This document shows, piece after piece, positions 1 to 64,000 of a stretch of DNA of 64,000 nt. Within the stretch, counting starts at the first letter, position 1. Every line of letters starts with the position of its first letter. Below the pieces are notes generated by a model. That model made no database searches, was not told where the DNA came from, and worked only from the letters and a program-made list of their open reading frames with translations. The stretch comes from Truepera sp. (GTDB lineage: Bacteria > Deinococcota > Deinococci > Deinococcales > Trueperaceae), in assembly GCA_965218435.1 (NCBI GenBank), contig CBDCKW010000009.1:224001-288000 (forward strand), in the 5' to 3' direction. The position numbers were made by a program, and so were the translations under genes.

Positions 1-1768
1 GCGCGAGTTTGACAATCGCTTCAACGAGGGCGAGCGCGTAGTGCGGCGCACGGCGCGGTGCGCTCAGGTCGCGGACAAACGAGCGGTCGAGCTTGATGGT
101 GTCAATCGGAAAGTCGCGTAAGTATGAGAGCGACGAGTAGCCGGTCCCGAAGTCGTCAATAGCGACGGTGATGTTTGAACGTTTGAGGTCGCGCAGGTTG
201 CGCCGGACGACCTCGGGGTTACGGAGCATGATGCTTTCGGTCAGCTCGAGCTCCAAATAACTGGGCTCCAAGCGCGAGCGTTTCAGCGCCTCCATGACCG
301 ACTCACCAAAGGTCGGTTGCGCGAACTGTAACGCCGACACATTGACGCTGACCCGCACCGCCGAACCTGCGAGTTCCCAGTGGCGCGCTCGCTGCGTGGC
401 TGTTTGCAGCACCCAGTTGCCGAGTGGGACGATGTAACCGCTGCTCTCAGCGAGTGGGATAAAGTCGGCCGGTGAAATCCAACCCCGTTCGGGGTGCTGC
501 CAGCGCAGCAGCGCCTCAGCTTTGACGAGCCGACCGCTGCGTAGGTCAAAAAGTGGTTGGTAAAAGAGCTGAAGTTCTCCGCGCGTCAGGGCCTGCCGGA
601 GGTCACGCTCCAAGGTTTTATGGGTTTCGCTCGCCGCATCTACAGTTTTGTGATAGCGTTTGACGCCGTTTTTACCTGAACGCTTCACGTGGTACATGGC
701 GCTGTCGGCGTGTCTAAGTAGTTCGGTAGGGTCGGCGGCGTCGTCGGGGGAGACGCTCACCCCGATACTCGCGCCGATGTGAAACACCTGCGCGTCGATA
801 AAAAACGGCTCATCAAGGGTTCGTTTAATCTTTTCGGCGACGCTGACCCCCTCACTGCTCGCTTTAAGACCGCGCAGCAAAACGACGAACTCGTCGCCAC
901 TGATACGCGCCAAAAGGTCGGTCTGCCGAGTTGAACGCCGTAGCCGCTCGGCAATTTGCATCAGCAGCAGGTCGCCCGCCTCGTGCCCCATCGTGTCGTT
1001 GACCAGTTTGAAGCCGTCGATGTCGATAAAAAGCAGCGCAAAAATCTTTTGCGGTTCTGTAGCGGTAGCCGCGTGCTTAAGTTGCTCCTCGAGCGCCAGA
1101 CGGTTGGGTAGTCCGGTTAAAAGGTCGGTATAGGCCAGCCGCTCCATCGTCTCGACGTGAGCCTGCGAACGGACAAAGCGGCCCATATAGCGGCTGAAAT
1201 AGTAGGTCAGCGCGTGAAAGGTAAGGTTTGCCAGTAGCAGCTGGGCGAGCGCCTGGACTTGTCCGTAGTTTTCTCCAGCCCATAAGTTCGTCGCGCTATA
1301 GACCAGCGCCAAACCGACCATCGCCGCGAGACACGATGAGGCGATCAGCCGTCCCGCCCTAAAGAGGGGCAAAAGCGAGGTGAGGACGTAGAGCGCCGGA
1401 AGCCACGGAAAGGTCTCGCTCAGCTCCCTAAAAAAATTTTCGCCGGGGGGTAAAAAGTAAAGAATATAGACGAGCTTACTTAAAAAGAACAGTGACGCCG
1501 CGCTCATCGTGCCTAAAAAAGCGCGTTCAAACGAGACCACGCGGAGCTGTAACAGTGCGGCGATGAGGAGCAGCGCGCCCGCAAAAACGGGGTACATCAG
1601 CGTGTCGTAAGGTGACGCTTGGGCTCCGAGTCGCTCGAGCGCCAGCCCCAGGAGGAGCGCCAGTGCCGGAACAGGCAGCGCGACTAAAAAGGCGCGCCGC
1701 CAATTTTGCTGCGGTGTCTGGCCTAACTCGGTAAGTCTTCTGATAAACGGTCTTAACATTCGGCTCAT
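1..1768 (-). CDS. Membrane-anchored GGDEF-EAL protein (diguanylate cyclase/phosphodiesterase), 3' end runs off the window
   Basis: Not in the ORF track. Manual translation from ATG 1768 (alternative 1759) gives several hydrophobic segments, then DLLTGLPNR, FIDIDGFKLVNDTMGHEAGD, RISGDEF, AEALLRWQHP and IDDFGTGYSSLSYL. Confidence 0.93.
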   Translation of the reverse strand, partial: MSRMLRPFIRRLTELGQTPQQNWRRAFLVALPVPALALLLGLALERLGAQASPYDTLMYPVFAGALLLIAALLQLRVVSFERAFLGTMSAASLFFLSKLVYILYFLPPGENFFRELSETFPWLPALYVLTSLLPLFRAGRLIASSCLAAMVGLALVYSATNLWAGENYGQVQALAQLLLANLTFHALTYYFSRYMGRFVRSQAHVETMERLAYTDLLTGLPNRLALEEQLKHAATATEPQKIFALLFIDIDGFKLVNDTMGHEAGDLLLMQIAERLRRSTRQTDLLARISGDEFVVLLRGLKASSEGVSVAEKIKRTLDEPFFIDAQVFHIGASIGVSVSPDDAADPTELLRHADSAMYHVKRSGKNGVKRYHKTVDAASETHKTLERDLRQALTRGELQLFYQPLFDLRSGRLVKAEALLRWQHPERGWISPADFIPLAESSGYIVPLGNWVLQTATQRARHWELAGSAVRVSVNVSALQFAQPTFGESVMEALKRSRLEPSYLELELTESIMLRNPEVVRRNLRDLKRSNITVAIDDFGTGYSSLSYLRDFPIDTIKLDRSFVRDLSAPRRAPHYALALVEAIVKLA

Positions 1769-2018
1769 CTAGCGAGGGTCGGAGGGATAAAAAACGTTGG
1801 GTTAGGGCGACCGGTAACCATGTGTACTCTAAGATACACATGAAGAGGCTCGTTTGGATTTGCAAAGCCCACATCGCGCAGCTTTGGTCGTCGTTCCGGC
1901 TGGTTCTACGCTGGTACTAGAGCGTTGGTACTAGACCGAAGGTGTAGCCCAAAACTCGCTCTGGGTCATAGCTCAAAAGCCTTAGTCACTCAGATTAGAA
2001 ACATGATAGGGTTATTAA

Positions 2019-2897
2019 GTGACTCTGCCTCTCAATGCCGCGACCGACCCCTCCTATCTGTCCGAGATCGCCGAAGCGAAGCTGTTAAGGCGTATCTGCG
2101 TTTCAAAACCCTACTACGCGCTCAGTAGTCCTGTACAAGTAGGCAACACGTTTTACGCCAGCGCCGCCGCCGACTTGCCCCTCGGAGCCGAAGTCGGGCC
2201 GATGGGCAGCGCCGAAGTCAGCCGTCACGCGGCGATCTCAGGATTGTGCGCCGCCGCTCTCGCCCAAAACGACGATGACCGGCGCTTTTACCTGGCGCAA
2301 CGCGCCGAGTATTGGGGCGTCCCGAACGGGGCACCTTACGGGTCGCCGGTGACCTTTGCCGCCACCTTGCAAACTCTGAGCAAACGCGGCGCACGCTCCC
2401 AAATCGTCGTTCAGGCGGAGGCCAAACCGCTGGCAAAACTCGTTGTTGATTACACGATCTTAACCGAATACGCGTTCGGCCGACTTTTTCGTACACACTA
2501 CCGACCGACCGAGCCACAAGCCGCGATGGACGTCTCTCTGCCCGGAGACGCCCAGAGCTCCGGTGACCGGTCGGTCTACGATGTGCCTGCGCTGCCGGAA
2601 ACGGTTTGTGCGGGTCACTTCGCGGATTATCCGGCGTTGCCGGTGGCGCTCCTGATGGGTCAACTAGGGGCGGTCGCGTGGCGACTGTTGGACTCGGCGC
2701 GGTGGCGCGGTGTCCGGGCAAGCGTCAACGCGACCGACCTCTGCTGGGCCGGAGAACGGGTTCGTTTTGAGGCGACCCGCGCCGTTTCTCCTGCTGCAAA
2801 TCCTGCAGCAGGAGAAACGCAGCATACGTTTAGCTGCCGCGTCAGCGCCGAAGACCGGCTCGTCTGCACCGCCGAGCTAGGGCTCGAGGCTCACTAA
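2019..2897 (+). CDS. Tandem hotdog-fold protein (FabZ/FabA-like dehydratase or AfsA-like)
   Basis: C-terminal CAGHFADYPALPVALLM resembles the FabZ GHFPxxPxxPG motif; N-terminal half has a similar helix-plus-strands pattern. Confidence 0.6.
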   Translation: MTLPLNAATDPSYLSEIAEAKLLRRICVSKPYYALSSPVQVGNTFYASAAADLPLGAEVGPMGSAEVSRHAAISGLCAAALAQNDDDRRFYLAQRAEYWGVPNGAPYGSPVTFAATLQTLSKRGARSQIVVQAEAKPLAKLVVDYTILTEYAFGRLFRTHYRPTEPQAAMDVSLPGDAQSSGDRSVYDVPALPETVCAGHFADYPALPVALLMGQLGAVAWRLLDSARWRGVRASVNATDLCWAGERVRFEATRAVSPAANPAAGETQHTFSCRVSAEDRLVCTAELGLEAH

Positions 2898-3086
2898 CCC
2901 AATAACTAAAGCTTCGCTGCCAGGCTGTATCAGCTGTTGTCATCGCGCTTATGTGTATAAGATTTTATGTGCGTAAGAGCGCCAGCCTCCCAGAGCCTGA
3001 CAACTGCTAAATAGCGTGTTTTGTAGCTCGACTTCTTTTATGTAGCACACTCTAAACGCCGCCAACTAAGTTCAGAATGACCCTAC

Positions 3087-3401
3087 CTGGTTCGTACATC
3101 CAAATCCGGCGCAACCGGGTATACCTTTGTAGAGCTGCTCACTTAGGCATCTACGATGTTCCGGTAGCTCTGGGACGCGCATCCATCCCCCCGGCGGGTG
3201 CGCGTTTTTTCATGCCGCTAAGCAGCTATCATGCCTGGCAGGGCCGATACCGACACCTGTTCTGCGACATTTACAAGGTAAAAAACCCTCTACGCTGTGA
3301 GAGTCCGAACCTATCCAGGTTGGTGTAGCCGACGTGAATAGAGTTACCTCGAGCCGTTCTATCTTCAATTTTCAGACGGGTACCGCTATGCTACGAACCA
3401 G
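3087..3401. ncRNA. Candidate structured non-coding RNA with nested stems
   Basis: Closing stem CTGGTTCGTA (3087-3096) / TACGAACCAG (3392-3401) with several internal stems; matches no family I recognise. Confidence 0.35.
3175..3210 (+). terminator. Intrinsic-terminator-like hairpin
   Basis: ACGCGCATCC-N11-GGGTGCGCGT followed by a T tract. Confidence 0.55.
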
Positions 3402-3632
3402 CGCCACTCGTTGCTGCACCCTTCGCAACCTCACAAACGTCTACAGACAAAGCGCCGGTTTGGGCCGTAAAACGCTTTTGTTTTTTGGCCGTTTCGTGTC
3501 GTATACTCGCCGTAGTGCTCGCGCAAAGGATGAAGTTCTCTTTACAAAACCCTGGGGTAGCGTCAGGTGCTCCCTTGCTAGGATGCGCCCTATGATGTGC
3601 GTCACCCTCTCATGTTGGTTTTTAGGTGCTCA

Positions 3633-4007
3633 ATGAACGCACTTTTACTTTGCTTTATGCTCGCCCAGACTTTGACCGGTGCGCACGAGCTGGCTCCCGG
3701 TACGGTTGTTACGCTGGCTGCTTCTCCCAATCTCGTACCGGTTTACGGCTCTGCAAAACTAGAACAGCACAAACTTGTTTTTAATGTGTCACTCGAGCCC
3801 GAAACTGAAGTCAGGGTGCTGATTATTCCGCCGGGTGGCGAATCGGTCGCGAGCGGAGCCCCTTACGGCCGTATCGGACCTACCGGCGACGACATCTTCG
3901 TACAGTTTGAGGGCGCTGCTCAAGCGGTTTCTTTACGCAAATGGCTCGCTGACGAGTACGGCGTTGACCTGATCTTCCCGTCGCCCGGGAATTCGTCCGG
4001 AAATTGA
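3633..4007 (+). CDS. Hypothetical protein, possibly exported, upstream of the two-component system
   Basis: ATG after AGGTG; short hydrophobic N-terminus; ends 12 bp before the response regulator. Confidence 0.65.
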   Translation: MNALLLCFMLAQTLTGAHELAPGTVVTLAASPNLVPVYGSAKLEQHKLVFNVSLEPETEVRVLIIPPGGESVASGAPYGRIGPTGDDIFVQFEGAAQAVSLRKWLADEYGVDLIFPSPGNSSGN

Positions 4008-4019
4008 GGAAGCTATGAC

Positions 4020-4730
4020 ATGCCGATAGATACAAACGCCCCCAAAGCCGCGCCGAACGCGCTACGCGAAAAGCATATCTTGATCGTTGAAGACGACCAA
4101 GACATCAGCCGTCTGCTAAGTCTCGAGCTCTCCGAAGCAGGGTTTCGGGTCACAGCTTGTGACACCGGGATGCGCGGCCTCGCCGCCGCCCGTGAAGAAG
4201 AGCCCGACCTGATCGTGCTTGATTTAGGGTTGCCCGATATCAGCGGCGCTGAAATCGCCAGACGCGTCCGTAAAACGAGCACGACGCCGATCGTGATCTT
4301 AACCGCCGCCGACGACGTGACGACCAAGGTTGACATGCTGAACGCCGGGGCGGACGACTACCTCGCCAAACCCTTTCACGCCGAGGAGCTGCTCGCGCGT
4401 ATCCGGGTGCAGCTTAGACATCAAAACGCCGGAGCAGCGCAGAGCGTCGGGGACCTCCTGCTCGACACGCACCGCCGTCAGCTCTACTGGGACGAACAAG
4501 AGGTGCGCCTCTCACCCCGCGAATTTGACCTGATCGTCTACCTTTGCGGCGCACCCGGACGCGTGTACACGCGCCAAGAGATCGAGCAAAATGTCTGGGG
4601 TGAAGAGCTGCCGCCGTCGTCTAATGTGGTTGACGTCCATATCGCCAACATTCGCGCCAAGCTTCGTGAGGTAGGGGGTTACGGTCTGATTCGGACGGTA
4701 CGCGGAATCGGCTACGCGATTAAGAGCTGA
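4020..4730 (+). CDS. OmpR/PhoB-family response regulator
   Basis: Receiver domain (VEDD, LDLGLPD, GADDYLAKPF) plus winged helix (VVDVHIANIRAKL, RTVRGIGY). Confidence 0.97.
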   Translation: MPIDTNAPKAAPNALREKHILIVEDDQDISRLLSLELSEAGFRVTACDTGMRGLAAAREEEPDLIVLDLGLPDISGAEIARRVRKTSTTPIVILTAADDVTTKVDMLNAGADDYLAKPFHAEELLARIRVQLRHQNAGAAQSVGDLLLDTHRRQLYWDEQEVRLSPREFDLIVYLCGAPGRVYTRQEIEQNVWGEELPPSSNVVDVHIANIRAKLREVGGYGLIRTVRGIGYAIKS

Positions 4731-4890
4731 CGCCTCGTCACTAAAACCCTAGCCTTAGCTTCCGGTAGCGTAGCGGGCCGGTCCTACTTTGCGCTGAGCT
4801 AGCTCACGCCTACAGCTCAGCTTGACTTAACTTTGGGGACGGTCGGTTGTTATTAAGCTGAACTTAAGTCTTCTGTGGCACGCTCCTTTT

Positions 4891-6237
4891 ATGATCAACA
4901 GGCGCGGGATTGCGCTGCGGTGGCGGATTGCGATCTTTAGCAGCTTGGCAATTGCCTTTCTCAGTTTGCTGGCGTCGGTAGCGGCTTACGTGGTGGTGCG
5001 CTCGAGCCTCATGGGTGACCTACAGCGAGCACTCAAGGTTGACGTCGCCCGGGTTGCCGCTGCCTACACAACCCCGACCGGTTCTCAAGCCGCGCAGCTT
5101 GGGGCAGGTGACCTGCAAAGCGTCGCCACCGGGGGCGTGATCATTCAGCTCTATACCGGTGCCGGGGAGCGTTTAGCCGCCTCGAACGACGCGACAGCGC
5201 CCCGGTCACCATCTCTACCGGCTAGTGTTGTGACCGCCGCTCTGACCGAACCGCAGTCGTGGCGAGGAGAGTTGGGTGGCAGCCCGATGCAGGCGGCGTT
5301 AGCGCCTGCGAGTCTCGGGGTCGTGGCGGTGTTAGCGCCCACGAGTTATATCGGGGCGGCGCTCGCCCAACTCGCCCGCGTGTTGGCGCTGGCTGCGCTT
5401 TTACTCGTGGTTCTGAGTGTTGCGCTCGGTTACCTTGTCGCGGCGGCGGCGGCGCGTCCGGTCACGCAGCTTGCTAGAGCCGCCGCGCAACTCGACCCGG
5501 GGCAGTTGCAGCCGATCAGCTACACCGGCCCCGACGATGAGGTGGGTAAACTGAGCACCGTGCTCAACGACCTGATCGAACGCCTTAAGCTCTCAGCCGA
5601 GGCGCAGCGCACCTTTTTGGCTGAAACCAGCCACGAACTTCGGACGCCGCTGACCAGCTTGCAAGGCTTTTTAGACCGTTCGGTGCGGCGCTCACCACCT
5701 TCAATGCGGGATGAACTCGAGGACGCCCAGCGCATCGCCCGCGCCATGTCGCGGCTCGTGACCGACTTGTTGCAACTGACCCGGGGTCAGCTCGTCCGCG
5801 ACTACACGCCGCACCTGTTAGACCCCGCGACCGACATCCTCAAACCCGTCGCCGAAGAGTTTCCGGGGGTCAGGCTCGAGGCCCAGGCCGGTCACCTGCT
5901 CCTCGGTGATCCCGACCGCTTGAAACAGCTCGTCCGTAACCTCACCGCCAACGCGGTGCGCGCGACCGACAACCCGCGTAAGGTCACCTTGGGCCTCTTC
6001 ACTACAGGTGAGCACGTGGTTTTGCTGGTGCGCGACCGTGGTCCCGGTATCCCTGAAGAACTGTTACCCCACATCTTTGAAAAGTTTCACAAAGGTGTGG
6101 GCGGCGGCGCGGGCCTGGGCCTAGCGATTGCCAAACAGATTGCCGACGCACACGGCGGGACGCTCTCGGTGGAAAGCTTTAAGGGGCGCGGGACGACGTT
6201 TCGGGTCTCACTGCCGACTGTTGAAGAGGACGAATAG
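4891..6237 (+). CDS. Sensor histidine kinase (2 TM, HAMP, HisKA, HATPase)
   Basis: SHELRTPLT H-box, NLTANA N-box, DRGPGI, GAGLGLAIAK. Confidence 0.96.
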   Translation: MINRRGIALRWRIAIFSSLAIAFLSLLASVAAYVVVRSSLMGDLQRALKVDVARVAAAYTTPTGSQAAQLGAGDLQSVATGGVIIQLYTGAGERLAASNDATAPRSPSLPASVVTAALTEPQSWRGELGGSPMQAALAPASLGVVAVLAPTSYIGAALAQLARVLALAALLLVVLSVALGYLVAAAAARPVTQLARAAAQLDPGQLQPISYTGPDDEVGKLSTVLNDLIERLKLSAEAQRTFLAETSHELRTPLTSLQGFLDRSVRRSPPSMRDELEDAQRIARAMSRLVTDLLQLTRGQLVRDYTPHLLDPATDILKPVAEEFPGVRLEAQAGHLLLGDPDRLKQLVRNLTANAVRATDNPRKVTLGLFTTGEHVVLLVRDRGPGIPEELLPHIFEKFHKGVGGGAGLGLAIAKQIADAHGGTLSVESFKGRGTTFRVSLPTVEEDE

Positions 6238-6649
6238 GTTTTACGGATGTTCTGTCAGCCAAGGGCGTTTGCGGCGTGCTAGGTGAAGTCGGCTTACAAA
6301 GTGAAATCAAAATACAAGATTAGGAAGTCAGTAGCACGCAAAAAAGGCGTCTCTCACGTACTTAGAGCATGTTATAGACCTTGGTTCCTTCAAGCTGTTT
6401 GGTCAACACTCAGAAAATCCGTTCCGGTCGGGCTTTTTGCACTTTCAGCAGCATCTTTTTTGGGTGTGCTTGGAGCTTACAGGTAGACTCGAACCCGAAG
6501 CGTCTGAACAGTTCAACTGCTGTATGGGATGTACGCTCAGCGGCCACAACCGCAGCCACAGTAGTAGCCACAATCGTCTCAGAGTTTATAACAGGCTCTC
6601 AGTAAGTTGGCTTCGTGTTTGGCACAGCTGGAGATATATACACCTCAGT

Positions 6650-7537
6650 CTAAGGTGCGGGCGGGGTCGGCTCGAGCCCGCCCTCTTTTTCCCCCATCCT
6701 GAGTTCACTGAATAGCATCGCCGCGCCGACCAGCCCAGCGCCGACCCAGCCCCACACGCCTAGTGACTCACCGAGGAGCAAGTAGGCGAACAGCGCGGCA
6801 AAAACGGGCTCGAGGACAAAAATCAGCGCCGCAACAGGCGCGCTCACCACGCGCTGCGCCCGTACCTGTAACACGGACACCAGCGCCGTTGCAACAGCGC
6901 CCAAGTAAACGATAGACCAGACTGAACCCACGCTCAAACTGCCTAGTTTGCCCAACTGCGGCAGCGCCCATACCCACGCCAAGAGCGCCATCGGCCAGAA
7001 CTGCACGGCGGAGAGCTCGAGCGCCCCATACTTAGGTGCCACCTCACCCAAGTAGATGATGTAAAACGCGTAAAAAACCGCGGTTCCCAAAATCCACGGA
7101 TCGCCCGCCGTAATCCCCTGTGCGCCGGTCAAGCTCATCAGGCCGAGACCCACGAGGGCGACAGCGGCTGCCAGATACGCCCGCGCCGGGACACCGTGAC
7201 GAAACCCCCTATAACGGAAATACAGTGCGCTAAAGAGCGGCGTCAAAATCACGCTGAGGCCGGTGATAAAGGCGGCTTTTGAGGCGGTCGTGCTCGCGAG
7301 TCCGACGGTTTGGGTGGCAAAGCCTAAAAACGATAATACGCCTAATATCAGTCCCGGTACGAGAGCTTTTCGGCTCGGCCTGACCCAGGCCAGCAGCAAC
7401 GCAGCAACCGAAAAACGTAGGGCTAACAGCAGAGACGGCGGGACGCTCTTGACAGTTTCTTTGACGATCACAAACGTCGTTCCCCAGACGAGGGTGATCA
7501 GGACAAGTATGAGGACACCGAGGCGGCGAGAGAGCAT
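6650..7537 (-). CDS. EamA/DMT-family transporter
   Basis: WGTTFVIVK, about 10 TM segments, LEPVFAALFAYLLLGE; start placed at ATG 7537. Confidence 0.93.
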   Translation of the reverse strand: MLSRRLGVLILVLITLVWGTTFVIVKETVKSVPPSLLLALRFSVAALLLAWVRPSRKALVPGLILGVLSFLGFATQTVGLASTTASKAAFITGLSVILTPLFSALYFRYRGFRHGVPARAYLAAAVALVGLGLMSLTGAQGITAGDPWILGTAVFYAFYIIYLGEVAPKYGALELSAVQFWPMALLAWVWALPQLGKLGSLSVGSVWSIVYLGAVATALVSVLQVRAQRVVSAPVAALIFVLEPVFAALFAYLLLGESLGVWGWVGAGLVGAAMLFSELRMGEKEGGLEPTPPAP

Positions 7538-7728
7538 AAAGGTAATTCTGGCACAAGCTGTATATGGCGGGCTCGAGTGCAAGTCTCTGCTGGAAAACCC
7601 GCGTGCAAAAGTTTGCTAAGCCAAACGTCGTTCTAAATGTACGCTTTACCATGCTTAGATCAGCGTCACAAGCAAAATACTAAATTCAATCGAGGAACCT
7701 GCCGAAATCTAGGCTCTACAATAAGATC

Positions 7729-8208
7729 ATGAGCGTTTTAGACGGTTTACGGATTGGTTTTGGGGAAGACGCACACGCGCTGGTACCGGACAGACGGCTG
7801 GTACTCGGCGGCGTTGACGTGCCGAGTTTGCGCGGCGCGGCGGCGCACAGTGATGGGGACGCACTGCTGCACGCGCTGGCCGACGCGCTCTTATCGAGCC
7901 TCGCTCTAGGTGATATCGGGGTGTACTATCCGCCCTCAGCCCCAGCTTTTAAGGATATGGACAGCCGCGAAATCGTCACGCGCTGCCTCGGGACGCTCCA
8001 CTCGCGCGGAGCTGAACTGATCAATGTGGCGCTCGTCGTCACGCTCGACAGCCCCAAACTCGGGCCTTACCGCGCCGACATCGCCGGTAGCGTAGCCAAA
8101 CTGCTCAAACTACCGCCGGAATGTATCGGCCTCGGCTTTAAGACGAGCGAAGGGCTCGCGCCCAACCACGTGCAGGCGCGGGCGACGGTGCTCGTCCGAG
8201 TACGTTAA
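7729..8208 (+). CDS. ispF: 2-C-methyl-D-erythritol 2,4-cyclodiphosphate synthase
   Basis: [29 protein letters not shown]. Confidence 0.96.
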
Positions 8209-11200
8209 CGCCGCGTTTGCGCTAAACCCGGCACAGTCAAGTCTTGCAGCGCGTGAACGGTTAAAGGCCGCTCTTTAAGGGCGCGCAGAGCTTTGACGAG
8301 CCAGCGGGCCGCGTCGGTTGTTGTGACGTAGGGGAGACCAGCCTCGAGCGCCCTTCTGAGTTCCGGCGTGTGCAGGGTGTCAATCAGCAAATCATACTCG
8401 GGTTCTTCAGACGTTGATTCAGTTGTGACGGTAAACTCGAGCGTCCTCAATTCAGCTTTTACCTCGTCTAAACCGTCACCTAGAACGAGCGCCTTACCTG
8501 AGCTTGGCAGCTTGACGTTCGCACCCAGCAAGGCTTTGGCATACGCCATGTACGGGTCCGGGTCAATGCCCATACTCTCACCCGTCGAGCGCATCTCCGG
8601 GCCTAATACCGGCAAGACGTTCTTAAACTTGAGAAACGGCAGCACGACCTCTTTGGCGCTGTAAAACGCAGGCTGCGGCGTTTCGGTAAAGCCCAACTCA
8701 GTTAAGGATTTTCCGGCAGCAATGAGCGCGGCGTATTTGGCCAAAGGGTGCCCGATGGCTTTAGACAAGTACGGCACAGTGCGGCTGGCCCTGGGGTTGG
8801 CCTCAATGACGAGCACTTCACCGTCTTTGATGACGTACTGAATGTTGATAAGCCCGCGCACGCCGATGGCTTGGGCTAACTTGACGCTGTAGTCGTGCAA
8901 CGTCTGCATGACTTTTTCACTCAGATTGACGGGCGGGGTAATACACGCCGAGTCGCCCGAATGCACGCCTGCACCTTCGATATGCTCCATCACGCCTGCG
9001 ACGACAACCCGTTCCCCATCAGCCAGTGCGTCCACGTCAACCTCTTGCGCCCCGGCGATAAAATCGTCTACCAAGATAGACGGATTTCCCGGTAGCTCAG
9101 CGTAAACCTCATTCAGATAATGCCCCAACTCCGTCTCACTGTTAACAACCTGCATGGCCCGCCCACCGAGTACAAACGACGGCCTGACCATCACCGGATA
9201 ACCTAGGTCGGCGGCGAGTTTCGCGGCGTCCTCGGGCCTCGCTACGACGCCCCCGGCGGGTTGCGGAATGTCTAAACGTTTGCAAAGTTCGTGAAACGAA
9301 CTGCGGTCTTCGGCCTCGAAGATGGCTTGCGCGGGTGTCCCCCAAATCGGCACGCCAGCGTCAGTTAAAGGTTGCGCGAGTTTGAGCGGTGTCTGACCGC
9401 CGAGTTGGACGATGACGCCCACCGGGTTCTCCCGATCAACGATGTTGAGGACGTCCTCAAGCGTCAGCGGTTCAAAATAGAGCCGGTCGGCGGTGTCGTA
9501 GTCCGTTGACACCGTTTCCGGGTTCGAGTTGACCATGATGGTCTCATACCCGGCGGCTTTAAGCGCCCAGACCGCGTGAACGGTAGCGTAGTCGAACTCG
9601 ACGCCCTGCCCGATACGGTTCGGGCCGGAACCTAAAATCACGACTTTGGGCCGGTCCGAGTCCTCAACTTCGTCTTCCCACTCATACGTCGAGTAGTGGT
9701 ACGGCGTGTACGCCTCAAATTCAGCGGCGCAGGTGTCTACGGTTTTGTAGACCGGGGCGCTGTGATGCTCTAACCGCCACTTTCTTACGTCTCCAACCGC
9801 CGCACCCGTCAACGTCGCCAAATCCGCGTCACTAAACCCAAACCGCTTGACCTCACGCCAGGTTTCCCAGTTCCACGCTTTAGGATTGCCGAGCGCCGTA
9901 ATCTCCTGCTCGACTTCGGTAATCTCTTTAAGCTGAGAGAGAAACCACGGATCAATCGCGGTTTTGTCGTGTAAGAACCTCACGCTTTTACCGCGCCGTA
10001 AAAGTTCTAACAAGGCCGGGAGACGTTTGGGGGTCGCGGTGAGGCGGGCCTCGAGTTCAGCCAGCCCCAACTTGCCCGTTTCGGTGCGGACATCGGACTC
10101 CAACGACCGGAGCGCCTTTTGCAGCGACTCCTTAAAGGTGCGGCCAATCGCCATGACTTCCCCAACCGAGCGCATCTGTGTGCCTAGCAGGTCGGTAGTG
10201 CCGGGAAACTTTTCAAAGGCAAAACGCGGAATCTTGGTTACGACGTAATCAATCGAAGGCTCAAACGCCGCCTTGGTCTCCTGGGTGATGTCGTTCGGCA
10301 ACTCGTCTAGGTGATAACCAACTGCCAGCAACGCTGCAATCTTTGCTATTGGATAGCCTGTTGCTTTAGATGCCAGCGCCGACGAGCGTGATACCCGTGG
10401 GTTCATCTCGATGACAATCACATCGCCGTCTTTGGGGTTGACTGCAAACTGAATGTTCGAGCCGCCCGTGTCTACGCCGATTTCGCGGATGATCGCAATC
10501 GAATAGTCGCGGAGCCGCTGATACTCTTTGTCCGACAGGGTTTGCGCCGGGGCTACGGTGATGGAGTCGCCGGTATGAACACCCATCGGGTCGAGGTTTT
10601 CAATCGAGCAGATGATGACGACCGTATCGTTATGGTCGCGCATGACCTCGAGCTCGTACTCTTTCCAGCCCAACACCGACTGCTCGACCAACACCGAATG
10701 CACCGGCGAGTCGTGCAGTCCTTGCTTGACGATCTCCCGAAACTCGGCCTCGTCGTAAGCGACGCCGCCACCCGTGCCGCCGAGCGTAAACGAGGGCCGG
10801 ATGATGGCCGGATAGCCGATGGTCTCAGTAAATGCTAAAGCTTCGCTGAGTGACGTGACCATCTTCCCGGCAGGTGTTTTGATGCCAATTTTGGCCATCG
10901 CTGCTTGAAACAGTTGCCGGTCTTCACCTTTATTGATGGCGTCGTAATTCGCACCGATGAGTTCAACGCCGTATTTTTCTAATGTGCCGGTTTCAAACAG
11001 GGTTTTAGCTAAATTCAGCGCCGTTTGTCCGCCCAAAGTCGGTAACAGGGCGTCGGGCCGCTCGGCAGCGATCACTTTTTCGGCAACTTCGGGGGTGAGG
11101 GGCTCGAGGTACGTTCTATCGGCTACCTCCGGGTCGGTCATGATCGTCGCCGGGTTTGAGTTGATCAGCGTCACCGTAAACCCGGCGGCGCGGAGGGCTT

Positions 11201-11303
11201 TACACGCCTGCGTGCCGGAATAGTCGAACTCGGCGGCTTGCCCGATGACGATGGGGCCGCTGCCGAGAATTAGGATTTTTTGGAGGTCGTCGCGTTTAGG
11301 CAT
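8205..11303 (-). CDS. carB: Carbamoyl-phosphate synthase large subunit
   Basis: MPKRDD...[20 protein letters not shown], duplicated ATP-grasp domains, [15 protein letters not shown]. Confidence 0.99.
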
Positions 11304-11428
11304 ACCAAGGATTGACCATAACATGCATAAAAATGTAATGCACTAACATTTAAGCAGTACGTCCAGGGCTTACGCATATGGCTTGCAGCGAGGTTTTTAC
11401 ATCAGAACAAGGTACAGTGTCCAACATC

Positions 11429-11898
11429 GTGGCAACGGTTCACCTCATCTGTGGCTTTCTTGGTGCTGGAAAAACAACCTTCTCCCAAGCTCTCGCGGAG
11501 CAAAGATCAGCTGTGAAGTTCTCAGTTGACGAACTTTATTTACAAATTTTTACGGACGAACCGACGCGGGAGCTAGACGCCCAAGCTTTTGACCGTCTGT
11601 TACTCATGCTCAACGGTGTCTGGCCGCAAATTATAAAAGCAGGGGTGGATGTGGTCCTCGACTTTGGGTTTTGGCGTCGGGCCTTCCGCGATGACATCCG
11701 GGATAGGGCAAGCTTAGTTGGCGCGGAGACAAGGCTCTACTGGCTACAATGCCCTGATGATGTCGCTTTAGCCCGGTGTTTGCAGCGAAATGGTCTACCG
11801 GGACCTTTCTTATCACAGCGCAGGACTATAGAGAGCTTAAAGCAGGGTTCGAGCCGCCAGCTTCTGATGAGGCGAGCGAGACGATCAACACGGGCTAG
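11429..11898 (+). pseudogene. Small P-loop kinase-like protein (AAA_33-type) with an apparent frameshift near 11800
   Basis: CGFLGAGKTT, SVDE, VVLDFGFW; the expected C-terminus TFLITAQDYRELKAGFEPPASDE lies in a different frame ending at TAG 11898. Confidence 0.7.
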
Positions 11899-11983
11899 TT
11901 CCCTGCTTGGATAAAAAGCTCTGGTAATACGTCTTTGCCTAAAAGTTTATTGTGTTGCCGTTTTTGAGTATAATGAGTTTACG

Positions 11984-12526
11984 ATGACAGCCGAAAAACG
12001 TAAACTCACCGTAAAAGACTTTGTGCTGATGGGAGAGACCGGCGTATTTGCGCCGGACGAGCGCGTTGAGCTGTTAGACGGGGAGATTTATACGATGTCG
12101 CCACCGAGTAGTAAACACGCTGCGTGGGTAGACCGCATTATGAAGGCGCTTGAAAGTAGCGTCGGCGACCGCACTATCATACGGGTGCAAAGCCCGGTTG
12201 GGCTTTCCGAACACGATACCCCCGAGCCGGACGTAGCCGTGCTTGCACCCAAGGCGGACTTTTACGAAACCGAACTGCCGGGGGCAAGTGACACCTATCT
12301 AGTCGTTGAGGTAAGTCTAAGCACGCTACGTGAAGACCGCAACCGCAAACTTTCTGTCTACGCTCGTACCGGCGTGCCGGAATACTGGCTTGTTAACCTT
12401 GAAGCGCGGCAGCTCGAGGTCTACCGTGAACCTAAAGATGGATACTACCGGATCAGGATGCTTTTGAGTCTAGATGAAGCCGTCACGCCTAGTGCAATTC
12501 CTAATGCGTCAGAAATCGTCTTCTGA
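11984..12526 (+). CDS. Uma2/DUF820-family PD-(D/E)xK endonuclease-like protein
   Basis: VELLDGEI, PEPDVAV, LVVEVS, YARTGVPEYWLVNL. Confidence 0.93.
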   Translation: MTAEKRKLTVKDFVLMGETGVFAPDERVELLDGEIYTMSPPSSKHAAWVDRIMKALESSVGDRTIIRVQSPVGLSEHDTPEPDVAVLAPKADFYETELPGASDTYLVVEVSLSTLREDRNRKLSVYARTGVPEYWLVNLEARQLEVYREPKDGYYRIRMLLSLDEAVTPSAIPNASEIVF

Positions 12527-12766
12527 ATCGCCTAAATCTTCTTCCCCGTCAAGCTCCAAGACAAACTCTTCATCCCCAACCCGCACTACGTCGCCCTCAT
12601 GCAGTTTGCGTTTGCGCCTTGTTTCAACCTCACCATTCACCGAAACTTGCCCGGACTGGATTAAAAGCTTGGCCTGTCCACCGGTTCCGGCCAGCCCGGA
12701 GAGCTTGAGCGCGTCGTTTAGGGTGATGGCTTCTGCTAAAAAGGTATCTTGCTCTGTCTCTGTCAT
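12509..12766 (-). CDS. S4-domain RNA-binding protein (YaaA/YbcJ-like)
   Basis: ITLNDALKLSGLAGTGGQAK...VNGEVETRRKRKL. Confidence 0.92.
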   Translation of the reverse strand: MTETEQDTFLAEAITLNDALKLSGLAGTGGQAKLLIQSGQVSVNGEVETRRKRKLHEGDVVRVGDEEFVLELDGEEDLGDSEDDF

Positions 12767-12781
12767 GTTGTCCTTCGTTTT

Positions 12782-13684
12782 CTAACTCACTGCTCTTTTT
12801 TGAGAGAGTTCTGCTATCGTCGGCGCTGCGGGGTACGAGCCCAAAAATTTGACGAACGCCGCGCGGCGCATCAGGCCGGTGATAGCTTCTTGGACGTTAT
12901 CGTCATCTAAATGACCTTCGATGTCTAAATAAAAGAGATAGCTCCACGGCTTGTCACGGCGCGGGCGAGACTCGAGCTTGGTCATATTGACGCCGTTTTG
13001 CGGAAAAACTTCTAGGCAGCGCACCAAATCGCCGGGGCGGTGGCGGGTGGCAATTACCAAACTCGATTTATGCAAGCCTTCGCCCCTCGGCGCTTCATCC
13101 GGCCCCAAGACAAAAAAGCGCGTGTAGTTAAAATCCATATCTTCGATGTTTTCAGCTAAGACCGTAAGGCCGTAAATCTCGGCACTCCGTTTTGACGCAA
13201 TCGCAGCGTGCCCCCCGGCAGTTCCTGCTTTGACGCGTTCGCCCAAAAGTTTGGCGGCCCCGGCGGTATCGAAGTCGGTGACGGCTTCAAACCCGCGCCT
13301 CGAGAGGTAGCCCCGGCACTGCTCGAGCGCCTGCGTATGGCTGTAGACGCGCTTGACCTCCCCCAGCGTCGTTCCAGGGGGGGCCAACAGCGTGTGCTCG
13401 ACCCGTACGACCTGTTCGCCGATGACATGCAACACCGAATCCGTCAGCAAGTCGTAGGTCTGATTGATCGAACCCGCTAACGAGTTTTCAACCGGCAAAC
13501 AGGCGTAGTCGCACTCGCCTAACACTGCTGCCTGAAACCCGTCAAAAAAAGTTGGGTAGCCGACGGCCTCCGCTTCCGGTAAAAACTGCAGCGCGGCCTG
13601 CTGACTGAACGCGCCCGCCACACCCTGAAAGGCGATACGCGCGGCCCGATTGTTGTCAAGGGGTAGAGCAGAGCGAGACACCAT
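12782..13684 (-). CDS. pheA: Prephenate dehydratase with ACT domain
   Basis: AFQGVAGAFS, PVENSLAG, NYTRFF, NMTKLESRP. Confidence 0.96.
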   Translation of the reverse strand: MVSRSALPLDNNRAARIAFQGVAGAFSQQAALQFLPEAEAVGYPTFFDGFQAAVLGECDYACLPVENSLAGSINQTYDLLTDSVLHVIGEQVVRVEHTLLAPPGTTLGEVKRVYSHTQALEQCRGYLSRRGFEAVTDFDTAGAAKLLGERVKAGTAGGHAAIASKRSAEIYGLTVLAENIEDMDFNYTRFFVLGPDEAPRGEGLHKSSLVIATRHRPGDLVRCLEVFPQNGVNMTKLESRPRRDKPWSYLFYLDIEGHLDDDNVQEAITGLMRRAAFVKFLGSYPAAPTIAELSQKRAVS

Positions 13685-14197
13685 AACGGCAAACTCTACC
13701 ACTCACACCGGACGTGGCCCGTCAGATGAGGTGCAAAGAGAGCAGTAACTTGGTTAAACACTTGCAAAGAAGCGGTTAAAGATGAAAATAAGAATTGACA
13801 ACGAGAATTGAGGAGAGAGAAGGCAATAGAGAAGTTCTCCATCTTCTACATTTTTTGGCTTACAAACTACCGATTGATTCCGGTACTTCGGTCAAGCGTA
13901 AGCCCAAATCCAGGTTGGGTAGAGCGCCCCTGAGAGCTGCGCGTTACTTCCCCACCGTCACTGCTACGCGCTTCAACCCTACGGTTTGCTAAGCAGCTCG
14001 CAAAGAAGGCCAAACCAACTAGCAGCGTTGCTGCTATAAGAAAGTTGCTCCACCTCGCTTAGGGCGTTATCAACCATGACACGCCCTTTGAGCCTGGTTT
14101 CGCTAAACCTTAACGTAGTAGCTGGGTTCTCAGTTCCGACTTCTTTCTGCGATACGAAACGCCGCGAACGCCCCGACTGACTTTGGAATAGCGGCAC

Positions 14198-15088
14198 TTA
14201 CTTGGGCTGTTTGACAAACACCGGATAACGCCCCCGCTGCTCAAAACCGATAGATTCATAGATGCGCACGAGTTTCGGGTCGCGCTGCGTGACGAGCGTT
14301 TGCAACCGGGCGAAGGGGCTCCGGGCGGCGAGCTCTTGCATACTCGAGAGTAAGAGCCGCTGCAACATCGCTGCCGAGTCGCGGTGCTCAGCCAATACGC
14401 CCGCCGACGTGAGGTAGTACACGCCGTCAATACTGTCTTCTAACACGCCGTAAAACGCGTACCCAACCGGCTCTTGGTCGAGGGTCTGAGAGGCCAGAAA
14501 CCACAAGTTCGGGTGAAAGGGGCCACGCCAGCGTTTGAGCCACGCCCAAAACGCTTCGGACGGCCTAAAGCCCTCACCTTGTTCAAAGACGCTTTGAAAC
14601 TGCTCGTCGCTCTCTTCGCTCCACGCCTCGAGCACCAAAGGTGTACCGAGCGGTGGGAGTTCAGCCAGGTCGAACTCCAAATCAACCGCCTGCCGACCTT
14701 CAAAGCCGAGCGCGGTTAAAACCGGCTCGAGCATCTCGAGGCGGGCCGGTGACACGTTATAGAGCGGGCAGTGAACAGCCTCGTGGTCGAACTTGTCTAA
14801 GAGGTACTCGAGCAAGGTTGTTAGATCGTCAGCGGATTGCTTGAACCAAAGATTGCTTAAAAGTAGGTTCTGGTCGTCTTCTTCAGGCTCCGGGGCCTGC
14901 ACATATGCCCCGGCGAGCGGCACGTCACCCGGCGCAAAGAGGATAAAACAGTTTTCGGCCTCGCTTGCAGGGTCATGAAAGGCGCGCATACTCTGCCGCG
15001 CAAACGCGCGTGGGTCGCTGTGACCTAAAAATTCGTAAGATGAGGCGAGAAACCACTCGAGTTCGTCGGGGGAGGTAGAGCGAATCAC
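14198..15088 (-). CDS. Tandem GNAT-like acetyltransferase
   Basis: GVLAEHR...AML and RIYESIGF motifs; two GNAT-sized halves. Confidence 0.65.
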   Translation of the reverse strand: MIRSTSPDELEWFLASSYEFLGHSDPRAFARQSMRAFHDPASEAENCFILFAPGDVPLAGAYVQAPEPEEDDQNLLLSNLWFKQSADDLTTLLEYLLDKFDHEAVHCPLYNVSPARLEMLEPVLTALGFEGRQAVDLEFDLAELPPLGTPLVLEAWSEESDEQFQSVFEQGEGFRPSEAFWAWLKRWRGPFHPNLWFLASQTLDQEPVGYAFYGVLEDSIDGVYYLTSAGVLAEHRDSAAMLQRLLLSSMQELAARSPFARLQTLVTQRDPKLVRIYESIGFEQRGRYPVFVKQPK

Positions 15089-15241
15089 TGTAGCGCACTT
15101 TACCGCACAGCAGGCCGGTTACAGAAGTGGTTTTACGGAACTCGGCGGCGAGCCTTACGGTAAACTCCGGGGATGGCCGTTTTCCCTGACCTCGACCCTA
15201 TGAAATTAGAAACGTAACTGGACCCAAGTGAGTCAACCGAG

Positions 15242-15745
15242 ATGAGTAAACCGAGAATTATCGGCGGCACCGCGAAGGGCCGCGTGTTAGAGGTACCCAA
15301 AAGCGGCACCCGCCCGAGTCCGAGCCGGATGCGTGAGGCGTTATTTAACATCCTCGGGTTTCGGCCCAGAGGGACCTTTTTAGACCTCTACAGCGGGACG
15401 GGGGCCGTGGGCCTCGAGGCTGCCTCACGCGGCTGGGCGGCAACGTGCGTGGACCTCTCCAAAGAGGCGGCGGGCGTCATCCGTAAAAATGTTCAGGCGC
15501 TTCACCTGGACGTTGGGGTCGTTCAGGGGGACGCGCTCGCTTACACCAAAAAACATCCGGGCGGCTTTGATGTGGTCTTTGCCGCGCCGCCTTATCCGCT
15601 CGAGCTCGAGCATATTTTTGAGACGATTGTCGCCGCTGAGGTTGCCACCTCGCTCTACGTGTTTCAACATCCGGCGGCGCTGACGCTGTTGGGTGAGAGG
15701 CGCATCTACGGGACGAACGCGCTGACGCTGCTCGAGGTTGACTAA
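15242..15745 (+). CDS. rsmD: 16S rRNA m2G966 methyltransferase, RsmD family
   Basis: RIIGGTAKGR, TRP...REALFNIL, LDLYSGTGAVGLEAASRG, APPY. Confidence 0.92.
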   Translation: MSKPRIIGGTAKGRVLEVPKSGTRPSPSRMREALFNILGFRPRGTFLDLYSGTGAVGLEAASRGWAATCVDLSKEAAGVIRKNVQALHLDVGVVQGDALAYTKKHPGGFDVVFAAPPYPLELEHIFETIVAAEVATSLYVFQHPAALTLLGERRIYGTNALTLLEVD

Positions 15746-15862
15746 CCCGTTCCAACTGAACTTGTCTTTAACGTCACTACGCCTTCTTACACTATCTTAT
15801 AGGGCGGTTTCATCGTGAATCTGACATATCCATGAGGCAAGCTGTGACAGACTGGTGCAGAT

Positions 15863-17701
15863 ATGGCTGAGCCGAGCTTTTACGTCGCCCTTCTTATCGC
15901 ACTCGGAGCCGCCGCTCAGTGGCTCGCGTGGCGCGTCAACCTCCCGGCAATCTTGCCGCTGCTACTCATCGGGTTTGTGGTCGGACCCTTGACAGGGCTC
16001 GTGCATCCGCTCGAGTTTATCAGCGAGGACCTGCTCTTTCCGGCGGTCGGGTTAGCCGTCGGGCTGATCCTTTTTGAAGGTGGCCTGACCCTTAAGCTCC
16101 CCGAAGTCCGGGAGGTGCGGCGCGTCGTCCTAAACCTCATCAGCGTCGGGGCGCTGATCACTTGGCTGCTGGTGACGCTGGCGAGCCACCTCTTAATCGG
16201 CCTCCCTTTCTCTATCGCGCTCCTCTTCGGGGCGCTCGTGATCGTTACCGGGCCAACCGTGATCGGGCCGCTGATGCGCAGCGTTCGGGCCGCGCCGCGG
16301 GTCGCCAATATCCTCAAGTGGGAGGGCATCTTAATTGACCCGCTCGGGGCGCTCGTTGCCGTACTGGTTTTTGAGTTTTTGCTGCTGGGCAATAGTGACA
16401 CAGCCGTCGGTCATACCTTATCGTCCCTCATTCTTTTTGTCGTGGTCGGCGCTTTAGTCGGCGGCGTCGGCGGGCTCGCCTTTACCTTTTTGCTCCGCCG
16501 CCGCCTTATCCCCGACTATCTGACGAACCTGGTGGCGTTGGCCCTCGTGTTTAGCGTCTACGCGCTTTCAAACCTCTTGTCCCCAGAATCTGGACTGCTC
16601 GCCACGACCGTGATGGGGATGCTGATGGCGAACCTGCGCGCCCCCAACATCGGTGAGATTTTAACCTTCAAAGAAGACCTGAGCCTGCTCTTTATCTCGC
16701 TGCTCTTTATTGTGCTGGCGGCCAACATCGAGTTGAGTTCGTTTGTCGCTGCGCTCACCTGGCAGAGTCTGGCTCTGGTCGGCGTCATTATGTTTATCGT
16801 GCGGCCCATCAACGTTTTTGTCAGCACGGTAGGCTCGCCCTTGTCGTGGCGTGAAAAGCTCTTTTTGTCGTGGATTGCGCCGCGGGGCATCGTCGCGGCG
16901 TCGGTGACGTCACTTTTTGCCTCACGTTTGACCAGGGCCGATGTCGGCGGCGCTGAGGTGCTCGTCCCACTGGTCTTTATCATTATCGTCGGCAGTGTGA
17001 CCTTAAACAGCTTGACGGCTAAACCGGTGGCGCGACTCTTGGGCGTCGCCGAGCCGGAACCGCAGGGCGTGCTGCTCCTGGGCGCACACACCGTCGCGCG
17101 GCAAATCGCCGACTTTTTGCAAACGGAAGGGTTTACCACCCTGGTCGCTGATACGAACTACGCCAACATCGCAACAGCGCGTCTGGCAGGGCTTAACGCC
17201 TACTACGGCAGTCCGCTTTCGGGCCGCGCCGACGAAGAGATGCGGCTCTCGGGTATCGGCAAGTTGCTGGCGCTGACCTCCAACGATGAGGCGAACGCGC
17301 TGACTGCGATGAAGTTTACCCGCACCTTTGACTCGACGCACGTGTTTCAGCTTAAACCGGGTGAAAGTGACCGCAATACTTTAGACGAAGCGCGTAGGGG
17401 TAGGCTGATTTTTGGTTCGGGGACGACCTTTGACGAACTTATCGAACATTTTCGCAGCGGTGAACTTAAAAAGACGACCTTGACCGAAGCGTTTACCCGC
17501 AAAGACTTTGAAGCGCAGAACGAGGGGTTTATGCCGCTCTTTGTCATCCGCGGTAAAACCCTCGTGGTGGTGTCGGGGGCGTCACTCGAGCTTGCGCTCG
17601 GAGACACCCTCGTCTCGCTCGTCCCGAACAAAGTCGAAACTGCAAAAGATGAAGGTGAGAGGCTCGAGACAGACCTGGGAGCCGTGGCGCTCGGGATTTG
17701 A
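15863..17701 (+). CDS. CPA1/NhaP-type cation:proton antiporter with C-terminal RCK-like domain
   Basis: ILFEGGL, VTGPTVI, WEGILIDP, WIAPRGIVAA, soluble C-terminal region. Confidence 0.93.
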   Translation: MAEPSFYVALLIALGAAAQWLAWRVNLPAILPLLLIGFVVGPLTGLVHPLEFISEDLLFPAVGLAVGLILFEGGLTLKLPEVREVRRVVLNLISVGALITWLLVTLASHLLIGLPFSIALLFGALVIVTGPTVIGPLMRSVRAAPRVANILKWEGILIDPLGALVAVLVFEFLLLGNSDTAVGHTLSSLILFVVVGALVGGVGGLAFTFLLRRRLIPDYLTNLVALALVFSVYALSNLLSPESGLLATTVMGMLMANLRAPNIGEILTFKEDLSLLFISLLFIVLAANIELSSFVAALTWQSLALVGVIMFIVRPINVFVSTVGSPLSWREKLFLSWIAPRGIVAASVTSLFASRLTRADVGGAEVLVPLVFIIIVGSVTLNSLTAKPVARLLGVAEPEPQGVLLLGAHTVARQIADFLQTEGFTTLVADTNYANIATARLAGLNAYYGSPLSGRADEEMRLSGIGKLLALTSNDEANALTAMKFTRTFDSTHVFQLKPGESDRNTLDEARRGRLIFGSGTTFDELIEHFRSGELKKTTLTEAFTRKDFEAQNEGFMPLFVIRGKTLVVVSGASLELALGDTLVSLVPNKVETAKDEGERLETDLGAVALGI

Positions 17702-17775
17702 GGTTTTAACCGAGACGACGGAAAACCCCACAACCTCAGCGTTGCGAGGTTCATTCACGTCAGCGTTTTGTAAGC

Positions 17776-17817
17776 TACTAACTTCTGAATTCTGTCTACT
17801 GAATTCTTATTTTCTTG
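17776..17817. repeat. Degenerate heptamer tandem repeat (STRR-like)
   Basis: TACTAAC TTCTGAA TTCTGTC TACTGAA TTCTTAT TTTCTTG. Confidence 0.5.
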
Positions 17818-17859
17818 CATCCTGCGGCTAACGCTCCCGGCTACGCAGGTCACCAATCC

Positions 17860-18564
17860 CTAATCTGTTGACTCGTCTAAAAACTGTTGCAGCTTCGCCT
17901 TATCCACCGCAATCGGAGCGCGGCGGCGGCGGACTGCGCCGTATTCTAAGAGCCGCGCCAAACAGTGCGAGACCGTCTCACGCGTCGCGCCGATCATCTT
18001 GGATAAGTCTTGTTGCGTCAGATTGAGGTCAATGACCGTGCCGCGGTCGCCCTCTTTACCAAAGTCGTGCGCGAGGCGTAAGAGGAGGTTGGCGAGGCGA
18101 CCGGGCGCGTCGAACGCGCCGACCTCGGCAAAGCGTGTTTGCGCTTGCCAGAGGTTGGTGGACATAACCTGGATAAATTTCATGGCAATTTTGGGCTGCT
18201 GCGTAATCAGGCGCTGAAAATCGTCTTCGGGTAACACGATCAGGGTTGTATCCATCACCGCTTCGGCCTGGTTGGGGCGGCGCTCGGATGGGAGCAGCAG
18301 CAGCTCACCGAAGGCGTCGTATTTGCCGAAGAGCGCCAGAATCATCTCTTTGCCGTTGGGAAAATACATCGAGATTTTGACCATGCCCTCGCGGATAAAG
18401 TAGAGCGCGTCGGCGGGGTCCTCCATGTGATAGATCACGTCGCCGGCTTTGAAACGTTTGTAAGGGGTAATGCGCGAGAGGCTCTCGAGTTCTTCTTCTG
18501 AGAGGTCTTCGAACAGTTGTGTGTTCTTTAAGTGCCAGACTAAACTGGGATACTCTTGCGTCAT
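17860..18564 (-). CDS. Crp/Fnr-family transcriptional regulator
   Basis: cNMP-binding domain (FGEL...RP) and HTH (LTQQDLSKMIGATRETVS). Confidence 0.96.
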   Translation of the reverse strand: MTQEYPSLVWHLKNTQLFEDLSEEELESLSRITPYKRFKAGDVIYHMEDPADALYFIREGMVKISMYFPNGKEMILALFGKYDAFGELLLLPSERRPNQAEAVMDTTLIVLPEDDFQRLITQQPKIAMKFIQVMSTNLWQAQTRFAEVGAFDAPGRLANLLLRLAHDFGKEGDRGTVIDLNLTQQDLSKMIGATRETVSHCLARLLEYGAVRRRRAPIAVDKAKLQQFLDESTD

Positions 18565-18666
18565 GGAAGTAGTGTAGCGCAGTACTTATTCATTTTATTC
18601 ACATTCCTCACGTGACAAATCTTACTCCTTAAACTCAGGTAAAAGAACCTGTTCAACACGTAAAAG

Positions 18667-19017
18667 TTAAGACTCATCTTCAGCCGTGAGCTGTGCGCCA
18701 CACGCGTCCCACTCGTCAAAGCTGCCCGGTTCACGGTAAAAGGGCAACCCGCGCAGGTAACCCGAGCGGGCGATGGCGTAGGCTGACAGCGGCGCGGTCA
18801 AAAAGAAAAACGCAGTGATCAAAACGATCCGCGACACGGCTAAGGGCGTCCCGAAGTCGAGCGCCGCCGCCACAAAGATACCGACGCCACCAAGGGTGAC
18901 GAGCTTGGTCGAGGCGTGCAGGCGGGTATAAAAGTCGGGGAACCGGAGCATCCCGATAGCGGCGGCTAAAACAAAAAAACTGCCGAACAGGAGAAACAGG
19001 TCGGTTATGAGTTTCAT
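18667..19017 (-). CDS. mrpG: Mrp antiporter subunit G
   Basis: GMLRFPDFYTRLHASTK; last gene of the mrp cluster. Confidence 0.95.
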   Translation of the reverse strand: MKLITDLFLLFGSFFVLAAAIGMLRFPDFYTRLHASTKLVTLGGVGIFVAAALDFGTPLAVSRIVLITAFFFLTAPLSAYAIARSGYLRGLPFYREPGSFDEWDACGAQLTAEDES

Positions 19018-19024
19018 ATAAGGT

Positions 19025-19282
19025 TCACTCGAGCACCCGGTGCAAGAGCAGGTAACGGGTCAGCGCAATCGTCGTTAAAAAACCCAAGATAGACACCAGC
19101 AGCGCCACATCGAGAAAACTTTCAAAGCCGGTGCGTATCGCCAGCACCACGATCAGCACCGCCAAGTTGACCGACAAAAAATCGAAGGCGGTAAGCCGGT
19201 CGCCCCACGACGGTCCCCGAATGACGCGGTAAACAGCGACAGCTACCGCGAGCAGCAGACAAACAAGCGCAAGTGTCGTCAT
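19025..19282 (-). CDS. mrpF: Mrp antiporter subunit F
   Basis: RVIRGPSWGDRLTAFD, LDVALLVSILGF. Confidence 0.95.
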   Translation of the reverse strand: MTTLALVCLLLAVAVAVYRVIRGPSWGDRLTAFDFLSVNLAVLIVVLAIRTGFESFLDVALLVSILGFLTTIALTRYLLLHRVLE

Positions 19283-19536
19283 CTAAGCCCCTTTCTTGTC
19301 AGGCAACGGCTATCTAAGTTTGGTCTTCTCGGACGTTTCAGTAACTTACCGGCACGTTTGCGAGAGATGAACACCACGATCATCTCAGCGTGTATGCGCT
19401 GGTCAGTAAAAGTTGCACTGAGAGCCTTTCCGACCAGATGACGGGTGCTCCCCAAGGTGTGCCTGCTACTAAACGCACAAGCAGCGCAGTGACCCCAAGC
19501 ACCCCCCAGCGTTTCATTAACAGCGTAAAGCGTCAC
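19279..19536 (-). CDS. Possible 85-aa ORF bridging mrpE and mrpF, containing a dispersed repeat copy
   Basis: GTGA overlap with the mrpE stop and ATGA overlap with the mrpF start; no recognisable family. Confidence 0.3.
   Translation of the reverse strand: MTLYAVNETLGGAWGHCAACAFSSRHTLGSTRHLVGKALSATFTDQRIHAEMIVVFISRKRAGKLLKRPRRPNLDSRCLTRKGLR
19372..19449 (-). repeat. Dispersed palindromic repeat, copy inside the mrp operon
   Basis: 56/78 ungapped identity (manual count) to 40325-40402. Confidence 0.8.
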
Positions 19537-19997
19537 CGCATAAACCCCAAAATACGCGTCTCCATCCGGGTCACGCTTTCTCTGGCGGCGGCAATATCTT
19601 CGATATTAATCGCGTGCGCGTAGAGCAGTTTGCGGTCAGCCGAGACGCCCATCGCCACGGTTCCGGGCAAGAGCGTAATCGTCGCGCTTAAGAGTGAGAT
19701 GGCAGCGTCGCTCCGCAGACGTAGGGGCACGGCGATAATATGCGGATAAAAGACCGGACGGCGGCGCAGCGCGAGTAGTGCGATCAGAATATTGGCGAGC
19801 AGCAGTTCCCAAAGAAACGCCCCTAAATAACGTACAAACGCACCCAAACGCCGCGCAAATGATTCACCGCCACCACGTAAGACGCTAAGGAGCAGTACGG
19901 CGAGCGCGCCGCCGACGAGCAGATTAAACGCAGTCAGCTCACCGACTAAGATCGGCCAGAGCAGCGCAAAAAGAAACAGGGTAAAAACTTGGCTCAC
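19533..19997 (-). CDS. mrpE: Mrp antiporter subunit E
   Basis: ITLLPGT, LYAHAI; GTG start overlaps the mrpD stop. Confidence 0.93.
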   Translation of the reverse strand: MSQVFTLFLFALLWPILVGELTAFNLLVGGALAVLLLSVLRGGGESFARRLGAFVRYLGAFLWELLLANILIALLALRRRPVFYPHIIAVPLRLRSDAAISLLSATITLLPGTVAMGVSADRKLLYAHAINIEDIAAARESVTRMETRILGFMR

Positions 19998-21517
19998 GGC
20001 GTGGCCCCCCGTCCCAGTTGCGGCAAGACCTGCCTGATATAGGTGTCCGGCGTCCCTAGTTGTGCGGCAACCTGTTCCGAAAGTGCGTAAACCGGGCCGC
20101 TTAACACGGCGAGCGAAACAAGTAGCGTCCCTGCTATGACGCTCACCCACCACATCCCTTTGGGCAGCGTAACCTTGTGAACCGCGTCTTCGTCACCCCA
20201 AAAAAAGCCGCGCCAAACTGCAATCCCGGCGTAAAGCAGCAGCAGCCCCGACGCGACAGCAACCGTCGCTACGCCGATACGGAGCGCCCCACCGGTTTGT
20301 AACAGCGCCTGAATCAGCGCGAACTTACCGACGAAGCCGCTGGTCGGCGGCAACCCGGCGAGTGCCAGCGCGGCAACAAAGTAAACTGCGCCCAATAGGG
20401 GATACGCGCCTAGATGCCCTTCAGCATGATCACTAAACCGTTCACCGGCGACGAGTTCCGCGAGACCGGCGAGTAAAAAGAGTGTAAAGATGACTAACAC
20501 CGAATTGATGAGATAGTAGAGTGTCGGGGCTAATGCGCCACTGGCGAGCCCCATGACCAAGTAGCCGACCGAGGCGACGTTGGCAAACGCCAAGAGGTGC
20601 CGCCAACGCCGCTGCGCCACTGTACCGAGCGCACCGAACAAAATGCTGAGTCCCGCGAGCAGCAGCAGCGTGTTTTTTACCCCAGTTTCTTCGGGAGCCA
20701 TCAAGGTAAAAAGCCGTAACAGTGCGTAAACGCCGACTTTGGTCAGCATCGCGCCGAAAAATGCGCCGACCGCGCCCGGTACGACCGGGTAGCTGTACGG
20801 CAACCAAAAGCCGAAGGGAAACGTCGCTGCTTTGGTCGCAAACACGAGTGCTAAAAGTGCAACGACGAGCGTGACTCTAGGGTCGCCGGTCACGCCTTGC
20901 AACCGCCCCGCGATGTCGGCCAGGTTAAGGGTGCCGAAAAGACCGTAGGCGAGCCCCGCCGCCGCGACAAAAATGGCTGACGCGACGAGGTTGACGACCA
21001 CGTACTTAAAGCCTTCGCGGAGTTGCGGGAGCGTGCCGCCGATCAGCAGCAGGCCGTACGAGGCGATCAGCATCACCTCAAACGAGACGAACAGGTTAAA
21101 AAGGTCGCCGGTTAAAAACGACATGTTGACGCCCATCAGTAGAAATTGCAAGAGCGCCTGCGTGCCCAATACCTCGCGGGTTTGGTTGAGCGTCGGCGAC
21201 GCCCCCCGGCGCGGCGCGTGGGCTAGGCTCGAGCCCGCATAAATGGTGCTCAGTAACCCGGTCACACCCGAAAGCAGCAGCATAATCCCCGTGAGGCCGT
21301 CCGCGACGAGCGTAATGCCGTACGGCGCAGGCCAACTGCCGAGCTGCGTGACGAGCACCTCACCGGAAAAGCTGAGCACCGCGAGCCAGAGCGACACGAG
21401 CAAAGTAACCAGCGAAACCACCGCCGAGGCGACAGCTCGAGCCCTCGGCGTTTTGAGGAGTAAAGAGAGCGCCCCGCCGAAAAGTGGCACGATAATGGGC
21501 AAGATCAGCGCGTTCAT
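19994..21517 (-). CDS. mrpD: Mrp antiporter subunit D
   Basis: DLFNLFVSFEVMLIASY, WLPYSY, LTKVGVY, GLPPTSGFVGK. Confidence 0.96.
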   Translation of the reverse strand: MNALILPIIVPLFGGALSLLLKTPRARAVASAVVSLVTLLVSLWLAVLSFSGEVLVTQLGSWPAPYGITLVADGLTGIMLLLSGVTGLLSTIYAGSSLAHAPRRGASPTLNQTREVLGTQALLQFLLMGVNMSFLTGDLFNLFVSFEVMLIASYGLLLIGGTLPQLREGFKYVVVNLVASAIFVAAAGLAYGLFGTLNLADIAGRLQGVTGDPRVTLVVALLALVFATKAATFPFGFWLPYSYPVVPGAVGAFFGAMLTKVGVYALLRLFTLMAPEETGVKNTLLLLAGLSILFGALGTVAQRRWRHLLAFANVASVGYLVMGLASGALAPTLYYLINSVLVIFTLFLLAGLAELVAGERFSDHAEGHLGAYPLLGAVYFVAALALAGLPPTSGFVGKFALIQALLQTGGALRIGVATVAVASGLLLLYAGIAVWRGFFWGDEDAVHKVTLPKGMWWVSVIAGTLLVSLAVLSGPVYALSEQVAAQLGTPDTYIRQVLPQLGRGATP

Positions 21518-21942
21518 GAACGCCGCCGCAGTTTTTGCCGGGGTCCTTCATGAGTTTCCGGCGAGACCGACGGGTGTTCAGGGTCGGCGTAGACGCGTTG
21601 CGGCGTCGCCGGATCGGATTTTTCTAACAACTCTTGTACGTGGTCGGTCCCGGTCGCCTGAAACGCCCGCACAGCGAGGACCAAGAGCAGCGCCGTCGTC
21701 CCAAACCCGATCACAATCGCCGTCAAGATCAGGGCTTGGGGCAACGGGTCAACATAGGGGCCTTTAAGGTTGGTTAAGGGCGGGTCGCTGAGCCGCGCCC
21801 CGGCGACGAGCAAGATGGACAAGTTGGTACCGTAAGCGATCATCGAGAGCCCGATAATCAGGCGAATCATCGCCCGCGATAAGACCAAAAAAACTCCGGT
21901 TCCCACGAGCAGCGCCGCGAGCAGCGGCAGCAAAAGTTCCAT
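21514..21942 (-). CDS. mrpC: Mrp antiporter subunit C
   Basis: DPLPQALILTAIVIGF. Confidence 0.96.
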   Translation of the reverse strand: MELLLPLLAALLVGTGVFLVLSRAMIRLIIGLSMIAYGTNLSILLVAGARLSDPPLTNLKGPYVDPLPQALILTAIVIGFGTTALLLVLAVRAFQATGTDHVQELLEKSDPATPQRVYADPEHPSVSPETHEGPRQKLRRRS

Positions 21943-22400
21943 TACAAATCCTCGTTGGGGTCAAACGGTGAAAGCGTCATGTCCGAGTCTTCAGCTAAGA
22001 GTTCGATAATGGTCAGCGTCGCGCCGACGACCACCAAAAAGACCCCGGCGTCAAAGAGCACCGCCGTCGCCCACTCGAACTTACCGATCAGCGGCCACGT
22101 CAGGTAACCGTGACCGGATTTTAAGAACGCTTGCCCGCTCACGAGCGGCACGACGCCGGTGAGAAGCGCGAGCATGAGCCCCCACGGGAGCAACCGTTGC
22201 GGCGGCAAGTTCAAAAAGGGCCGGTCGAGGACGATCCGCGACAAGAGCGCCGCAACCGCGACCACCAGTCCGGCGATAAACCCACCCCCCGGCGCGTTGT
22301 GACCGCGTAAAAAGAGGTAAAACCCTAAAAACACCAGTACCAACACGACAGGTCTGGCAAAGGTTCCGAAGAGCAGCTCGAGCCCGCGTTTATCTGTCAT
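21942..22400 (-). CDS. mrpB: Mrp antiporter subunit B
   Basis: RGHNAPGGGFIAGL, FDAGVFLVV. Confidence 0.96.
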   Translation of the reverse strand: MTDKRGLELLFGTFARPVVLVLVFLGFYLFLRGHNAPGGGFIAGLVVAVAALLSRIVLDRPFLNLPPQRLLPWGLMLALLTGVVPLVSGQAFLKSGHGYLTWPLIGKFEWATAVLFDAGVFLVVVGATLTIIELLAEDSDMTLSPFDPNEDL

Positions 22401-24679
22401 GTTGACCTGTCATCAGCGTCTTCAGGGACGGTTCTGGTCTTCAGCAGTGCGTAGACGCTGATCCCGACAATCGCCAACACGGTAATCTCACCGAGCGTAT
22501 CGTAGCCTCTAAAATCAACCAAAATCACATTGACGACGTTGTAGCCGCCGCCACCCTCTTTGCTCTGAGTCAGAAAAAATGTCTGCAACCGCTCGCCAAT
22601 CGGCGTTTGCACGGCCAAGAGTGCGCCAAAAACCGTCAGCCCGACCGCGCCGGAAATCAGGGTATCGGCGACGGCCGCGCGTCTCGAGCGCCGGTAACGG
22701 GTCAGTTTAGGCAAATAGCGAAACACCGAGACGAACAAAATCACCGTCACGGTTTCAATCAAGAGTTGTGTCAGCGCGAGGTCGGGGGCGCGGAGCGCGA
22801 CGAACAAGAGTACCAGCGAGAACCCTGCCAAACCCGCGAAGATCAGGGCTGAAATCCGGGTCTGGGCGATGATGACGCCATATGACCCTCCAACCACCAA
22901 CAGCGCCGCCGCAAGGAACTCGAGCGGAACCGGCGTGACACTTGTCGGTAGGTATGGCCCTAGCCCAACGAAGGTAAACCCCACCCCGAGGAGCGCGACC
23001 GGCAGCCACAAGAGCCGGAGCTGCGCGGCAAACGTCGCATTTTGGGTTTTCCGCGTGGCGAAGCGGGCGAAGTGCTCCAAGCCGCCCATCAGCGCGTAGT
23101 AGACCGTATTGAGGTTCCGCGCAGGCGTCAGCGCCTGTTGCAACCGTCCAAAGGGACCACGGAGGAAGTACAGTAAGGTCCCGGCTCCCCACGTCCACAA
23201 CGACCAGACCAAAGCCGCGTTGAGACCGTGCCAGAGGTAGAGCGCCTTGGCTTTGAACGCCAAGGCCGGGGCTGCGAGCGCGACGACCGGCGTCGCCAGC
23301 GTCGCGTTCCACGGGAAAACGCCGCAAAGGATGACGAGCACGCTCAGCAGCGCGGTCGGGAGGAGCATCCCTAAAGGCGCTTCGTGAACGTTAGGCCGGT
23401 GGCAACGGTACGGCCCGACAAACACGCTTAAAAATCTGAGGCTGTAGGTGAGGGTCATGACGCTGCCGACCACGGCCAGAACCATTGGCAAGGTGCCGCT
23501 ACGGAGCATCTCTTCGTAAAACAGCTCTTTGGAAATAAAGCCGCCGAACGGGGGCAGCCCCGCCATCGAGAGCGCCGCCGGAACCGCGATCAGAAAGGTC
23601 CAGGGAAGTTTGCGGGCGAGCCCTGAGAGCTCCCGGACGCTGCGGCTCCCCGTTTCGTGGTCAATACTGCCGACGACCAAAAAGAGCGCCGCCTTAAACG
23701 CCGCGTGGTTGACTAGATGCGCGGTGGCCGCAAACGGATACCCCGCGCCGTAAAGCGCCGTCAAGAGACCGAGCTGTGAGACCGTCGAATAGGCTAACAA
23801 TGCCTTGAGGTCGTCTTGCTTCAAGGCCAGATACGAACCCCAAATCATCGTGACGAGTCCCAGATAGAGAAGGCCGCCTGACCACGCGCTGAGGACAAAA
23901 AGCGGTGCAAATTTAGCGAGTAGGACGATCCCGGCCTTGACCATCGTCGCGGAGTGCAGGTACGCCGAGATCGGCGTCGGCGCTTCCATCGCGGTCGGTA
24001 ACCAGATATAAAAGGGAAACTGCGCCGATTTAGTGACGGCGGCAAAGAGTAGCAGCACCAGTGCCGGCACGAAAGAGGGGCTCGAGCGCACCGCCGCGAA
24101 GTCGAGCTGCGACACCTTGACGCTGCCGCCCGCGAGGATCAGCAAGATCACCGAGGCGAGGAGCGCCAACCCGCCCGCTGAGGTAATGACGAGCGCCTTG
24201 ACTGCCCCGTCTTGCGCGGCGCGGCGCGTGTCCCAAAAGCCGATTAAGAGAAATGAGGCGACCGAAGTAAGCTCCCAAAAGGCGAACATGGCGATCAAGT
24301 TGTCGCTCAGGACAAAGCCGAGCATCGCGCCGCCGAAGAGCAGCAAAAACCCGTAAAAGCGCCCGTGCCGTTCTTTCGGCCCGAGATACGACGCCGCGTA
24401 GACCATGACCAGAACGCCCATCACCCCGACGAGCAGGGCAAACAAGAGCGAAAAGCCGTCGGCGCGAAACGAGAGTGAGAGCTCGAGGCCGGGAACCCAC
24501 GCGGCGCTCCCCTGCGCGGGGGTATTTTGCTCTGCTCCCGGAATCAGCGTGGCGAGAGCCAAAGCCGGGACAAAAGCAAGCGCCAGCGGCCAGCCCGCTC
24601 TCGCGCCCAAGGGCCGCGCCAAAAACGGCGCGAGAAGCGCCCCCAAAAACGGTAGCAGCACAGCGAAAACGAGCAGCAT
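22397..24679 (-). CDS. mrpA: Mrp antiporter subunit A
   Basis: FWELTSVASFLLIGF, KSAQFPF, AMEAPTPISAYLHSATMVKAG, NVVNVILVDFRGYDTLGE. Confidence 0.97.
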   Translation of the reverse strand: MLLVFAVLLPFLGALLAPFLARPLGARAGWPLALAFVPALALATLIPGAEQNTPAQGSAAWVPGLELSLSFRADGFSLLFALLVGVMGVLVMVYAASYLGPKERHGRFYGFLLLFGGAMLGFVLSDNLIAMFAFWELTSVASFLLIGFWDTRRAAQDGAVKALVITSAGGLALLASVILLILAGGSVKVSQLDFAAVRSSPSFVPALVLLLFAAVTKSAQFPFYIWLPTAMEAPTPISAYLHSATMVKAGIVLLAKFAPLFVLSAWSGGLLYLGLVTMIWGSYLALKQDDLKALLAYSTVSQLGLLTALYGAGYPFAATAHLVNHAAFKAALFLVVGSIDHETGSRSVRELSGLARKLPWTFLIAVPAALSMAGLPPFGGFISKELFYEEMLRSGTLPMVLAVVGSVMTLTYSLRFLSVFVGPYRCHRPNVHEAPLGMLLPTALLSVLVILCGVFPWNATLATPVVALAAPALAFKAKALYLWHGLNAALVWSLWTWGAGTLLYFLRGPFGRLQQALTPARNLNTVYYALMGGLEHFARFATRKTQNATFAAQLRLLWLPVALLGVGFTFVGLGPYLPTSVTPVPLEFLAAALLVVGGSYGVIIAQTRISALIFAGLAGFSLVLLFVALRAPDLALTQLLIETVTVILFVSVFRYLPKLTRYRRSRRAAVADTLISGAVGLTVFGALLAVQTPIGERLQTFFLTQSKEGGGGYNVVNVILVDFRGYDTLGEITVLAIVGISVYALLKTRTVPEDADDRST

Positions 24680-25662
24680 TACTGAGCGAACGCCCTCAGT
24701 CTTGAGATCACTTTGTTATAACTAGCCAGGTCACCCGCGCGGGGCACCCGGTAAGGGCCGACAAACACCGACGGCGTGCTGTTCACGCCGAGCTGCTGCG
24801 TGGCGACCGCTAAGTCATTCTGGATTTCTTCCCTAAACCGCCCGTCGGCGAGGCACGCCGCCACGCCTTCGTTTGCTAACCCGACCTCCTGAGCCAACCG
24901 GACGAAGTACGGAGCCGCGTCGCCGAGACCTGCCCAAGCCTTTTGCCGCCCAAAAAGCGCGTCGTGATACGTCCAAAAGGCTTCGGGCGTGTTCGCTGCC
25001 GTGACACATTCGGCGGCCTCAGCTGCGAGTAAGGCGTTGGCGTGAATGCTGGTTAAGGGCAGATAGTGATATTCAAAACGCACATCACCACGCGCCAACA
25101 AAGTTTTTTTCAGTTCCGGCAACACCTGAGCTGAATACTGCGCACAAAAAGGGCACTGAAAGTCCGAAAACTCACGGATGACTACGGGAGCGTCTTTCGG
25201 CCCGAGCGTGTGGTTGGACGGCGGAAACCCCTGAGTTTCGGCAAGGTTTAGAGAAAATGTCGTGCGGTACGGTGCGACCTCCCCGGTTACGGCCAACCTC
25301 AAGATGAACTCTTCGACGTTGATAGACACTTCGCCCCGACCGGCGAGTTCAGCGGCCCGCGTCTCTAAAAAGTCGGTCATAGGTCCAGTAAGTCCCGCTC
25401 CGTACCCGGTCGCCGCGCCGACAAGCTGCGCCAGCGCCGTTCGGCCTTTGGGACTGAGCACAGCGTCACCCGAAACGCGGTAGAGTGCGCCGCTACGCTT
25501 GGTGAGCGCAAACGTCACACCGTCTGTGCTATATCCCTGCGCCGTTTTCGTCGGCTTCGGTGCTAATTTTTGTAGCAACTGCGCAGGTGGCAGACCGACC
25601 TGCGCTAGAGCAACGCCATAAGCTAGAACGCCACAGAAGAGCAGAAGAGCCGATCTCCTCAC
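24679..25662 (-). CDS. Exported DsbA/BdbD-like thioredoxin-fold protein
   Basis: Signal peptide; EFSDFQCPFC; GVNSTPS. Confidence 0.92.
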   Translation of the reverse strand: MRRSALLLFCGVLAYGVALAQVGLPPAQLLQKLAPKPTKTAQGYSTDGVTFALTKRSGALYRVSGDAVLSPKGRTALAQLVGAATGYGAGLTGPMTDFLETRAAELAGRGEVSINVEEFILRLAVTGEVAPYRTTFSLNLAETQGFPPSNHTLGPKDAPVVIREFSDFQCPFCAQYSAQVLPELKKTLLARGDVRFEYHYLPLTSIHANALLAAEAAECVTAANTPEAFWTYHDALFGRQKAWAGLGDAAPYFVRLAQEVGLANEGVAACLADGRFREEIQNDLAVATQQLGVNSTPSVFVGPYRVPRAGDLASYNKVISRLRAFAQ

Positions 25663-27164
25663 GCCGTAACCCCGTAAAGCGCCCCGAATTTTTCTTTTAA
25701 GTAACGGATATACGGGCCAGCCTCGAGCTTCTGTCCCGTCGCCCGCTCTAAAAGTTCGGCAGGTTCGTAACGTGAACCGTGCTGATGGATATTTTCGCGG
25801 AGCCAGCCCAAAAGGTTACCGAACTGCCCATGTTGGATGTCTTCTTCAAGCTCAGGCTGCGCGGCTTTTACGGCGTCAAAGAGTTGCGCACTGATCAGGT
25901 TGCCGAGCGTGTAGGTCGGAAAATAGCCGAACATTCCAATAGACCAGTGGATATCTTGCAAACAGCCCTGCGCGTCGTCCGGCGGCGTCACGCCCAAATA
26001 GTCTTCGTATTTGGCGTTCCAAGCTTCGGGCAGGTCGGCGGCCTTTAAGGTGCCTTCTAAGAGGGCGAGCTCGAGTTCAAAGCGCACCATCACGTGCAGG
26101 TTATAGGTCACCTCATCGGCTTCAACCCGGATCAGGCTCGGTGAGACACGGTTGATGGCCCGGTAAAAGTCTTGTTGCGCAACGCTGCCCAGCTGCGCCG
26201 GAAAGGTCTCTTGCAGTTTCGGATAGGCCCACCGCCAAAAACCCTGTGAGCGGCCCACCAGGTTTTCCCACAGCCGCGACTGCGACTCGTGGATTCCCAG
26301 ACTTACGGCAACGCCGAGCGGGGAGCGGTCGTACTCACTGCTGATACCCTGCTCGTACAGCGCGTGCCCCGCCTCGTGCAGCGTGCCGAACAGCGCCGGA
26401 CTTAAAAAGTTCGCGTCGTAACGGGTCGTAACGCGCACGTCGTATTTGCTCATGCTCGTGGCAAACGGGTGCACGGTGCGATCTAAGCGGCCGCGCTCAA
26501 AGTCGTAACCGAAGGCGCGGATGACGCCCACCGCAAACGCCTCTTGTTCAGCTTCTGAAAAGGCTTGGCGGAGCGGCGCGTCCGAGTTTTCCTTATCGCT
26601 AAGCTCACGCAGGAGCGGCACGAGCGCGTCCCTCAGCTCAGCGAAGACGGTGCGGAGCCGCCCGGTACTGCTGCCGCGTTCAAACAGGTCGTGCAGCGCG
26701 TCGTAAGGGTGGGCGTCGTAACCCAGCAGCTCGGCTTGTTGGAGATTAAAGTCCACCATCTTGGCGAGGTGCGGCGCGAACTGCGAAAAATCCGAAGCGG
26801 CCCTGGCCCCCACCCACGCAGCTTGTGCCGCGCTCCGGGCAAGGGTAAAGTCTTCAACGAACGCCCCCGGCAGCTTCGTCGCCTGCTCAAAATTGCGGCG
26901 GACGACGCGTACCAGCGCGGCGTCAGGCGTGTCACCTTCGTCGGCCCCGGCAGCTTCTAAACCCTCCAGCCACTCGCCCAACTGTGGGTCGGTCGCACGT
27001 TTATGGATTACGCCGCCCAGCGTGGCGAGCTGCTGACCGCGAGCGGCGGCCGCGCCGGGTGGCAAGTAGACATTTTGGTCCCAACTAAGGAGAGCTTGGG
27101 CTTGCAGTAAGTCCATCGTCGGGGCGAGCTGCGCCCGCAGGTGCTCGAGATCTTGAACCGTCAT
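25659..27164 (-). CDS. Carboxypeptidase, M32 (Taq) family
   Basis: HPF, DVRVTTR, HEAGHALYEQ, HESQS, IRVEADE, GCLQDIHW. Confidence 0.97.
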   Translation of the reverse strand: MTVQDLEHLRAQLAPTMDLLQAQALLSWDQNVYLPPGAAAARGQQLATLGGVIHKRATDPQLGEWLEGLEAAGADEGDTPDAALVRVVRRNFEQATKLPGAFVEDFTLARSAAQAAWVGARAASDFSQFAPHLAKMVDFNLQQAELLGYDAHPYDALHDLFERGSSTGRLRTVFAELRDALVPLLRELSDKENSDAPLRQAFSEAEQEAFAVGVIRAFGYDFERGRLDRTVHPFATSMSKYDVRVTTRYDANFLSPALFGTLHEAGHALYEQGISSEYDRSPLGVAVSLGIHESQSRLWENLVGRSQGFWRWAYPKLQETFPAQLGSVAQQDFYRAINRVSPSLIRVEADEVTYNLHVMVRFELELALLEGTLKAADLPEAWNAKYEDYLGVTPPDDAQGCLQDIHWSIGMFGYFPTYTLGNLISAQLFDAVKAAQPELEEDIQHGQFGNLLGWLRENIHQHGSRYEPAELLERATGQKLEAGPYIRYLKEKFGALYGVTA

Positions 27165-27247
27165 ACAGGCTAGCTTAACGCACCTTGTGTGAAACGTCGT
27201 CAACCCCCTTCCTAGCGGCCCGGAGCTGCGTGCTATTGTGCAGAGAT

Positions 27248-29002
27248 ATGAACCTCCATATGTCTGAGGCGGCGCGCGCGCTGTTAGAACGTGAACGCCT
27301 CGTCATTACCGACCTCCGGGCGCTGCTGGGCCGCTTAGACGCCCGCGCCGAAGACCAAGCTGAACTCAAAACTGCGCTGAGTGACCTCGAGGGCCTTTTT
27401 CTCCTCGTCGTGTGCGGTGAATACAACGCCGGTAAGTCCACGTTCTTAAATGCCTTATTGGGCGAAAAAGTGATGTTAGAAGGCGTCACCCCAACCACCG
27501 ACCGCATCACCATTGTGACCTACGGCGACGCGCGGCGCGACACCGAAGAGGGCGACCTGATCCTCCGCCGCGAAACCCCCGCCGAGATCTTGCGCGACCT
27601 CGCCTTCGTTGATACGCCCGGTACCAACGCGGTCATCAAACGCCACCAAGAGCTGACCGAACGCTTTGTCCCCCGCGCCGACCTCGTGTTATTCGTCACC
27701 TCCGCCGACCGCCCTTTTACCGAATCCGAGCGGCAGTTTTTAGAACTCATCCGCTCGTGGGGTAAAAAAGTCGTGGTCGTCGTCAACAAGATTGACATTT
27801 TGGACGAAGAAGAACAAAAAAAGGTTCTGGCGTTCGTTCAGGAACACGCTGCTGAAACACTTAAAGAAACCGTCGGCGGCGCACCCCAAGTGTTCGGCGT
27901 CGCCGCGAGAAACGCGTTTAAGGCTCGGGCAGCCGGGGACGAAGCCGCCTTAAAAAAAAGTGGGTTGCCGGAACTCGAGCACTTTATCAGCACCACCATT
28001 GCCGGAGAAACCCGTTTGCAGCTCAAACTCGGAACCCCGCTCGGGGTCGCACAACGCCTCGCTGAACGTTACGGCAGCGTGATCAGTGGCGAATTGGGCC
28101 TGTTGGCGGGCGACCGCCGCACCTTAGAAGAGGTCGAGCGGCAGGTCAGACAGTTCAAAAAAGATATGCGGCGTGAGTTTGAAAGCTACCTCTCGAGGGT
28201 GAAAACGGTGCTCTTAGAGGTCGAGCGGCGCGGCGACGTATTTTTTGACGATACCGTGCGGCTGACTAAAATTTTGCAGCTCATAGACAACGAGCGGATG
28301 CGCGAAGCGTTCCGTGCCCGCGTCATTCGCGGAGCCGACAAAGAGATTGACCGGGCCGTCGCCGAGATGGTGGACTGGTTTATCGGCCGTAATTTGCAAC
28401 TCTGGGAAGACGTGATGACGTTTGTGCAAGAAAGGCGGCAAGCCTCCGACGAACGGGTCATCGGCGAGGTCGGCGGACGGTTTCAGTACGACCGTGACGC
28501 GCTGATTCGGGGCCTCAGTCAGAGCGCCGAAACGGTGATGACGAGCTACAACGAAGACGCCGAGTCGCGCCGTTTAGCCGACGCGATGCAGAGTTCGGCG
28601 CTGCAAACCGGCCTGATTCAAGTTGGCGGGTTGGGCCTCGGCGCAGCGATGGTCGCCTTTTTGTCGGGCGCGGCGCTCGACGCAACCGGGATTTTAGCGG
28701 GCTTGACCGTTGCCGGACTCGGTTTTTTGGTCTTGCCCAACCGCCGCCGCACGGCTAAACGCAACTTGCACGAAGAGATGCAGCGCCTCCGCGACGGGCT
28801 TTCAGAAAGCCTGAACGGACAGTTTGAACGCGAACTAGACCGCTCGGCGGAAAAGCTCAACGCGGCGATTTCGCCGTATACGCGGTTTGTCAAAAGTGAA
28901 GTAGGACGGCTCGAGACCCTTCAGGGTGAGCTCGAGACCGCTACCACCACCCTGCGCACCCTGCGCCGCGAGGTCAATACGCTGTCTGAAAGCGTCAGCT
29001 AG
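27248..29002 (+). CDS. Bacterial dynamin-like GTPase
   Basis: GEYNAGKS, PTT, DTPG, NKID, helical stalk, two hydrophobic paddle segments. Confidence 0.9.
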   Translation: MNLHMSEAARALLERERLVITDLRALLGRLDARAEDQAELKTALSDLEGLFLLVVCGEYNAGKSTFLNALLGEKVMLEGVTPTTDRITIVTYGDARRDTEEGDLILRRETPAEILRDLAFVDTPGTNAVIKRHQELTERFVPRADLVLFVTSADRPFTESERQFLELIRSWGKKVVVVVNKIDILDEEEQKKVLAFVQEHAAETLKETVGGAPQVFGVAARNAFKARAAGDEAALKKSGLPELEHFISTTIAGETRLQLKLGTPLGVAQRLAERYGSVISGELGLLAGDRRTLEEVERQVRQFKKDMRREFESYLSRVKTVLLEVERRGDVFFDDTVRLTKILQLIDNERMREAFRARVIRGADKEIDRAVAEMVDWFIGRNLQLWEDVMTFVQERRQASDERVIGEVGGRFQYDRDALIRGLSQSAETVMTSYNEDAESRRLADAMQSSALQTGLIQVGGLGLGAAMVAFLSGAALDATGILAGLTVAGLGFLVLPNRRRTAKRNLHEEMQRLRDGLSESLNGQFERELDRSAEKLNAAISPYTRFVKSEVGRLETLQGELETATTTLRTLRREVNTLSESVS

Positions 29003-29155
29003 ATTCTGTTGACCCGCTTAGATAAGCTCGAGGCGGTTGTAGCACATTACAAAGAAGTAGTAAACATTCAGAAGTTGGTAGCTTGATTGCGAAAATATCG
29101 TCTCTCACGCATACAAACTACGATAACAAGTCAAAGCAACCCGATTACGAAAGCT

Positions 29156-29186
29156 AAAAAAGCGCAACCCCGTAAGGTTGCGCTTC
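29156..29186 (-). terminator. Intrinsic terminator of the 29201-30025 lipoprotein gene
   Basis: AAGCGCAACC-CGTAA-like loop-GGTTGCGCTT hairpin with an A tract on the + strand. Confidence 0.75.
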
Positions 29187-29200
29187 AAAGCCGTCAAAAC

Positions 29201-30025
29201 TTACTGAATGTTGACGTAACCGCGTTCTCCGCCGAGCACTTTGTTACTCTTAGTGTCTGTTACCTGTGCACGGAAGACGTAGGCAAATTCGCTGCCTGCA
29301 CCGTCTAACTGAGAGATGTCAACCGTGCCTGCCGCGACCGTGATCGGGTAAACGCAGGTCACTTGCGTTGGGCTCGAGCTGAGGTCGCAACCGGTACCGG
29401 TAGGTTCGCCGACGGTAAACCCGCCGCGTGGCGTGCTGCTGAGTGAGCCTCTGAGGTCTGGGGGGCTGGCATTTTGAAGGATGATCTCGATGCTCTGAAT
29501 GCCGTCAGGATCGGTGTAGTCAACCTGTGCGTAAAAGGTACCGGGTGCGCCCACACTAATGATACGGGGATCGCTGTCGGTGTTGATAGCGCCATCAGCA
29601 TCATTTTCAAACGTACCGGTCGCGCTCGTATTGACGCCGAAGTTGCCTTCAGGAAAGCTCGCGGGATCGCCGGTGTTACCGCCGCCGCCACCAGGACCGC
29701 CGGACCCGGTGCCACCACTGACCGTAACCGTCGTTGACTTCGTGCTCGTCCCTTCGGAGCCGGTCGCCGTCAGGGTGTATTCCGTTGTGGTCGTAGGCGT
29801 TACTGTGACGCTGGTCTGATTCGTAACATCGCCGACACCCGAAATTGAGATGCTGGTCGCGCTGGAAGCAACGTTCCAGGTCAGCGTCGAGCTGTCACCC
29901 GGCATGATGGTCGAGGGATTTGCGGAAAAGCTGGTAATTGTTGAGCCGCCCCCTGGTAGAAGATTACAAGCTGCCAAGCTGAGCGTCAGCCCGACAGATA
30001 GAAGTCCTAACTTGCCTGCGTTCAT
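29201..30025 (-). CDS. Surface lipoprotein, short paralog (Ig-like domain plus family core domain)
   Basis: Lipobox LAAC; shares DADG..DPRI..GTFYAQV..TCVYPI.VAAGT..EFAYV..RGYV with the 31.4 kb and 37.3 kb proteins. Confidence 0.85.
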   Translation of the reverse strand: MNAGKLGLLSVGLTLSLAACNLLPGGGSTITSFSANPSTIMPGDSSTLTWNVASSATSISISGVGDVTNQTSVTVTPTTTTEYTLTATGSEGTSTKSTTVTVSGGTGSGGPGGGGGNTGDPASFPEGNFGVNTSATGTFENDADGAINTDSDPRIISVGAPGTFYAQVDYTDPDGIQSIEIILQNASPPDLRGSLSSTPRGGFTVGEPTGTGCDLSSSPTQVTCVYPITVAAGTVDISQLDGAGSEFAYVFRAQVTDTKSNKVLGGERGYVNIQ

Positions 30026-30481
30026 AAAGTTCCTCCTCTTACGTTACGGGCAGCACCCGATACAGCATAAGCGCAAAAGAGTAAGATACTGCCACTACTC
30101 TTTCTACTTTACAAGATACAAGATGAAAAACACATGACGCTTGCACACCGTTTTTGCAAATTTTGTGTATATGTTCTGAGCAGCGCAGCAAAACTGCGTG
30201 GATAACGCGGTGAATTTTTTTATAGCAGCGCGGTCAGGTACCTTTAGCACCAGGCTTAGCTGTCCACCGTAAAGCGCCGACTAAAAAGATGCTGGTACAG
30301 CAACGTTCTCGCCGACGTTATCACCGTAAAACTGATGGAGCGCGAAACGAGGTTTAGTGCGGCTAGACCTTGATACCGCGCTACCCTGGCTACGGGCCTC
30401 ACATACGAATACGTTAGCTGCGGTGCTAAAACCGCAGCTAGCTAAACGCACCGTTGACACCGGTGTCAACCCTCAGCGGAG

Positions 30482-31087
30482 CTACAGCCCGCTGCACTGA
30501 CCTTCGTTGCTGCCGGTCACAACGTTTTCTTCACCTGTAGGGGTGGGGTTGTTCCCCTCACACTGCAGGTTGCCCGTCACCATGTTGGTACTGATATAAA
30601 CGTCGCCGGTATTTTGCGACACTTGCAGGTCGCCCCCGACGACTGTATCCGCGACACTTACACCGTCACTGTTACCGGTAAGCTGGACGCTACCCGCAAC
30701 CGTCCCGTTAGCGATGTCAACCGTGCTGCCCCCGGCGAGTTCGATATTGCCACCCACGACTGCGCTGTCTAAAGTAACGTCCGCTGCTCCCTGCCCCGTG
30801 ATATTGCCCTTGACTTCGATGCTTATCGCTTCTACCAAACTAGCGCCGGAGGCCAGCGTAAGGTCGCCCTCGATGGTCGTGCTGATTAAAGAACATTCTT
30901 TACCCGCTGGTATCTCGAGGCTCGGCAAAGTTTCCGCCCCGGAAGCGCAGTCTGCGATCTCAGGCGTCCCCGGGTCATCGGTACTTGGAGGAGGAGTCGG
31001 CGCGTTGCCGGTACTGACACAGCCCGCCAGCGTCATTAACAGCGCGGCTCCTGCGGCAAATTTAGTTAAACGTAAGCGTTCAAACAT
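30482..31087 (-). CDS. Lipoprotein with beta-helix-like repeats
   Basis: Lipobox LAGC; repeated V.G.(L/I).. units; terminal Cys residues. Confidence 0.8.
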   Translation of the reverse strand: MFERLRLTKFAAGAALLMTLAGCVSTGNAPTPPPSTDDPGTPEIADCASGAETLPSLEIPAGKECSLISTTIEGDLTLASGASLVEAISIEVKGNITGQGAADVTLDSAVVGGNIELAGGSTVDIANGTVAGSVQLTGNSDGVSVADTVVGGDLQVSQNTGDVYISTNMVTGNLQCEGNNPTPTGEENVVTGSNEGQCSGL

Positions 31088-31353
31088 GTTAAGCTCCTTT
31101 CAAACTGAGACGCTATCTGAAAACCAGAAAAGTTGTGCCAGACTTACTTTTCTCTTACTACCGCGCTTTTCTTAGCCTTCGTTTACTGAACCTGTTTTGG
31201 TAGGAATAACAAGGGTTTTCGGACAGGTTCCAAGGTAGACGCTACAACTAAGCACGATGAAAAGAAGTAAGAACTTGGTCACTACTTATCCGCAGATGAG
31301 TTTAGAAAGCGTGTATGTTTTTCGTAAACACCGGTTTAACCGCTACATAAAAG

Positions 31354-31383
31354 CCTCGAGCCCCAGGTAAAAGGGGCTCGAGG
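31354..31383 (-). terminator. Terminator hairpin with CTCGAG arms
   Basis: CCTCGAGCCCC-N8-GGGGCTCGAGG, followed by a T tract on the - strand, just past the stop at 31419. Confidence 0.75.
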
Positions 31384-31418
31384 AAACAAATCACCAACAT
31401 CAGCACGATACGGATAGT

Positions 31419-33182
31419 TTACGGCGCGGTGAAGTTGGCCACGACGTTTTTATCACTGTCCATCACCAGGACGCAGGTTGGCGAAGTACCAGCAGGACTA
31501 CACGCGCCGCCCCAGTTTACAAAGGCAGAGCCGTTTTTTGTTGCCGCTGTTAGCTCAACTTTGGTACCGGCGTCGTAGATGTTACAAGCAGTGCCACACT
31601 TTTTACCGGACGGTGACAGTCTGACGTTGCCGTACTTGCCGGTCTCGTTGCCCGGTTGCTCAATCTTAAGCGTAAAGGTGCTCGGCGACGGCGTTTCATC
31701 AACTGGAGCGACCGCTACACTTTTAGTCACCGAGGCGGTTGCCCCTTGATCGTCGGTTACCTTGAGCGTTACGTTATAAGTAGCGGCTGCCGAAAATGAC
31801 CTCGTAAACACCGGATTTCCGGTATTAACGACGGCCCCACCGTCTCCGAAACTAAACTCGTAACTGACAACTTTACCGTCAGAGTCTTTTGAACCACTGG
31901 CATCAAACTGTACCGCTAACGTGTCCGGTACCTGTTTGAAAGTAAAGTCCGCCGTAGGCGCTTTGTTACCGGGTGGTGTGGTACTACCGCTCACAGTCAC
32001 CATTACCGTTTTAGTCGCTGACGCTGAGCCGTTACTTGCTGTAAGGGTATAGGTCGTTGTCGCGGTTGGGCTAACAGACACACTCTTTTTACTTGTTACA
32101 TCGCCCACACTATTATCAATGCTGAGCTTAGTCACAGTACCGGAAGTGCTCCATGAAAGCGTGCTGCTCTGACCACTGATGATAGTTGACGGGTCAGCTT
32201 TGAATGAGTTGATTTTTGGTGCGGTCGGGCCTGGAGGTGTTACAGGCGGGTTGGGTGGGGTTGGGGGCGTCGGCGGGTTAGGCGGTGTTGGAGGATTTGG
32301 TGGAGTCGGCGGATTCGGATTGGTCGGCGGCGGTGTCGTCGAGCCCCCCACGGTGACATAGCCCCGTGGCGGCTGGTTATACGGGTCACCCCCAGCTGTA
32401 TCAGCAATCCGGGTCCGCAACACATACGCAAACTCACCACTGACACCCGGTAAAGCCGTGATGTTCGGCGTGCCCGCGGCAACCTTGATCGGATAAACAC
32501 ACGTGATCGAAGTCTGAGTCCCGTCTAGCGCACACCCGGTTGTCTCCGCATTTAACGTAAAGCCGTTGACATCGGTGTCTTGTACCAGGTCAGCCATGAA
32601 GTTTGCCGGACTACGGTTGGCTAAGTAGATGGTCACGCCGGTAACCGGGGCAGGGCCACTATAGGTAACTTGGGCGTAGAAGGTACCGCCGCTGGCAGGA
32701 ACGTTGACGATTCGGGGGTCACCTGCTGTGATGCTGCCGTCGGCGTCACTCGTAAAGGGGCCGGTTTGTGACAAGCTGACGCCGAAAGAGACCGTCCGGC
32801 TCCCGTCCGTTGGGGGCGTGACGGGACCGCCGACGGTTACGGTGGTCATCGCGTCGTCGCTGCCGCTGCTGTTGGTGGCCGTCAGGGTGTAGGTTGTCGT
32901 GGCGGTCGGGGTCACGGTGGTGCTCACACCACTGATCGAACTGAGGTTGGTGCCGTCGCTGCCCTTTAGGCTGAGGCTGGTGGGGACGCCGGTAATGACC
33001 CAGTTAAGCGTGACCGGGGTACCGGCAGCGACGTTGGTTTGACTGGCGGTAAAGCTGGTGATTTGTGGTGCGCTGCTGTTATTACCGTCGCCTGAAACGC
33101 CCGGACAGGCCGTCAGCAAAAGCGCCAAGCCGCCCAAAAAAAGAGGCCAAAAGCGCCGGAGCGCCGGTTGTAAAGAGTGCAT
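31419..33182 (-). CDS. Modular surface lipoprotein A (Ig-like, core domain, Pro-rich linker, Ig-like, PKD, InlB-B-repeat-like tip)
   Basis: Lipobox LTAC; PKD signature NKAPTADF..FDASGSKDSDG..FGDG..VTLKVTDDQG; C-terminal VELTA..FVNWGGAC..C.LVMDSDKNVVANF. Confidence 0.88.
   Translation of the reverse strand: MHSLQPALRRFWPLFLGGLALLLTACPGVSGDGNNSSAPQITSFTASQTNVAAGTPVTLNWVITGVPTSLSLKGSDGTNLSSISGVSTTVTPTATTTYTLTATNSSGSDDAMTTVTVGGPVTPPTDGSRTVSFGVSLSQTGPFTSDADGSITAGDPRIVNVPASGGTFYAQVTYSGPAPVTGVTIYLANRSPANFMADLVQDTDVNGFTLNAETTGCALDGTQTSITCVYPIKVAAGTPNITALPGVSGEFAYVLRTRIADTAGGDPYNQPPRGYVTVGGSTTPPPTNPNPPTPPNPPTPPNPPTPPTPPNPPVTPPGPTAPKINSFKADPSTIISGQSSTLSWSTSGTVTKLSIDNSVGDVTSKKSVSVSPTATTTYTLTASNGSASATKTVMVTVSGSTTPPGNKAPTADFTFKQVPDTLAVQFDASGSKDSDGKVVSYEFSFGDGGAVVNTGNPVFTRSFSAAATYNVTLKVTDDQGATASVTKSVAVAPVDETPSPSTFTLKIEQPGNETGKYGNVRLSPSGKKCGTACNIYDAGTKVELTAATKNGSAFVNWGGACSPAGTSPTCVLVMDSDKNVVANFTAP
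32332..33087. repeat. Direct repeat copy 1 (756 bp)
   Basis: Matches 38292-39047 at offset 5960; only one substitution noticed by eye. Confidence 0.95.
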
Positions 33183-33385
33183 AGTTATCTCCTCCAAACT
33201 AGCTGTGGTGTCCCCGTACACGCCTCACCCAATTAACGAAACCGTGTACTTCAGGGTCGGGCGTTATTATTTTAGACCTATCTTGGTAGCTGGCGTCAAG
33301 GTTTAGAGCGTTTTACGGCGAAACTTTACGGCGAATGGCAGGGTATAGCGAGGGCGGCTCGAGCCCCACCGACCGCACCCAGATG

Positions 33386-33615
33386 TTACGCCGCGTGCAA
33401 CAGCGTACTCAAAGCTTCAGGCAGGTTAGCCGCGACAAAACAGCTTTCAGGGTAGAGCTAAGCTTCGCCGGATTCGTCCGTAATTCGCAAAAACCCGATG
33501 TTTGGGCCTCATCGTCCGGTAAAACGCGGTAAAGCTTGTGCAGCTCGAGCAGAACCTCAAAGCCTATATAAACGCATACAGCGAAGCGTGGTTCGGTCGC
33601 CGCTAAACGACTCAT
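33386..33615 (-). pseudogene. Decayed paralog of the 34649-34885 gene
   Basis: PRFAVCV..LELHKLYRVLPDD, then a frameshift to RITDESGEA*LYPESCFVAANLPEAL..LLHAA*. Confidence 0.85.
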
Positions 33616-33646
33616 AGTTGGGGAGAGCCTAACACAAGTGTTTCAG

Positions 33647-33689
33647 AACCCTCGAGCCGCCCCCAAAGCCGCTGTAAAAAAGCTCGAGC
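33647..33689. repeat. Paired-CTCGAG junction site A
   Basis: AACC CTCGAG CCGCCCCCAAAGCCGCTGTAAAAAAG CTCGAG C (26-bp spacer). Confidence 0.85.
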
Positions 33690-33721
33690 TGTGGGAAGCT
33701 ATAGGTCAACACCCGAGGTTT

Positions 33722-33937
33722 TTACGCCAAAAAGTCGTACACCGGCGTCTGCAACATCCTTTTTGGTTCTCTCTGACCCCACGCCATACGCTGAAGCTTT
33801 TCGACCGTCTCCGGCGCAAAAAGCTGCTCACCTGTTTGAAGACTTACTCTGGCAGGTACATTTTCAATGATGACGAGTTTTCCCTGCACCTCGAGGGTGT
33901 AGGTCACGGTGCGCTCTACGAATTCTTCAGGTATCAC
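33722..33937 (-). CDS. YgiT-type zinc-finger family small protein (Cys-less variant), putative antitoxin
   Basis: VTYTLE..GKLVIIENVPARV...TGEQLF..ETVEKLQ; GTG start after GGAGG, overlapping the upstream gene. Confidence 0.82.
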   Translation of the reverse strand: MIPEEFVERTVTYTLEVQGKLVIIENVPARVSLQTGEQLFAPETVEKLQRMAWGQREPKRMLQTPVYDFLA

Positions 33938-34256
33938 CTTTTTGCCTCCTCTCTCTAAAGTTAAACCATAATGTCGGGTCAGGTTCGTAAAGTGTAACGA
34001 TTTTAATAAGCGCACGTGACGGGTAGCTACACTGAATGTGAAGAGGTCGCTGAGAGTCAGTAAAACCTAACAGTAGGCAACTTGGGCCGTACTTATCATA
34101 CGGGTAGTCTTCGATGATCTCAGCTTCGAGTAGGGCTTCACGCAGCTCTGCAAACGTAATGCGGCGTAAAATGCTCTGGTCAACGGCGTGACGCGAGAAC
34201 TCGTACTCACCTAAAGCAATTTTTGTGCAGATTTCGTCAGCGAGGGCCACCTGCAA
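33927..34256 (-). CDS. DUF4258-family protein, putative toxin
   Basis: FSRHA, IIEDYPYDKYGPSCLLLG, RPLHI, IVTLYEPDP..W. Confidence 0.88.
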   Translation of the reverse strand: MQVALADEICTKIALGEYEFSRHAVDQSILRRITFAELREALLEAEIIEDYPYDKYGPSCLLLGFTDSQRPLHIQCSYPSRALIKIVTLYEPDPTLWFNFRERRQKGDT

Positions 34257-34339
34257 GAGTTTAACCGTTTACCTACTGCTGTTTTACGTGTCTTAAGAGC
34301 AACGACAAAATCTTCTCGAGTCCCAAGGAGGGCTTAAAC

Positions 34340-34594
34340 TTAAGAAACAGCTTTATGCGCTTCGGCGTAAAGTTTTAAGGCTGCGTTGACCCGCGTTTCG
34401 TAATCCTCTTGCGCTTGAAACCAAGCCAGCACCCTCGAGTCTATTTCGAGTGTCACGGCTGTTCGGCGTTCGGGTAAACGCAACTCGGCCCGTCTGAAAA
34501 AATTTTCGTCAAGCAGACCCTCGCTGGTGTCAATCTCAGCGTCGGTCAGGGCGTCTACCTTAGCCCAATCGGTCTTTGACGGGTTCTCTTTCAC
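34340..34594 (-). CDS. BrnA-family antitoxin (orphan)
   Basis: TDWAKVDALTDAEID, VTLEIDSRVLAWF, YETRVNAAL. Confidence 0.88.
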   Translation of the reverse strand: MKENPSKTDWAKVDALTDAEIDTSEGLLDENFFRRAELRLPERRTAVTLEIDSRVLAWFQAQEDYETRVNAALKLYAEAHKAVS

Positions 34595-34648
34595 AGCCTC
34601 AACAAGTTTGCGCTCATGGCTTACGGCCTTTTGTAAGTGAGGTTGCGT

Positions 34649-34885
34649 CTAAGCCGCGTGCAGCAGCATATCTCTTAATGCTTCAGGTAAGTCTATCGCG
34701 ACAAAGTAAGCTTTGGGATAAAGGTAATCTTCACCGGATTCGTCTAGCACACGCAGAAACCCGACCTTTTCGGCGGCGTCATCGGTTAAAACGCGGTAAA
34801 TTTTGTGCAACTCGAGCGAAACCTCATAGTCTGTATTTTGAATACACACAACAAATCGTGGGTCGGTTGCTCTTAATTCGTCCAT
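34649..34885 (-). CDS. Small acidic hypothetical protein, putative antitoxin/immunity partner
   Basis: LRVLDESGEDYLYP; 10 bp downstream of its partner; has a paralogous pseudogene. Confidence 0.8.
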   Translation of the reverse strand: MDELRATDPRFVVCIQNTDYEVSLELHKIYRVLTDDAAEKVGFLRVLDESGEDYLYPKAYFVAIDLPEALRDMLLHAA

Positions 34886-34895
34886 ACCTATCAGC

Positions 34896-35129
34896 TTAGT
34901 CCAAAAAGCGTTTAATCTTAAATTCTTTGCGACCGATTCCGTTAGCTTCGTACCAGTGAAGCTCTACCCTTCGTAGTGTGTCACCGGCCAGCGAAACGAC
35001 AGCCACACCTTTGAGTTTACGCCAACGACCGGGGCCGTATATTTTTTGTAGGCGAGCCAATTCACGGATACCGTTTCCAGCTGCGATAGTTTCTATTTCG
35101 GTGATGGTACCGATAATTTCAAAGTGCAT
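34896..35129 (-). CDS. Small basic hypothetical protein, putative toxin
   Basis: GRWRKLKG, ELHWYEANGIGRKEFKIK; leaderless-type -10 TAGGCT upstream. Confidence 0.78.
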   Translation of the reverse strand: MHFEIIGTITEIETIAAGNGIRELARLQKIYGPGRWRKLKGVAVVSLAGDTLRRVELHWYEANGIGRKEFKIKRFLD

Positions 35130-35160
35130 CGCTTGGGAAAGCCTAGCACAAGCATTTTAG

Positions 35161-35199
35161 AACCCTCGAGCCCATTAGAGTAGCCAGAAAAGCTCGAGC
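35161..35199. repeat. Paired-CTCGAG junction site B, between divergent promoters
   Basis: AACC CTCGAG CCCATTAGAGTAGCCAGAAAAG CTCGAG C (22-bp spacer). Confidence 0.8.
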
Positions 35200-35217
35200 G
35201 TCCGCTATACTGACGTC

Positions 35218-35469
35218 ATGATGACCCAAGACGCTGAGCTGCTCGAGCGCATCACCCTCATTCCAGAGTTGATGGGCGGTAAACCAACCGTCCGGGGGTT
35301 GCGAATTACTGTAGAGCAGCTTCTTTCGGCTCTTGCCCACGGGGTCAGCGAAGCCGACCTGCTAGACGATTACCCGGAGCTGAGCCGCGACGACATTGCC
35401 GCCGCTCTCCTCTACGCAGGTACGCTCGTGGCTGAAGAACGCGTCATTCCTATTACCGACGCGGCCTAA
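35218..35469 (+). CDS. DUF433-family antitoxin
   Basis: RITLIPELMGGKPTVRGLRITV..LL..DYPELSRDDI.AAL.YA. Confidence 0.93.
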   Translation: MMTQDAELLERITLIPELMGGKPTVRGLRITVEQLLSALAHGVSEADLLDDYPELSRDDIAAALLYAGTLVAEERVIPITDAA

Positions 35470-35478
35470 AGCATTTTT

Positions 35479-35826
35479 ATGAAATTCTTGTTCGACGTCG
35501 GTGTCGGACGAAAAGCCGAGCAGTTTTTAGCAGCGCAAGGCCACGACGTTCAAGCTGTCCGTGACCTCGACCCAAGGTTGCCTGACAGCGATATTCTTGA
35601 TATTGCCGTCTCTGAAATGCGACTCGTCGTGACGATGGATAAGGATTTTGGTGAACTGGTCTACCGCTCGAGGCGCGCCCACGCCGGGGTGTTGTTATTA
35701 CGCCTAGAGGCTGCGACAGGTGACGAAAAGGTAGCCATAATCAAGACCCTTATCGAAAACTACGCGGGCGACATAGCCGGTCGGTTTGCGGTTTATCAAA
35801 ACGGCAAGTTAAGGATTAGACGGTGA
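35479..35826 (+). CDS. DUF5615-family PIN-like toxin
   Basis: MKFLFD, D.DIL, RLVVTMDKDFGELV, GVLLLRL. Confidence 0.92.
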   Translation: MKFLFDVGVGRKAEQFLAAQGHDVQAVRDLDPRLPDSDILDIAVSEMRLVVTMDKDFGELVYRSRRAHAGVLLLRLEAATGDEKVAIIKTLIENYAGDIAGRFAVYQNGKLRIRR

Positions 35827-35834
35827 ATGAAGCA

Positions 35835-35875
35835 AACCCTCGAGCCCACCCAAGTCCCCCTAAAAAAGCTCGAGC
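35835..35875. repeat. Paired-CTCGAG junction site C, between convergent genes
   Basis: AACC CTCGAG CCCACCCAAGTCCCCCTAAAAAAG CTCGAG C (24-bp spacer). Confidence 0.85.
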
Positions 35876-36270
35876 TACAGCTGTTCCAGCTTCTCAGCCA
35901 ATATGCCTACAACGTCAGCTTTACTTAAACGCCCTTCCGCGACCCCTAAAACCAAGTCAAACTTTTCATCTTGAGAGAGCCCGAGGCGAAGGCCGTTTAA
36001 CCGTAAAAAAGTAGCTGTTACCGCGTAAGCCGTACGTTTGTTGCCGTCTATAAAGGGATGATTCCGAACCAAGCCGATGAGATAGCTCGCGGCCATTTCA
36101 GCAAAACCCGTATTCAAACGTTGTCCGCCAAAACTCGCCTGGGGTGAAGCTAGCGCAGACCCCAACAGCCCCATGTCCCGAAGGCCGAACGACCCGCCGA
36201 AACGTTCGATGAGCGTGTCATGGATTTGTAACACGGTCGGCAAGGTTAGAAAGACGGGTTCTTCAGGCGT
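35875..36270 (-). CDS. Doc/Fic-family toxin; the expected start codon reads ACG
   Basis: NHPFIDGNKRTA Fic motif; GLRDMGLLGSAL..P; first in-frame TTG is at 36243. Confidence 0.85.
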   Translation of the reverse strand, partial: TPEEPVFLTLPTVLQIHDTLIERFGGSFGLRDMGLLGSALASPQASFGGQRLNTGFAEMAASYLIGLVRNHPFIDGNKRTAYAVTATFLRLNGLRLGLSQDEKFDLVLGVAEGRLSKADVVGILAEKLEQL

Positions 36271-36493
36271 TGGAAAGTCGCCCCAACACCGTTTCGTCTT
36301 CTGCCAAGACCGCCCCGAACGCCATTGCCGCCCGCACTTCACCCTTTTCCAAACCGGGCGCGTGAAGCGTCAGCACCTTGCCCAGCAGCTGCACCTCGAC
36401 CTCTCCACCTGAAGGGACGCCCAACAGCTCGAGCGTCTCCTTACCTAAAATGATGGCTTGAGAGTTCCCTACTTTGGTCAGCTTTTTGCGCAT
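36263..36493 (-). CDS. AbrB/MazE-family antitoxin
   Basis: KLTKVGNSQAIIL; GGAGG RBS; overlaps the doc gene. Confidence 0.9.
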   Translation of the reverse strand: MRKKLTKVGNSQAIILGKETLELLGVPSGGEVEVQLLGKVLTLHAPGLEKGEVRAAMAFGAVLAEDETVLGRLSNA

Positions 36494-36568
36494 TACGGCC
36501 TCCTGTTAAGACGATGTTATAACGGCTGATGGGTAAAAGAAAGCTCGAGCATCCCCTATAATGACGCC

Positions 36569-36796
36569 ATGACTCAGCTCATCCTCAAATTAGATGAAGA
36601 AACAGTCTCAAAAGTACAAGAAGCTGCCGAACGCGAAGGGTTGACACGTGACGAATGGCTTGTGAAGCTTGTTGAAGAGCGACTGAGTAAAAGCTGGCCC
36701 GCTTCAGTCAGGCAACTTAGTGGCGCTTGGCCCGACTTTCCCGACGCGGAAACGTTGCGGGAGCATCACCAAGACGTACCCCGCGAAACGTTTTAG
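36569..36796 (+). CDS. Ribbon-helix-helix-type (VapB-like) antitoxin
   Basis: MTQLILKLDEE..AAEREG..WP..VRQLSGAWPDFP; leaderless TATAAT-N6-ATG; stop overlaps the vapC GTG. Confidence 0.82.
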   Translation: MTQLILKLDEETVSKVQEAAEREGLTRDEWLVKLVEERLSKSWPASVRQLSGAWPDFPDAETLREHHQDVPRETF

Positions 36797-37195
36797 TGTT
36801 CGCGCTTGATACAAACACGGTTATCTACTATTTCAAAGGTTTAGGCGGCGTTTCCGACCGTTTACTTGCCACCCTACCGCGAGAGGTCGCTATACCCGGC
36901 ATCGTTGTCTATGAGCTGGAGCGTGGCGTCCTGAAAGCAGGATCGTCCAAAAAACGAGAACAACTTGCTCTATTTTTGCTTTTACCATTTTGCCTTTTGG
37001 ACGCACCGAAGGAGCAGCAGCGGCACAATTAGTGGCGAGCTCGAGGCGTGTGGTCTACCTATCGGCCCCTTAGACGTCCTTATTGCAGGCACAGCTCTAG
37101 CGCATGGCGCAACCCTGGTAACCCGCAATCTTAGAGAGTTCAGCCGGGTTGAAGGTTTGAAAGTTATAAGTTGGTACGACGAGAGTAACCCTTGA
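36796..37195 (+). pseudogene. VapC PIN-domain toxin split by two frameshifts
   Basis: LDTNTVIY..VVYELERG in one frame, TILPFG in a second, PIGPLDVLIAGTALAHGATLVTRNLREFSRV in a third. Confidence 0.88.
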
Positions 37196-37207
37196 TAGCT
37201 GGTGCAA

Positions 37208-37249
37208 AACCCTCGAGTCTCCCCAAAGCCGCCGTAAAAAAGCTCGAGC
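37208..37249. repeat. Paired-CTCGAG junction site D
   Basis: AACC CTCGAG TCTCCCCAAAGCCGCCGTAAAAAAG CTCGAG C (25-bp spacer); nearly identical to site A. Confidence 0.85.
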
Positions 37250-37273
37250 CCCCGCTTTAGGAGGGCTCGAGCT
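37241..37273 (-). terminator. Terminator hairpin of lipoprotein B, sharing a CTCGAG with site D
   Basis: AGCTCGAGCCC-N11-GGGCTCGAGCT with an A tract on the + strand. Confidence 0.7.
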
Positions 37274-37336
37274 GAATAAGAGAAGTAGTTAGAGTTCGAC
37301 TGACTCACAACCTACTTGTGTACGGAATAACGTTGT

Positions 37337-39142
37337 CTACTCGCCGTCATATGTGACCGAGTTATCCTTAGTAGTTGATGCAGTATTCGGGTTCCCTGCC
37401 TTGTCAGTTGCCCTGGCTTCACCTATAAAGACTTTGATTGTCTCACCTTTTTTCATTCCAGCTATGGAAATAGTGTAAGTGGTGGGACCCCCTTGTAAAG
37501 AAGCATTAGCTGTTGTACTTCCTTCAATCGTCACATCGTCTCTTGCAAAGCCTAGTATTTCCTCACTAAAAGTAGCGGTAAATCTTATGGGGCTAGTGGT
37601 TGCAGGATCAACTTGTCCGTTGGCCTGTTTGATGGTTACACTCGGCGCAGTCGCGTCTACAGATCTGACTTCGACATTTACATCGTCAAAAACTGATTTG
37701 CCATTAGTGGCAGTTAACCTTAATGTATAGTTTCCGGCTTCCTCAAATGTAGCATTCGTGTCTTCTGAAATGGAGTCAGAGAAAACTACGTTTCCGGGGT
37801 TAGCACCAGTGGCTGTCCATCGATATGTTGTAGTACCAGTGGTAGGCTCATTTTCTGTACTAGCTTGTAGAGAGACCATTGCTAACCCCTGAGCGTTGAG
37901 CGTTACAGGTTCAACGGCTTCAATACTTACAGTAAATGCTGGTGTTTCGGTAACACCGCCAACCTTAACAGTTGCGGTTTTCGTCGTTGACGCTGAGCCG
38001 TTCTTCGCTGTGAGCGTGTAGGTCGTCGTCTTAGTTGGGCTGACAGACTTGCTCGTCGTACCTGTCACAGTTCCTACACCGTTACTGATACTGAGTGAGG
38101 TCACGGTGCCGGAAGTGCTCCATGAAAGCTTGCTGCTCTGACCACTGGTGATAGTTGACGGGTCAGCTTTGAATGAGTTGATTTTTGGTGCAGTCGGGCC
38201 TGGAGGTGTTACAGGAGGATTCGTGGGCGGCGGATTTGTAGGCGGCGGATTTGTAGGCGGCGGATTTGTAGGTGGTGGGTTGGTTGGCGGTGGTGTCGTC
38301 GAGCCCCCCACAGTGACATAGCCCCGTGGCGGCTGGTTATACGGGTCACCCCCAGCTGTATCAGCAATCCGGGTCCGCAACACATACGCAAACTCACCAC
38401 TGACACCCGGTAAAGCCGTGATGTTCGGCGTGCCCGCGGCAACCTTGATCGGATAAACACACGTGATCGAAGTCTGAGTCCCGTCTAGCGCACACCCGGT
38501 TGTCTCCGCATTTAACGTAAAGCCGTTGACATCGGTGTCTTGTACCAGGTCAGCCATGAAGTTTGCCGGACTACGGTTGGCTAAGTAGATGGTCACGCCG
38601 GTAACCGGGGCAGGGCCACTATAGGTAACTTGGGCGTAGAAGGTACCGCCGCTGGCAGGAACGTTGACGATTCGGGGGTCACCTGCTGTGATGCTGCCGT
38701 CGGCGTCACTCGTAAAGGGGCCGGTTTGTGACAAGCTGACGCCGAAAGAGACCGTCCGGCTCCCGTCCGTTGGGGGCGTGACGGGACCGCCGACGGTTAC
38801 GGTGGTCATCGCGTCGTCGCTGCCGCTGCTGTTGGTGGCCGTCAGGGTGTAGGTTGTCGTGGCGGTCGGGGTCACGGTGGTGCTCACACCACTGATCGAA
38901 CTGAGGTTGGTGCCGTCGCTGCCCTTTAGGCTGAGGCTGGTGGGGACGCCGGTAATGACCCAGTTAAGCGTGACCGGGGTACCGGCAGCGACGTTGGTTT
39001 GACTGGCGGTAAAGCTGGTGATTTGTGGTGCGCTGCTGTTATTACCGCCGCCCGAAACGCCGGGGCAGGCGGTCAAAAGAACCGTCAGCGCGGCGAATAG
39101 TAGCAGGGGCGCGAACCTGGCTAGCTTGTGTTTTGTGTGCAT
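37337..39142 (-). CDS. Modular surface lipoprotein B (N-terminal half as in A; different Ig/PKD-like tip)
   Basis: Lipobox LTAC; PPTN linker; C-terminal DATAPSVTI..FTATFSE..D.AGN Ig-like domain; GGAGG RBS. Confidence 0.88.
   Translation of the reverse strand: MHTKHKLARFAPLLLFAALTVLLTACPGVSGGGNNSSAPQITSFTASQTNVAAGTPVTLNWVITGVPTSLSLKGSDGTNLSSISGVSTTVTPTATTTYTLTATNSSGSDDAMTTVTVGGPVTPPTDGSRTVSFGVSLSQTGPFTSDADGSITAGDPRIVNVPASGGTFYAQVTYSGPAPVTGVTIYLANRSPANFMADLVQDTDVNGFTLNAETTGCALDGTQTSITCVYPIKVAAGTPNITALPGVSGEFAYVLRTRIADTAGGDPYNQPPRGYVTVGGSTTPPPTNPPPTNPPPTNPPPTNPPPTNPPVTPPGPTAPKINSFKADPSTITSGQSSKLSWSTSGTVTSLSISNGVGTVTGTTSKSVSPTKTTTYTLTAKNGSASTTKTATVKVGGVTETPAFTVSIEAVEPVTLNAQGLAMVSLQASTENEPTTGTTTYRWTATGANPGNVVFSDSISEDTNATFEEAGNYTLRLTATNGKSVFDDVNVEVRSVDATAPSVTIKQANGQVDPATTSPIRFTATFSEEILGFARDDVTIEGSTTANASLQGGPTTYTISIAGMKKGETIKVFIGEARATDKAGNPNTASTTKDNSVTYDGE
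38292..39047. repeat. Direct repeat copy 2 (756 bp)
   Basis: Matches 32332-33087. Confidence 0.95.
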
Positions 39143-39355
39143 CTCTCCTCCAGAGTGTTGGGGTCAACCTTTACGGTTGCCGGTCAAACCTTTGCGGTGC
39201 TGCTCTATCATATAACACAAAAATACTTAACTAAAGCTTAATGCTGGGGATGAAGAGCTGACTGGGGCGTATTGCTGCGGCGTAGCACCGGCGTGACGCG
39301 GCAAATGGATGATAACTGACAACGTGATGGCAGGGCCGTCGTAAAGTAAAGCTTC

Positions 39356-40249
39356 ATGAACGTCGCCCTGTTCGCCCTGTTGGTCTTGGTCGTGCTCCTG
39401 ATTCAGGGGGTGTTAGAACCGTACCGGTTGGTAACTGACGCGGTTGACGGGCCGGTACCGGGTTTGCCGGAAAGTTGGCAGGGGGCGCGGGTGGTGCTGC
39501 TGGCAGACTTTCAGGTCGGGCTCTTTATGGACAACCGCGCGACGGTGCGGCGGGCGGTCAGGCGTACGGTGGCGCTGCGGCCCGAGCTGGTTTTACTCGC
39601 CGGAGACTTTATCCACGACACGGCGCGGGGCATCAAACCGGTGACGGAGATTTTAGCGCCGCTGGTTAAGGCCGGGATTCCGACCTTTGCGGTGTTGGGC
39701 AACCACGACTACGCGATGCCGACCGCTAGAGACCCCGAAAACCGGGCGCTGGCAGAAAAGTTAGAGCGTGCGCTAGAAGCTATGGGGATTCGGGTACTGC
39801 ATAATCAGAGTGTCGCTTTAGAAAAACAGGGGGAGACGCTCTATTTGGTAGGTATCGGCTCGCACGTGCCAGATGATGACGACCCTGAGCAGGCGTTTAC
39901 GGCGGTGCCTGCGGGTGCGCCGCGCCTGGTGCTGATGCACCATCCCGACACCTACGCGGAGATTTTGCCGCACCGAGCGCCGCTGGCGTTTGCCGGACAC
40001 ACCCACGGCGGGCAGGTGCGGCTGCCGTTTGCGTCCGGGCGTTCGCTCCTGACCTGGCTCCGTGACGGGCAAAACTACAACGCGGACTGGGCCAAGCGGT
40101 ACGGCAAGGCCGGGAACCGGCTCTACATCACGCGGGGGATTGGCTGCAGCGTCGCGCCGATAAGGTTAAATTGTCCACCCGAACTGACGCTGATCACCCT
40201 GAAACGCCCTGAAGACGCCGAAGGGGTGCCGGTCTCGAGCGCAGATTAA
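39356..40249 (+). CDS. Metallophosphoesterase (YkuE/YaeI-like)
   Basis: ADFQ, AGDF, LGNHDY, LMHHPD, GHTHGGQ, RLNCPPE. Confidence 0.94.
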   Translation: MNVALFALLVLVVLLIQGVLEPYRLVTDAVDGPVPGLPESWQGARVVLLADFQVGLFMDNRATVRRAVRRTVALRPELVLLAGDFIHDTARGIKPVTEILAPLVKAGIPTFAVLGNHDYAMPTARDPENRALAEKLERALEAMGIRVLHNQSVALEKQGETLYLVGIGSHVPDDDDPEQAFTAVPAGAPRLVLMHHPDTYAEILPHRAPLAFAGHTHGGQVRLPFASGRSLLTWLRDGQNYNADWAKRYGKAGNRLYITRGIGCSVAPIRLNCPPELTLITLKRPEDAEGVPVSSAD

Positions 40250-40252
40250 AAA

Positions 40253-40289
40253 CCGAGCCGAGCGGTTTTAGCTGGCGGCTGAGCTGTTC
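40253..40289. terminator. Stem-loop downstream of the metallophosphoesterase gene
   Basis: CCGAGCCGA starting 3 bp after the stop pairs with TCGGCTCGG near 40291-40299. Confidence 0.4.
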
Positions 40290-40324
40290 ATCGGCTCGGG
40301 CCGTACGTCGGATACTTTTACTAT

Positions 40325-40402
40325 AGCAGGTATCATCTGGTCGGCAACGCTCTCAATCTGAGTTCAGCTGACCAGCACGCACATTCTGCGATGATACTGG
40401 TG
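40325..40402 (+). repeat. Dispersed palindromic repeat copy
   Basis: AGCAGGTATCATCTGG-N31-CCAGCACGCACATT, shared with the copy at 48241; homologous to 19372-19449. Confidence 0.85.
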
Positions 40403-40429
40403 GCAACCTCTCATGGAAATGCTACTACG

Positions 40430-40698
40430 CTGTTTAAGTTCTCCCTTTAACTGCCCCAGGGTACATTTGGGGAGTCGCGGACAGATTACGAACGCGCGTT
40501 GCGTAAACGGTTTTTGGGTTGCCGAAGCGTCGTTTCCGGGTGCCGGTAACGCACCTGTTTAAGCTCACGCTCTGTTTTACCAGGTGCAGTCCAGACTCGC
40601 GGCGTTATTTTTTAGACGTATCCGGCGATCACCTCGGCGTCGCGTTTGTCCGTTTTGTTGCGTCTGAGTTGACCCGTAGCGAAGCCCTTCACTTTGGC
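40430..40698 (-). mobile_element. IS110-family transposase remnant
   Basis: Manual translation AKVKGFATGQLRRNKTDKRDAEVIAGYV*KITPRVWTAP..ERELK..QPKNRL contains the KTDxxDA motif; in-frame stops, no start codon. Confidence 0.75.
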
Positions 40699-40708
40699 TA
40701 TAAAGCCT

Positions 40709-41383
40709 CTACCGTGGTTTGACAACGACACGGCGGTTTTTGCCTTCACCCGACGACTCGCTGTCAACGGCGGGGTCATCGGCCAGGGTCATGTGAATCA
40801 CGCGGCGCTCAGCGGCACTCATAGGCTCGAGTTCCACGGCAAACCCTGTTTTACGCGCCCGCGCCGCAGCTTTAAGCGCGACGCCGCGTAACCTTTCATC
40901 ACGCCGCACTTTGTAACCGCCGACATCAACCGAGACGCGGACATGCGGCTCAGACTCGTCGCGGTTGACGACCGCGTTGGTCAGGTACTCGAGGGCTACG
41001 AGCGTCCGGCCCCCGCGCCCGATAAGCTTGCCCGAATCACCGCCGTAAATATCGGCTTGCAAACCGCCCTCAACCTCGCGCACTTCAGCGGCGTAACCGG
41101 GGTCTAAGTTCAGCAGCAAACCGACCAAAAACGATTCGCAGCGCCCCAACTGTCCCTCGCCGGTTGCCGGTGGTACCTGCAGTACCGCGCTGACCTCACG
41201 TGACGTGGCGTCGGTAACAGCGGCAACCTCAGCTTTAGAAACTGCAGGGGGCGGTGAAGACGCGTCGTCCTCACCGGTTGCAATCCCGAGGTCGCTCAGA
41301 TATTTATCGAGTTCACTGTTCTCGAGGTCGCTGTTCTCGAGGTCACTGTTCTCGAGGTCATTATGGGTCTCGTCTTCAGCCAC
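40709..41383 (-). CDS. jag: Jag/KhpB (EloR)-type KH plus R3H RNA-binding protein
   Basis: LIGRGGRTL.ALEYL, LEPMSAAERRVIH, SESSGEG..RRVV; downstream of yidC. Confidence 0.9.
   Translation of the reverse strand: MAEDETHNDLENSDLENSDLENSELDKYLSDLGIATGEDDASSPPPAVSKAEVAAVTDATSREVSAVLQVPPATGEGQLGRCESFLVGLLLNLDPGYAAEVREVEGGLQADIYGGDSGKLIGRGGRTLVALEYLTNAVVNRDESEPHVRVSVDVGGYKVRRDERLRGVALKAAARARKTGFAVELEPMSAAERRVIHMTLADDPAVDSESSGEGKNRRVVVKPR
41316..41360. repeat. Three-copy 15-bp tandem repeat (DLENS) in the jag N-terminus
   Basis: CTGTTCTCGAGGTC(G/A) three times. Confidence 0.9.
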
Positions 41384-41391
41384 GGTTCCCC

Positions 41392-43047
41392 TTACTTCGC
41401 TTTAGCTTTTTTCGCTTTGGGTTTGCTCCGGGTTTTCTGGTTTTTCGGCCCGGCTTTCACCGCAGCTGGCGTCGGTACCGGGGTAAGCCCAGTTGCAGCG
41501 ACCGGTGTCGGTGCGGACAGCGAACGCTGAATCAAAAACTGCTGAGTCACCTGAACGAGCATCGAAGTAATCAGGTAAAGCGTCACCCCTGCCGGAAAGC
41601 TGAAGGCGAAAAACACGAAGACACCGCTGATCAGGAGCTGCTGCTGCAAGGTTTGCCGGTTACCTTTTGACGATACGAACGCCTGCGCGACCATGATCGC
41701 AACGTAAAGAATCGGCAGCAGATAGATCGGGTCGTTAAGGCCCAGGTCGGGAATCCACAAAAACCCTTGGTTAAACTCGAAGTTGATAAAGACGCGCCAC
41801 AAGATGATAAAGATGGGCATCTGCACAACTGCCGGTAAACAGCCCCCGGCCGGGTTGACGCCCGCCTCTTTATAGAGCGCCATCGTCTCTTGGGTGAGTT
41901 TTTCGCGGTCGTCTTTATACTTAGCTTGCAGCTCTTTAATTCTAGGCTGGATGTTTTGCATCCCGACCATAGACTTCATCTGCGTGTGAATCAGCGGCCA
42001 GACGAGCAACCGGAAGGTCAAAGTCAGCAAGATAATCGACAAACCCCACGACCCGATAACGCCGTGAATCGCCCGCAACACGACGATAATCCCGAGTGAC
42101 AAGCGGCCTAAGATATTGGGGTTAAAAAGGCCGGGTAAGTCGAGATAGTCCTCTTGTAAAAAGTGAACCATCTCGTTGGGACCGGCGTAAACTTGCAGCT
42201 CTAAAGACGTTTCAGCGCCTCTAGCTGCGCCTAGAGTTTTACCCATGGCAATCTGCGCAGCTGCTAACGGCTCAGCGACCAGCGCCTTGCCCCCGGCTCC
42301 CTTGACGTTGGGGTTGGGGCGAATCACCAGCGCCGTACCGGTGTTGCGGTTGTTGGCCTGAAGCGAGATATAACTCGGATTCGCCACCTCTTTTTGCGGC
42401 GGGTTTAGGGTAAAGGTGTCGCCCTGGCCGAGCTTGATGACCGGCGCAACTTGTTTGGCGATGCCGGGATAGGCAAACTGCACGAGTGTTTCGCCCTGTG
42501 CGGGCGCGGCGCGGCGCAGTTTGAGCGAGACCCCGATAGAGTTGCGAACGGCGCTGATTAAGATGGTCTTTTCAACCTGGACGCCCCCGACCCGGTAGTT
42601 AAAGGTACCCTCGAGCGCCGGTGCGTCGTCAAAGCGTTTTTCTACCCAGTTGCCTTTGACATCTTTTGGAGCCTGGTACTTGCCGTTTAAGAGGAGTGCC
42701 CCACCGGGAATATCGGAGGTGGCGGGGATGAGGTTTTGCCGACCGTCAAAGGCGTAGTTGCCGCCGAAATCTTGCCCCCGCTGCGCCCGGTAGTAGTACG
42801 CGAGCACCTCACCACTCGGGCTAAAAAGGTAATCCACGCCCTTTGAGGTCACGAGTTTAAGCGCCTTATTCTGCTTGTCACACCAAAACGAGGTCGCCTT
42901 AGGGGTACACAGCTCTTTTAAGGCTGCGGCGTTGTTAAAGTCAGCGGGCTTAAAGTCCCGGATGCCGAAACTTACACGGGCAAAGCCTGCGGTAGAAAAA
43001 ACTGCGCAGAGACCGACGACTAGAGCGAACAAAAACTTACGGTTCAA
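41392..43047 (-). CDS. yidC: Membrane protein insertase YidC
   Basis: [49 protein letters not shown] start after GGAGG. Confidence 0.96.
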
Positions 43048-43334
43048 GATGCCTCCGAGGAGCGGGGTGGAACAGGGTCGTAGCCGCCCGGATGAAACGG
43101 ATGGCATTTGAGGAGCCTTACAGTTGCTAAAAAAAGTCCGTAGAGGACGCCGTGAGTACGGATGGCTTGGGCCGCGTAGTGGCTACAACTTGGGGTAAAG
43201 CGGCAGGTCGGCGCAGCTTTAAGCGGTGATAAAAAACGGCGATAAAAATAGATAGGGGCTAAGACAACCGTCTGTAAGACGCTCAGTTTGGCGTCAGCAG
43301 TTGCGGTATCTGCTGGGTGTATAGAAGCTTTCAT
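43044..43334 (-). CDS. yidD: Membrane protein insertion efficiency factor
   Basis: [28 protein letters not shown]. Confidence 0.96.
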
Positions 43335-43678
43335 AACGCTTGACCTTTACGGAGTGCGTGCTCGAGCGCCCGCTTGAGTTGCCAGTAGTCGGCTTCGGCG
43401 GCTTCCGGTTTGGCAATAACAACCAGTTCAAAAGCAGGCTTAACTTCTGCGTCTACCAAACCTGCGTCCGTCAAAATAGCCTTAAGTCCTTCTTTAAGGC
43501 GGCGGCGGACCCGGTTACGTGTGACCGCTTTACCGACTTTTTTGCTAACGACAATGCCGACGTGGATACCTTCGCGTGCAGGACGCCAACGCAGGCTTAA
43601 AAGCCGAGCATGTCCGGCTTTGCCGCGCCGCAAACGCCTAAAGGCGCGGTCACCCTTAAGTGACTGGATGACCGACAT
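43331..43678 (-). CDS. rnpA: Ribonuclease P protein component
   Basis: [23 protein letters not shown]. Confidence 0.96.
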
Positions 43679-43698
43679 AAAGGCTACCGGGCGGGTAC

Positions 43699-43842
43699 TT
43701 ACTCGTCCGAAACGGAGAGCTTGGTACGGCCTTTGGCGCGGCGACGGCGGATGACGTTGCGGCCTCCGGGGGTCTTCATCCGGACGCGAAACCCGTGGGT
43801 TTTGGCGCGTTTACGCTTGTTGGGTTGATACGTGCGTTTCAT
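43699..43842 (-). CDS. rpmH: 50S ribosomal protein L34
   Basis: Below the ORF-track length cutoff; [47 protein letters not shown]. Confidence 0.98.
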
Positions 43843-43966
43843 GGTACTCCTTCGCAACTTTTATAACGGCGTAGCGGGAGCCGGACTCGGCCGCGCCGCT
43901 ACAAGACGTAGAAGCATATCACAAACGGCCGCAGCCATGCTAGGTGAGGCGAGCACGTTTAGAAGC

Positions 43967-44521
43967 TCAGAGCCTGAGGTCATCAAACTCTTCTCGGGTC
44001 AGGCCGTAGTAAAGTTCGTCGTGCAACGCGCCCTTGGTATAGACCGTGCGCCGGAGGCGACCCTCGAGCTTAAATCCCAAACTTTCGTGTAGCTGCTGCG
44101 AACGCTCATTAAATGAATAGACGATAACCGTGGCCTTTTGGTAGCGCAGCTCATAAAAGTAGTAACGCAAGACGATACGGACGGCTTCACGGGCGTAACC
44201 CTGTCGCCTCTGCTCCTGAAAGATGACTACAGCGTATTTGAAAGCTCCTATGCGCGAATCGCAATCAAACGTGTTGATATTGCCAACACGCTTGCCCTCA
44301 AGATTGCAAATCACCCAGAAAAATGTATCGCTCTTAGCTTCACGTGCAGCGAGTTGCTCGAGCAGTTCACGGTGCTGTATACGAGAAGCGGGAAAGTAGA
44401 TGCGGTCCTCGAAACGTTCGGCTTCGGTGTCGCTAGGCAACGTTCCTGCTTCTGCCGCCTCGAAATCTTCAACCTCGAGGGCGCGTAACTGTACCTTTTC
44501 ACCCCGCCAAAAGTTAGTCAT
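43967..44521 (-). CDS. RimJ/RimL-type GNAT acetyltransferase
   Basis: RRQGYAREA, FNERSQQLHESLGFKLEGRLR; ATGA-coupled to gatA. Confidence 0.92.
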   Translation of the reverse strand: MTNFWRGEKVQLRALEVEDFEAAEAGTLPSDTEAERFEDRIYFPASRIQHRELLEQLAAREAKSDTFFWVICNLEGKRVGNINTFDCDSRIGAFKYAVVIFQEQRRQGYAREAVRIVLRYYFYELRYQKATVIVYSFNERSQQLHESLGFKLEGRLRRTVYTKGALHDELYYGLTREEFDDLRL

Positions 44522-45975
44522 AAGGCGTAGCCAGGCGCTACAGGTGAAAAATTCTCTCCCGCAGCGGCCTCGAGCGCCCCCGCAACCCTTAAGAGCCTCG
44601 CGTCTTCTAAAGTCGGAGCCAAAAACTGCATTCCGCACGGCAATCCGTCCTCAGCTATCCCTGCCGGAACACTGATGGCCGGAACGCCTACCAAGTTCGC
44701 CAAAACTGTATCTATGTCTCCCAAATACATAGCGAGTGGGTCGTCTACCTTGTTGCCCAAGCGGTACGCGCCCGTCGGAGCGGTCGGCGTCAGCAAAAGG
44801 TCGTAAGTGTCAAAAGCACGGGCCATATCGTCTGCGATCAGGCGGCGCACCTTGAGGGCTTTGCCGTAGTAGGCGTCGTAGTATCCGGCGGAGAGGGCGT
44901 AGGTCCCCATCAGGATACGGCGGCGCACCTCGGGGCCGAAACTCTCACCCCTCGAGCGCATCATCACCTCAGCTTGCCCGAGTTTATCTTCACCGCTGCG
45001 GTGGCTGTAGACCATCCCGTCAAAGCGGGCCAGATTCGATGACGCTTCGGCCGGAGCCACCAGATAGTAGGCCGCCGTGCCGTAGGGAGCGTGCGGCAAC
45101 GAGACTTCACCGACTTCAGCGCCCAGGTCTCGCAACACCTTTTCAGTACGCGCCAAAGCTTCCAAAACCCCGGCGCTGTTGCCTTCACCGCAAAGCTCGG
45201 TGACTTTACCGATACGGACGCCGCTCAGGTCACCTGACGTAAACGCACCCTCGAGGTCGGGCGCAGTCGGCAAGCTCGTCGCGTCGCACGGATCATGGCC
45301 GAACATCACTGAGAGGGCGAGCGCGAGGTCACGGGTACTCCGCGTCAACACGCCGACTTGCTCTAAAGAACTTGCAAAAGCGATCACGCCGTAACGGGAC
45401 AACGCCCCATAGGTTGGCTTAAAACCCAACACGCCCGTAAAACTCGCGGGTTGCCGCACTGAGCCGCCGGTATCGGTGCCGAGAGCAAGTGGGACGATAC
45501 CCGCCGCGACCGCCGCCGCCGAGCCACCCGACGAGCCGCCCGGAACATAGGCCGGATTCCACGGGTTATGCACCGGGCCGTACGCCGAGTTTTCGTTTGA
45601 GCTGCCCATGCCGAACTCGTCTAAGTTGGTTTTACCGATAACGACGGCTCCGGCTGCCCCCAACCGCGCCACGACCGTCGCGTTATAGGGCGGGACAAAC
45701 GTGTCTAAACTCTTCGATCCCGCTGTCGTTCGGACATTCAGCGTGCAGATATTGTCTTTAATGGCGACCGGGACACCGGCCAAAGGGCCGAGTGCTTCAC
45801 CGGCGTCTCGCCTAGCGTCGAGGGCTCGAGCCCGTTCTACCGCCTCCGGTAACAGGGTGATAAACGCGCCTAGTGAGGCTGCCGCTTCTGCCCTGGCGAG
45901 TGCGCCGCGTACCACCTCCTCCGCACTCAACGCACCCGCTTGTACTGCCGCCGCCGTTTCCGAAGCCGTCATCAT
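44518..45975 (-). CDS. gatA: Asp/Glu-tRNA amidotransferase subunit A
   Basis: [58 protein letters not shown]. Confidence 0.97.
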
Positions 45976-46042
45976 AAGCTGCAGCATAACGTGTTGTGCT
46001 CGAGCCGCGCTCAATCACCGTCCGTCAGCCTACGCGCACCTA

Positions 46043-46558
46043 TCAGCAGTCGAACACCGACCAGCAGATATCGTTGCGTAACCGCTGATCGTCCAAGACG
46101 AGTTCACGAACCTCTTCCGGCAGCCTGTCGCGCTGCCAGCGGCACTCGAGCAGGCCGGTGCGCTCGCCCTCGCCTTCAGGCGCAGCCGCGCACGCGGCCT
46201 TGATCGCGTAGGCCGCCGCGCCGAGTTCGTGCGCGGCGACGTGCGCCGTCACCGCCGCTTGACCGGCAGCGTAGGCGGCGTGCCGAGCAGCTCCCTTCAG
46301 CGGTCTCGCAGCAGACATGGCGCGGCCACCCGCCGCCCGCGTCTCCATCATCTTCGTCTCGCCGCGAGCCCATGCCCGAAGCTGCTTTATGGCCTGACGG
46401 GGCCGTGGGTCTGCGGGCTGCGCCGCCTCGAAGTGGTGCAAAACGTGCTCGGCGCACGTGGCTGCCCACAACGCCAGGAGCCGATGGTCGGCGTCGGTGA
46501 GCGTTCCCCCACGGCGGAGGGTGATAAAGCGAGGGTCGCGGACTTTAGGAAGGATCAT
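46043..46558 (-). CDS. Conserved Ala-rich helical protein (Imm5-like putative immunity family)
   Basis: LALWAATCAEHVL..F..D.RPRQAI, AAGQAAVTAHVAAH, ECRWQ. Confidence 0.75.
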   Translation of the reverse strand: MILPKVRDPRFITLRRGGTLTDADHRLLALWAATCAEHVLHHFEAAQPADPRPRQAIKQLRAWARGETKMMETRAAGGRAMSAARPLKGAARHAAYAAGQAAVTAHVAAHELGAAAYAIKAACAAAPEGEGERTGLLECRWQRDRLPEEVRELVLDDQRLRNDICWSVFDC

Positions 46559-46837
46559 GCTGCACCTTTCAGGAACACAGATTTTACATTCTTTACCTCT
46601 AGCAAAGAGCAACTGGTCGGCAGGTGTAAGCTTCGAGCAACGCTCGGAGACGACGTTTTGTAAAGCACCGCGCTCAGACTATGTTTGAGGAGCACGTACA
46701 TTTTATGATGATGCCTGGGGCAAGCTCTTATGGGAATGCTATCTCATCTCCAGGGTAATTCGTTCGTGTAATGAAGGGAGACCTGTCCTGCTTGCTTGGC
46801 CCGACAAAGGCGTAAGCCGCACGCTATACTCAGCTAA

Positions 46838-47785
46838 ATGTCCACGTTGCCTCCGCGCCTCACGCTCGCCGGTGACAGCAGCCCCGGCATGGTGCGCGAG
46901 ACGAATCAGGACAGCTTTTTTTTAGACATGACCCCGCAGGGTGCGCTCGCGCTCGTTGCTGACGGGATGGGCGGCCACGTCAGTGGTGAACTCGCCAGCC
47001 GTAAAGCTAGGGACGCGCTCGTCCAAGCTCTTAAAGGCGGGTCTAAATATCCCCCCCTGGCGATGGCTCAGGCGGTGGGGCGGGCCAACCTGGACATCTT
47101 TGATTACGCGGCGGCGCATCCCGAAGATCACGGGATGGGCACGACGCTGACAGTCGCGGTGATTGATGACCACATCGCCGTCATCGGGCACGTCGGGGAC
47201 TCGCGGGCGTATCTCATCCGGGACGGCGTCATCACCCAACTCACCCGCGACCACTCGTGGGTAGCCGACCGGGTGCGGCAGGGACTCCTCAGTCAAGACG
47301 AGGCGAAGCGGCATCAGTGGCGTAATATCATTACCAATTCGGTCGGGACACAACCCGAAGTGAGGCTCGAGCTTTCGGCCTTAACCCTACAACCCGGCGA
47401 CAAACTGCTGCTCTGCACCGACGGCCTTACCCTTCTTTTACCAGACGATGCGCTCTTACAGGTGTTGGAGCGAACCCCGCCCGAAGAAGCCGCCCACGAA
47501 CTTGTACGCCGCGCCAACGAACGCGGGAGTCCCGATAATGTCACGGCGCTCGTTTTAGCAGTTAAAGAGGTGATCGCGCAACCCAAAATCTATGCGCTGC
47601 CCGCTGAAACGCCCGTGTCGGTCACACTTGGTGAAGGTGCTGCAGGCTTGAGCACGGTTGAACAGGCTTTTTCGTATCAGAGCCGTTCAGCGTGGTTACA
47701 GCGGCACTCATTTTGGCCTTACCGCTGGTGGCTGTTAGGCTGTCTCGCGCTCGTCGTCCTATTCATCTTTTTCAGCTTTCGCTAA
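46838..47785 (+). CDS. PP2C-family Ser/Thr phosphatase with C-terminal TM segment
   Basis: RETNQD, VADGMGG, GMGTT, HVGDSRAY, LCTDGL, PDNVT. Confidence 0.96.
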   Translation: MSTLPPRLTLAGDSSPGMVRETNQDSFFLDMTPQGALALVADGMGGHVSGELASRKARDALVQALKGGSKYPPLAMAQAVGRANLDIFDYAAAHPEDHGMGTTLTVAVIDDHIAVIGHVGDSRAYLIRDGVITQLTRDHSWVADRVRQGLLSQDEAKRHQWRNIITNSVGTQPEVRLELSALTLQPGDKLLLCTDGLTLLLPDDALLQVLERTPPEEAAHELVRRANERGSPDNVTALVLAVKEVIAQPKIYALPAETPVSVTLGEGAAGLSTVEQAFSYQSRSAWLQRHSFWPYRWWLLGCLALVVLFIFFSFR

Positions 47786-47816
47786 AGCCAAACGCCGATG
47801 GGCGGTATCATAAGCT

Positions 47817-48194
47817 ATGCGTACCCCTATTCACACCAACGAAGCGCCCGCCGCCATCGGCCCGTACTCACAAGCTGTCCGAGTTGACACCTTGCTCTTT
47901 ACCTCCGGTCAGATTCCCTTAAAACCTGATGGAACACTCCTGGAAGGCGATATCAGAGCGCAAACCGAGCAGGTGCTGAAAAACCTTCAAGCAGTGCTTA
48001 AAGCGGGGGGCTCGAGTCTCGCTGACGTCATCAAATGCACCTGTTTTTTAGCCGATATGAACGACTTCGCAGCGATGAACGAGGTTTATGGGACGTTTTT
48101 TAGCGGCTCTCCGCCTGCCCGGAGCGCGGTCGAGGTAGCGCGGTTACCCAGGGACGTCAAGATTGAAATCGAGGCGATTGCTCGAGTCGGGTAA
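47817..48194 (+). CDS. ridA: RidA/YjgF-family enamine deaminase
   Basis: APAAIGPYSQA, SGQIP, PARSAVEVARLP, IEIEAIA. Confidence 0.95.
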   Translation: MRTPIHTNEAPAAIGPYSQAVRVDTLLFTSGQIPLKPDGTLLEGDIRAQTEQVLKNLQAVLKAGGSSLADVIKCTCFLADMNDFAAMNEVYGTFFSGSPPARSAVEVARLPRDVKIEIEAIARVG

Positions 48195-48240
48195 AAAAGG
48201 GTCTACACTTTTGCCGTAAAACAATAAGGGCAACCTGTAC

Positions 48241-48318
48241 AGCAGGTATCATCTGGGAACAGCCGCAACCACTTTCAGCTAAGCTATCCAGCACGCACAT
48301 TACGGGGTGATTAGCGTA
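48241..48318 (+). repeat. Dispersed palindromic repeat copy
   Basis: Same 16-bp and 14-bp blocks with the same 31-nt spacing as the copy at 40325. Confidence 0.8.
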
Positions 48319-48446
48319 GCTTCTAACTGCTTAAGTGTTGTAGCTTCTCGGACCTCGTTTTTAGTTCGTGTATCAACTCTAATGTACGCTCCTGGATACT
48401 TCTGTATTGTTGTCGGGAGCTGTGCGTGTTTGCGTTAGGAAGACAC

Positions 48447-49103
48447 TTAGCTCTGGGAGCTGCGCCAAGCGTGCTCGAGCTCCGTAAGCGTTATCGCTTG
48501 TTCGTCTAGTGACCGGTTGACGGGACGGAGACCATCAACAAAAATCTGTGCTTGTCGCCGGACTGCTGCTGGCTCGTCAGGCAAATTCGGTAAACGCCTG
48601 ACGAGGTAAGCGCCCGCAAGCATAATATCGAGCGCACCGACGTCAGGGCGGACGAGTTTTTGTTCACACCCCTGCTCGAGGATGTAGGCGAGATGTTCGT
48701 GGATTTCTTGCCTTGCCCTATTGTTGGCTGGCGACAGATAGACAGGGCCACCCGTAAACGGCAGGACAATGACGTCCCGACGTTCGATCAGGCCAAAAAG
48801 GAACGTGCGGATGGCCTCGAGCGGATCATCGGTTAACGAGGCCCGCGCCTGACGAGCGACCGAAACGGCCACCTCGTAGGCGCGTTCACTGAGCGCCGCA
48901 ACCAGCGCCGCGCGGTCGGGAAAGTGCCGGTAAAGCGTCCCCACGCCGACGCCAGCGTTTCGCGCAATCTTCTCCATCGTGACTCTCGAGCCTTCATTTA
49001 GATAGGTGGCAGCTGCTGAATTCAGGAGTTGCTCGTGGTTCCGCTTAGCGTCGGCGCGTCGTACAGAACTTCCTTCGCACGGACTCGTTTTCGTCGCCTT
49101 CAT
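48447..49103 (-). CDS. TetR/AcrR-family regulator
   Basis: RADAKRN, IARNAGVGVGTLYRHFP. Confidence 0.95.
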   Translation of the reverse strand: MKATKTSPCEGSSVRRADAKRNHEQLLNSAAATYLNEGSRVTMEKIARNAGVGVGTLYRHFPDRAALVAALSERAYEVAVSVARQARASLTDDPLEAIRTFLFGLIERRDVIVLPFTGGPVYLSPANNRARQEIHEHLAYILEQGCEQKLVRPDVGALDIMLAGAYLVRRLPNLPDEPAAVRRQAQIFVDGLRPVNRSLDEQAITLTELEHAWRSSQS

Positions 49104-49136
49104 CCCGCTAGTATGTCACGCATTATGTATTCAGGG

Positions 49137-49158
49137 AAACGGAATTTTTCATCCGTTT
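49137..49158. promoter_or_regulatory. Probable TetR operator
   Basis: Perfect inverted repeat AAACGGA-N8-TCCGTTT between the divergent tetR and oxidoreductase operon. Confidence 0.65.
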
Positions 49159-49236
49159 GGCTGTAAGGTCATTACAATTGCTTCAGTGGTCTTGAACAGC
49201 AGGGCCACAAAATGCAAGCAGACGAAAGGGGTTGAC

Positions 49237-50103
49237 ATGAACGATACGACGATTCTTGCTTTCGGTGCTAGCGGAGAGTTTGCTGGGCTCGTGGTTCCCG
49301 AACTTGCCAAACGGGGCGCACGGGTAAGAGCTTTGGTCCACCACCAAGCAGAGGAGGAAAAGGCTCGCAAGCAGGGCGCTCAGGAGGTCGTTGTCGGTGA
49401 TTTGACGGACGCTGCGAGCTTAGCGGCCGCGCTCGAGGGCGTAGGTTCGGTCTTTTACATCGCGCCAGCCTTTTTAGACCACGAAGCCGAGGTGGGTCAG
49501 AACGTTGTTGAAGCGGCAAAGCAAGTAGGAGTACGCCGCTTTGTCTTCTCGTCGATCATTCACCCCATCCTCAGTGCGCTCGTCAACCACCGCGCCAAAG
49601 CGCCGGGCGAAGAGGCGCTGCTGGAATCAGGGATGGAATACGTCTTTTTGCAGCCGACCCTGTTTTTCCAGACCCTGGCCGAGAGTTGGCCGAAGGTACT
49701 CGAGACCGGCAGCCTCGCCGAACCGTGGTCGAACGAAACGCGTTTTAGCCGGGTGGACTACCGCGACGTTGCTGAAGTTGCGGCGATAGCACTAACCGAG
49801 GACCGCCTGACCTACGGAACCTACCAACTTTGCGCCGAGGGACACCTCGACCGTTACGACGTCGCTGGCCTTATGAGCGAGGTGCTGGGCCGCAAGATCG
49901 AAGCGGTCAAGCTCGAGCCGGAGAAAGCCACGGGCGGCTCTAGCAATGATCAATCCTCGCCGCTAAAACAGATGTTTAGGTGGTATGACCATAGCGGACT
50001 TTTAGGGAACGCACTTACACTGCATGCCATTCTGGGCCGTGAGCCGAGGACGCTACGTGCTTACCTCGAGGAACTTGCGGCTGAAGAGAACACTGAAAAG
50101 TAA
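49237..50103 (+). CDS. NmrA-like NAD(P)-binding protein
   Basis: GASGEFAG, VVGDL, VRRFVFSS, VDYRDVAEVAA. Confidence 0.92.
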   Translation: MNDTTILAFGASGEFAGLVVPELAKRGARVRALVHHQAEEEKARKQGAQEVVVGDLTDAASLAAALEGVGSVFYIAPAFLDHEAEVGQNVVEAAKQVGVRRFVFSSIIHPILSALVNHRAKAPGEEALLESGMEYVFLQPTLFFQTLAESWPKVLETGSLAEPWSNETRFSRVDYRDVAEVAAIALTEDRLTYGTYQLCAEGHLDRYDVAGLMSEVLGRKIEAVKLEPEKATGGSSNDQSSPLKQMFRWYDHSGLLGNALTLHAILGREPRTLRAYLEELAAEENTEK

Positions 50104-50149
50104 TGAGCTTGGTAGCGTCCCAAATTTGAATGATAAGGAGTATGAAGAT

Positions 50150-51070
50150 ATGCCAAAAGCAGTCAGATTCGACCATTACGGTGGCATTGACGTTTTGTAC
50201 ATTGCTGAGGTTGAGCGTCCAAACCCCGGCTCCGGGCAGGTGCTCGTCAAGGTGAAGGCCGCTGGCATCAACCCGGGTGAGGCAGCTATCCGCGAAGGTG
50301 CATTTGAAGAGATGTCACCTGCAACGTTTCCGTCTGGGCAGGGCAGCGACCTCGCCGGGGTCGTGGAGGAACTCGGTGAAGGTGTGAATAACGTTGCAGT
50401 AGGCGACGAGGTGATCGGGTTTGTCAATACACGCTCGAGCCAAGCCGAATTTGTCGTCGTCGAGGCTGAAAACCTCACCCCTCGCCCGAGCAACGTCGCT
50501 TGGGAGGTGGCCGGGGCGCTGCCTATCGTTGGGGCGACGGCGTATGCCGCGGTGCGGGCCGTGTCAGCCGGTGCAGGAGATACGGTCATCGTCTCCGCAG
50601 CAGCGGGCGGCGTCGGTTCACTGGCGGTGCAGCTGGCCAAAAACGCAGGCGCGAAGGTGATCGGGCTGGCGAGCGAAAGCAATCATAGCTGGCTCAGAGA
50701 CCACGGCGTCATTCCTATCACTTACGGCGACGGTCAAGAAGCGCGGATTCAGGAGGCGTCTGACGGAAAGGTAGACGCCTTTATCGACACCTTCGGTTCC
50801 GGTTACGTTGAGTTGGCCTTAAAACTCGGGGTTCAGCCTGAACGGATCGACACGATTATCGACTTTGAGGCAGCCAAAAAGCACGGCGTCAAAGCGGAGG
50901 GGTCCACGGAGGCCCTGCACGCCGACGTACTCGCTGAGCTGGTGGGGATGATTAGCGACGGGAAGCTCGAGCTTCCCGTCGCCCGCGTCTATCCGCTAGC
51001 TGAAGTTCAAGACGCCTACCGCGAACTCGAACAGCGCCACACCAGAGGCAAAATTGTCCTCGAGCCTTAG
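50150..51070 (+). CDS. NADP-dependent (quinone) oxidoreductase, MDR family
   Basis: VKAAGINP, G.DLAGVV, AAAGGVG..AVQLA, RGKIVL. Confidence 0.93.
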   Translation: MPKAVRFDHYGGIDVLYIAEVERPNPGSGQVLVKVKAAGINPGEAAIREGAFEEMSPATFPSGQGSDLAGVVEELGEGVNNVAVGDEVIGFVNTRSSQAEFVVVEAENLTPRPSNVAWEVAGALPIVGATAYAAVRAVSAGAGDTVIVSAAAGGVGSLAVQLAKNAGAKVIGLASESNHSWLRDHGVIPITYGDGQEARIQEASDGKVDAFIDTFGSGYVELALKLGVQPERIDTIIDFEAAKKHGVKAEGSTEALHADVLAELVGMISDGKLELPVARVYPLAEVQDAYRELEQRHTRGKIVLEP

Positions 51071-51094
51071 TAAAGGGATTCAAGGGAGCTTTAT

Positions 51095-52501
51095 ATGACC
51101 CGAGAAAACACATCTGCAGTTGATGAAGCAGCACTTTCTACGCTTACCGCTTCTTTAGACGGTAGGGTCATTGCACCGGGAGACCCGGACTACGATTCGT
51201 TGCGCACGCCCTGGCTCGAGGTGCTCGAGCAGCGCCCGACTATCATCGTTGAAGCAGCCTCAGCAGATGATGTCAGTGCCGCCGTTAGCTTCGCGCGTGC
51301 TCAGGGCTTACCGCTCGGCGTGATGGCGACCGGGCACGGTATCGCCGCTGCCTGCAACGACGGCCTGCTGATCAACTTATCGAAGATGACCGAGATGACG
51401 CTCAACTTAGAGACTAACGTTGTTACCGTCGGCCCAGGCGTCGATTCTGGGATGCTCCTAGCGAAGACGGAGCCGCACGGCTTGGTCTATCCGACGGGCC
51501 AAGTGAGTAGCGTCGGCGTGATCGGCTACACGCTCGGCGGCGGCATGGGCTGGCTTGTCCGCAAGCTCAGCGCGGCGGCGGGTACGGTTCGTCGCGCTAC
51601 TGTCGTGCTGGCGGACGGCTCACTGGTTCACGCAAGCACAGACGAGAACTTGGATTTGTTCTGGGCGCTGCGTGGGGGCGGCGGTAATTTCGGCGTGGTG
51701 GTAGCACTCGACTTGGCACTTTCCCCGGTCAAAGAGGTTGTCGGTGGCGAAATCTACTACCCGCTAGCCCGCGCTGGCGAGATTCTCCGTGCCTACCGCG
51801 ACTGGTCGTCGGGATTGTCTGACGAGACGAGTACCATCTTGCGACTTCTGGCTCCGCCGCCTGGTCAAAATGTGCCCGCTGCGCTGAAAGGCAAAAAGAC
51901 CTGCATGATCGGTTTGTGCCACGCTGATCCGCAGACCGCTGATGCGGTGCTGCAGCCCCTCAATAGTTTTGGCGAGCCCTTATTGCGAAACGTCAAGCGC
52001 CGGACGATTTCCGACATGGCGCAGCTCGACCCTGCCTCTCACTTGTCGGCTTCCCCGACCTACAGCGGCGTCGAGTTTCTCGAGGCACTTTCAGACGAGG
52101 TCATCGATCAACTGGTCGCTGTAGCGAACACGATGATCCCACCGCTCATGCAGCTCGAGGTTCAACAGCTCGGCGGGGCGCTCTTACGGTGGGGCGCTGA
52201 GGACGGGGCCTTTCACGCGTCAACCGCACCTTACTTACTCCACTTGGTCTCGCCAGCGACCCTCAAGACGTCTATGGACGAACTGGCTAAAGTTACAAGA
52301 CAAGCCTTCGACACGGTGGGCGACGTTTTTACCGGAGAAGCGTATTATAACTTTCTTCGTTGGAACGAGAAAGAGCGCGTTCCCCAAGCGTTTGGTGAGG
52401 CTGAGTTCCAGCGGTTGGGTGAAATAAAAGCTCGTTACGACCCGGACAATGTATTTAGCCTTAACTTGAACATTGCGCCGACGAGCTCGGGTAACGGCTG
52501 A
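51095..52501 (+). CDS. FAD-linked oxidoreductase, BBE/VAO family
   Basis: ATGHG, GYTLGGGMG, DLFWALRGGGGNFGVV, KARYDPDNVF. Confidence 0.94.
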   Translation: MTRENTSAVDEAALSTLTASLDGRVIAPGDPDYDSLRTPWLEVLEQRPTIIVEAASADDVSAAVSFARAQGLPLGVMATGHGIAAACNDGLLINLSKMTEMTLNLETNVVTVGPGVDSGMLLAKTEPHGLVYPTGQVSSVGVIGYTLGGGMGWLVRKLSAAAGTVRRATVVLADGSLVHASTDENLDLFWALRGGGGNFGVVVALDLALSPVKEVVGGEIYYPLARAGEILRAYRDWSSGLSDETSTILRLLAPPPGQNVPAALKGKKTCMIGLCHADPQTADAVLQPLNSFGEPLLRNVKRRTISDMAQLDPASHLSASPTYSGVEFLEALSDEVIDQLVAVANTMIPPLMQLEVQQLGGALLRWGAEDGAFHASTAPYLLHLVSPATLKTSMDELAKVTRQAFDTVGDVFTGEAYYNFLRWNEKERVPQAFGEAEFQRLGEIKARYDPDNVFSLNLNIAPTSSGNG

Positions 52502-52635
52502 TTAAGGAGTGGTCATAAGACCAAAATGCTTTGAGGTGCTACCACCCCACAGGTTTAGCTACAGTCACGCCCTATTAGAAGTAGTCCAACAACTCTAAGT
52601 TGAGCGAACTCGAGTCGTTGACGGCTAAACCGACG

Positions 52636-53373
52636 CTAATCTACGCTGCCGACATAAACCGTGTCACCAGATTTTACGGCGGTGTCAGCAGCGGCGTCGG
52701 CAATCGCCTCAGCAAACGTTTCGGTGGTCGGTAGGTCACCGACTGCTTCACGCCGCGCTTCGATAAGGCCGGGGTTCGCCCGCTGCAAAAGCTTGGGTGT
52801 AATCGTTCCTTCGATGAGGTCGCCGCTGACCACCACAAGGTCAACGCCCTGTTCGCTCAGTACCGGGATACGCGCCCGCAATACCTGTTCACCTGCCAGT
52901 TTTCCTTCAGCGACGGGTTCGTAACCGGGTAGCACCGGCTTTTCTCCGTAAAAGTGTGCTAAATGGCTGGTCACAAAAATAATTCGACTTTCCCTCGGCA
53001 TCAGCGGCAGGGCGCACTCGGCAAGATTAACTTGAGCGTCCCTATTGAGGCGCATGGCGTAGTCGTCGGTTTGGTTTTTCTCGAGCCCCCCCGAAGCGTT
53101 GAGCACCAGAATGTCCAGCCCGCCCAGAGCAGAACCGGTCTCTTGCATCATGCGCGTGACATCCTCTTGAACGGTAATATCTGCTTGGACGAGCACCGCG
53201 CGGCGTCCCAGCTTTTCTATCTCTTTAGCTACGGCCTCGGCTCGAGGACGCTTGCTCCGGTAATTAAGTACGAGGTCTGCACCACGTCGCGCCATGATGA
53301 CGGCTAAAGCTGCGCCTACGCCGCGTGAAGCGCCCGTAATCAGAACCCTTTTGCCGGTTAGGTCGTGCTGCAT
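52636..53373 (-). CDS. Short-chain dehydrogenase/reductase
   Basis: ITGASRGVG, ADIT, LVLNASGG. Confidence 0.92.
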   Translation of the reverse strand: MQHDLTGKRVLITGASRGVGAALAVIMARRGADLVLNYRSKRPRAEAVAKEIEKLGRRAVLVQADITVQEDVTRMMQETGSALGGLDILVLNASGGLEKNQTDDYAMRLNRDAQVNLAECALPLMPRESRIIFVTSHLAHFYGEKPVLPGYEPVAEGKLAGEQVLRARIPVLSEQGVDLVVVSGDLIEGTITPKLLQRANPGLIEARREAVGDLPTTETFAEAIADAAADTAVKSGDTVYVGSVD

Positions 53374-53819
53374 TCGGCTACGGTAACATGGGGTCTACTA
53401 ACTAAACCTTCACTGTCATGTGAAACTGCTCTATAACTCCAAAGGTTCCAAAAGTAATTGCTCGAGTCCGCTAATAGGTCTATACTTCACTTCGCCTATG
53501 CAGCGTCGTCGTGGCTGGTTAGCTCTAATTCAGACCGTACTGGCGCTGGTACTTGTATCCTTTATTAATCTCGTCATTTGTCTTCTCCAAAAAAGCCTAT
53601 TGACTTACCAGCGTCTTCCAGCCCTGCTAGCTGTATGGCGATAGGCACAGCAGCGGTGCTAACGTCCTTTATCGCTCGAGCCCTCCTCCAACCTGAGCAG
53701 CGTGCAGCGGATAAATATCACAAAAACTTGGTGGACGCTTGGCGGCGTGAGCGGTCTGCTGTCGGAACACAAAAGGGCGAGTCAAACGCTCGCCCTCACT
53801 AACTCTAAAGTTTGTCTTC

Positions 53820-54542
53820 TTAAGCGCGTCGCCAGAGCAGCTCTTTCTTAACATCTTCAATCGCCTGCGTAATCGGAATCCCGCGCGGACATGCCTCGGT
53901 GCAGTTGTACGCCGTGCGGCAACGCCAAAGCCCGTTCGCTTGACCCAGAACCTGCAAGCGGTCGGGGGTGCCTTCGTCGCGTGAGTCGAAGATAAAACGG
54001 TGCGCGTTGACAATCGCAGCTGGTCCTAGGTACGAGCCGTTCGTCCAAAACACTGGGCACGAAGTCGTACACGCGGCGCAGAGGATGCATTTGGTCGTCG
54101 CGTCAAAGATTTCGCGGTCCTCAACGCTCTGCAACCGTTCGCCGGTAGGGGCCGGTTCGTCGTTGATAAAGTACGGCAGTACCGCCTTATACGAGTCAAA
54201 AAACGGCTCCATATCGACGATCATGTCTTTGATGACTGTGAGACCGCGAATCGGCTCGACTTTGATGGTGTCACCGAGGTCGCGGACCAGAATCTTGCAC
54301 GCGAGCCGGTTGACGCCGTTGATCAGCATCGCGTCCGAGCCGCAGATGCCGTGGGCGCACGAGCGGCGGTACGACAAGGTGCCGTCGGTTTCCCACTTGA
54401 TCTGGTTGAGCACGTCCAACACGCGGTCGGTGCCGCGAGCCTTGAGCTTATATTCAGCCCAGTATGGGCGCTTGTCTTTTTCAGGGTTAAAGCGTTTGAT
54501 CTTGACGCTGATCTGTTTTTCTTGCATGGCGGGTTCAGCCAT
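53820..54542 (-). CDS. sdhB: Succinate dehydrogenase iron-sulfur subunit
   Basis: SCAHGICGSD, CILCAACTTSCP, CRTAYNCTEACP. Confidence 0.97.
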   Translation of the reverse strand: MAEPAMQEKQISVKIKRFNPEKDKRPYWAEYKLKARGTDRVLDVLNQIKWETDGTLSYRRSCAHGICGSDAMLINGVNRLACKILVRDLGDTIKVEPIRGLTVIKDMIVDMEPFFDSYKAVLPYFINDEPAPTGERLQSVEDREIFDATTKCILCAACTTSCPVFWTNGSYLGPAAIVNAHRFIFDSRDEGTPDRLQVLGQANGLWRCRTAYNCTEACPRGIPITQAIEDVKKELLWRRA

Positions 54543-54560
54543 ATCATCCTTTGCTTTGGT

Positions 54561-54588
54561 GTAGGCAGGTGTTTTAACGCCTGCCTAC
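54561..54588. other. Intercistronic stem-loop between sdhA and sdhB
   Basis: GTAGGCAGGTGTT-TT-AACGCCTGCCTAC. Confidence 0.6.
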
Positions 54589-54595
54589 CGGGGGA

Positions 54596-56338
54596 TTAGT
54601 AGACGCGAGGCTTAGGTTCGTATTTACCCAGTGTGACGGGTTTGTAATCAATACAGACGCCGTCGCCGTCTTTATGAATCAAAGTGTGCTTGAGCCACTC
54701 GCCGTCGTCGCGTTCTTTGTAGTCTTCGCGCGAGTGTGCGCCGCGCGACTCTTTACGGTTGTGCGCCGCGTAGACTAAGGCTTCGGCGTTGTCGAGCAAA
54801 AAGCCTAACTCGAGCGCCTCCATCAGTTCAGTGTTGTACTGCTCGCCCTGGTCATCCACGCCGATCTCTTTATACCGCGCTTTAAGGTTTTTGACGATTT
54901 CAATTTGCCTCGAGAGCGTCTCATCGGTGCGGAAAACCGAGGCGTTGTCTTGCATCGTCTCTTGTAGGTCTTTGCGGATGTGCGAGACACGCTCCTTGCC
55001 AGGGCCGTTCAAGGCTTTGTCGAGCAAGTTGCGGGTAAAGTCTTGCGGCTGTTCGGGCAATTCATTGTAAGACGCCTCGGCCGCGTACTTCGCCGCGTAG
55101 ATTCCGGCTCGCCGTCCGAACACAATCAGGTCGCCCAGACTATTCGTCCCTAGGCGGTTGGCACCGTGCAAGGACGCGCACGCAACTTCGCCCGCCGCGT
55201 ACAGACCGGGGATAATGCTGTTGTCGGCTGCGCCGATGACTTCGGTGTGAATCGTCGTGGGGATGCCGCCCATCGCGTAGTGTGCGGTCGGTTGCATCGG
55301 CACAGGTTCTTTGATGGGATCAACGCCTAAATAGATTCGAGCAAACTCGGTAATGTCTGGTAGGCGCTCCTCGATTATATGTGCGTCGATGTGGGTGAGG
55401 TCTAGGAGGATGTAGTCAGCGTCCGGCCCGGCCCCACGTCCCTCACGGATCTCCATGTACATGGCGCGGCTCACCACATCGCGGGGGGCTAAGTCTTTAA
55501 TACTGGGCGCGTAACGCTCCATGAAGCGCTCACCGTCTTTATTGCGGAGGATGCCGCCCTCGCCGCGTGCCCCTTCGGTCAGAAGTATCCCGAGCTTGTA
55601 GAGCCCGGTCGGGTGAAACTGATAGAACTCGGGGTCTTCTAACGGCACGCCGCGGCGGTACACCACGCTCATCAGGTCGCCGGTCAGCGCGTGCGCGTTC
55701 GAGGTGACTTTGAACATCCGGCCGTTACCGCCTGAAGCCAAAATCGTAGACTTCGCCTGAAAGGTGTGCAGCTCGCCCGTAGCGAGTTCATACGCGACCA
55801 CGCCACCACACTCGCCGTTTTTGATGATGATGTCCAACACGTGAAACTCGTTAAAAAAGGTCACATTATTTTTGATGGACTGTTGATACAACGTTTGCAA
55901 GATCATGTGGCCGGTGCGGTCGGCAGCGTAACAGGCGCGTTCAACGGCGGACTTGCCGAATTCGCGGGTGTGACCGCCGAATTTACGTTGCGCGATCTTA
56001 CCTTCGGGCGTGCGGGAAAAGGGGAGACCCATGTGCTCGAGTTCGTACACCGCTTCAATAACCTCGTGGGCAAACATTTCCGCGACATCTTGATCGGTCA
56101 GGTAATCGCCACCCTTGATGGTGTCAAAAGCGTGCCACTCCGCGTGGTCTTCCGAAACGTTCCCCAAAGCTGCGCCGACGCCCCCTTGCGCTGCGCCGGT
56201 ATGCGAGCGCGTCGGGTAGAGTTTGCTGACTACCGCGACCGATACGCCCGGGTGCTGCGCCGCGTAGCGAGCGGCCATCAGTCCGGCACCGCCCGCGCCG
56301 ACGACGAGTACATCGAATTTATGAAGCTGCGACATCAT
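54596..56338 (-). CDS. sdhA: Succinate dehydrogenase flavoprotein subunit
   Basis: GAGGAG, RSHTGAAQGG, QFHPTG, HGANRLGTNSL, ESRGAH. Confidence 0.98.
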   Translation of the reverse strand: MMSQLHKFDVLVVGAGGAGLMAARYAAQHPGVSVAVVSKLYPTRSHTGAAQGGVGAALGNVSEDHAEWHAFDTIKGGDYLTDQDVAEMFAHEVIEAVYELEHMGLPFSRTPEGKIAQRKFGGHTREFGKSAVERACYAADRTGHMILQTLYQQSIKNNVTFFNEFHVLDIIIKNGECGGVVAYELATGELHTFQAKSTILASGGNGRMFKVTSNAHALTGDLMSVVYRRGVPLEDPEFYQFHPTGLYKLGILLTEGARGEGGILRNKDGERFMERYAPSIKDLAPRDVVSRAMYMEIREGRGAGPDADYILLDLTHIDAHIIEERLPDITEFARIYLGVDPIKEPVPMQPTAHYAMGGIPTTIHTEVIGAADNSIIPGLYAAGEVACASLHGANRLGTNSLGDLIVFGRRAGIYAAKYAAEASYNELPEQPQDFTRNLLDKALNGPGKERVSHIRKDLQETMQDNASVFRTDETLSRQIEIVKNLKARYKEIGVDDQGEQYNTELMEALELGFLLDNAEALVYAAHNRKESRGAHSREDYKERDDGEWLKHTLIHKDGDGVCIDYKPVTLGKYEPKPRVY

Positions 56339-56352
56339 CCTCCCTCATTAAC

Positions 56353-56769
56353 CTAAAGCGCACGAACCGCGTCGCCCATCTCTTTATAGGTGAATGTCCA
56401 CAAGGTCATTACGCCCAAAACGAGCATGACCCCGGCGACGAAGTAGAGCAAAATCTTCGTCCAAAACCGTCGTCCCGGACGCCGCACATAGTCTTCGATG
56501 CTGTAACGTAGACCGTTTACGCCGTGCAGCATGGCAAACCCGAGTAAGAAAGAATCGTAAACTTTGACCCAAGACTGTGAAAAACGGTTGGCGACGTAGT
56601 CGTAGTCGATATGTCCGGCGTTAAAGGCGATGTTGTTGAAAAACACGTGGCCGAAGACCAAAAAGATCAAGACCAAGCCCGACACGCGCATAAAGACCCA
56701 CCACGCGAGTTCGCCGTTGGTGCTATAGGTTGCTTTCGCCTCGCGCAGAGTACGTGGTTTAACAGCCAT
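56353..56769 (-). CDS. sdhD: Succinate dehydrogenase membrane anchor subunit
   Basis: WWVFMRVSGL, HGVNGLRYSIEDY; operon position. Confidence 0.92.
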   Translation of the reverse strand: MAVKPRTLREAKATYSTNGELAWWVFMRVSGLVLIFLVFGHVFFNNIAFNAGHIDYDYVANRFSQSWVKVYDSFLLGFAMLHGVNGLRYSIEDYVRRPGRRFWTKILLYFVAGVMLVLGVMTLWTFTYKEMGDAVRAL

Positions 56770-56771
56770 GT

Positions 56772-57140
56772 TTAACCGCCATGTCCGGCTCCAAAGATTT
56801 CCGGCACAACCTTGAGCAGGACCGGAATCCCAATCAGCGTCGTCGCGCCTAATACGCCGTACCAGAGCTGCCGGTGATACTTCGTGCCCCAACTGGTCAG
56901 GTCCATCAAGATGATGCGGAGCCCGTTAAACGCGTGATAGACCACCGCTGCCATAATTAAAATCAGGCCGATACGAAAGGGCCACTGGTGATAAAACGCC
57001 AGAAACGCGTTAAAGGGACCCTTAGGGCCGTACATCACCAAACTGATGTCGAGTACGTGCAGCATCAGGTAGAGCGCGAGCGCCACCCCTGAGAGGCGGT
57101 GCAGCACAAACGCCCACTGCCCTTCTCTTCCTCGGTACAT
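56772..57140 (-). CDS. sdhC: Succinate dehydrogenase cytochrome b subunit
   Basis: MYRGREGQWAFVLHRLSG, YHAFNGLRIILMD. Confidence 0.95.
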   Translation of the reverse strand: MYRGREGQWAFVLHRLSGVALALYLMLHVLDISLVMYGPKGPFNAFLAFYHQWPFRIGLILIMAAVVYHAFNGLRIILMDLTSWGTKYHRQLWYGVLGATTLIGIPVLLKVVPEIFGAGHGG

Positions 57141-57413
57141 AAATCCTCCGCTAATGTAGTTTAGACCTGCCTCGTGCCACAGGGCTCAAACCGTGAATTT
57201 CAAACACTTACAGTTTATCATGCAGCCCCAAAAGAGCTGGTAACCGAAGGCAGGTTTTGGCGGTTACTCGGTGCTTCGGCTGACGCTCGTCCGGGGCTCG
57301 AGCGGACAGGCTGACGACACGCCGCTATCAGCCGAACGCTCACATTCTCCCTGCCCTCAAAATAGCTAGAATAGCCTTATGACAAAACTACGCATGACTG
57401 GAAAGGTGAATAG

Positions 57414-58913
57414 ATGAAAGCACCCCGAGTCGTAGTAACGCTGCTTATGGGCCTGGTGCTGGGTCAGGTTTACGCGCAAAACGAACTAACTCAGAACATT
57501 CACAAGTACACCCTCAAGAATGGCCTCCGCGTCATTATGGTGGTACAAGACTTTGCGCCGGTGATCAACTTTAATTTGATGTTTAACGTCGGCGGCGTTG
57601 ATGAACCCCCCGGTCTCGGCGGCGTCGCGCACATGGTCGAGCACATGGCGTTTAAGGGTACACGTTCGATCGGGTCATATGACATCAAAGCTGAACAAGC
57701 GGCCTTAGAAGAACTCGAGCTTGCAGCCAACACGCTGATCGTCGCCCGTGAAGCGGGCGCGACCGGCAAAACTTTAGAAAGTTTTCAGCAAAAACTGGCG
57801 GACGCTCAGGCGAAAGCGCAAGCTTTAGCGAGTCCGAACGCGCTCGACACGCTTTTTACCGATAACGGAGCCGAAGGGCTCAACGCGAGTACGGCGTATG
57901 ACCGGACCTCGTACGTGGTGTCGCTCCCGGCCAATCGGCTCGAGCTCTACGCCCGCGTCTACGCCGACGTACTGATGAACGCTGTTTTTCGGTCGTTTTA
58001 CGAAGAGCGTGATGTGGTGCGTGAGGAGCGCCGTCAACGCTCGGAAGACTCACCCGATGGGGTGCTGAGCGAAGCGTTTCTCGCTAAAGCGTTCCAAAAA
58101 AGCCGTTACGGTCGCCCGCTGATCGGCTCCGCTGCCGAGATTGCGGACTACACCGAGACGGCTGCGAAGAGCATCTTCGAGACCTTTTACTATCCGAACC
58201 GAGCCGTGCTCGTGCTGGTCGGTGACCTCAAACCGGGGCGCGACCTCAAGGTGATCCGCAAATACTTCGGCGTCGTCCCGAAAGGGCCGGACGTCGCAGC
58301 CGAGCTGCCGGTCGAGCCCAAGCAAACCGCTGAGCGCCGCGTCACCGTGCCTTACGCCGCGGGACCGCAGCTGCTTGTGGGCTACCACAAACTGACCTAC
58401 CCAAACCGTGACGCCTACGTCATGGACGTGCTCGACTATATCTTGGGGCATGGGCGCACAAGCAGGCTCTACCGCGACCTCGTGACGAAGCAGCAACTGG
58501 CCGTCAGTGTGGATACCAGCTCCTCCACACCCGGAACGCGTTACCCGAACCTGTTTACCATCAGTCTCGTGCCGCGAGCGCCGCACACCTCACAAGAACT
58601 CGAGACTGCCCTTTACAAAGAGCTCGCCAAGGTCGGCAAGTCGGGCGTAACCCCCGCTGAACTCAAAAGGGCCAAAACGCTGCTCCGCGCCGACGTGTTG
58701 CGCAGCCTCGCGTCGGGCGAGAGTCTGGCGGCGAATCTGGCCTATAACGAACTCTTTTCCGGCGGCTGGCAAAAACTTTTTGATGACCTGGATACCTACG
58801 ACACCGTAACCGCAGCCGAGCTGCAAAACGCTGTCAACCGCACGTTTACGAAGCAAAACCGGACGGTAGCGACACTCGTCACGAAAGCGACGACCTCGCA
58901 GGAGGGGCAATAA
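57414..58913 (+). CDS. Exported M16 zinc peptidase, catalytic subunit
   Basis: Signal peptide; HMVEHMAFKGT; NASTAYDRT; ERDVVREE. Confidence 0.94.
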   Translation: MKAPRVVVTLLMGLVLGQVYAQNELTQNIHKYTLKNGLRVIMVVQDFAPVINFNLMFNVGGVDEPPGLGGVAHMVEHMAFKGTRSIGSYDIKAEQAALEELELAANTLIVAREAGATGKTLESFQQKLADAQAKAQALASPNALDTLFTDNGAEGLNASTAYDRTSYVVSLPANRLELYARVYADVLMNAVFRSFYEERDVVREERRQRSEDSPDGVLSEAFLAKAFQKSRYGRPLIGSAAEIADYTETAAKSIFETFYYPNRAVLVLVGDLKPGRDLKVIRKYFGVVPKGPDVAAELPVEPKQTAERRVTVPYAAGPQLLVGYHKLTYPNRDAYVMDVLDYILGHGRTSRLYRDLVTKQQLAVSVDTSSSTPGTRYPNLFTISLVPRAPHTSQELETALYKELAKVGKSGVTPAELKRAKTLLRADVLRSLASGESLAANLAYNELFSGGWQKLFDDLDTYDTVTAAELQNAVNRTFTKQNRTVATLVTKATTSQEGQ

Positions 58914-60400
58914 TGGGTTTGATCCAGCGGTTTACGTTTACCCTTTTAGCTTTGACGCTTGTCGGCGGAGTTTTCGCACAAGCGCAGGCTCCCGCTACGC
59001 AGGCTACCGCGCAGGTCAACCTCGAGACCGGCGTTCCCGAAAGCTGGCCCGACCCGGCCAACCTCAAATTTGACGCGGTGACGTTCAAAAGTCCCAAGCC
59101 GCAGCGGACGGTGCTCTCGAACGGTCTGGTGGTCTATCTGTTAGAAGACCACACGTTGCCGCTCGTCAACGGAGCAGCGTTTGTTAAAACGGGAAGTTTC
59201 TACGATCCCAAAGCGAAAATCTCGCTCGCCGAGCTGACCGCCGACCTGATGCGTTCGGGGGGCTCGGCGGGGCGGAGCGCCGACGAGATTGACAACCGCC
59301 TCGAGACCCTCGCGGCGTCCGTCGAAGTCTCAGCCGCCGACCTCTACACCACGGCGAGCTTTTCGGCGCTGACTGAAAACGTCACCGAAGTTTTAGACAT
59401 TTTCGCTGGGGTGTTGGAGAAACCCACCTTTGCGCCTGAACGTATCAAATTGGCCAAAGGAAGTGCGCTCGAGGGCATCCGCCGTGAAAACGACGATCCG
59501 GTTCAAATCGCCGTACGCGAGTTTTTCAGACGTCTCGCGCAGGGGTCGCCCGCTGGGTATGTACCCACAGCAAAAACCGTCAACGCGGTGTCTCGAGCCG
59601 ATATGGTGGCGTTTCATAAGCGTTACTTCAAACCCAACGAAACGGTGTTAGCGGTTAGCGGCGACTTTAGGCGTCAAGAGATGGTGGCGGCGCTCGAGCA
59701 GGCCCTCGGCAGTTGGCGGCGTGGCCCGGTCAGCTATCCTAAGTTGCCCCGTTACAATCCCAATCCGGCTCCGAAAATCTATCACGCCCAAAAAGATGTC
59801 GGGCAGAGCATCATCATTATGGGTCATCCGAGCGCCTACGCATACACACCCGAATACAACCGGCTCGACGTGGCGAACGCCGTACTTGGCGGCGGCGGCT
59901 TTAGCAGTCGGCTTTTTACCGAAGTTCGGACCAAGCGCGGGCTGGCGTACTCAGTCGGGAGTCAGATCAGCCAAGGGTTCGCCTATCCCGGCACCTTCTT
60001 AGTCTTTTCTTTTACCCGCACCGACGCTACGGGCCAGGTGATCGCGCTCCTCAAACAGCAGATGAAAGAGATGGCGGCCAAACCCGTATCAGCAGCAGAG
60101 CTGGCAGTGCAAAAAAGCAACATCTTAAACGGTGCGGTGTTCCGCTTTACCTCGCCGGACGCGATTGTGCAGCGCACAGCGCGAGCAGTTGAGGTTTTGG
60201 GTTTACCCGCCGACTATTTCGACCGTTATATCCAAGACGTTCGGGCCATGACCCCGGCCAAGGTCGAGGCGGTCGCCCGCAAAGATTTTCGCCCGCAAGA
60301 CATGCTGCTGATGGTCGTCGGCGACGCAGCACAGTTTGACCGGCCGTTAAGTGATTTCGGCAAGGTCGAGGAGATCAAGCTCGCCTTACCTACACCCTAA
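58913..60400 (+). CDS. M16 peptidase, non-catalytic subunit
   Basis: Signal peptide; no HxxEH; LGGGGFSSRLFTEVRTKRGLAY; TAATG coupling to the upstream gene. Confidence 0.92.
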   Translation: MGLIQRFTFTLLALTLVGGVFAQAQAPATQATAQVNLETGVPESWPDPANLKFDAVTFKSPKPQRTVLSNGLVVYLLEDHTLPLVNGAAFVKTGSFYDPKAKISLAELTADLMRSGGSAGRSADEIDNRLETLAASVEVSAADLYTTASFSALTENVTEVLDIFAGVLEKPTFAPERIKLAKGSALEGIRRENDDPVQIAVREFFRRLAQGSPAGYVPTAKTVNAVSRADMVAFHKRYFKPNETVLAVSGDFRRQEMVAALEQALGSWRRGPVSYPKLPRYNPNPAPKIYHAQKDVGQSIIIMGHPSAYAYTPEYNRLDVANAVLGGGGFSSRLFTEVRTKRGLAYSVGSQISQGFAYPGTFLVFSFTRTDATGQVIALLKQQMKEMAAKPVSAAELAVQKSNILNGAVFRFTSPDAIVQRTARAVEVLGLPADYFDRYIQDVRAMTPAKVEAVARKDFRPQDMLLMVVGDAAQFDRPLSDFGKVEEIKLALPTP

Positions 60401-60463
60401 CGTTCCAAAGCTTACCGGCTCGTCAGTACATTTTTCCTGACATGCTCGGCGTAAGCTTAGAGG

Positions 60464-61246
60464 ATGTTACTGGCTTTTGATTTAGATAACACAGTCGTCA
60501 CCCGTGGCGACGAGATTCCGCCCCGCATCTTGGCGGTAGTTGAGGCTGCCAAAGCTGCGGGGCACTCGGTCGCCGTCTTAACCGGTCGCCCGAACGCCTC
60601 GGCGTTGCCGTTTGTCGAACAGCTCGGTGTGACCGGCCCCTACGCGGTCAACCACGGCGCAGTCGTGTTCGGCGCGGACGGTGAGATTTTAAGTCGTTCG
60701 CTGATCGCTGCTGCGGACGCCTCTAAGCTGATTCAAACGTACGGGACCGAGCAGGGGCTCGAGTACGCCTTTATGAAAGATGACGATATCTTTGCTAGGG
60801 ACCCGCACGACCCACGTTGGGGGTGGGCACATACCTTAAACCGTAACGTTTTGGCCTTTGACCCGGACGCCGTCGAAGACGCCGACAAGGTGGTCTTTGA
60901 AGCCGACCGAGAAGGCCCGCGACTGCTTCTCGAGCTGAGCCGCGACTACCCCAAACTAATGACCTACAGCTGGTCCGACGGATTTTTTGAAATCACCGGC
61001 GAAGGGGCCGATAAAGGCACCGCGCTCGCCCGGATCAGCCGCGAACTCGGCGTTGCGCAGGCCCACACGGTGGCTTTTGGTGACGGCGTGAACGACGTCG
61101 AGATGATGCGCTGGGCGGGGCGCGCCGTTGCGGTGGGGCGGGCGCACCCCGATGTGCTCGCCGCTTCGGACGACCATGTTGCTGAACCTGAAGAGGGCGG
61201 TGTAGCGGACTGGCTCGAGCAAAACCTGCTCAGCGTCGGGGTTTAG
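60464..61246 (+). CDS. Cof-type HAD hydrolase
   Basis: AFDLDNT, LTGR, DKG, AFGDGVNDVEM. Confidence 0.94.
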   Translation: MLLAFDLDNTVVTRGDEIPPRILAVVEAAKAAGHSVAVLTGRPNASALPFVEQLGVTGPYAVNHGAVVFGADGEILSRSLIAAADASKLIQTYGTEQGLEYAFMKDDDIFARDPHDPRWGWAHTLNRNVLAFDPDAVEDADKVVFEADREGPRLLLELSRDYPKLMTYSWSDGFFEITGEGADKGTALARISRELGVAQAHTVAFGDGVNDVEMMRWAGRAVAVGRAHPDVLAASDDHVAEPEEGGVADWLEQNLLSVGV

Positions 61247-61403
61247 CGAGAGGTATAGAACGCCTGAGCTACAGGGCGGTTCGGCTTGCTTTTTTAGTAT
61301 CCGTAACCGTGAGTAAGCTGCCATAAAAAGCGGTACAAAAGTTTGTAGTTTTGCGTACGTCCATGCCTAGTTTCTCATCAGCTAGGTCGTCTACTATAGG
61401 GCT

Positions 61404-61694
61404 ATGGGGGATTGCCAAAAAATACTACAACCGGAGGCCCGTATACCGGAAAAAGGTGTGGCGGTGCAGGCGCTCGAGCATCTGCGCGGGTTATTACCCT
61501 CTTACCGGGACTTTTGCGGCGCGGCACCCTACTACTACGCCGCCGGTGAGGTGCAGCGGCTAGAACATCAGCTTATCGAGATTTATTCGGCGGACGAACT
61601 TACACATATGTCTGAAGTGATTCAGCTCCAGCTCGTGGGGATGGTCTACGCAATTCGTGAGGCTAAAGGGTGCGGGGTTGAGCTGGACGGGTAA
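61404..61694 (+). CDS. Hypothetical protein
   Basis: Leaderless-type TACTAT-N6-ATG; helical composition. Confidence 0.5.
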   Translation: MGDCQKILQPEARIPEKGVAVQALEHLRGLLPSYRDFCGAAPYYYAAGEVQRLEHQLIEIYSADELTHMSEVIQLQLVGMVYAIREAKGCGVELDG

Positions 61695-62117
61695 GTTTGC
61701 TTTAACGCTTAGCTCAATCGGTTTAAGATGTTCTCCAAGTGCTCTGTGAAAGAAGTAAGCATTGAGAAGTCGGTAGTCAGAATTCGGTAGTTGCTGGCTT
61801 AACCGAGAAATAGCGCGTTTCACGCGTAAACTGTAACAGCTGAAGCAAAACTCAATACAGCTCTATAAAACTCGTTGCCGCTGCGCCGTACGAACGGCTA
61901 CCGGACAGTCACCAAACGGACACTATGTGCTTTTTCGGCCTAAATCTCGGCTCTAGCTTAGGGTTTGGCCCTTACTGTATCTTACCTTACGGTTTGGGGG
62001 TTATGATCCTAACGCTGCAAGGCGCACTCAACCCGCTGATTTTAGGATATTGACCACCGCTCATCCTAACTTCCGCAGGTATTGACGCTAGCTCTCGGCG
62101 TATAAATTAATGCGTAA

Positions 62118-62135
62118 ATCGGAATCATTCCTAAT
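62118..62135. promoter_or_regulatory. Fur/PerR-type operator upstream of dps
   Basis: 7-1-7 palindrome TCGGAAT-C-ATTCCTA just downstream of TTGACG...TATAAATT. Confidence 0.55.
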
Positions 62136-62197
62136 ATGTAATCTGGCTCCAATTGCCCTTGTAGCGGCGCGTTAAACTAACGTTTGGAGGTTTGAAC

Positions 62198-62704
62198 GTG
62201 ACAACTACAGCAAAAGTAATGACCTTTGATACCCGAATTGACATTGAAGCCGACGTTCGTAACGAACTGATCGGTGTCCTCAATCAGCAACTTGCCGACG
62301 CCACGGACCTTTTCACTCAGACCAAGCAGTCGCACTGGAACGTCAAGGGTTCGGATTTTATCCAGCTTCACGAACTCTTCGATATGCTCGCCAAAATCCC
62401 CCGTAAGCAGTCGGATAAACTCGCCGAACGTGCTACGGCGATGGGCGGCATGGCCCTCGGCACAGTGCGCATGGCGGCGCAGAACTCGACCCTGCCCGAG
62501 TACCCGGTTGACACGGTTGAAGGCATGGCCGTCGTTACCTTGATGGCTGAGCGTTGGTCCGCTTACGCCGCTTCGACCCGCGCTGCGATTCGCCGCTGCC
62601 AAGAACTCGGTGAGCCGTCAACTGAAGACCTCTTTACCGAGCTTTCGCGCGAGATTGACGAAGCGCTCTACTTCCTCGAGGCGCACCTGCAGAGCAGCAA
62701 ATAA
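62198..62704 (+). CDS. dps: Dps (DNA protection during starvation) ferritin-like protein
   Basis: KQSHWNVKG.DF..LHELFD, D.LAER, LYFLEAHL; GGAGG RBS. Confidence 0.95.
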   Translation: MTTTAKVMTFDTRIDIEADVRNELIGVLNQQLADATDLFTQTKQSHWNVKGSDFIQLHELFDMLAKIPRKQSDKLAERATAMGGMALGTVRMAAQNSTLPEYPVDTVEGMAVVTLMAERWSAYAASTRAAIRRCQELGEPSTEDLFTELSREIDEALYFLEAHLQSSK

Positions 62705-62720
62705 GGTCTGAAGCGTTTCT

Positions 62721-62748
62721 AAGCGGGTCTTGATGATCCGCTTTTTTT
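62721..62748 (+). terminator. Intrinsic terminator of dps
   Basis: AAGCGGGTC-loop-GATCCGCTT followed by a T tract. Confidence 0.85.
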
Positions 62749-62894
62749 GTGTTCCGTTTTTTTGTGTCTCGGCTTTGTGTTTCAGCGCGGGTAGGCCGCT
62801 GAACAGCGGTTAAGCTAAATCCTGTTAAGCTAAATCCTGACTATAGTAGTAGACATTAGAAGTTGGAAGACGTTATATTTTAGGTGAGGCTGTA

Positions 62895-63245
62895 ATGACC
62901 AACGACCACAAAACCGCTGTAACCAACCGTACCCGCTACGCGCTTTTAAACGACCGCAGGCGGGCGCTTTTTGAACTGCACAAGCTGACCGAAGCGGTCC
63001 GCTCGCACCCGCGTTACACCGCCGAAAACGAAGCGCATCCGGGACTGGCCGGTCTGGTAGATGATTCTTTAGCGAGCACCTCGGGTGACCTTTGTGGCCG
63101 CGCGTGTCAGGCGAGTTTGGCGGTTTTGGAAAGTGATGTGCGGCGTCTTTACCGGAGCTTGACCGAGCTTGCTAACGTATGGGTTGCACTCACCGATCAA
63201 AAAGATTTAGAACCGCTGGTTGCCACATATTACGAAGCGTTTTGA
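62895..63245 (+). CDS. Hypothetical protein
   Basis: AGGTGAGG RBS; 116 aa, helical composition. Confidence 0.6.
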   Translation: MTNDHKTAVTNRTRYALLNDRRRALFELHKLTEAVRSHPRYTAENEAHPGLAGLVDDSLASTSGDLCGRACQASLAVLESDVRRLYRSLTELANVWVALTDQKDLEPLVATYYEAF

Positions 63246-63381
63246 GAGCCGGGTTTCGTTGACCTTTTGGCCTCCAAAGCTGCCGGCGCTTTTTTCACGC
63301 TTAGAGCAGCTAAAGTACAAAGACTGCTCGAGTAAACTCAACAAAGCTGTAGGGCGACGATCAACAACTCGTCGCCCATTT

Positions 63382-63984
63382 TTATCCCTGCCTGAACGCC
63401 TCCAGCACCTCACGGCGTAGGTCGGCGTCATCCTGAAACACGCCTCGCGTCGTCAGGGTCCGCGTGACCGAGCCCTGCTTTTCCACGCCGCGCATCATCA
63501 TACAGAGGTGACTGGCCTCGGCGACGACCAACACGCCTTTGGGTTTTAGAGTCTGCATCAAGGCGTCGGCAATCTCGGCGGTCAGCCGCTCTTGCACCTG
63601 CAACCGCCGCGAAAACAGGTTGACGATACGGGCAAACTTCGACAACCCCAAAATCGTCTGGTCGGGCACGTAGGCGATATGGACGCGTCCGAAAAACGGC
63701 AGCAGATGATGCTCGCACAAAGAGTAGAAGTCAATATCTCTGACGATGACAAGTTCGGAACCTTCAGCTCTAAACACGGCGTCGCTGACGGTTTGCTCGA
63801 GCGTCAGCGTGTAGCCTTCGGTCAAAAATCTCAGCGAACGTTCGACGCGTTCGGGCGTTTTGACTAGACCTTCACGGGTGACGTCCTCGCCGAGTCCGGT
63901 CAGGAGTTCGGCAATCAGTGGCGCTAACGTCCCCGTAGGCTCGTCCGGGTCAGCTTTGATGGGGGGCGGTAAGGGTTGGCTCAT
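63382..63984 (-). CDS. folE: GTP cyclohydrolase I
   Basis: REGLVKTPERV, SLCEHHLLPF, GLSKFAR, RRLQVQERLT, HLCMMMRGV. Confidence 0.97.
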   Translation of the reverse strand: MSQPLPPPIKADPDEPTGTLAPLIAELLTGLGEDVTREGLVKTPERVERSLRFLTEGYTLTLEQTVSDAVFRAEGSELVIVRDIDFYSLCEHHLLPFFGRVHIAYVPDQTILGLSKFARIVNLFSRRLQVQERLTAEIADALMQTLKPKGVLVVAEASHLCMMMRGVEKQGSVTRTLTTRGVFQDDADLRREVLEAFRQG

Positions 63985-64000
63985 AGGGCTCTCTCTATAT

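What the first reader, a model, noticed from the sequence alone, without database searches (positions are those of the whole stretch)
33358..37273. Integron-like array of TA modules delimited by paired CTCGAG junction sites, with no recombinase nearby
Seen: six or seven small two-gene or remnant modules in mixed orientation fill ~3.9 kb. Four junctions carry AACC-CTCGAG-(C-rich...AAAAG, 22-26 bp)-CTCGAG-C (33647, 35161, 35835, 37208; A and D nearly identical). Single CTCGAG sites mark other boundaries (33358, 34315, 36544). All four sites keep the same orientation regardless of gene direction, and one lies between convergent genes, so they are not just promoters. They lack attC GTTRRRY ends and the 11-6-11 dif layout. 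Established: TA modules accumulate in integron and pdif cassette arrays. Inference: an undescribed cassette-capture system using a CTCGAG-based site and a trans-encoded recombinase or methylation-directed recombination.
Basis: partly seen in the sequence, partly recalled or inferred. Interest (0 to 1): 0.85.

Follow-up and report, generated by a model that had tools for sequence, protein, structure and literature searches.

The report
Repeat-bounded toxin-antitoxin cassette array
A row of small toxin-antitoxin gene pairs in an uncultured Deinococcus relative is separated by copies of one 45-base repeat, and related genomes gain, lose and reorder the pairs at such repeats without the enzyme that integrons use.

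Summary
The core observation holds. The four paired CTCGAG sites are copies of one ~45-bp direct repeat. All lie on the + strand, and they occur nowhere else in the 4.8-Mb genome. They separate seven toxin-antitoxin (TA) modules or remnants.

CTCGAG itself is uninformative. It is the genome's commonest hexamer (2.06 per kb), as this scan noted before in other Deinococcales. So the single CTCGAG "boundary marks" are not above chance, except a half-repeat at 36540.

The same locus in four congeneric genomes holds different subsets of the modules. Homology breaks at or near the repeats. A fifth genome has an empty site: one repeat plus the neighbouring gene's terminator hairpin.

A second Trueperaceae genus has a larger TA array with related junction elements of about 100-130 nt (most fold as long imperfect hairpins). 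Two of its genomes carry four shared cassettes in a different order.

No integron integrase was found, no recombinase lies in the window, and the attC and dif consensus features are absent.

Best reading (0.45): a cassette array shuffled by ordinary homologous recombination between portable junction repeats, as with PeSL elements of T4-type phages. An unknown site-specific recombinase stays open (0.28).

The parts
31419..33221 (-). Left flank: PKD/Ig lipoprotein gene, paralog of the right-flank gene
   Evidence: ORF. Pfam PKD_4, PKD and Flg_new_2. 31974-33115 is 91% identical to 37940-39075.
33358..33370 (+). CTCGAGCCCCACC core at the left edge of the island (possible degenerate junction)
   Evidence: Read. 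The same core recurs in the junctions of the second genus. It does not match the repeat profile.
33409..33615 (-). Remnant 68-aa paralog of the 78-aa gene, with the same upstream region as the 77/78 module
   Evidence: repeat families D5, D8 and D11, 78-86% identity.
33645..33692 (+). Junction repeat A
   Evidence: nhmmer E 1.1e-10; pattern hit.
33722..34256 (-). DUF4258 toxin (33927-34256) with YgiT-type partner (33722-34015)
   Evidence: Pfam PF14076, E 4e-20. TIGR03831, E 7e-5. 80% identical to the G004 module.
34340..34594 (-). Orphan BrnA antitoxin gene (no BrnT beside it)
   Evidence: Pfam PF14384, E 1.8e-7.
34649..35129 (-). Two-gene module of unnamed families (78 aa at 34649-34885, 77 aa at 34896-35129)
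   Evidence: No Pfam or NCBIfam hit. Atlas shows only 'hypothetical protein' clusters in several phyla. A homolog sits at the same locus in G005.
35159..35202 (+). Junction repeat B, between divergent gene starts
   Evidence: nhmmer E 3.5e-9.
35206..35220 (+). TATACT -10-like box, six bases, then the ATG of the DUF433 gene. The same 33-nt layout recurs at 36540-36572.
   Evidence: Read. Repeat family D6, 88%. The same layout is seen in G004 and G005. Promoter function was not tested.
35218..35826 (+). DUF433 antitoxin-like gene (35218-35469) and DUF5615 PIN-like toxin gene (35479-35826)
   Evidence: Pfam E 1.4e-21 and 1.1e-21. 81% identical to the G004 module.
35833..35878 (+). Junction repeat C, between convergent gene ends. 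The Doc stop codon abuts its right end.
   Evidence: nhmmer E 1.2e-9.
35875..36493 (-). Doc/Fic toxin (35875-36342) and its AbrB-type antidote (36263-36493)
   Evidence: PF02661 E 1.5e-19. TIGR01550 E 1.2e-19 and TIGR02609 E 9e-7.
36540..36572 (+). Right half of a junction repeat, then TATAAT, then the ATG of vapB
   Evidence: 88% identity to 35189-35221. Profile E 0.055 within the island.
36569..37195 (+). VapB-like antitoxin (36569-36796) and a PIN-domain VapC split over two frames (36727-37032 and 36965-37195)
   Evidence: Homolog in G002 at the same locus.
37206..37252 (+). Junction repeat D, the terminal 'anchor' copy
   Evidence: nhmmer E 3.6e-10. Orthologous copies in G004, G002 and at the empty site of G001.
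37234..37273 (-). Intrinsic-terminator-like hairpin (13-pair stem) followed by TTTTTT, downstream of the right-flank gene. Its 3' arm and T run form the right half of repeat D.
   Evidence: Fold -14.9 to -15.5 kcal/mol, z -2.2 and -3.3. Terminator scan.
37337..39142 (-). Right flank: PKD/Ig lipoprotein gene, conserved next to the array in G004, G005, G002 and G001

Best explanation
The region is a chromosomal toxin-antitoxin cassette array. It is anchored at the 3' end of a PKD lipoprotein gene. The terminal repeat (D) contains the T run and one arm of that gene's terminator hairpin. Repeats A, B and C are further direct copies of the same 45-bp element.

Each junction also carries boundary signals. 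On the + side of B and of the half-repeat at 36540, a -10 box and a start codon follow at a fixed distance.

Because every junction holds the same sequence in the same orientation, recombination between any two junctions can excise, delete, duplicate or re-insert a whole module. DNA taken up from relatives can replace one module by another.

I take the enzyme to be the host's general homologous recombination, not a dedicated integrase. That would make this a bacterial counterpart of the promoter/stem-loop 'PeSL' cassettes that shuffle genes in T4-type phages.

Shown: the repeat family, its restriction to one locus, the TA content, the module-level differences between relatives, the empty site, and the reordering in a sister genus.

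Inferred: that the repeats are the recombination substrates, that RecA-type recombination does the work, and that the junctions act as terminators and promoters.

The CTCGAG words are a by-product of the genome-wide CTCGAG excess.
For: 1. Four repeat copies, all + strand, and none elsewhere in the genome. In six genomes of the genus, the 8 strong model hits (42.9-57.7 bits) are exactly the array copies; everything else scores 20.4 bits or less.

2. The same locus holds different content. G000 has seven modules. G004 has R-[DUF4258]-R-[DUF433/DUF5615]-R. Its homology to the window starts inside A (33649) and ends at the last base of C's second CTCGAG (35875), and its last repeat aligns with both C and D. 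G005 has BrnA, the 77/78 module, a B-like repeat and then a vapB-type start. G002 has VapBC plus a D-like repeat and tail. G001 has one unit plus the terminator and no TA genes.

3. The copies are homogenised within each genome. All 3 G004 copies read CCCCTCGAG...AAGGCTCGAG, and all 4 G000 copies read ACCCTCGAG...AAAGCTCGAG.

4. Homology between junctions runs beyond the 45 bp into promoter-like flanks (33 nt at 88%, 46 nt at 83%). The G005 break lies at the start codon. That fits homology-driven exchange better than exchange at one fixed site.

5. In genus g4, G058 and G008 share four cassettes (83-89% identity) between the same flanks, in the same orientation but a different order.

6. No integron integrase: best hit 62.2 bits against a cut-off of 265, in 5 genomes. 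No tyrosine recombinase, serine recombinase or Y1 transposase hit lies in the window.

7. D's right half plus the tail is the best terminator-like hairpin of the region.

8. PeSL precedent: recombination between promoter/stem-loop cassettes shuffles genes and makes mini-circles (abstract of PMC2839356).
Against: - In the window's own genus, the four arrays are collinear subsets of the G000 order. Deletions from a longer ancestor would suffice there. Reordering is seen only in the other genus.
- Kinship of the g4 junctions to the window's repeat is weak: 18.9-19.7 bits, which is background level in a whole-genome search.
- One G000/G004 break lies ~45 bp from the nearest CTCGAG, not in a full repeat (34270).
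- A contig joint 34579->33722 in the sample's reads does not end at repeats.
- Repeats A-C fold weakly (-5.5 to -9 kcal/mol, z 0.06 to -2.85). They are not predicted terminators, apart from a weak six-pair hairpin hit inside C. So the regulatory role of the internal copies is unproven.
- Homologous recombination does not explain how a new TA operon first acquires flanking repeats.
- No experiment or read evidence shows circles or RecA dependence.
Confidence: 0.45

Rival explanations
1. An undescribed integron-like system. A recombinase encoded elsewhere in the genome recognises the junction element, possibly as a folded single strand, and excises and inserts TA cassettes site-specifically at the anchor next to the terminator.
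For: - One array per genome, strictly direct repeats at the module boundaries, and junction sequence specific to each genus. Within-genome homogeneity is seen in genus g1. Cury et al. report that attC sites are more alike within than between integrons (passages of PMC4889954).
- The empty site holds a single copy.
- Cassettes are reordered with orientation kept in G058 versus G008.
- g4 junctions are about 100-130 nt; most of those folded form imperfect hairpins whose ends pair, the size class of attC (-20.7 to -27 kcal/mol, z -1.2 to -3.7 for 7 of 8 folds; one fold z +0.48).
- The genomes carry many tyrosine recombinases that could act in trans (10-23 PF00589 hits each).
- CALIN arrays without a nearby integrase are common.
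Against: - No integron integrase in 5 genomes.
- No recombinase adjoins any of the six arrays examined, read over the stretches fetched.
- No attC R''/R' consensus at the repeat ends, and no 11-6-11 inverted arms (read; one search lists no inverted repeat within a unit).
- The window's repeats fold weakly.
- Junction homology is of variable extent.
Confidence: 0.28
2. The repeats are only regulatory or insulating elements: terminator remnants, A-tract and promoter pieces that were copied along with local duplications. The differences between genomes are plain decay and deletion of an old TA island, with no cassette mobility in this genus.
For: - D plus the tail is a terminator.
- CTCGAG-stem terminators of the form AAAG-CTCGAGCCCC...GGGGCTCGAG occur at other genes of these genomes, for example at window 31350-31382.
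- Promoter-like boxes abut B and the half-repeat at 36540.
- Several modules are decayed: the 68-aa remnant, the orphan BrnA and the split VapC.
- The g1 arrays are collinear subsets of one order.
- Part of the 77/78 module is duplicated inside the island.
Against: - The modules belong to unrelated families, so the repeats were not copied by duplicating one module.
- Repeat orientation is constant whatever the gene direction, and B and G004's R2 sit where no gene ends.
- The repeat occurs nowhere else in the genome, although terminators and promoters are everywhere.
- Reordering in genus g4 needs movement of cassettes.
Confidence: 0.17
3. The cassettes are passengers of non-autonomous IS200/IS605-type (PATE-like) elements. 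The genome's many Y1 transposases would move them as single strands, inserting them one after another beside a fixed target.
For: G000 has 22 Y1_Tnp hits. Such elements have hairpin ends and insert in one orientation next to a target (recalled, not from a call).
Against: - The ends of the six-copy IS200-like element carry a CCACCGC...GCGGTGG hairpin unlike the junction.
- Short-word BLAST of the four junctions against the flanks of 16 of the 22 Y1 hit places (repeat copies of one element left out) gave only 10-20-nt matches, the longest exact one 15 nt.
- No Y1 gene lies in the window.
Confidence: 0.04
4. CTCGAG itself is the active site, through cutting or methylation by an XhoI-type system that directs recombination.
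For: CTCGAG is invariant in the 8 g1 repeat copies. The island has 20 sites in 3.9 kb, which puts it in the top 0.23% of genome windows. A rare contig (depth 2.9) joins 36550 to 37273 in inverted orientation across the AGCTCGAGC palindrome.
Against: - There are 9883 sites genome-wide and no cassette structure at the others.
- Pairs of sites are no commoner than chance.
- g4 junction copies often carry CCTAAG in place of CTCGAG.
- The inverted joint is what chimeric reads at a palindrome would give.
- No methyltransferase or nuclease was examined.
Confidence: 0.03

Closest known systems
Sedentary chromosomal integrons and CALIN arrays (clusters of attC sites lacking an integron integrase)
   Same: - One array per genome.
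- Cassettes are bounded by direct copies of a site that is homogeneous within a genome and differs between lineages.
- TA modules are the cargo.
- Content and order vary between relatives.
- There is no integrase next to the array, as in CALIN (definitions from passages of PMC4889954).
   Different: - No IntI anywhere in the 5 genomes searched.
- The repeat is 45 bp (about 75 bp with the tail) and lacks the R''/R' consensus. In this genus it folds only weakly.
- The cassettes are two-gene operons in both orientations with their own promoter-like boxes.
- The array is anchored on a gene's terminator rather than on attI.
PeSL (promoter-early stem-loop) regulatory cassettes of T4-type phages
   Same: Short repeated elements with a promoter and stem-loop terminator sit between small accessory genes. 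Insertions, deletions and replacements between close relatives occur at them by recombination, without a dedicated integrase (abstract of PMC2839356).
   Different: - This is a bacterial chromosome, not a phage.
- The cargo is TA operons in both orientations.
- Only the terminal copy is a convincing terminator.
- Promoter activity is untested and mini-circles are not shown.
pdif (XerC/XerD) modules of Acinetobacter plasmids
   Same: Discrete modules, often TA pairs, are bounded by short recombination sites and shuffled between replicons, with the recombinase encoded elsewhere (search listing and abstract starts only).
   Different: - pdif sites are 28-bp 11-6-11 sites that flank each module in inverse orientation, and they sit on plasmids.
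- Here the repeats are direct and chromosomal.
- They have no 11-nt inverted arms.
Neisserial intergenic mosaic elements (dRS3-bounded repeat units) and minimal mobile elements
   Same: Strings of short variable units, each bounded by a small palindromic repeat, sit beside accessory genes. They are thought to serve as homology for exchange by transformation (recalled, not from a call).
   Different: - The phylum and the sequence differ.
- Those repeats are dispersed in many copies. This one is confined to a single array.
HIP1-type highly iterated palindrome
   Same: CTCGAG is about 7-fold over-represented in the window and is the commonest hexamer of the genome. This scan reported the same before in other Deinococcales.
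   Different: That is the genomic background, not the array. It explains why CTCGAG decorates the repeat, but not the repeat itself.

Membership tests
Integron / CALIN | Integron integrase (IntI, a tyrosine recombinase with the extra ~35-residue domain) in the element or the genome | tested here: not met
   TIGR02249 in G000, G004, G008, G001 and G005: best hit 62.2 bits against a cut-off of 265; 0 of 5 genomes over the cut-off. The feature is defined in PMC4889954.
Integron / CALIN | attC sites: R''/L''...L'/R' boxes (RYYYAAC ... GTTRRRY; consensus recalled) folding into an imperfect hairpin | tested here: not met
   None of the 4 window copies has the consensus at either end (read). The folds are weak, a 7-8-pair CTCGAG stem with a ~20-nt loop. 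The IntegronFinder attC covariance model could not be run.
Integron / CALIN | At least two sites in direct orientation bounding gene cassettes | tested here: met
   4 copies on the + strand in the window, 3 copies on one strand in G004, and 5 and 4 tail motifs in G008 and G058.
Integron / CALIN | Cassette content and order differ between close relatives | tested here: met
   Content differs among G000, G004, G005, G002 and G001. Order differs between G058 and G008.
pdif / Xer modules | 28-bp XerC-spacer-XerD sites (11-6-11) flanking each module in inverse orientation | tested here: not met
   All copies are direct. No inverted arms within a unit were reported. The chromosomal dif site of this genome was not located.
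PeSL-like regulatory cassettes | The repeat combines a promoter and a stem-loop terminator | tested here: inconclusive
   D plus the tail gives a 13-pair stem followed by T6. A -10-like box and ATG abut B, the 36540 half-repeat, G004 R2 and the G005 copy. The consensus promoter scan called none of these. No expression data are available.
PeSL-like regulatory cassettes | Insertions, deletions and replacements between relatives occur at the repeats | tested here: met
   One break (34270) lies ~45 bp from the nearest CTCGAG.
PeSL-like regulatory cassettes | Circular products of exchange between neighbouring repeats | not testable with these tools
   Only assembled contigs of one sample were available. 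One 'goes back 858' joint was seen, but its ends are not at repeats.
REP/BIME or IS200/IS605-derived elements | Many dispersed copies, and ends matching a resident Y1 transposase element | tested here: not met
   The copies are confined to one locus. No similarity to the flanks of Y1 elements.
HIP1-like iterated palindrome (background only) | One short palindrome many-fold over expectation throughout genes and spacers | tested here: met
   137 against 19.5 in the window. 9883 copies, the commonest hexamer; the next palindrome has 2130.

The most novel reading that the evidence does not exclude
Trueperaceae carry an integrase-independent counterpart of the integron. A single chromosomal array, anchored on a gene terminator, would have its structured junction elements cut and rejoined by a still unidentified, trans-encoded recombinase. 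That enzyme would capture and reshuffle toxin-antitoxin operons.
Probability: 0.28. Interest if true: 0.85.

Novelty: new variant of a known kind. Interest (0 to 1): 0.62.

Why it matters
Gene-cassette arrays are understood almost entirely through integrons and their IntI/attC chemistry. How arrays without an integrase arise and move is an open question.

This lineage offers a compact case. The arrays are small. An empty site and a filled site exist within one genus, and reordering is seen in another. No IntI is present.

If plain homologous recombination at portable terminator/promoter repeats does the work, modular shuffling of the phage PeSL kind also shapes bacterial chromosomes and TA repertoires. 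If a dedicated enzyme does it, that would be a new cassette-capture system.

The case also carries a caution for readers of such genomes: a hyper-abundant palindrome (CTCGAG) will decorate any conserved spacer and can look like a recombination site.

Tried and rejected
- **Rfam** on 33000-37600, both strands, E up to 1: only a spurious lncRNA hit (E 0.64).
- **First metagenome pattern scan** for the repeat: 0 stretches.
- **Genome-collection pattern scan**: 15 stretches. Three are overlapping views of the G004-type array. The two other Trueperaceae/Deinococcales hits (L044, L043) read as coding or unrelated sequence. The rest lie in unrelated phyla, about the number my own rough estimate of chance matches gave (about 20); they were not opened.
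- **Metagenome relatives of the DUF5615 protein**: 80 loci kept. I searched 22 of the 80 with the repeat model and found one 12-bit hit. The closest relative (L060, 75% identity) has no direct repeats, so the module also exists outside arrays.
- **Family-wide pattern searches**: clustered copies were found only in G000, G004 and G008 (10 of 121 genomes had any match), and in G008 and G058 for the g4 tail motif (4 of 121). The junction sequences are genus-specific, so arrays in other genera would be missed.
- **A third pattern** mostly picked up ordinary CTCGAG-stem terminators. One match row came from an unpublished genome (G053), and nothing here rests on it.
- **IS200/IS605 ends versus the junction**: no likeness.
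- **Sequencing runs**: two runs of one sample, contigs only. They show strain variants branching at B and D. Three of the four joints are weak: 33282->35853 (depth 2), 36550<->37273 inverted (depth 2.9) and 33202->33266 (depth 2.4). The fourth, 34579->33722 (depth 15.9), does not end at repeats. None is used as evidence for excision.
- **Literature searches** found nothing on a CTCGAG iterated palindrome, on TA arrays in Trueperaceae, on integrons or attC in Deinococcota (one unrelated soil survey), or on TA arrays flanked by direct repeats of this kind.
- **Considered and dropped**: CRISPR (spacers of 0.6-1.5 kb that encode operons) and an antitoxin operator (the repeat flanks unrelated TA families).

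Full report
**What is in the sequence**

The window is G000:C9:224001-288000 of a 4.8-Mb, 57% G+C genome. Record titles of related contigs name the family Trueperaceae.

Between 33.2 and 37.3 kb lie seven small modules or remnants:
- a decayed 68-aa paralog of a 78-aa gene;
- a DUF4258 toxin with a YgiT-type partner;
- an orphan BrnA antitoxin;
- a 77/78-aa pair of unnamed but widespread families;
- DUF433 with a DUF5615 PIN-like toxin;
- Doc with its antidote;
- VapB with a PIN-domain VapC that is split over two frames.

The island sits between two paralogous PKD/Ig lipoprotein genes (31419-33221 and 37337-39142, both minus strand). They share 1.1 kb at 91% identity, with stretches at 99%. 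The surroundings are housekeeping genes, including rnpA, yidC and jag. Pfam found no recombinase among the ORFs of 22.4-46.0 kb.

**The repeat is real; CTCGAG alone is not informative**

The four paired sites match CCTCGAG-N18-32-AGCTCGAGC, all on the + strand. Shuffles expect 0.00 matches. A profile of the four ~45-bp copies finds only them in the whole genome (E 1.1e-10 to 3.5e-9; next hit 0.056).

CTCGAG, in contrast, is everywhere:
- It occurs 137 times in the window against 19.5 expected.
- It occurs 9883 times in the genome and is its commonest hexamer. Earlier agents of this scan noted the same in other Deinococcales.
- Adjacent pairs 20-28 nt apart are no commoner than chance, 145 against 183.

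The single sites at 33358 and 34315 do not match the profile. The site at 36544 is the right half of a repeat (profile E 0.055). That half-copy continues into a 33-nt stretch 88% identical to the right flank of B: repeat end, seven bases, TATAMT, six bases, ATG.

**The terminal copy is part of a terminator**

On the minus strand, the right half of D plus the next 25 bases forms a 13-pair hairpin (AGCTCGAGCCC...GGGGCTCGAGCT) followed by TTTTTT. It lies just downstream of the right-flank gene and is the best terminator-like site in the region. Hairpins of this form (AAAG-CTCGAGCCCC...GGGGCTCGAG) also sit downstream of other genes in these genomes, for example at window 31350-31382.

Repeats A-C alone fold weakly. 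The only structure is a 7-8-pair stem between the two CTCGAG words.

**Comparison within the genus**

The same chromosomal locus, next to the PKD gene and a metallophosphoesterase, could be read in five genomes of the genus.

| Genome | Content at the locus |
|---|---|
| G000 | seven modules or remnants, four full repeats |
| G004 | repeat, DUF4258 module, repeat, DUF433/DUF5615 module, repeat plus terminator |
| G005 | IS110-like gene, BrnA remnant, 77/78 module, B-like repeat, then the promoter box and first codons of a vapB-type gene |
| G002 | VapBC followed by a D-like unit and terminator |
| G001 | no TA gene: one CTCGAG-N21-AAAGGG-CTCGAG unit plus the terminator hairpin |

- **G004.** Homology to the window begins inside A (33649). 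It stops at 34270, resumes 8 bp before B (35151) and ends at the last base of C's second CTCGAG (35875). G004's last repeat aligns with both C and D. Relative to G000 it therefore lacks exactly the two modules between C and D.
- **G005.** The two modules between B and the 36540 half-repeat are missing.
- **G001.** The single unit aligns with D plus the tail of the other three genomes.

A sequence model of eight copies scores 42.9-57.7 bits on those copies and 20.4 bits or less everywhere else in the six genomes of the genus. The copies are homogenised within each genome: G004 copies all read CCCCTCGAG...AAGGCTCGAG, and G000 copies all read ACCCTCGAG...AAAGCTCGAG.

One caveat applies. The four arrays are collinear subsets of the G000 order, so deletions alone could explain this genus.

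**A second genus shows movement**

G008 (genus g4) has an array of eight or more TA modules: MNT/HEPN, PIN/DUF2281, two HicAB pairs, ParE, MNT/HepT and UPF0175/PIN. The modules face both ways and lie between a sugar-transferase gene and a pilin gene.

- Every junction carries, on the + strand, strings of CTCGAG-bounded ~40-nt units and a recurring tail, GCCTGATAAAGCGTCAGG...GGGGAGGGGC.
- These 100-130-nt junctions fold as imperfect hairpins whose ends pair.
- The tail motif occurs only in that one array (5 copies) and in the array of its congener G058 (4 copies), all on the + strand.
- G058 and G008 share both flanks and four cassettes at 83-89% identity in the same orientation. The order is 5, 4, 7 ... 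1 in G058 against 1 ... 4, 5 ... 7 in G008. Deletion cannot produce that; cassettes moved.
- Many junction copies in both genomes carry CCTAAG where others carry CTCGAG. CTCGAG is therefore dispensable.

The window's repeat model hits g4 junctions near full length, but only at 18.9-19.7 bits. Shared layout is clear. Common descent is not proven.

**What it is not**

- No integron integrase was found. The best hit scores 62.2 bits against a cut-off of 265, in 5 genomes.
- The genomes carry 10-23 tyrosine recombinase hits each, but none lies in the window. The nearest is a 96-aa fragment about 9 kb before the window's start.
- No resolvase or Y1 transposase hit lies in the window either.
- The repeat ends lack the attC consensus and have no 11-6-11 inverted arms.
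- The ends of resident IS200-type elements are unlike the junction.
- Rfam has nothing.

**Mechanism**

Any recombination between direct repeats gives the observed layout. That covers constant repeat orientation, modules in either direction, whole-module gains and losses, a single repeat at the empty site, and reordering through excision and re-entry or through replacement by transformed DNA.

I favour general homologous recombination (0.45), for four reasons:
- no dedicated enzyme is found;
- the homology between junctions varies in extent and runs into promoter-like flanks;
- the copies are homogenised within a genome;

A trans-encoded site-specific recombinase stays a serious rival (0.28). 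Points in its favour:
- there is one array per genome;
- the junction sequence is specific to each genus;
- the g4 junctions are structured;
- CALIN arrays without nearby integrases are common (passages of PMC4889954).

The remaining readings are a purely regulatory role with simple decay (0.17), a Y1-transposon origin (0.04) and CTCGAG-directed cutting or methylation (0.03).

Reads of the one available sample were contigs only. They show strain variants branching at B and D. Three of the four joints have low depth, and the fourth (34579->33722, depth 15.9) does not end at repeats. None is usable as evidence.

**Novelty**

My searches found no description of such arrays, of integrons in Deinococcota, or of the CTCGAG excess. 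The library covers open-access papers only. I rate this a new variant of a known kind: an integron- or PeSL-like cassette array with a non-attC junction repeat and no IntI.

Noticed in passing
whole window and genome: CTCGAG is the commonest hexamer of the genome (9883 copies, 2.06 per kb). The octamer GCTCGAGC alone occurs 2508 times. The TA island is AT-richer (about 50% G+C) yet has 5.1 sites per kb.
   Followed up: partly
window 31974-33115 and 37940-39075: The two PKD/Ig lipoprotein genes that flank the island share their N-terminal halves (91% overall, stretches at 99%). They differ in a proline/threonine-rich linker repeat. Recombination between them would delete the whole island. In G004 the left copy is reduced to a C-terminal remnant.
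   Followed up: partly
window 34649-35129 (-): The two-gene module (78 aa and 77 aa) has no Pfam or NCBIfam family. Its nearest protein-atlas clusters are unnamed and spread over several phyla. It is a candidate undescribed TA-like pair.
   Followed up: partly
window 36965-37069: The PIN-domain vapC is split over two frames. Contigs of the sample include a co-occurring variant with one extra base after 37026 and six bases fewer at 37069 (depth about 41 of 270-510). Whether that variant has an open frame was not checked.
   Followed up: no
window 33722 and 34579: One contig (depth 15.9) joins 34579 back to 33722. This could be a circle, a tandem duplication or another strain's module order. The ends are not at junction repeats.
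   Followed up: partly
L011 (G005) about 9300-9640: An IS110-type transposase gene end abuts the truncated BrnA gene at the left edge of the G005 array.
   Followed up: no
L033 (G008) 8790-9050: A run of CTCGAG-bounded junction units, two of them identical, with no gene between them ('empty' units) lies at the right end of the G008 array, just before a pilin gene's terminator.
   Followed up: partly
G000:C6 (21 kb): This contig carries two identical copies of a tyrosine recombinase gene (2062-2466 and 15043-15447) and of a triple-CTCGAG stretch (6140 and 19121). It may be a small circular element assembled more than once round.
   Followed up: no
window 35206-35220 and 36557-36571: A -10-like box lies six bases before the ATG with no room for a ribosome-binding site. 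This suggests leaderless transcripts, as known in Deinococcus relatives (recalled).
   Followed up: no
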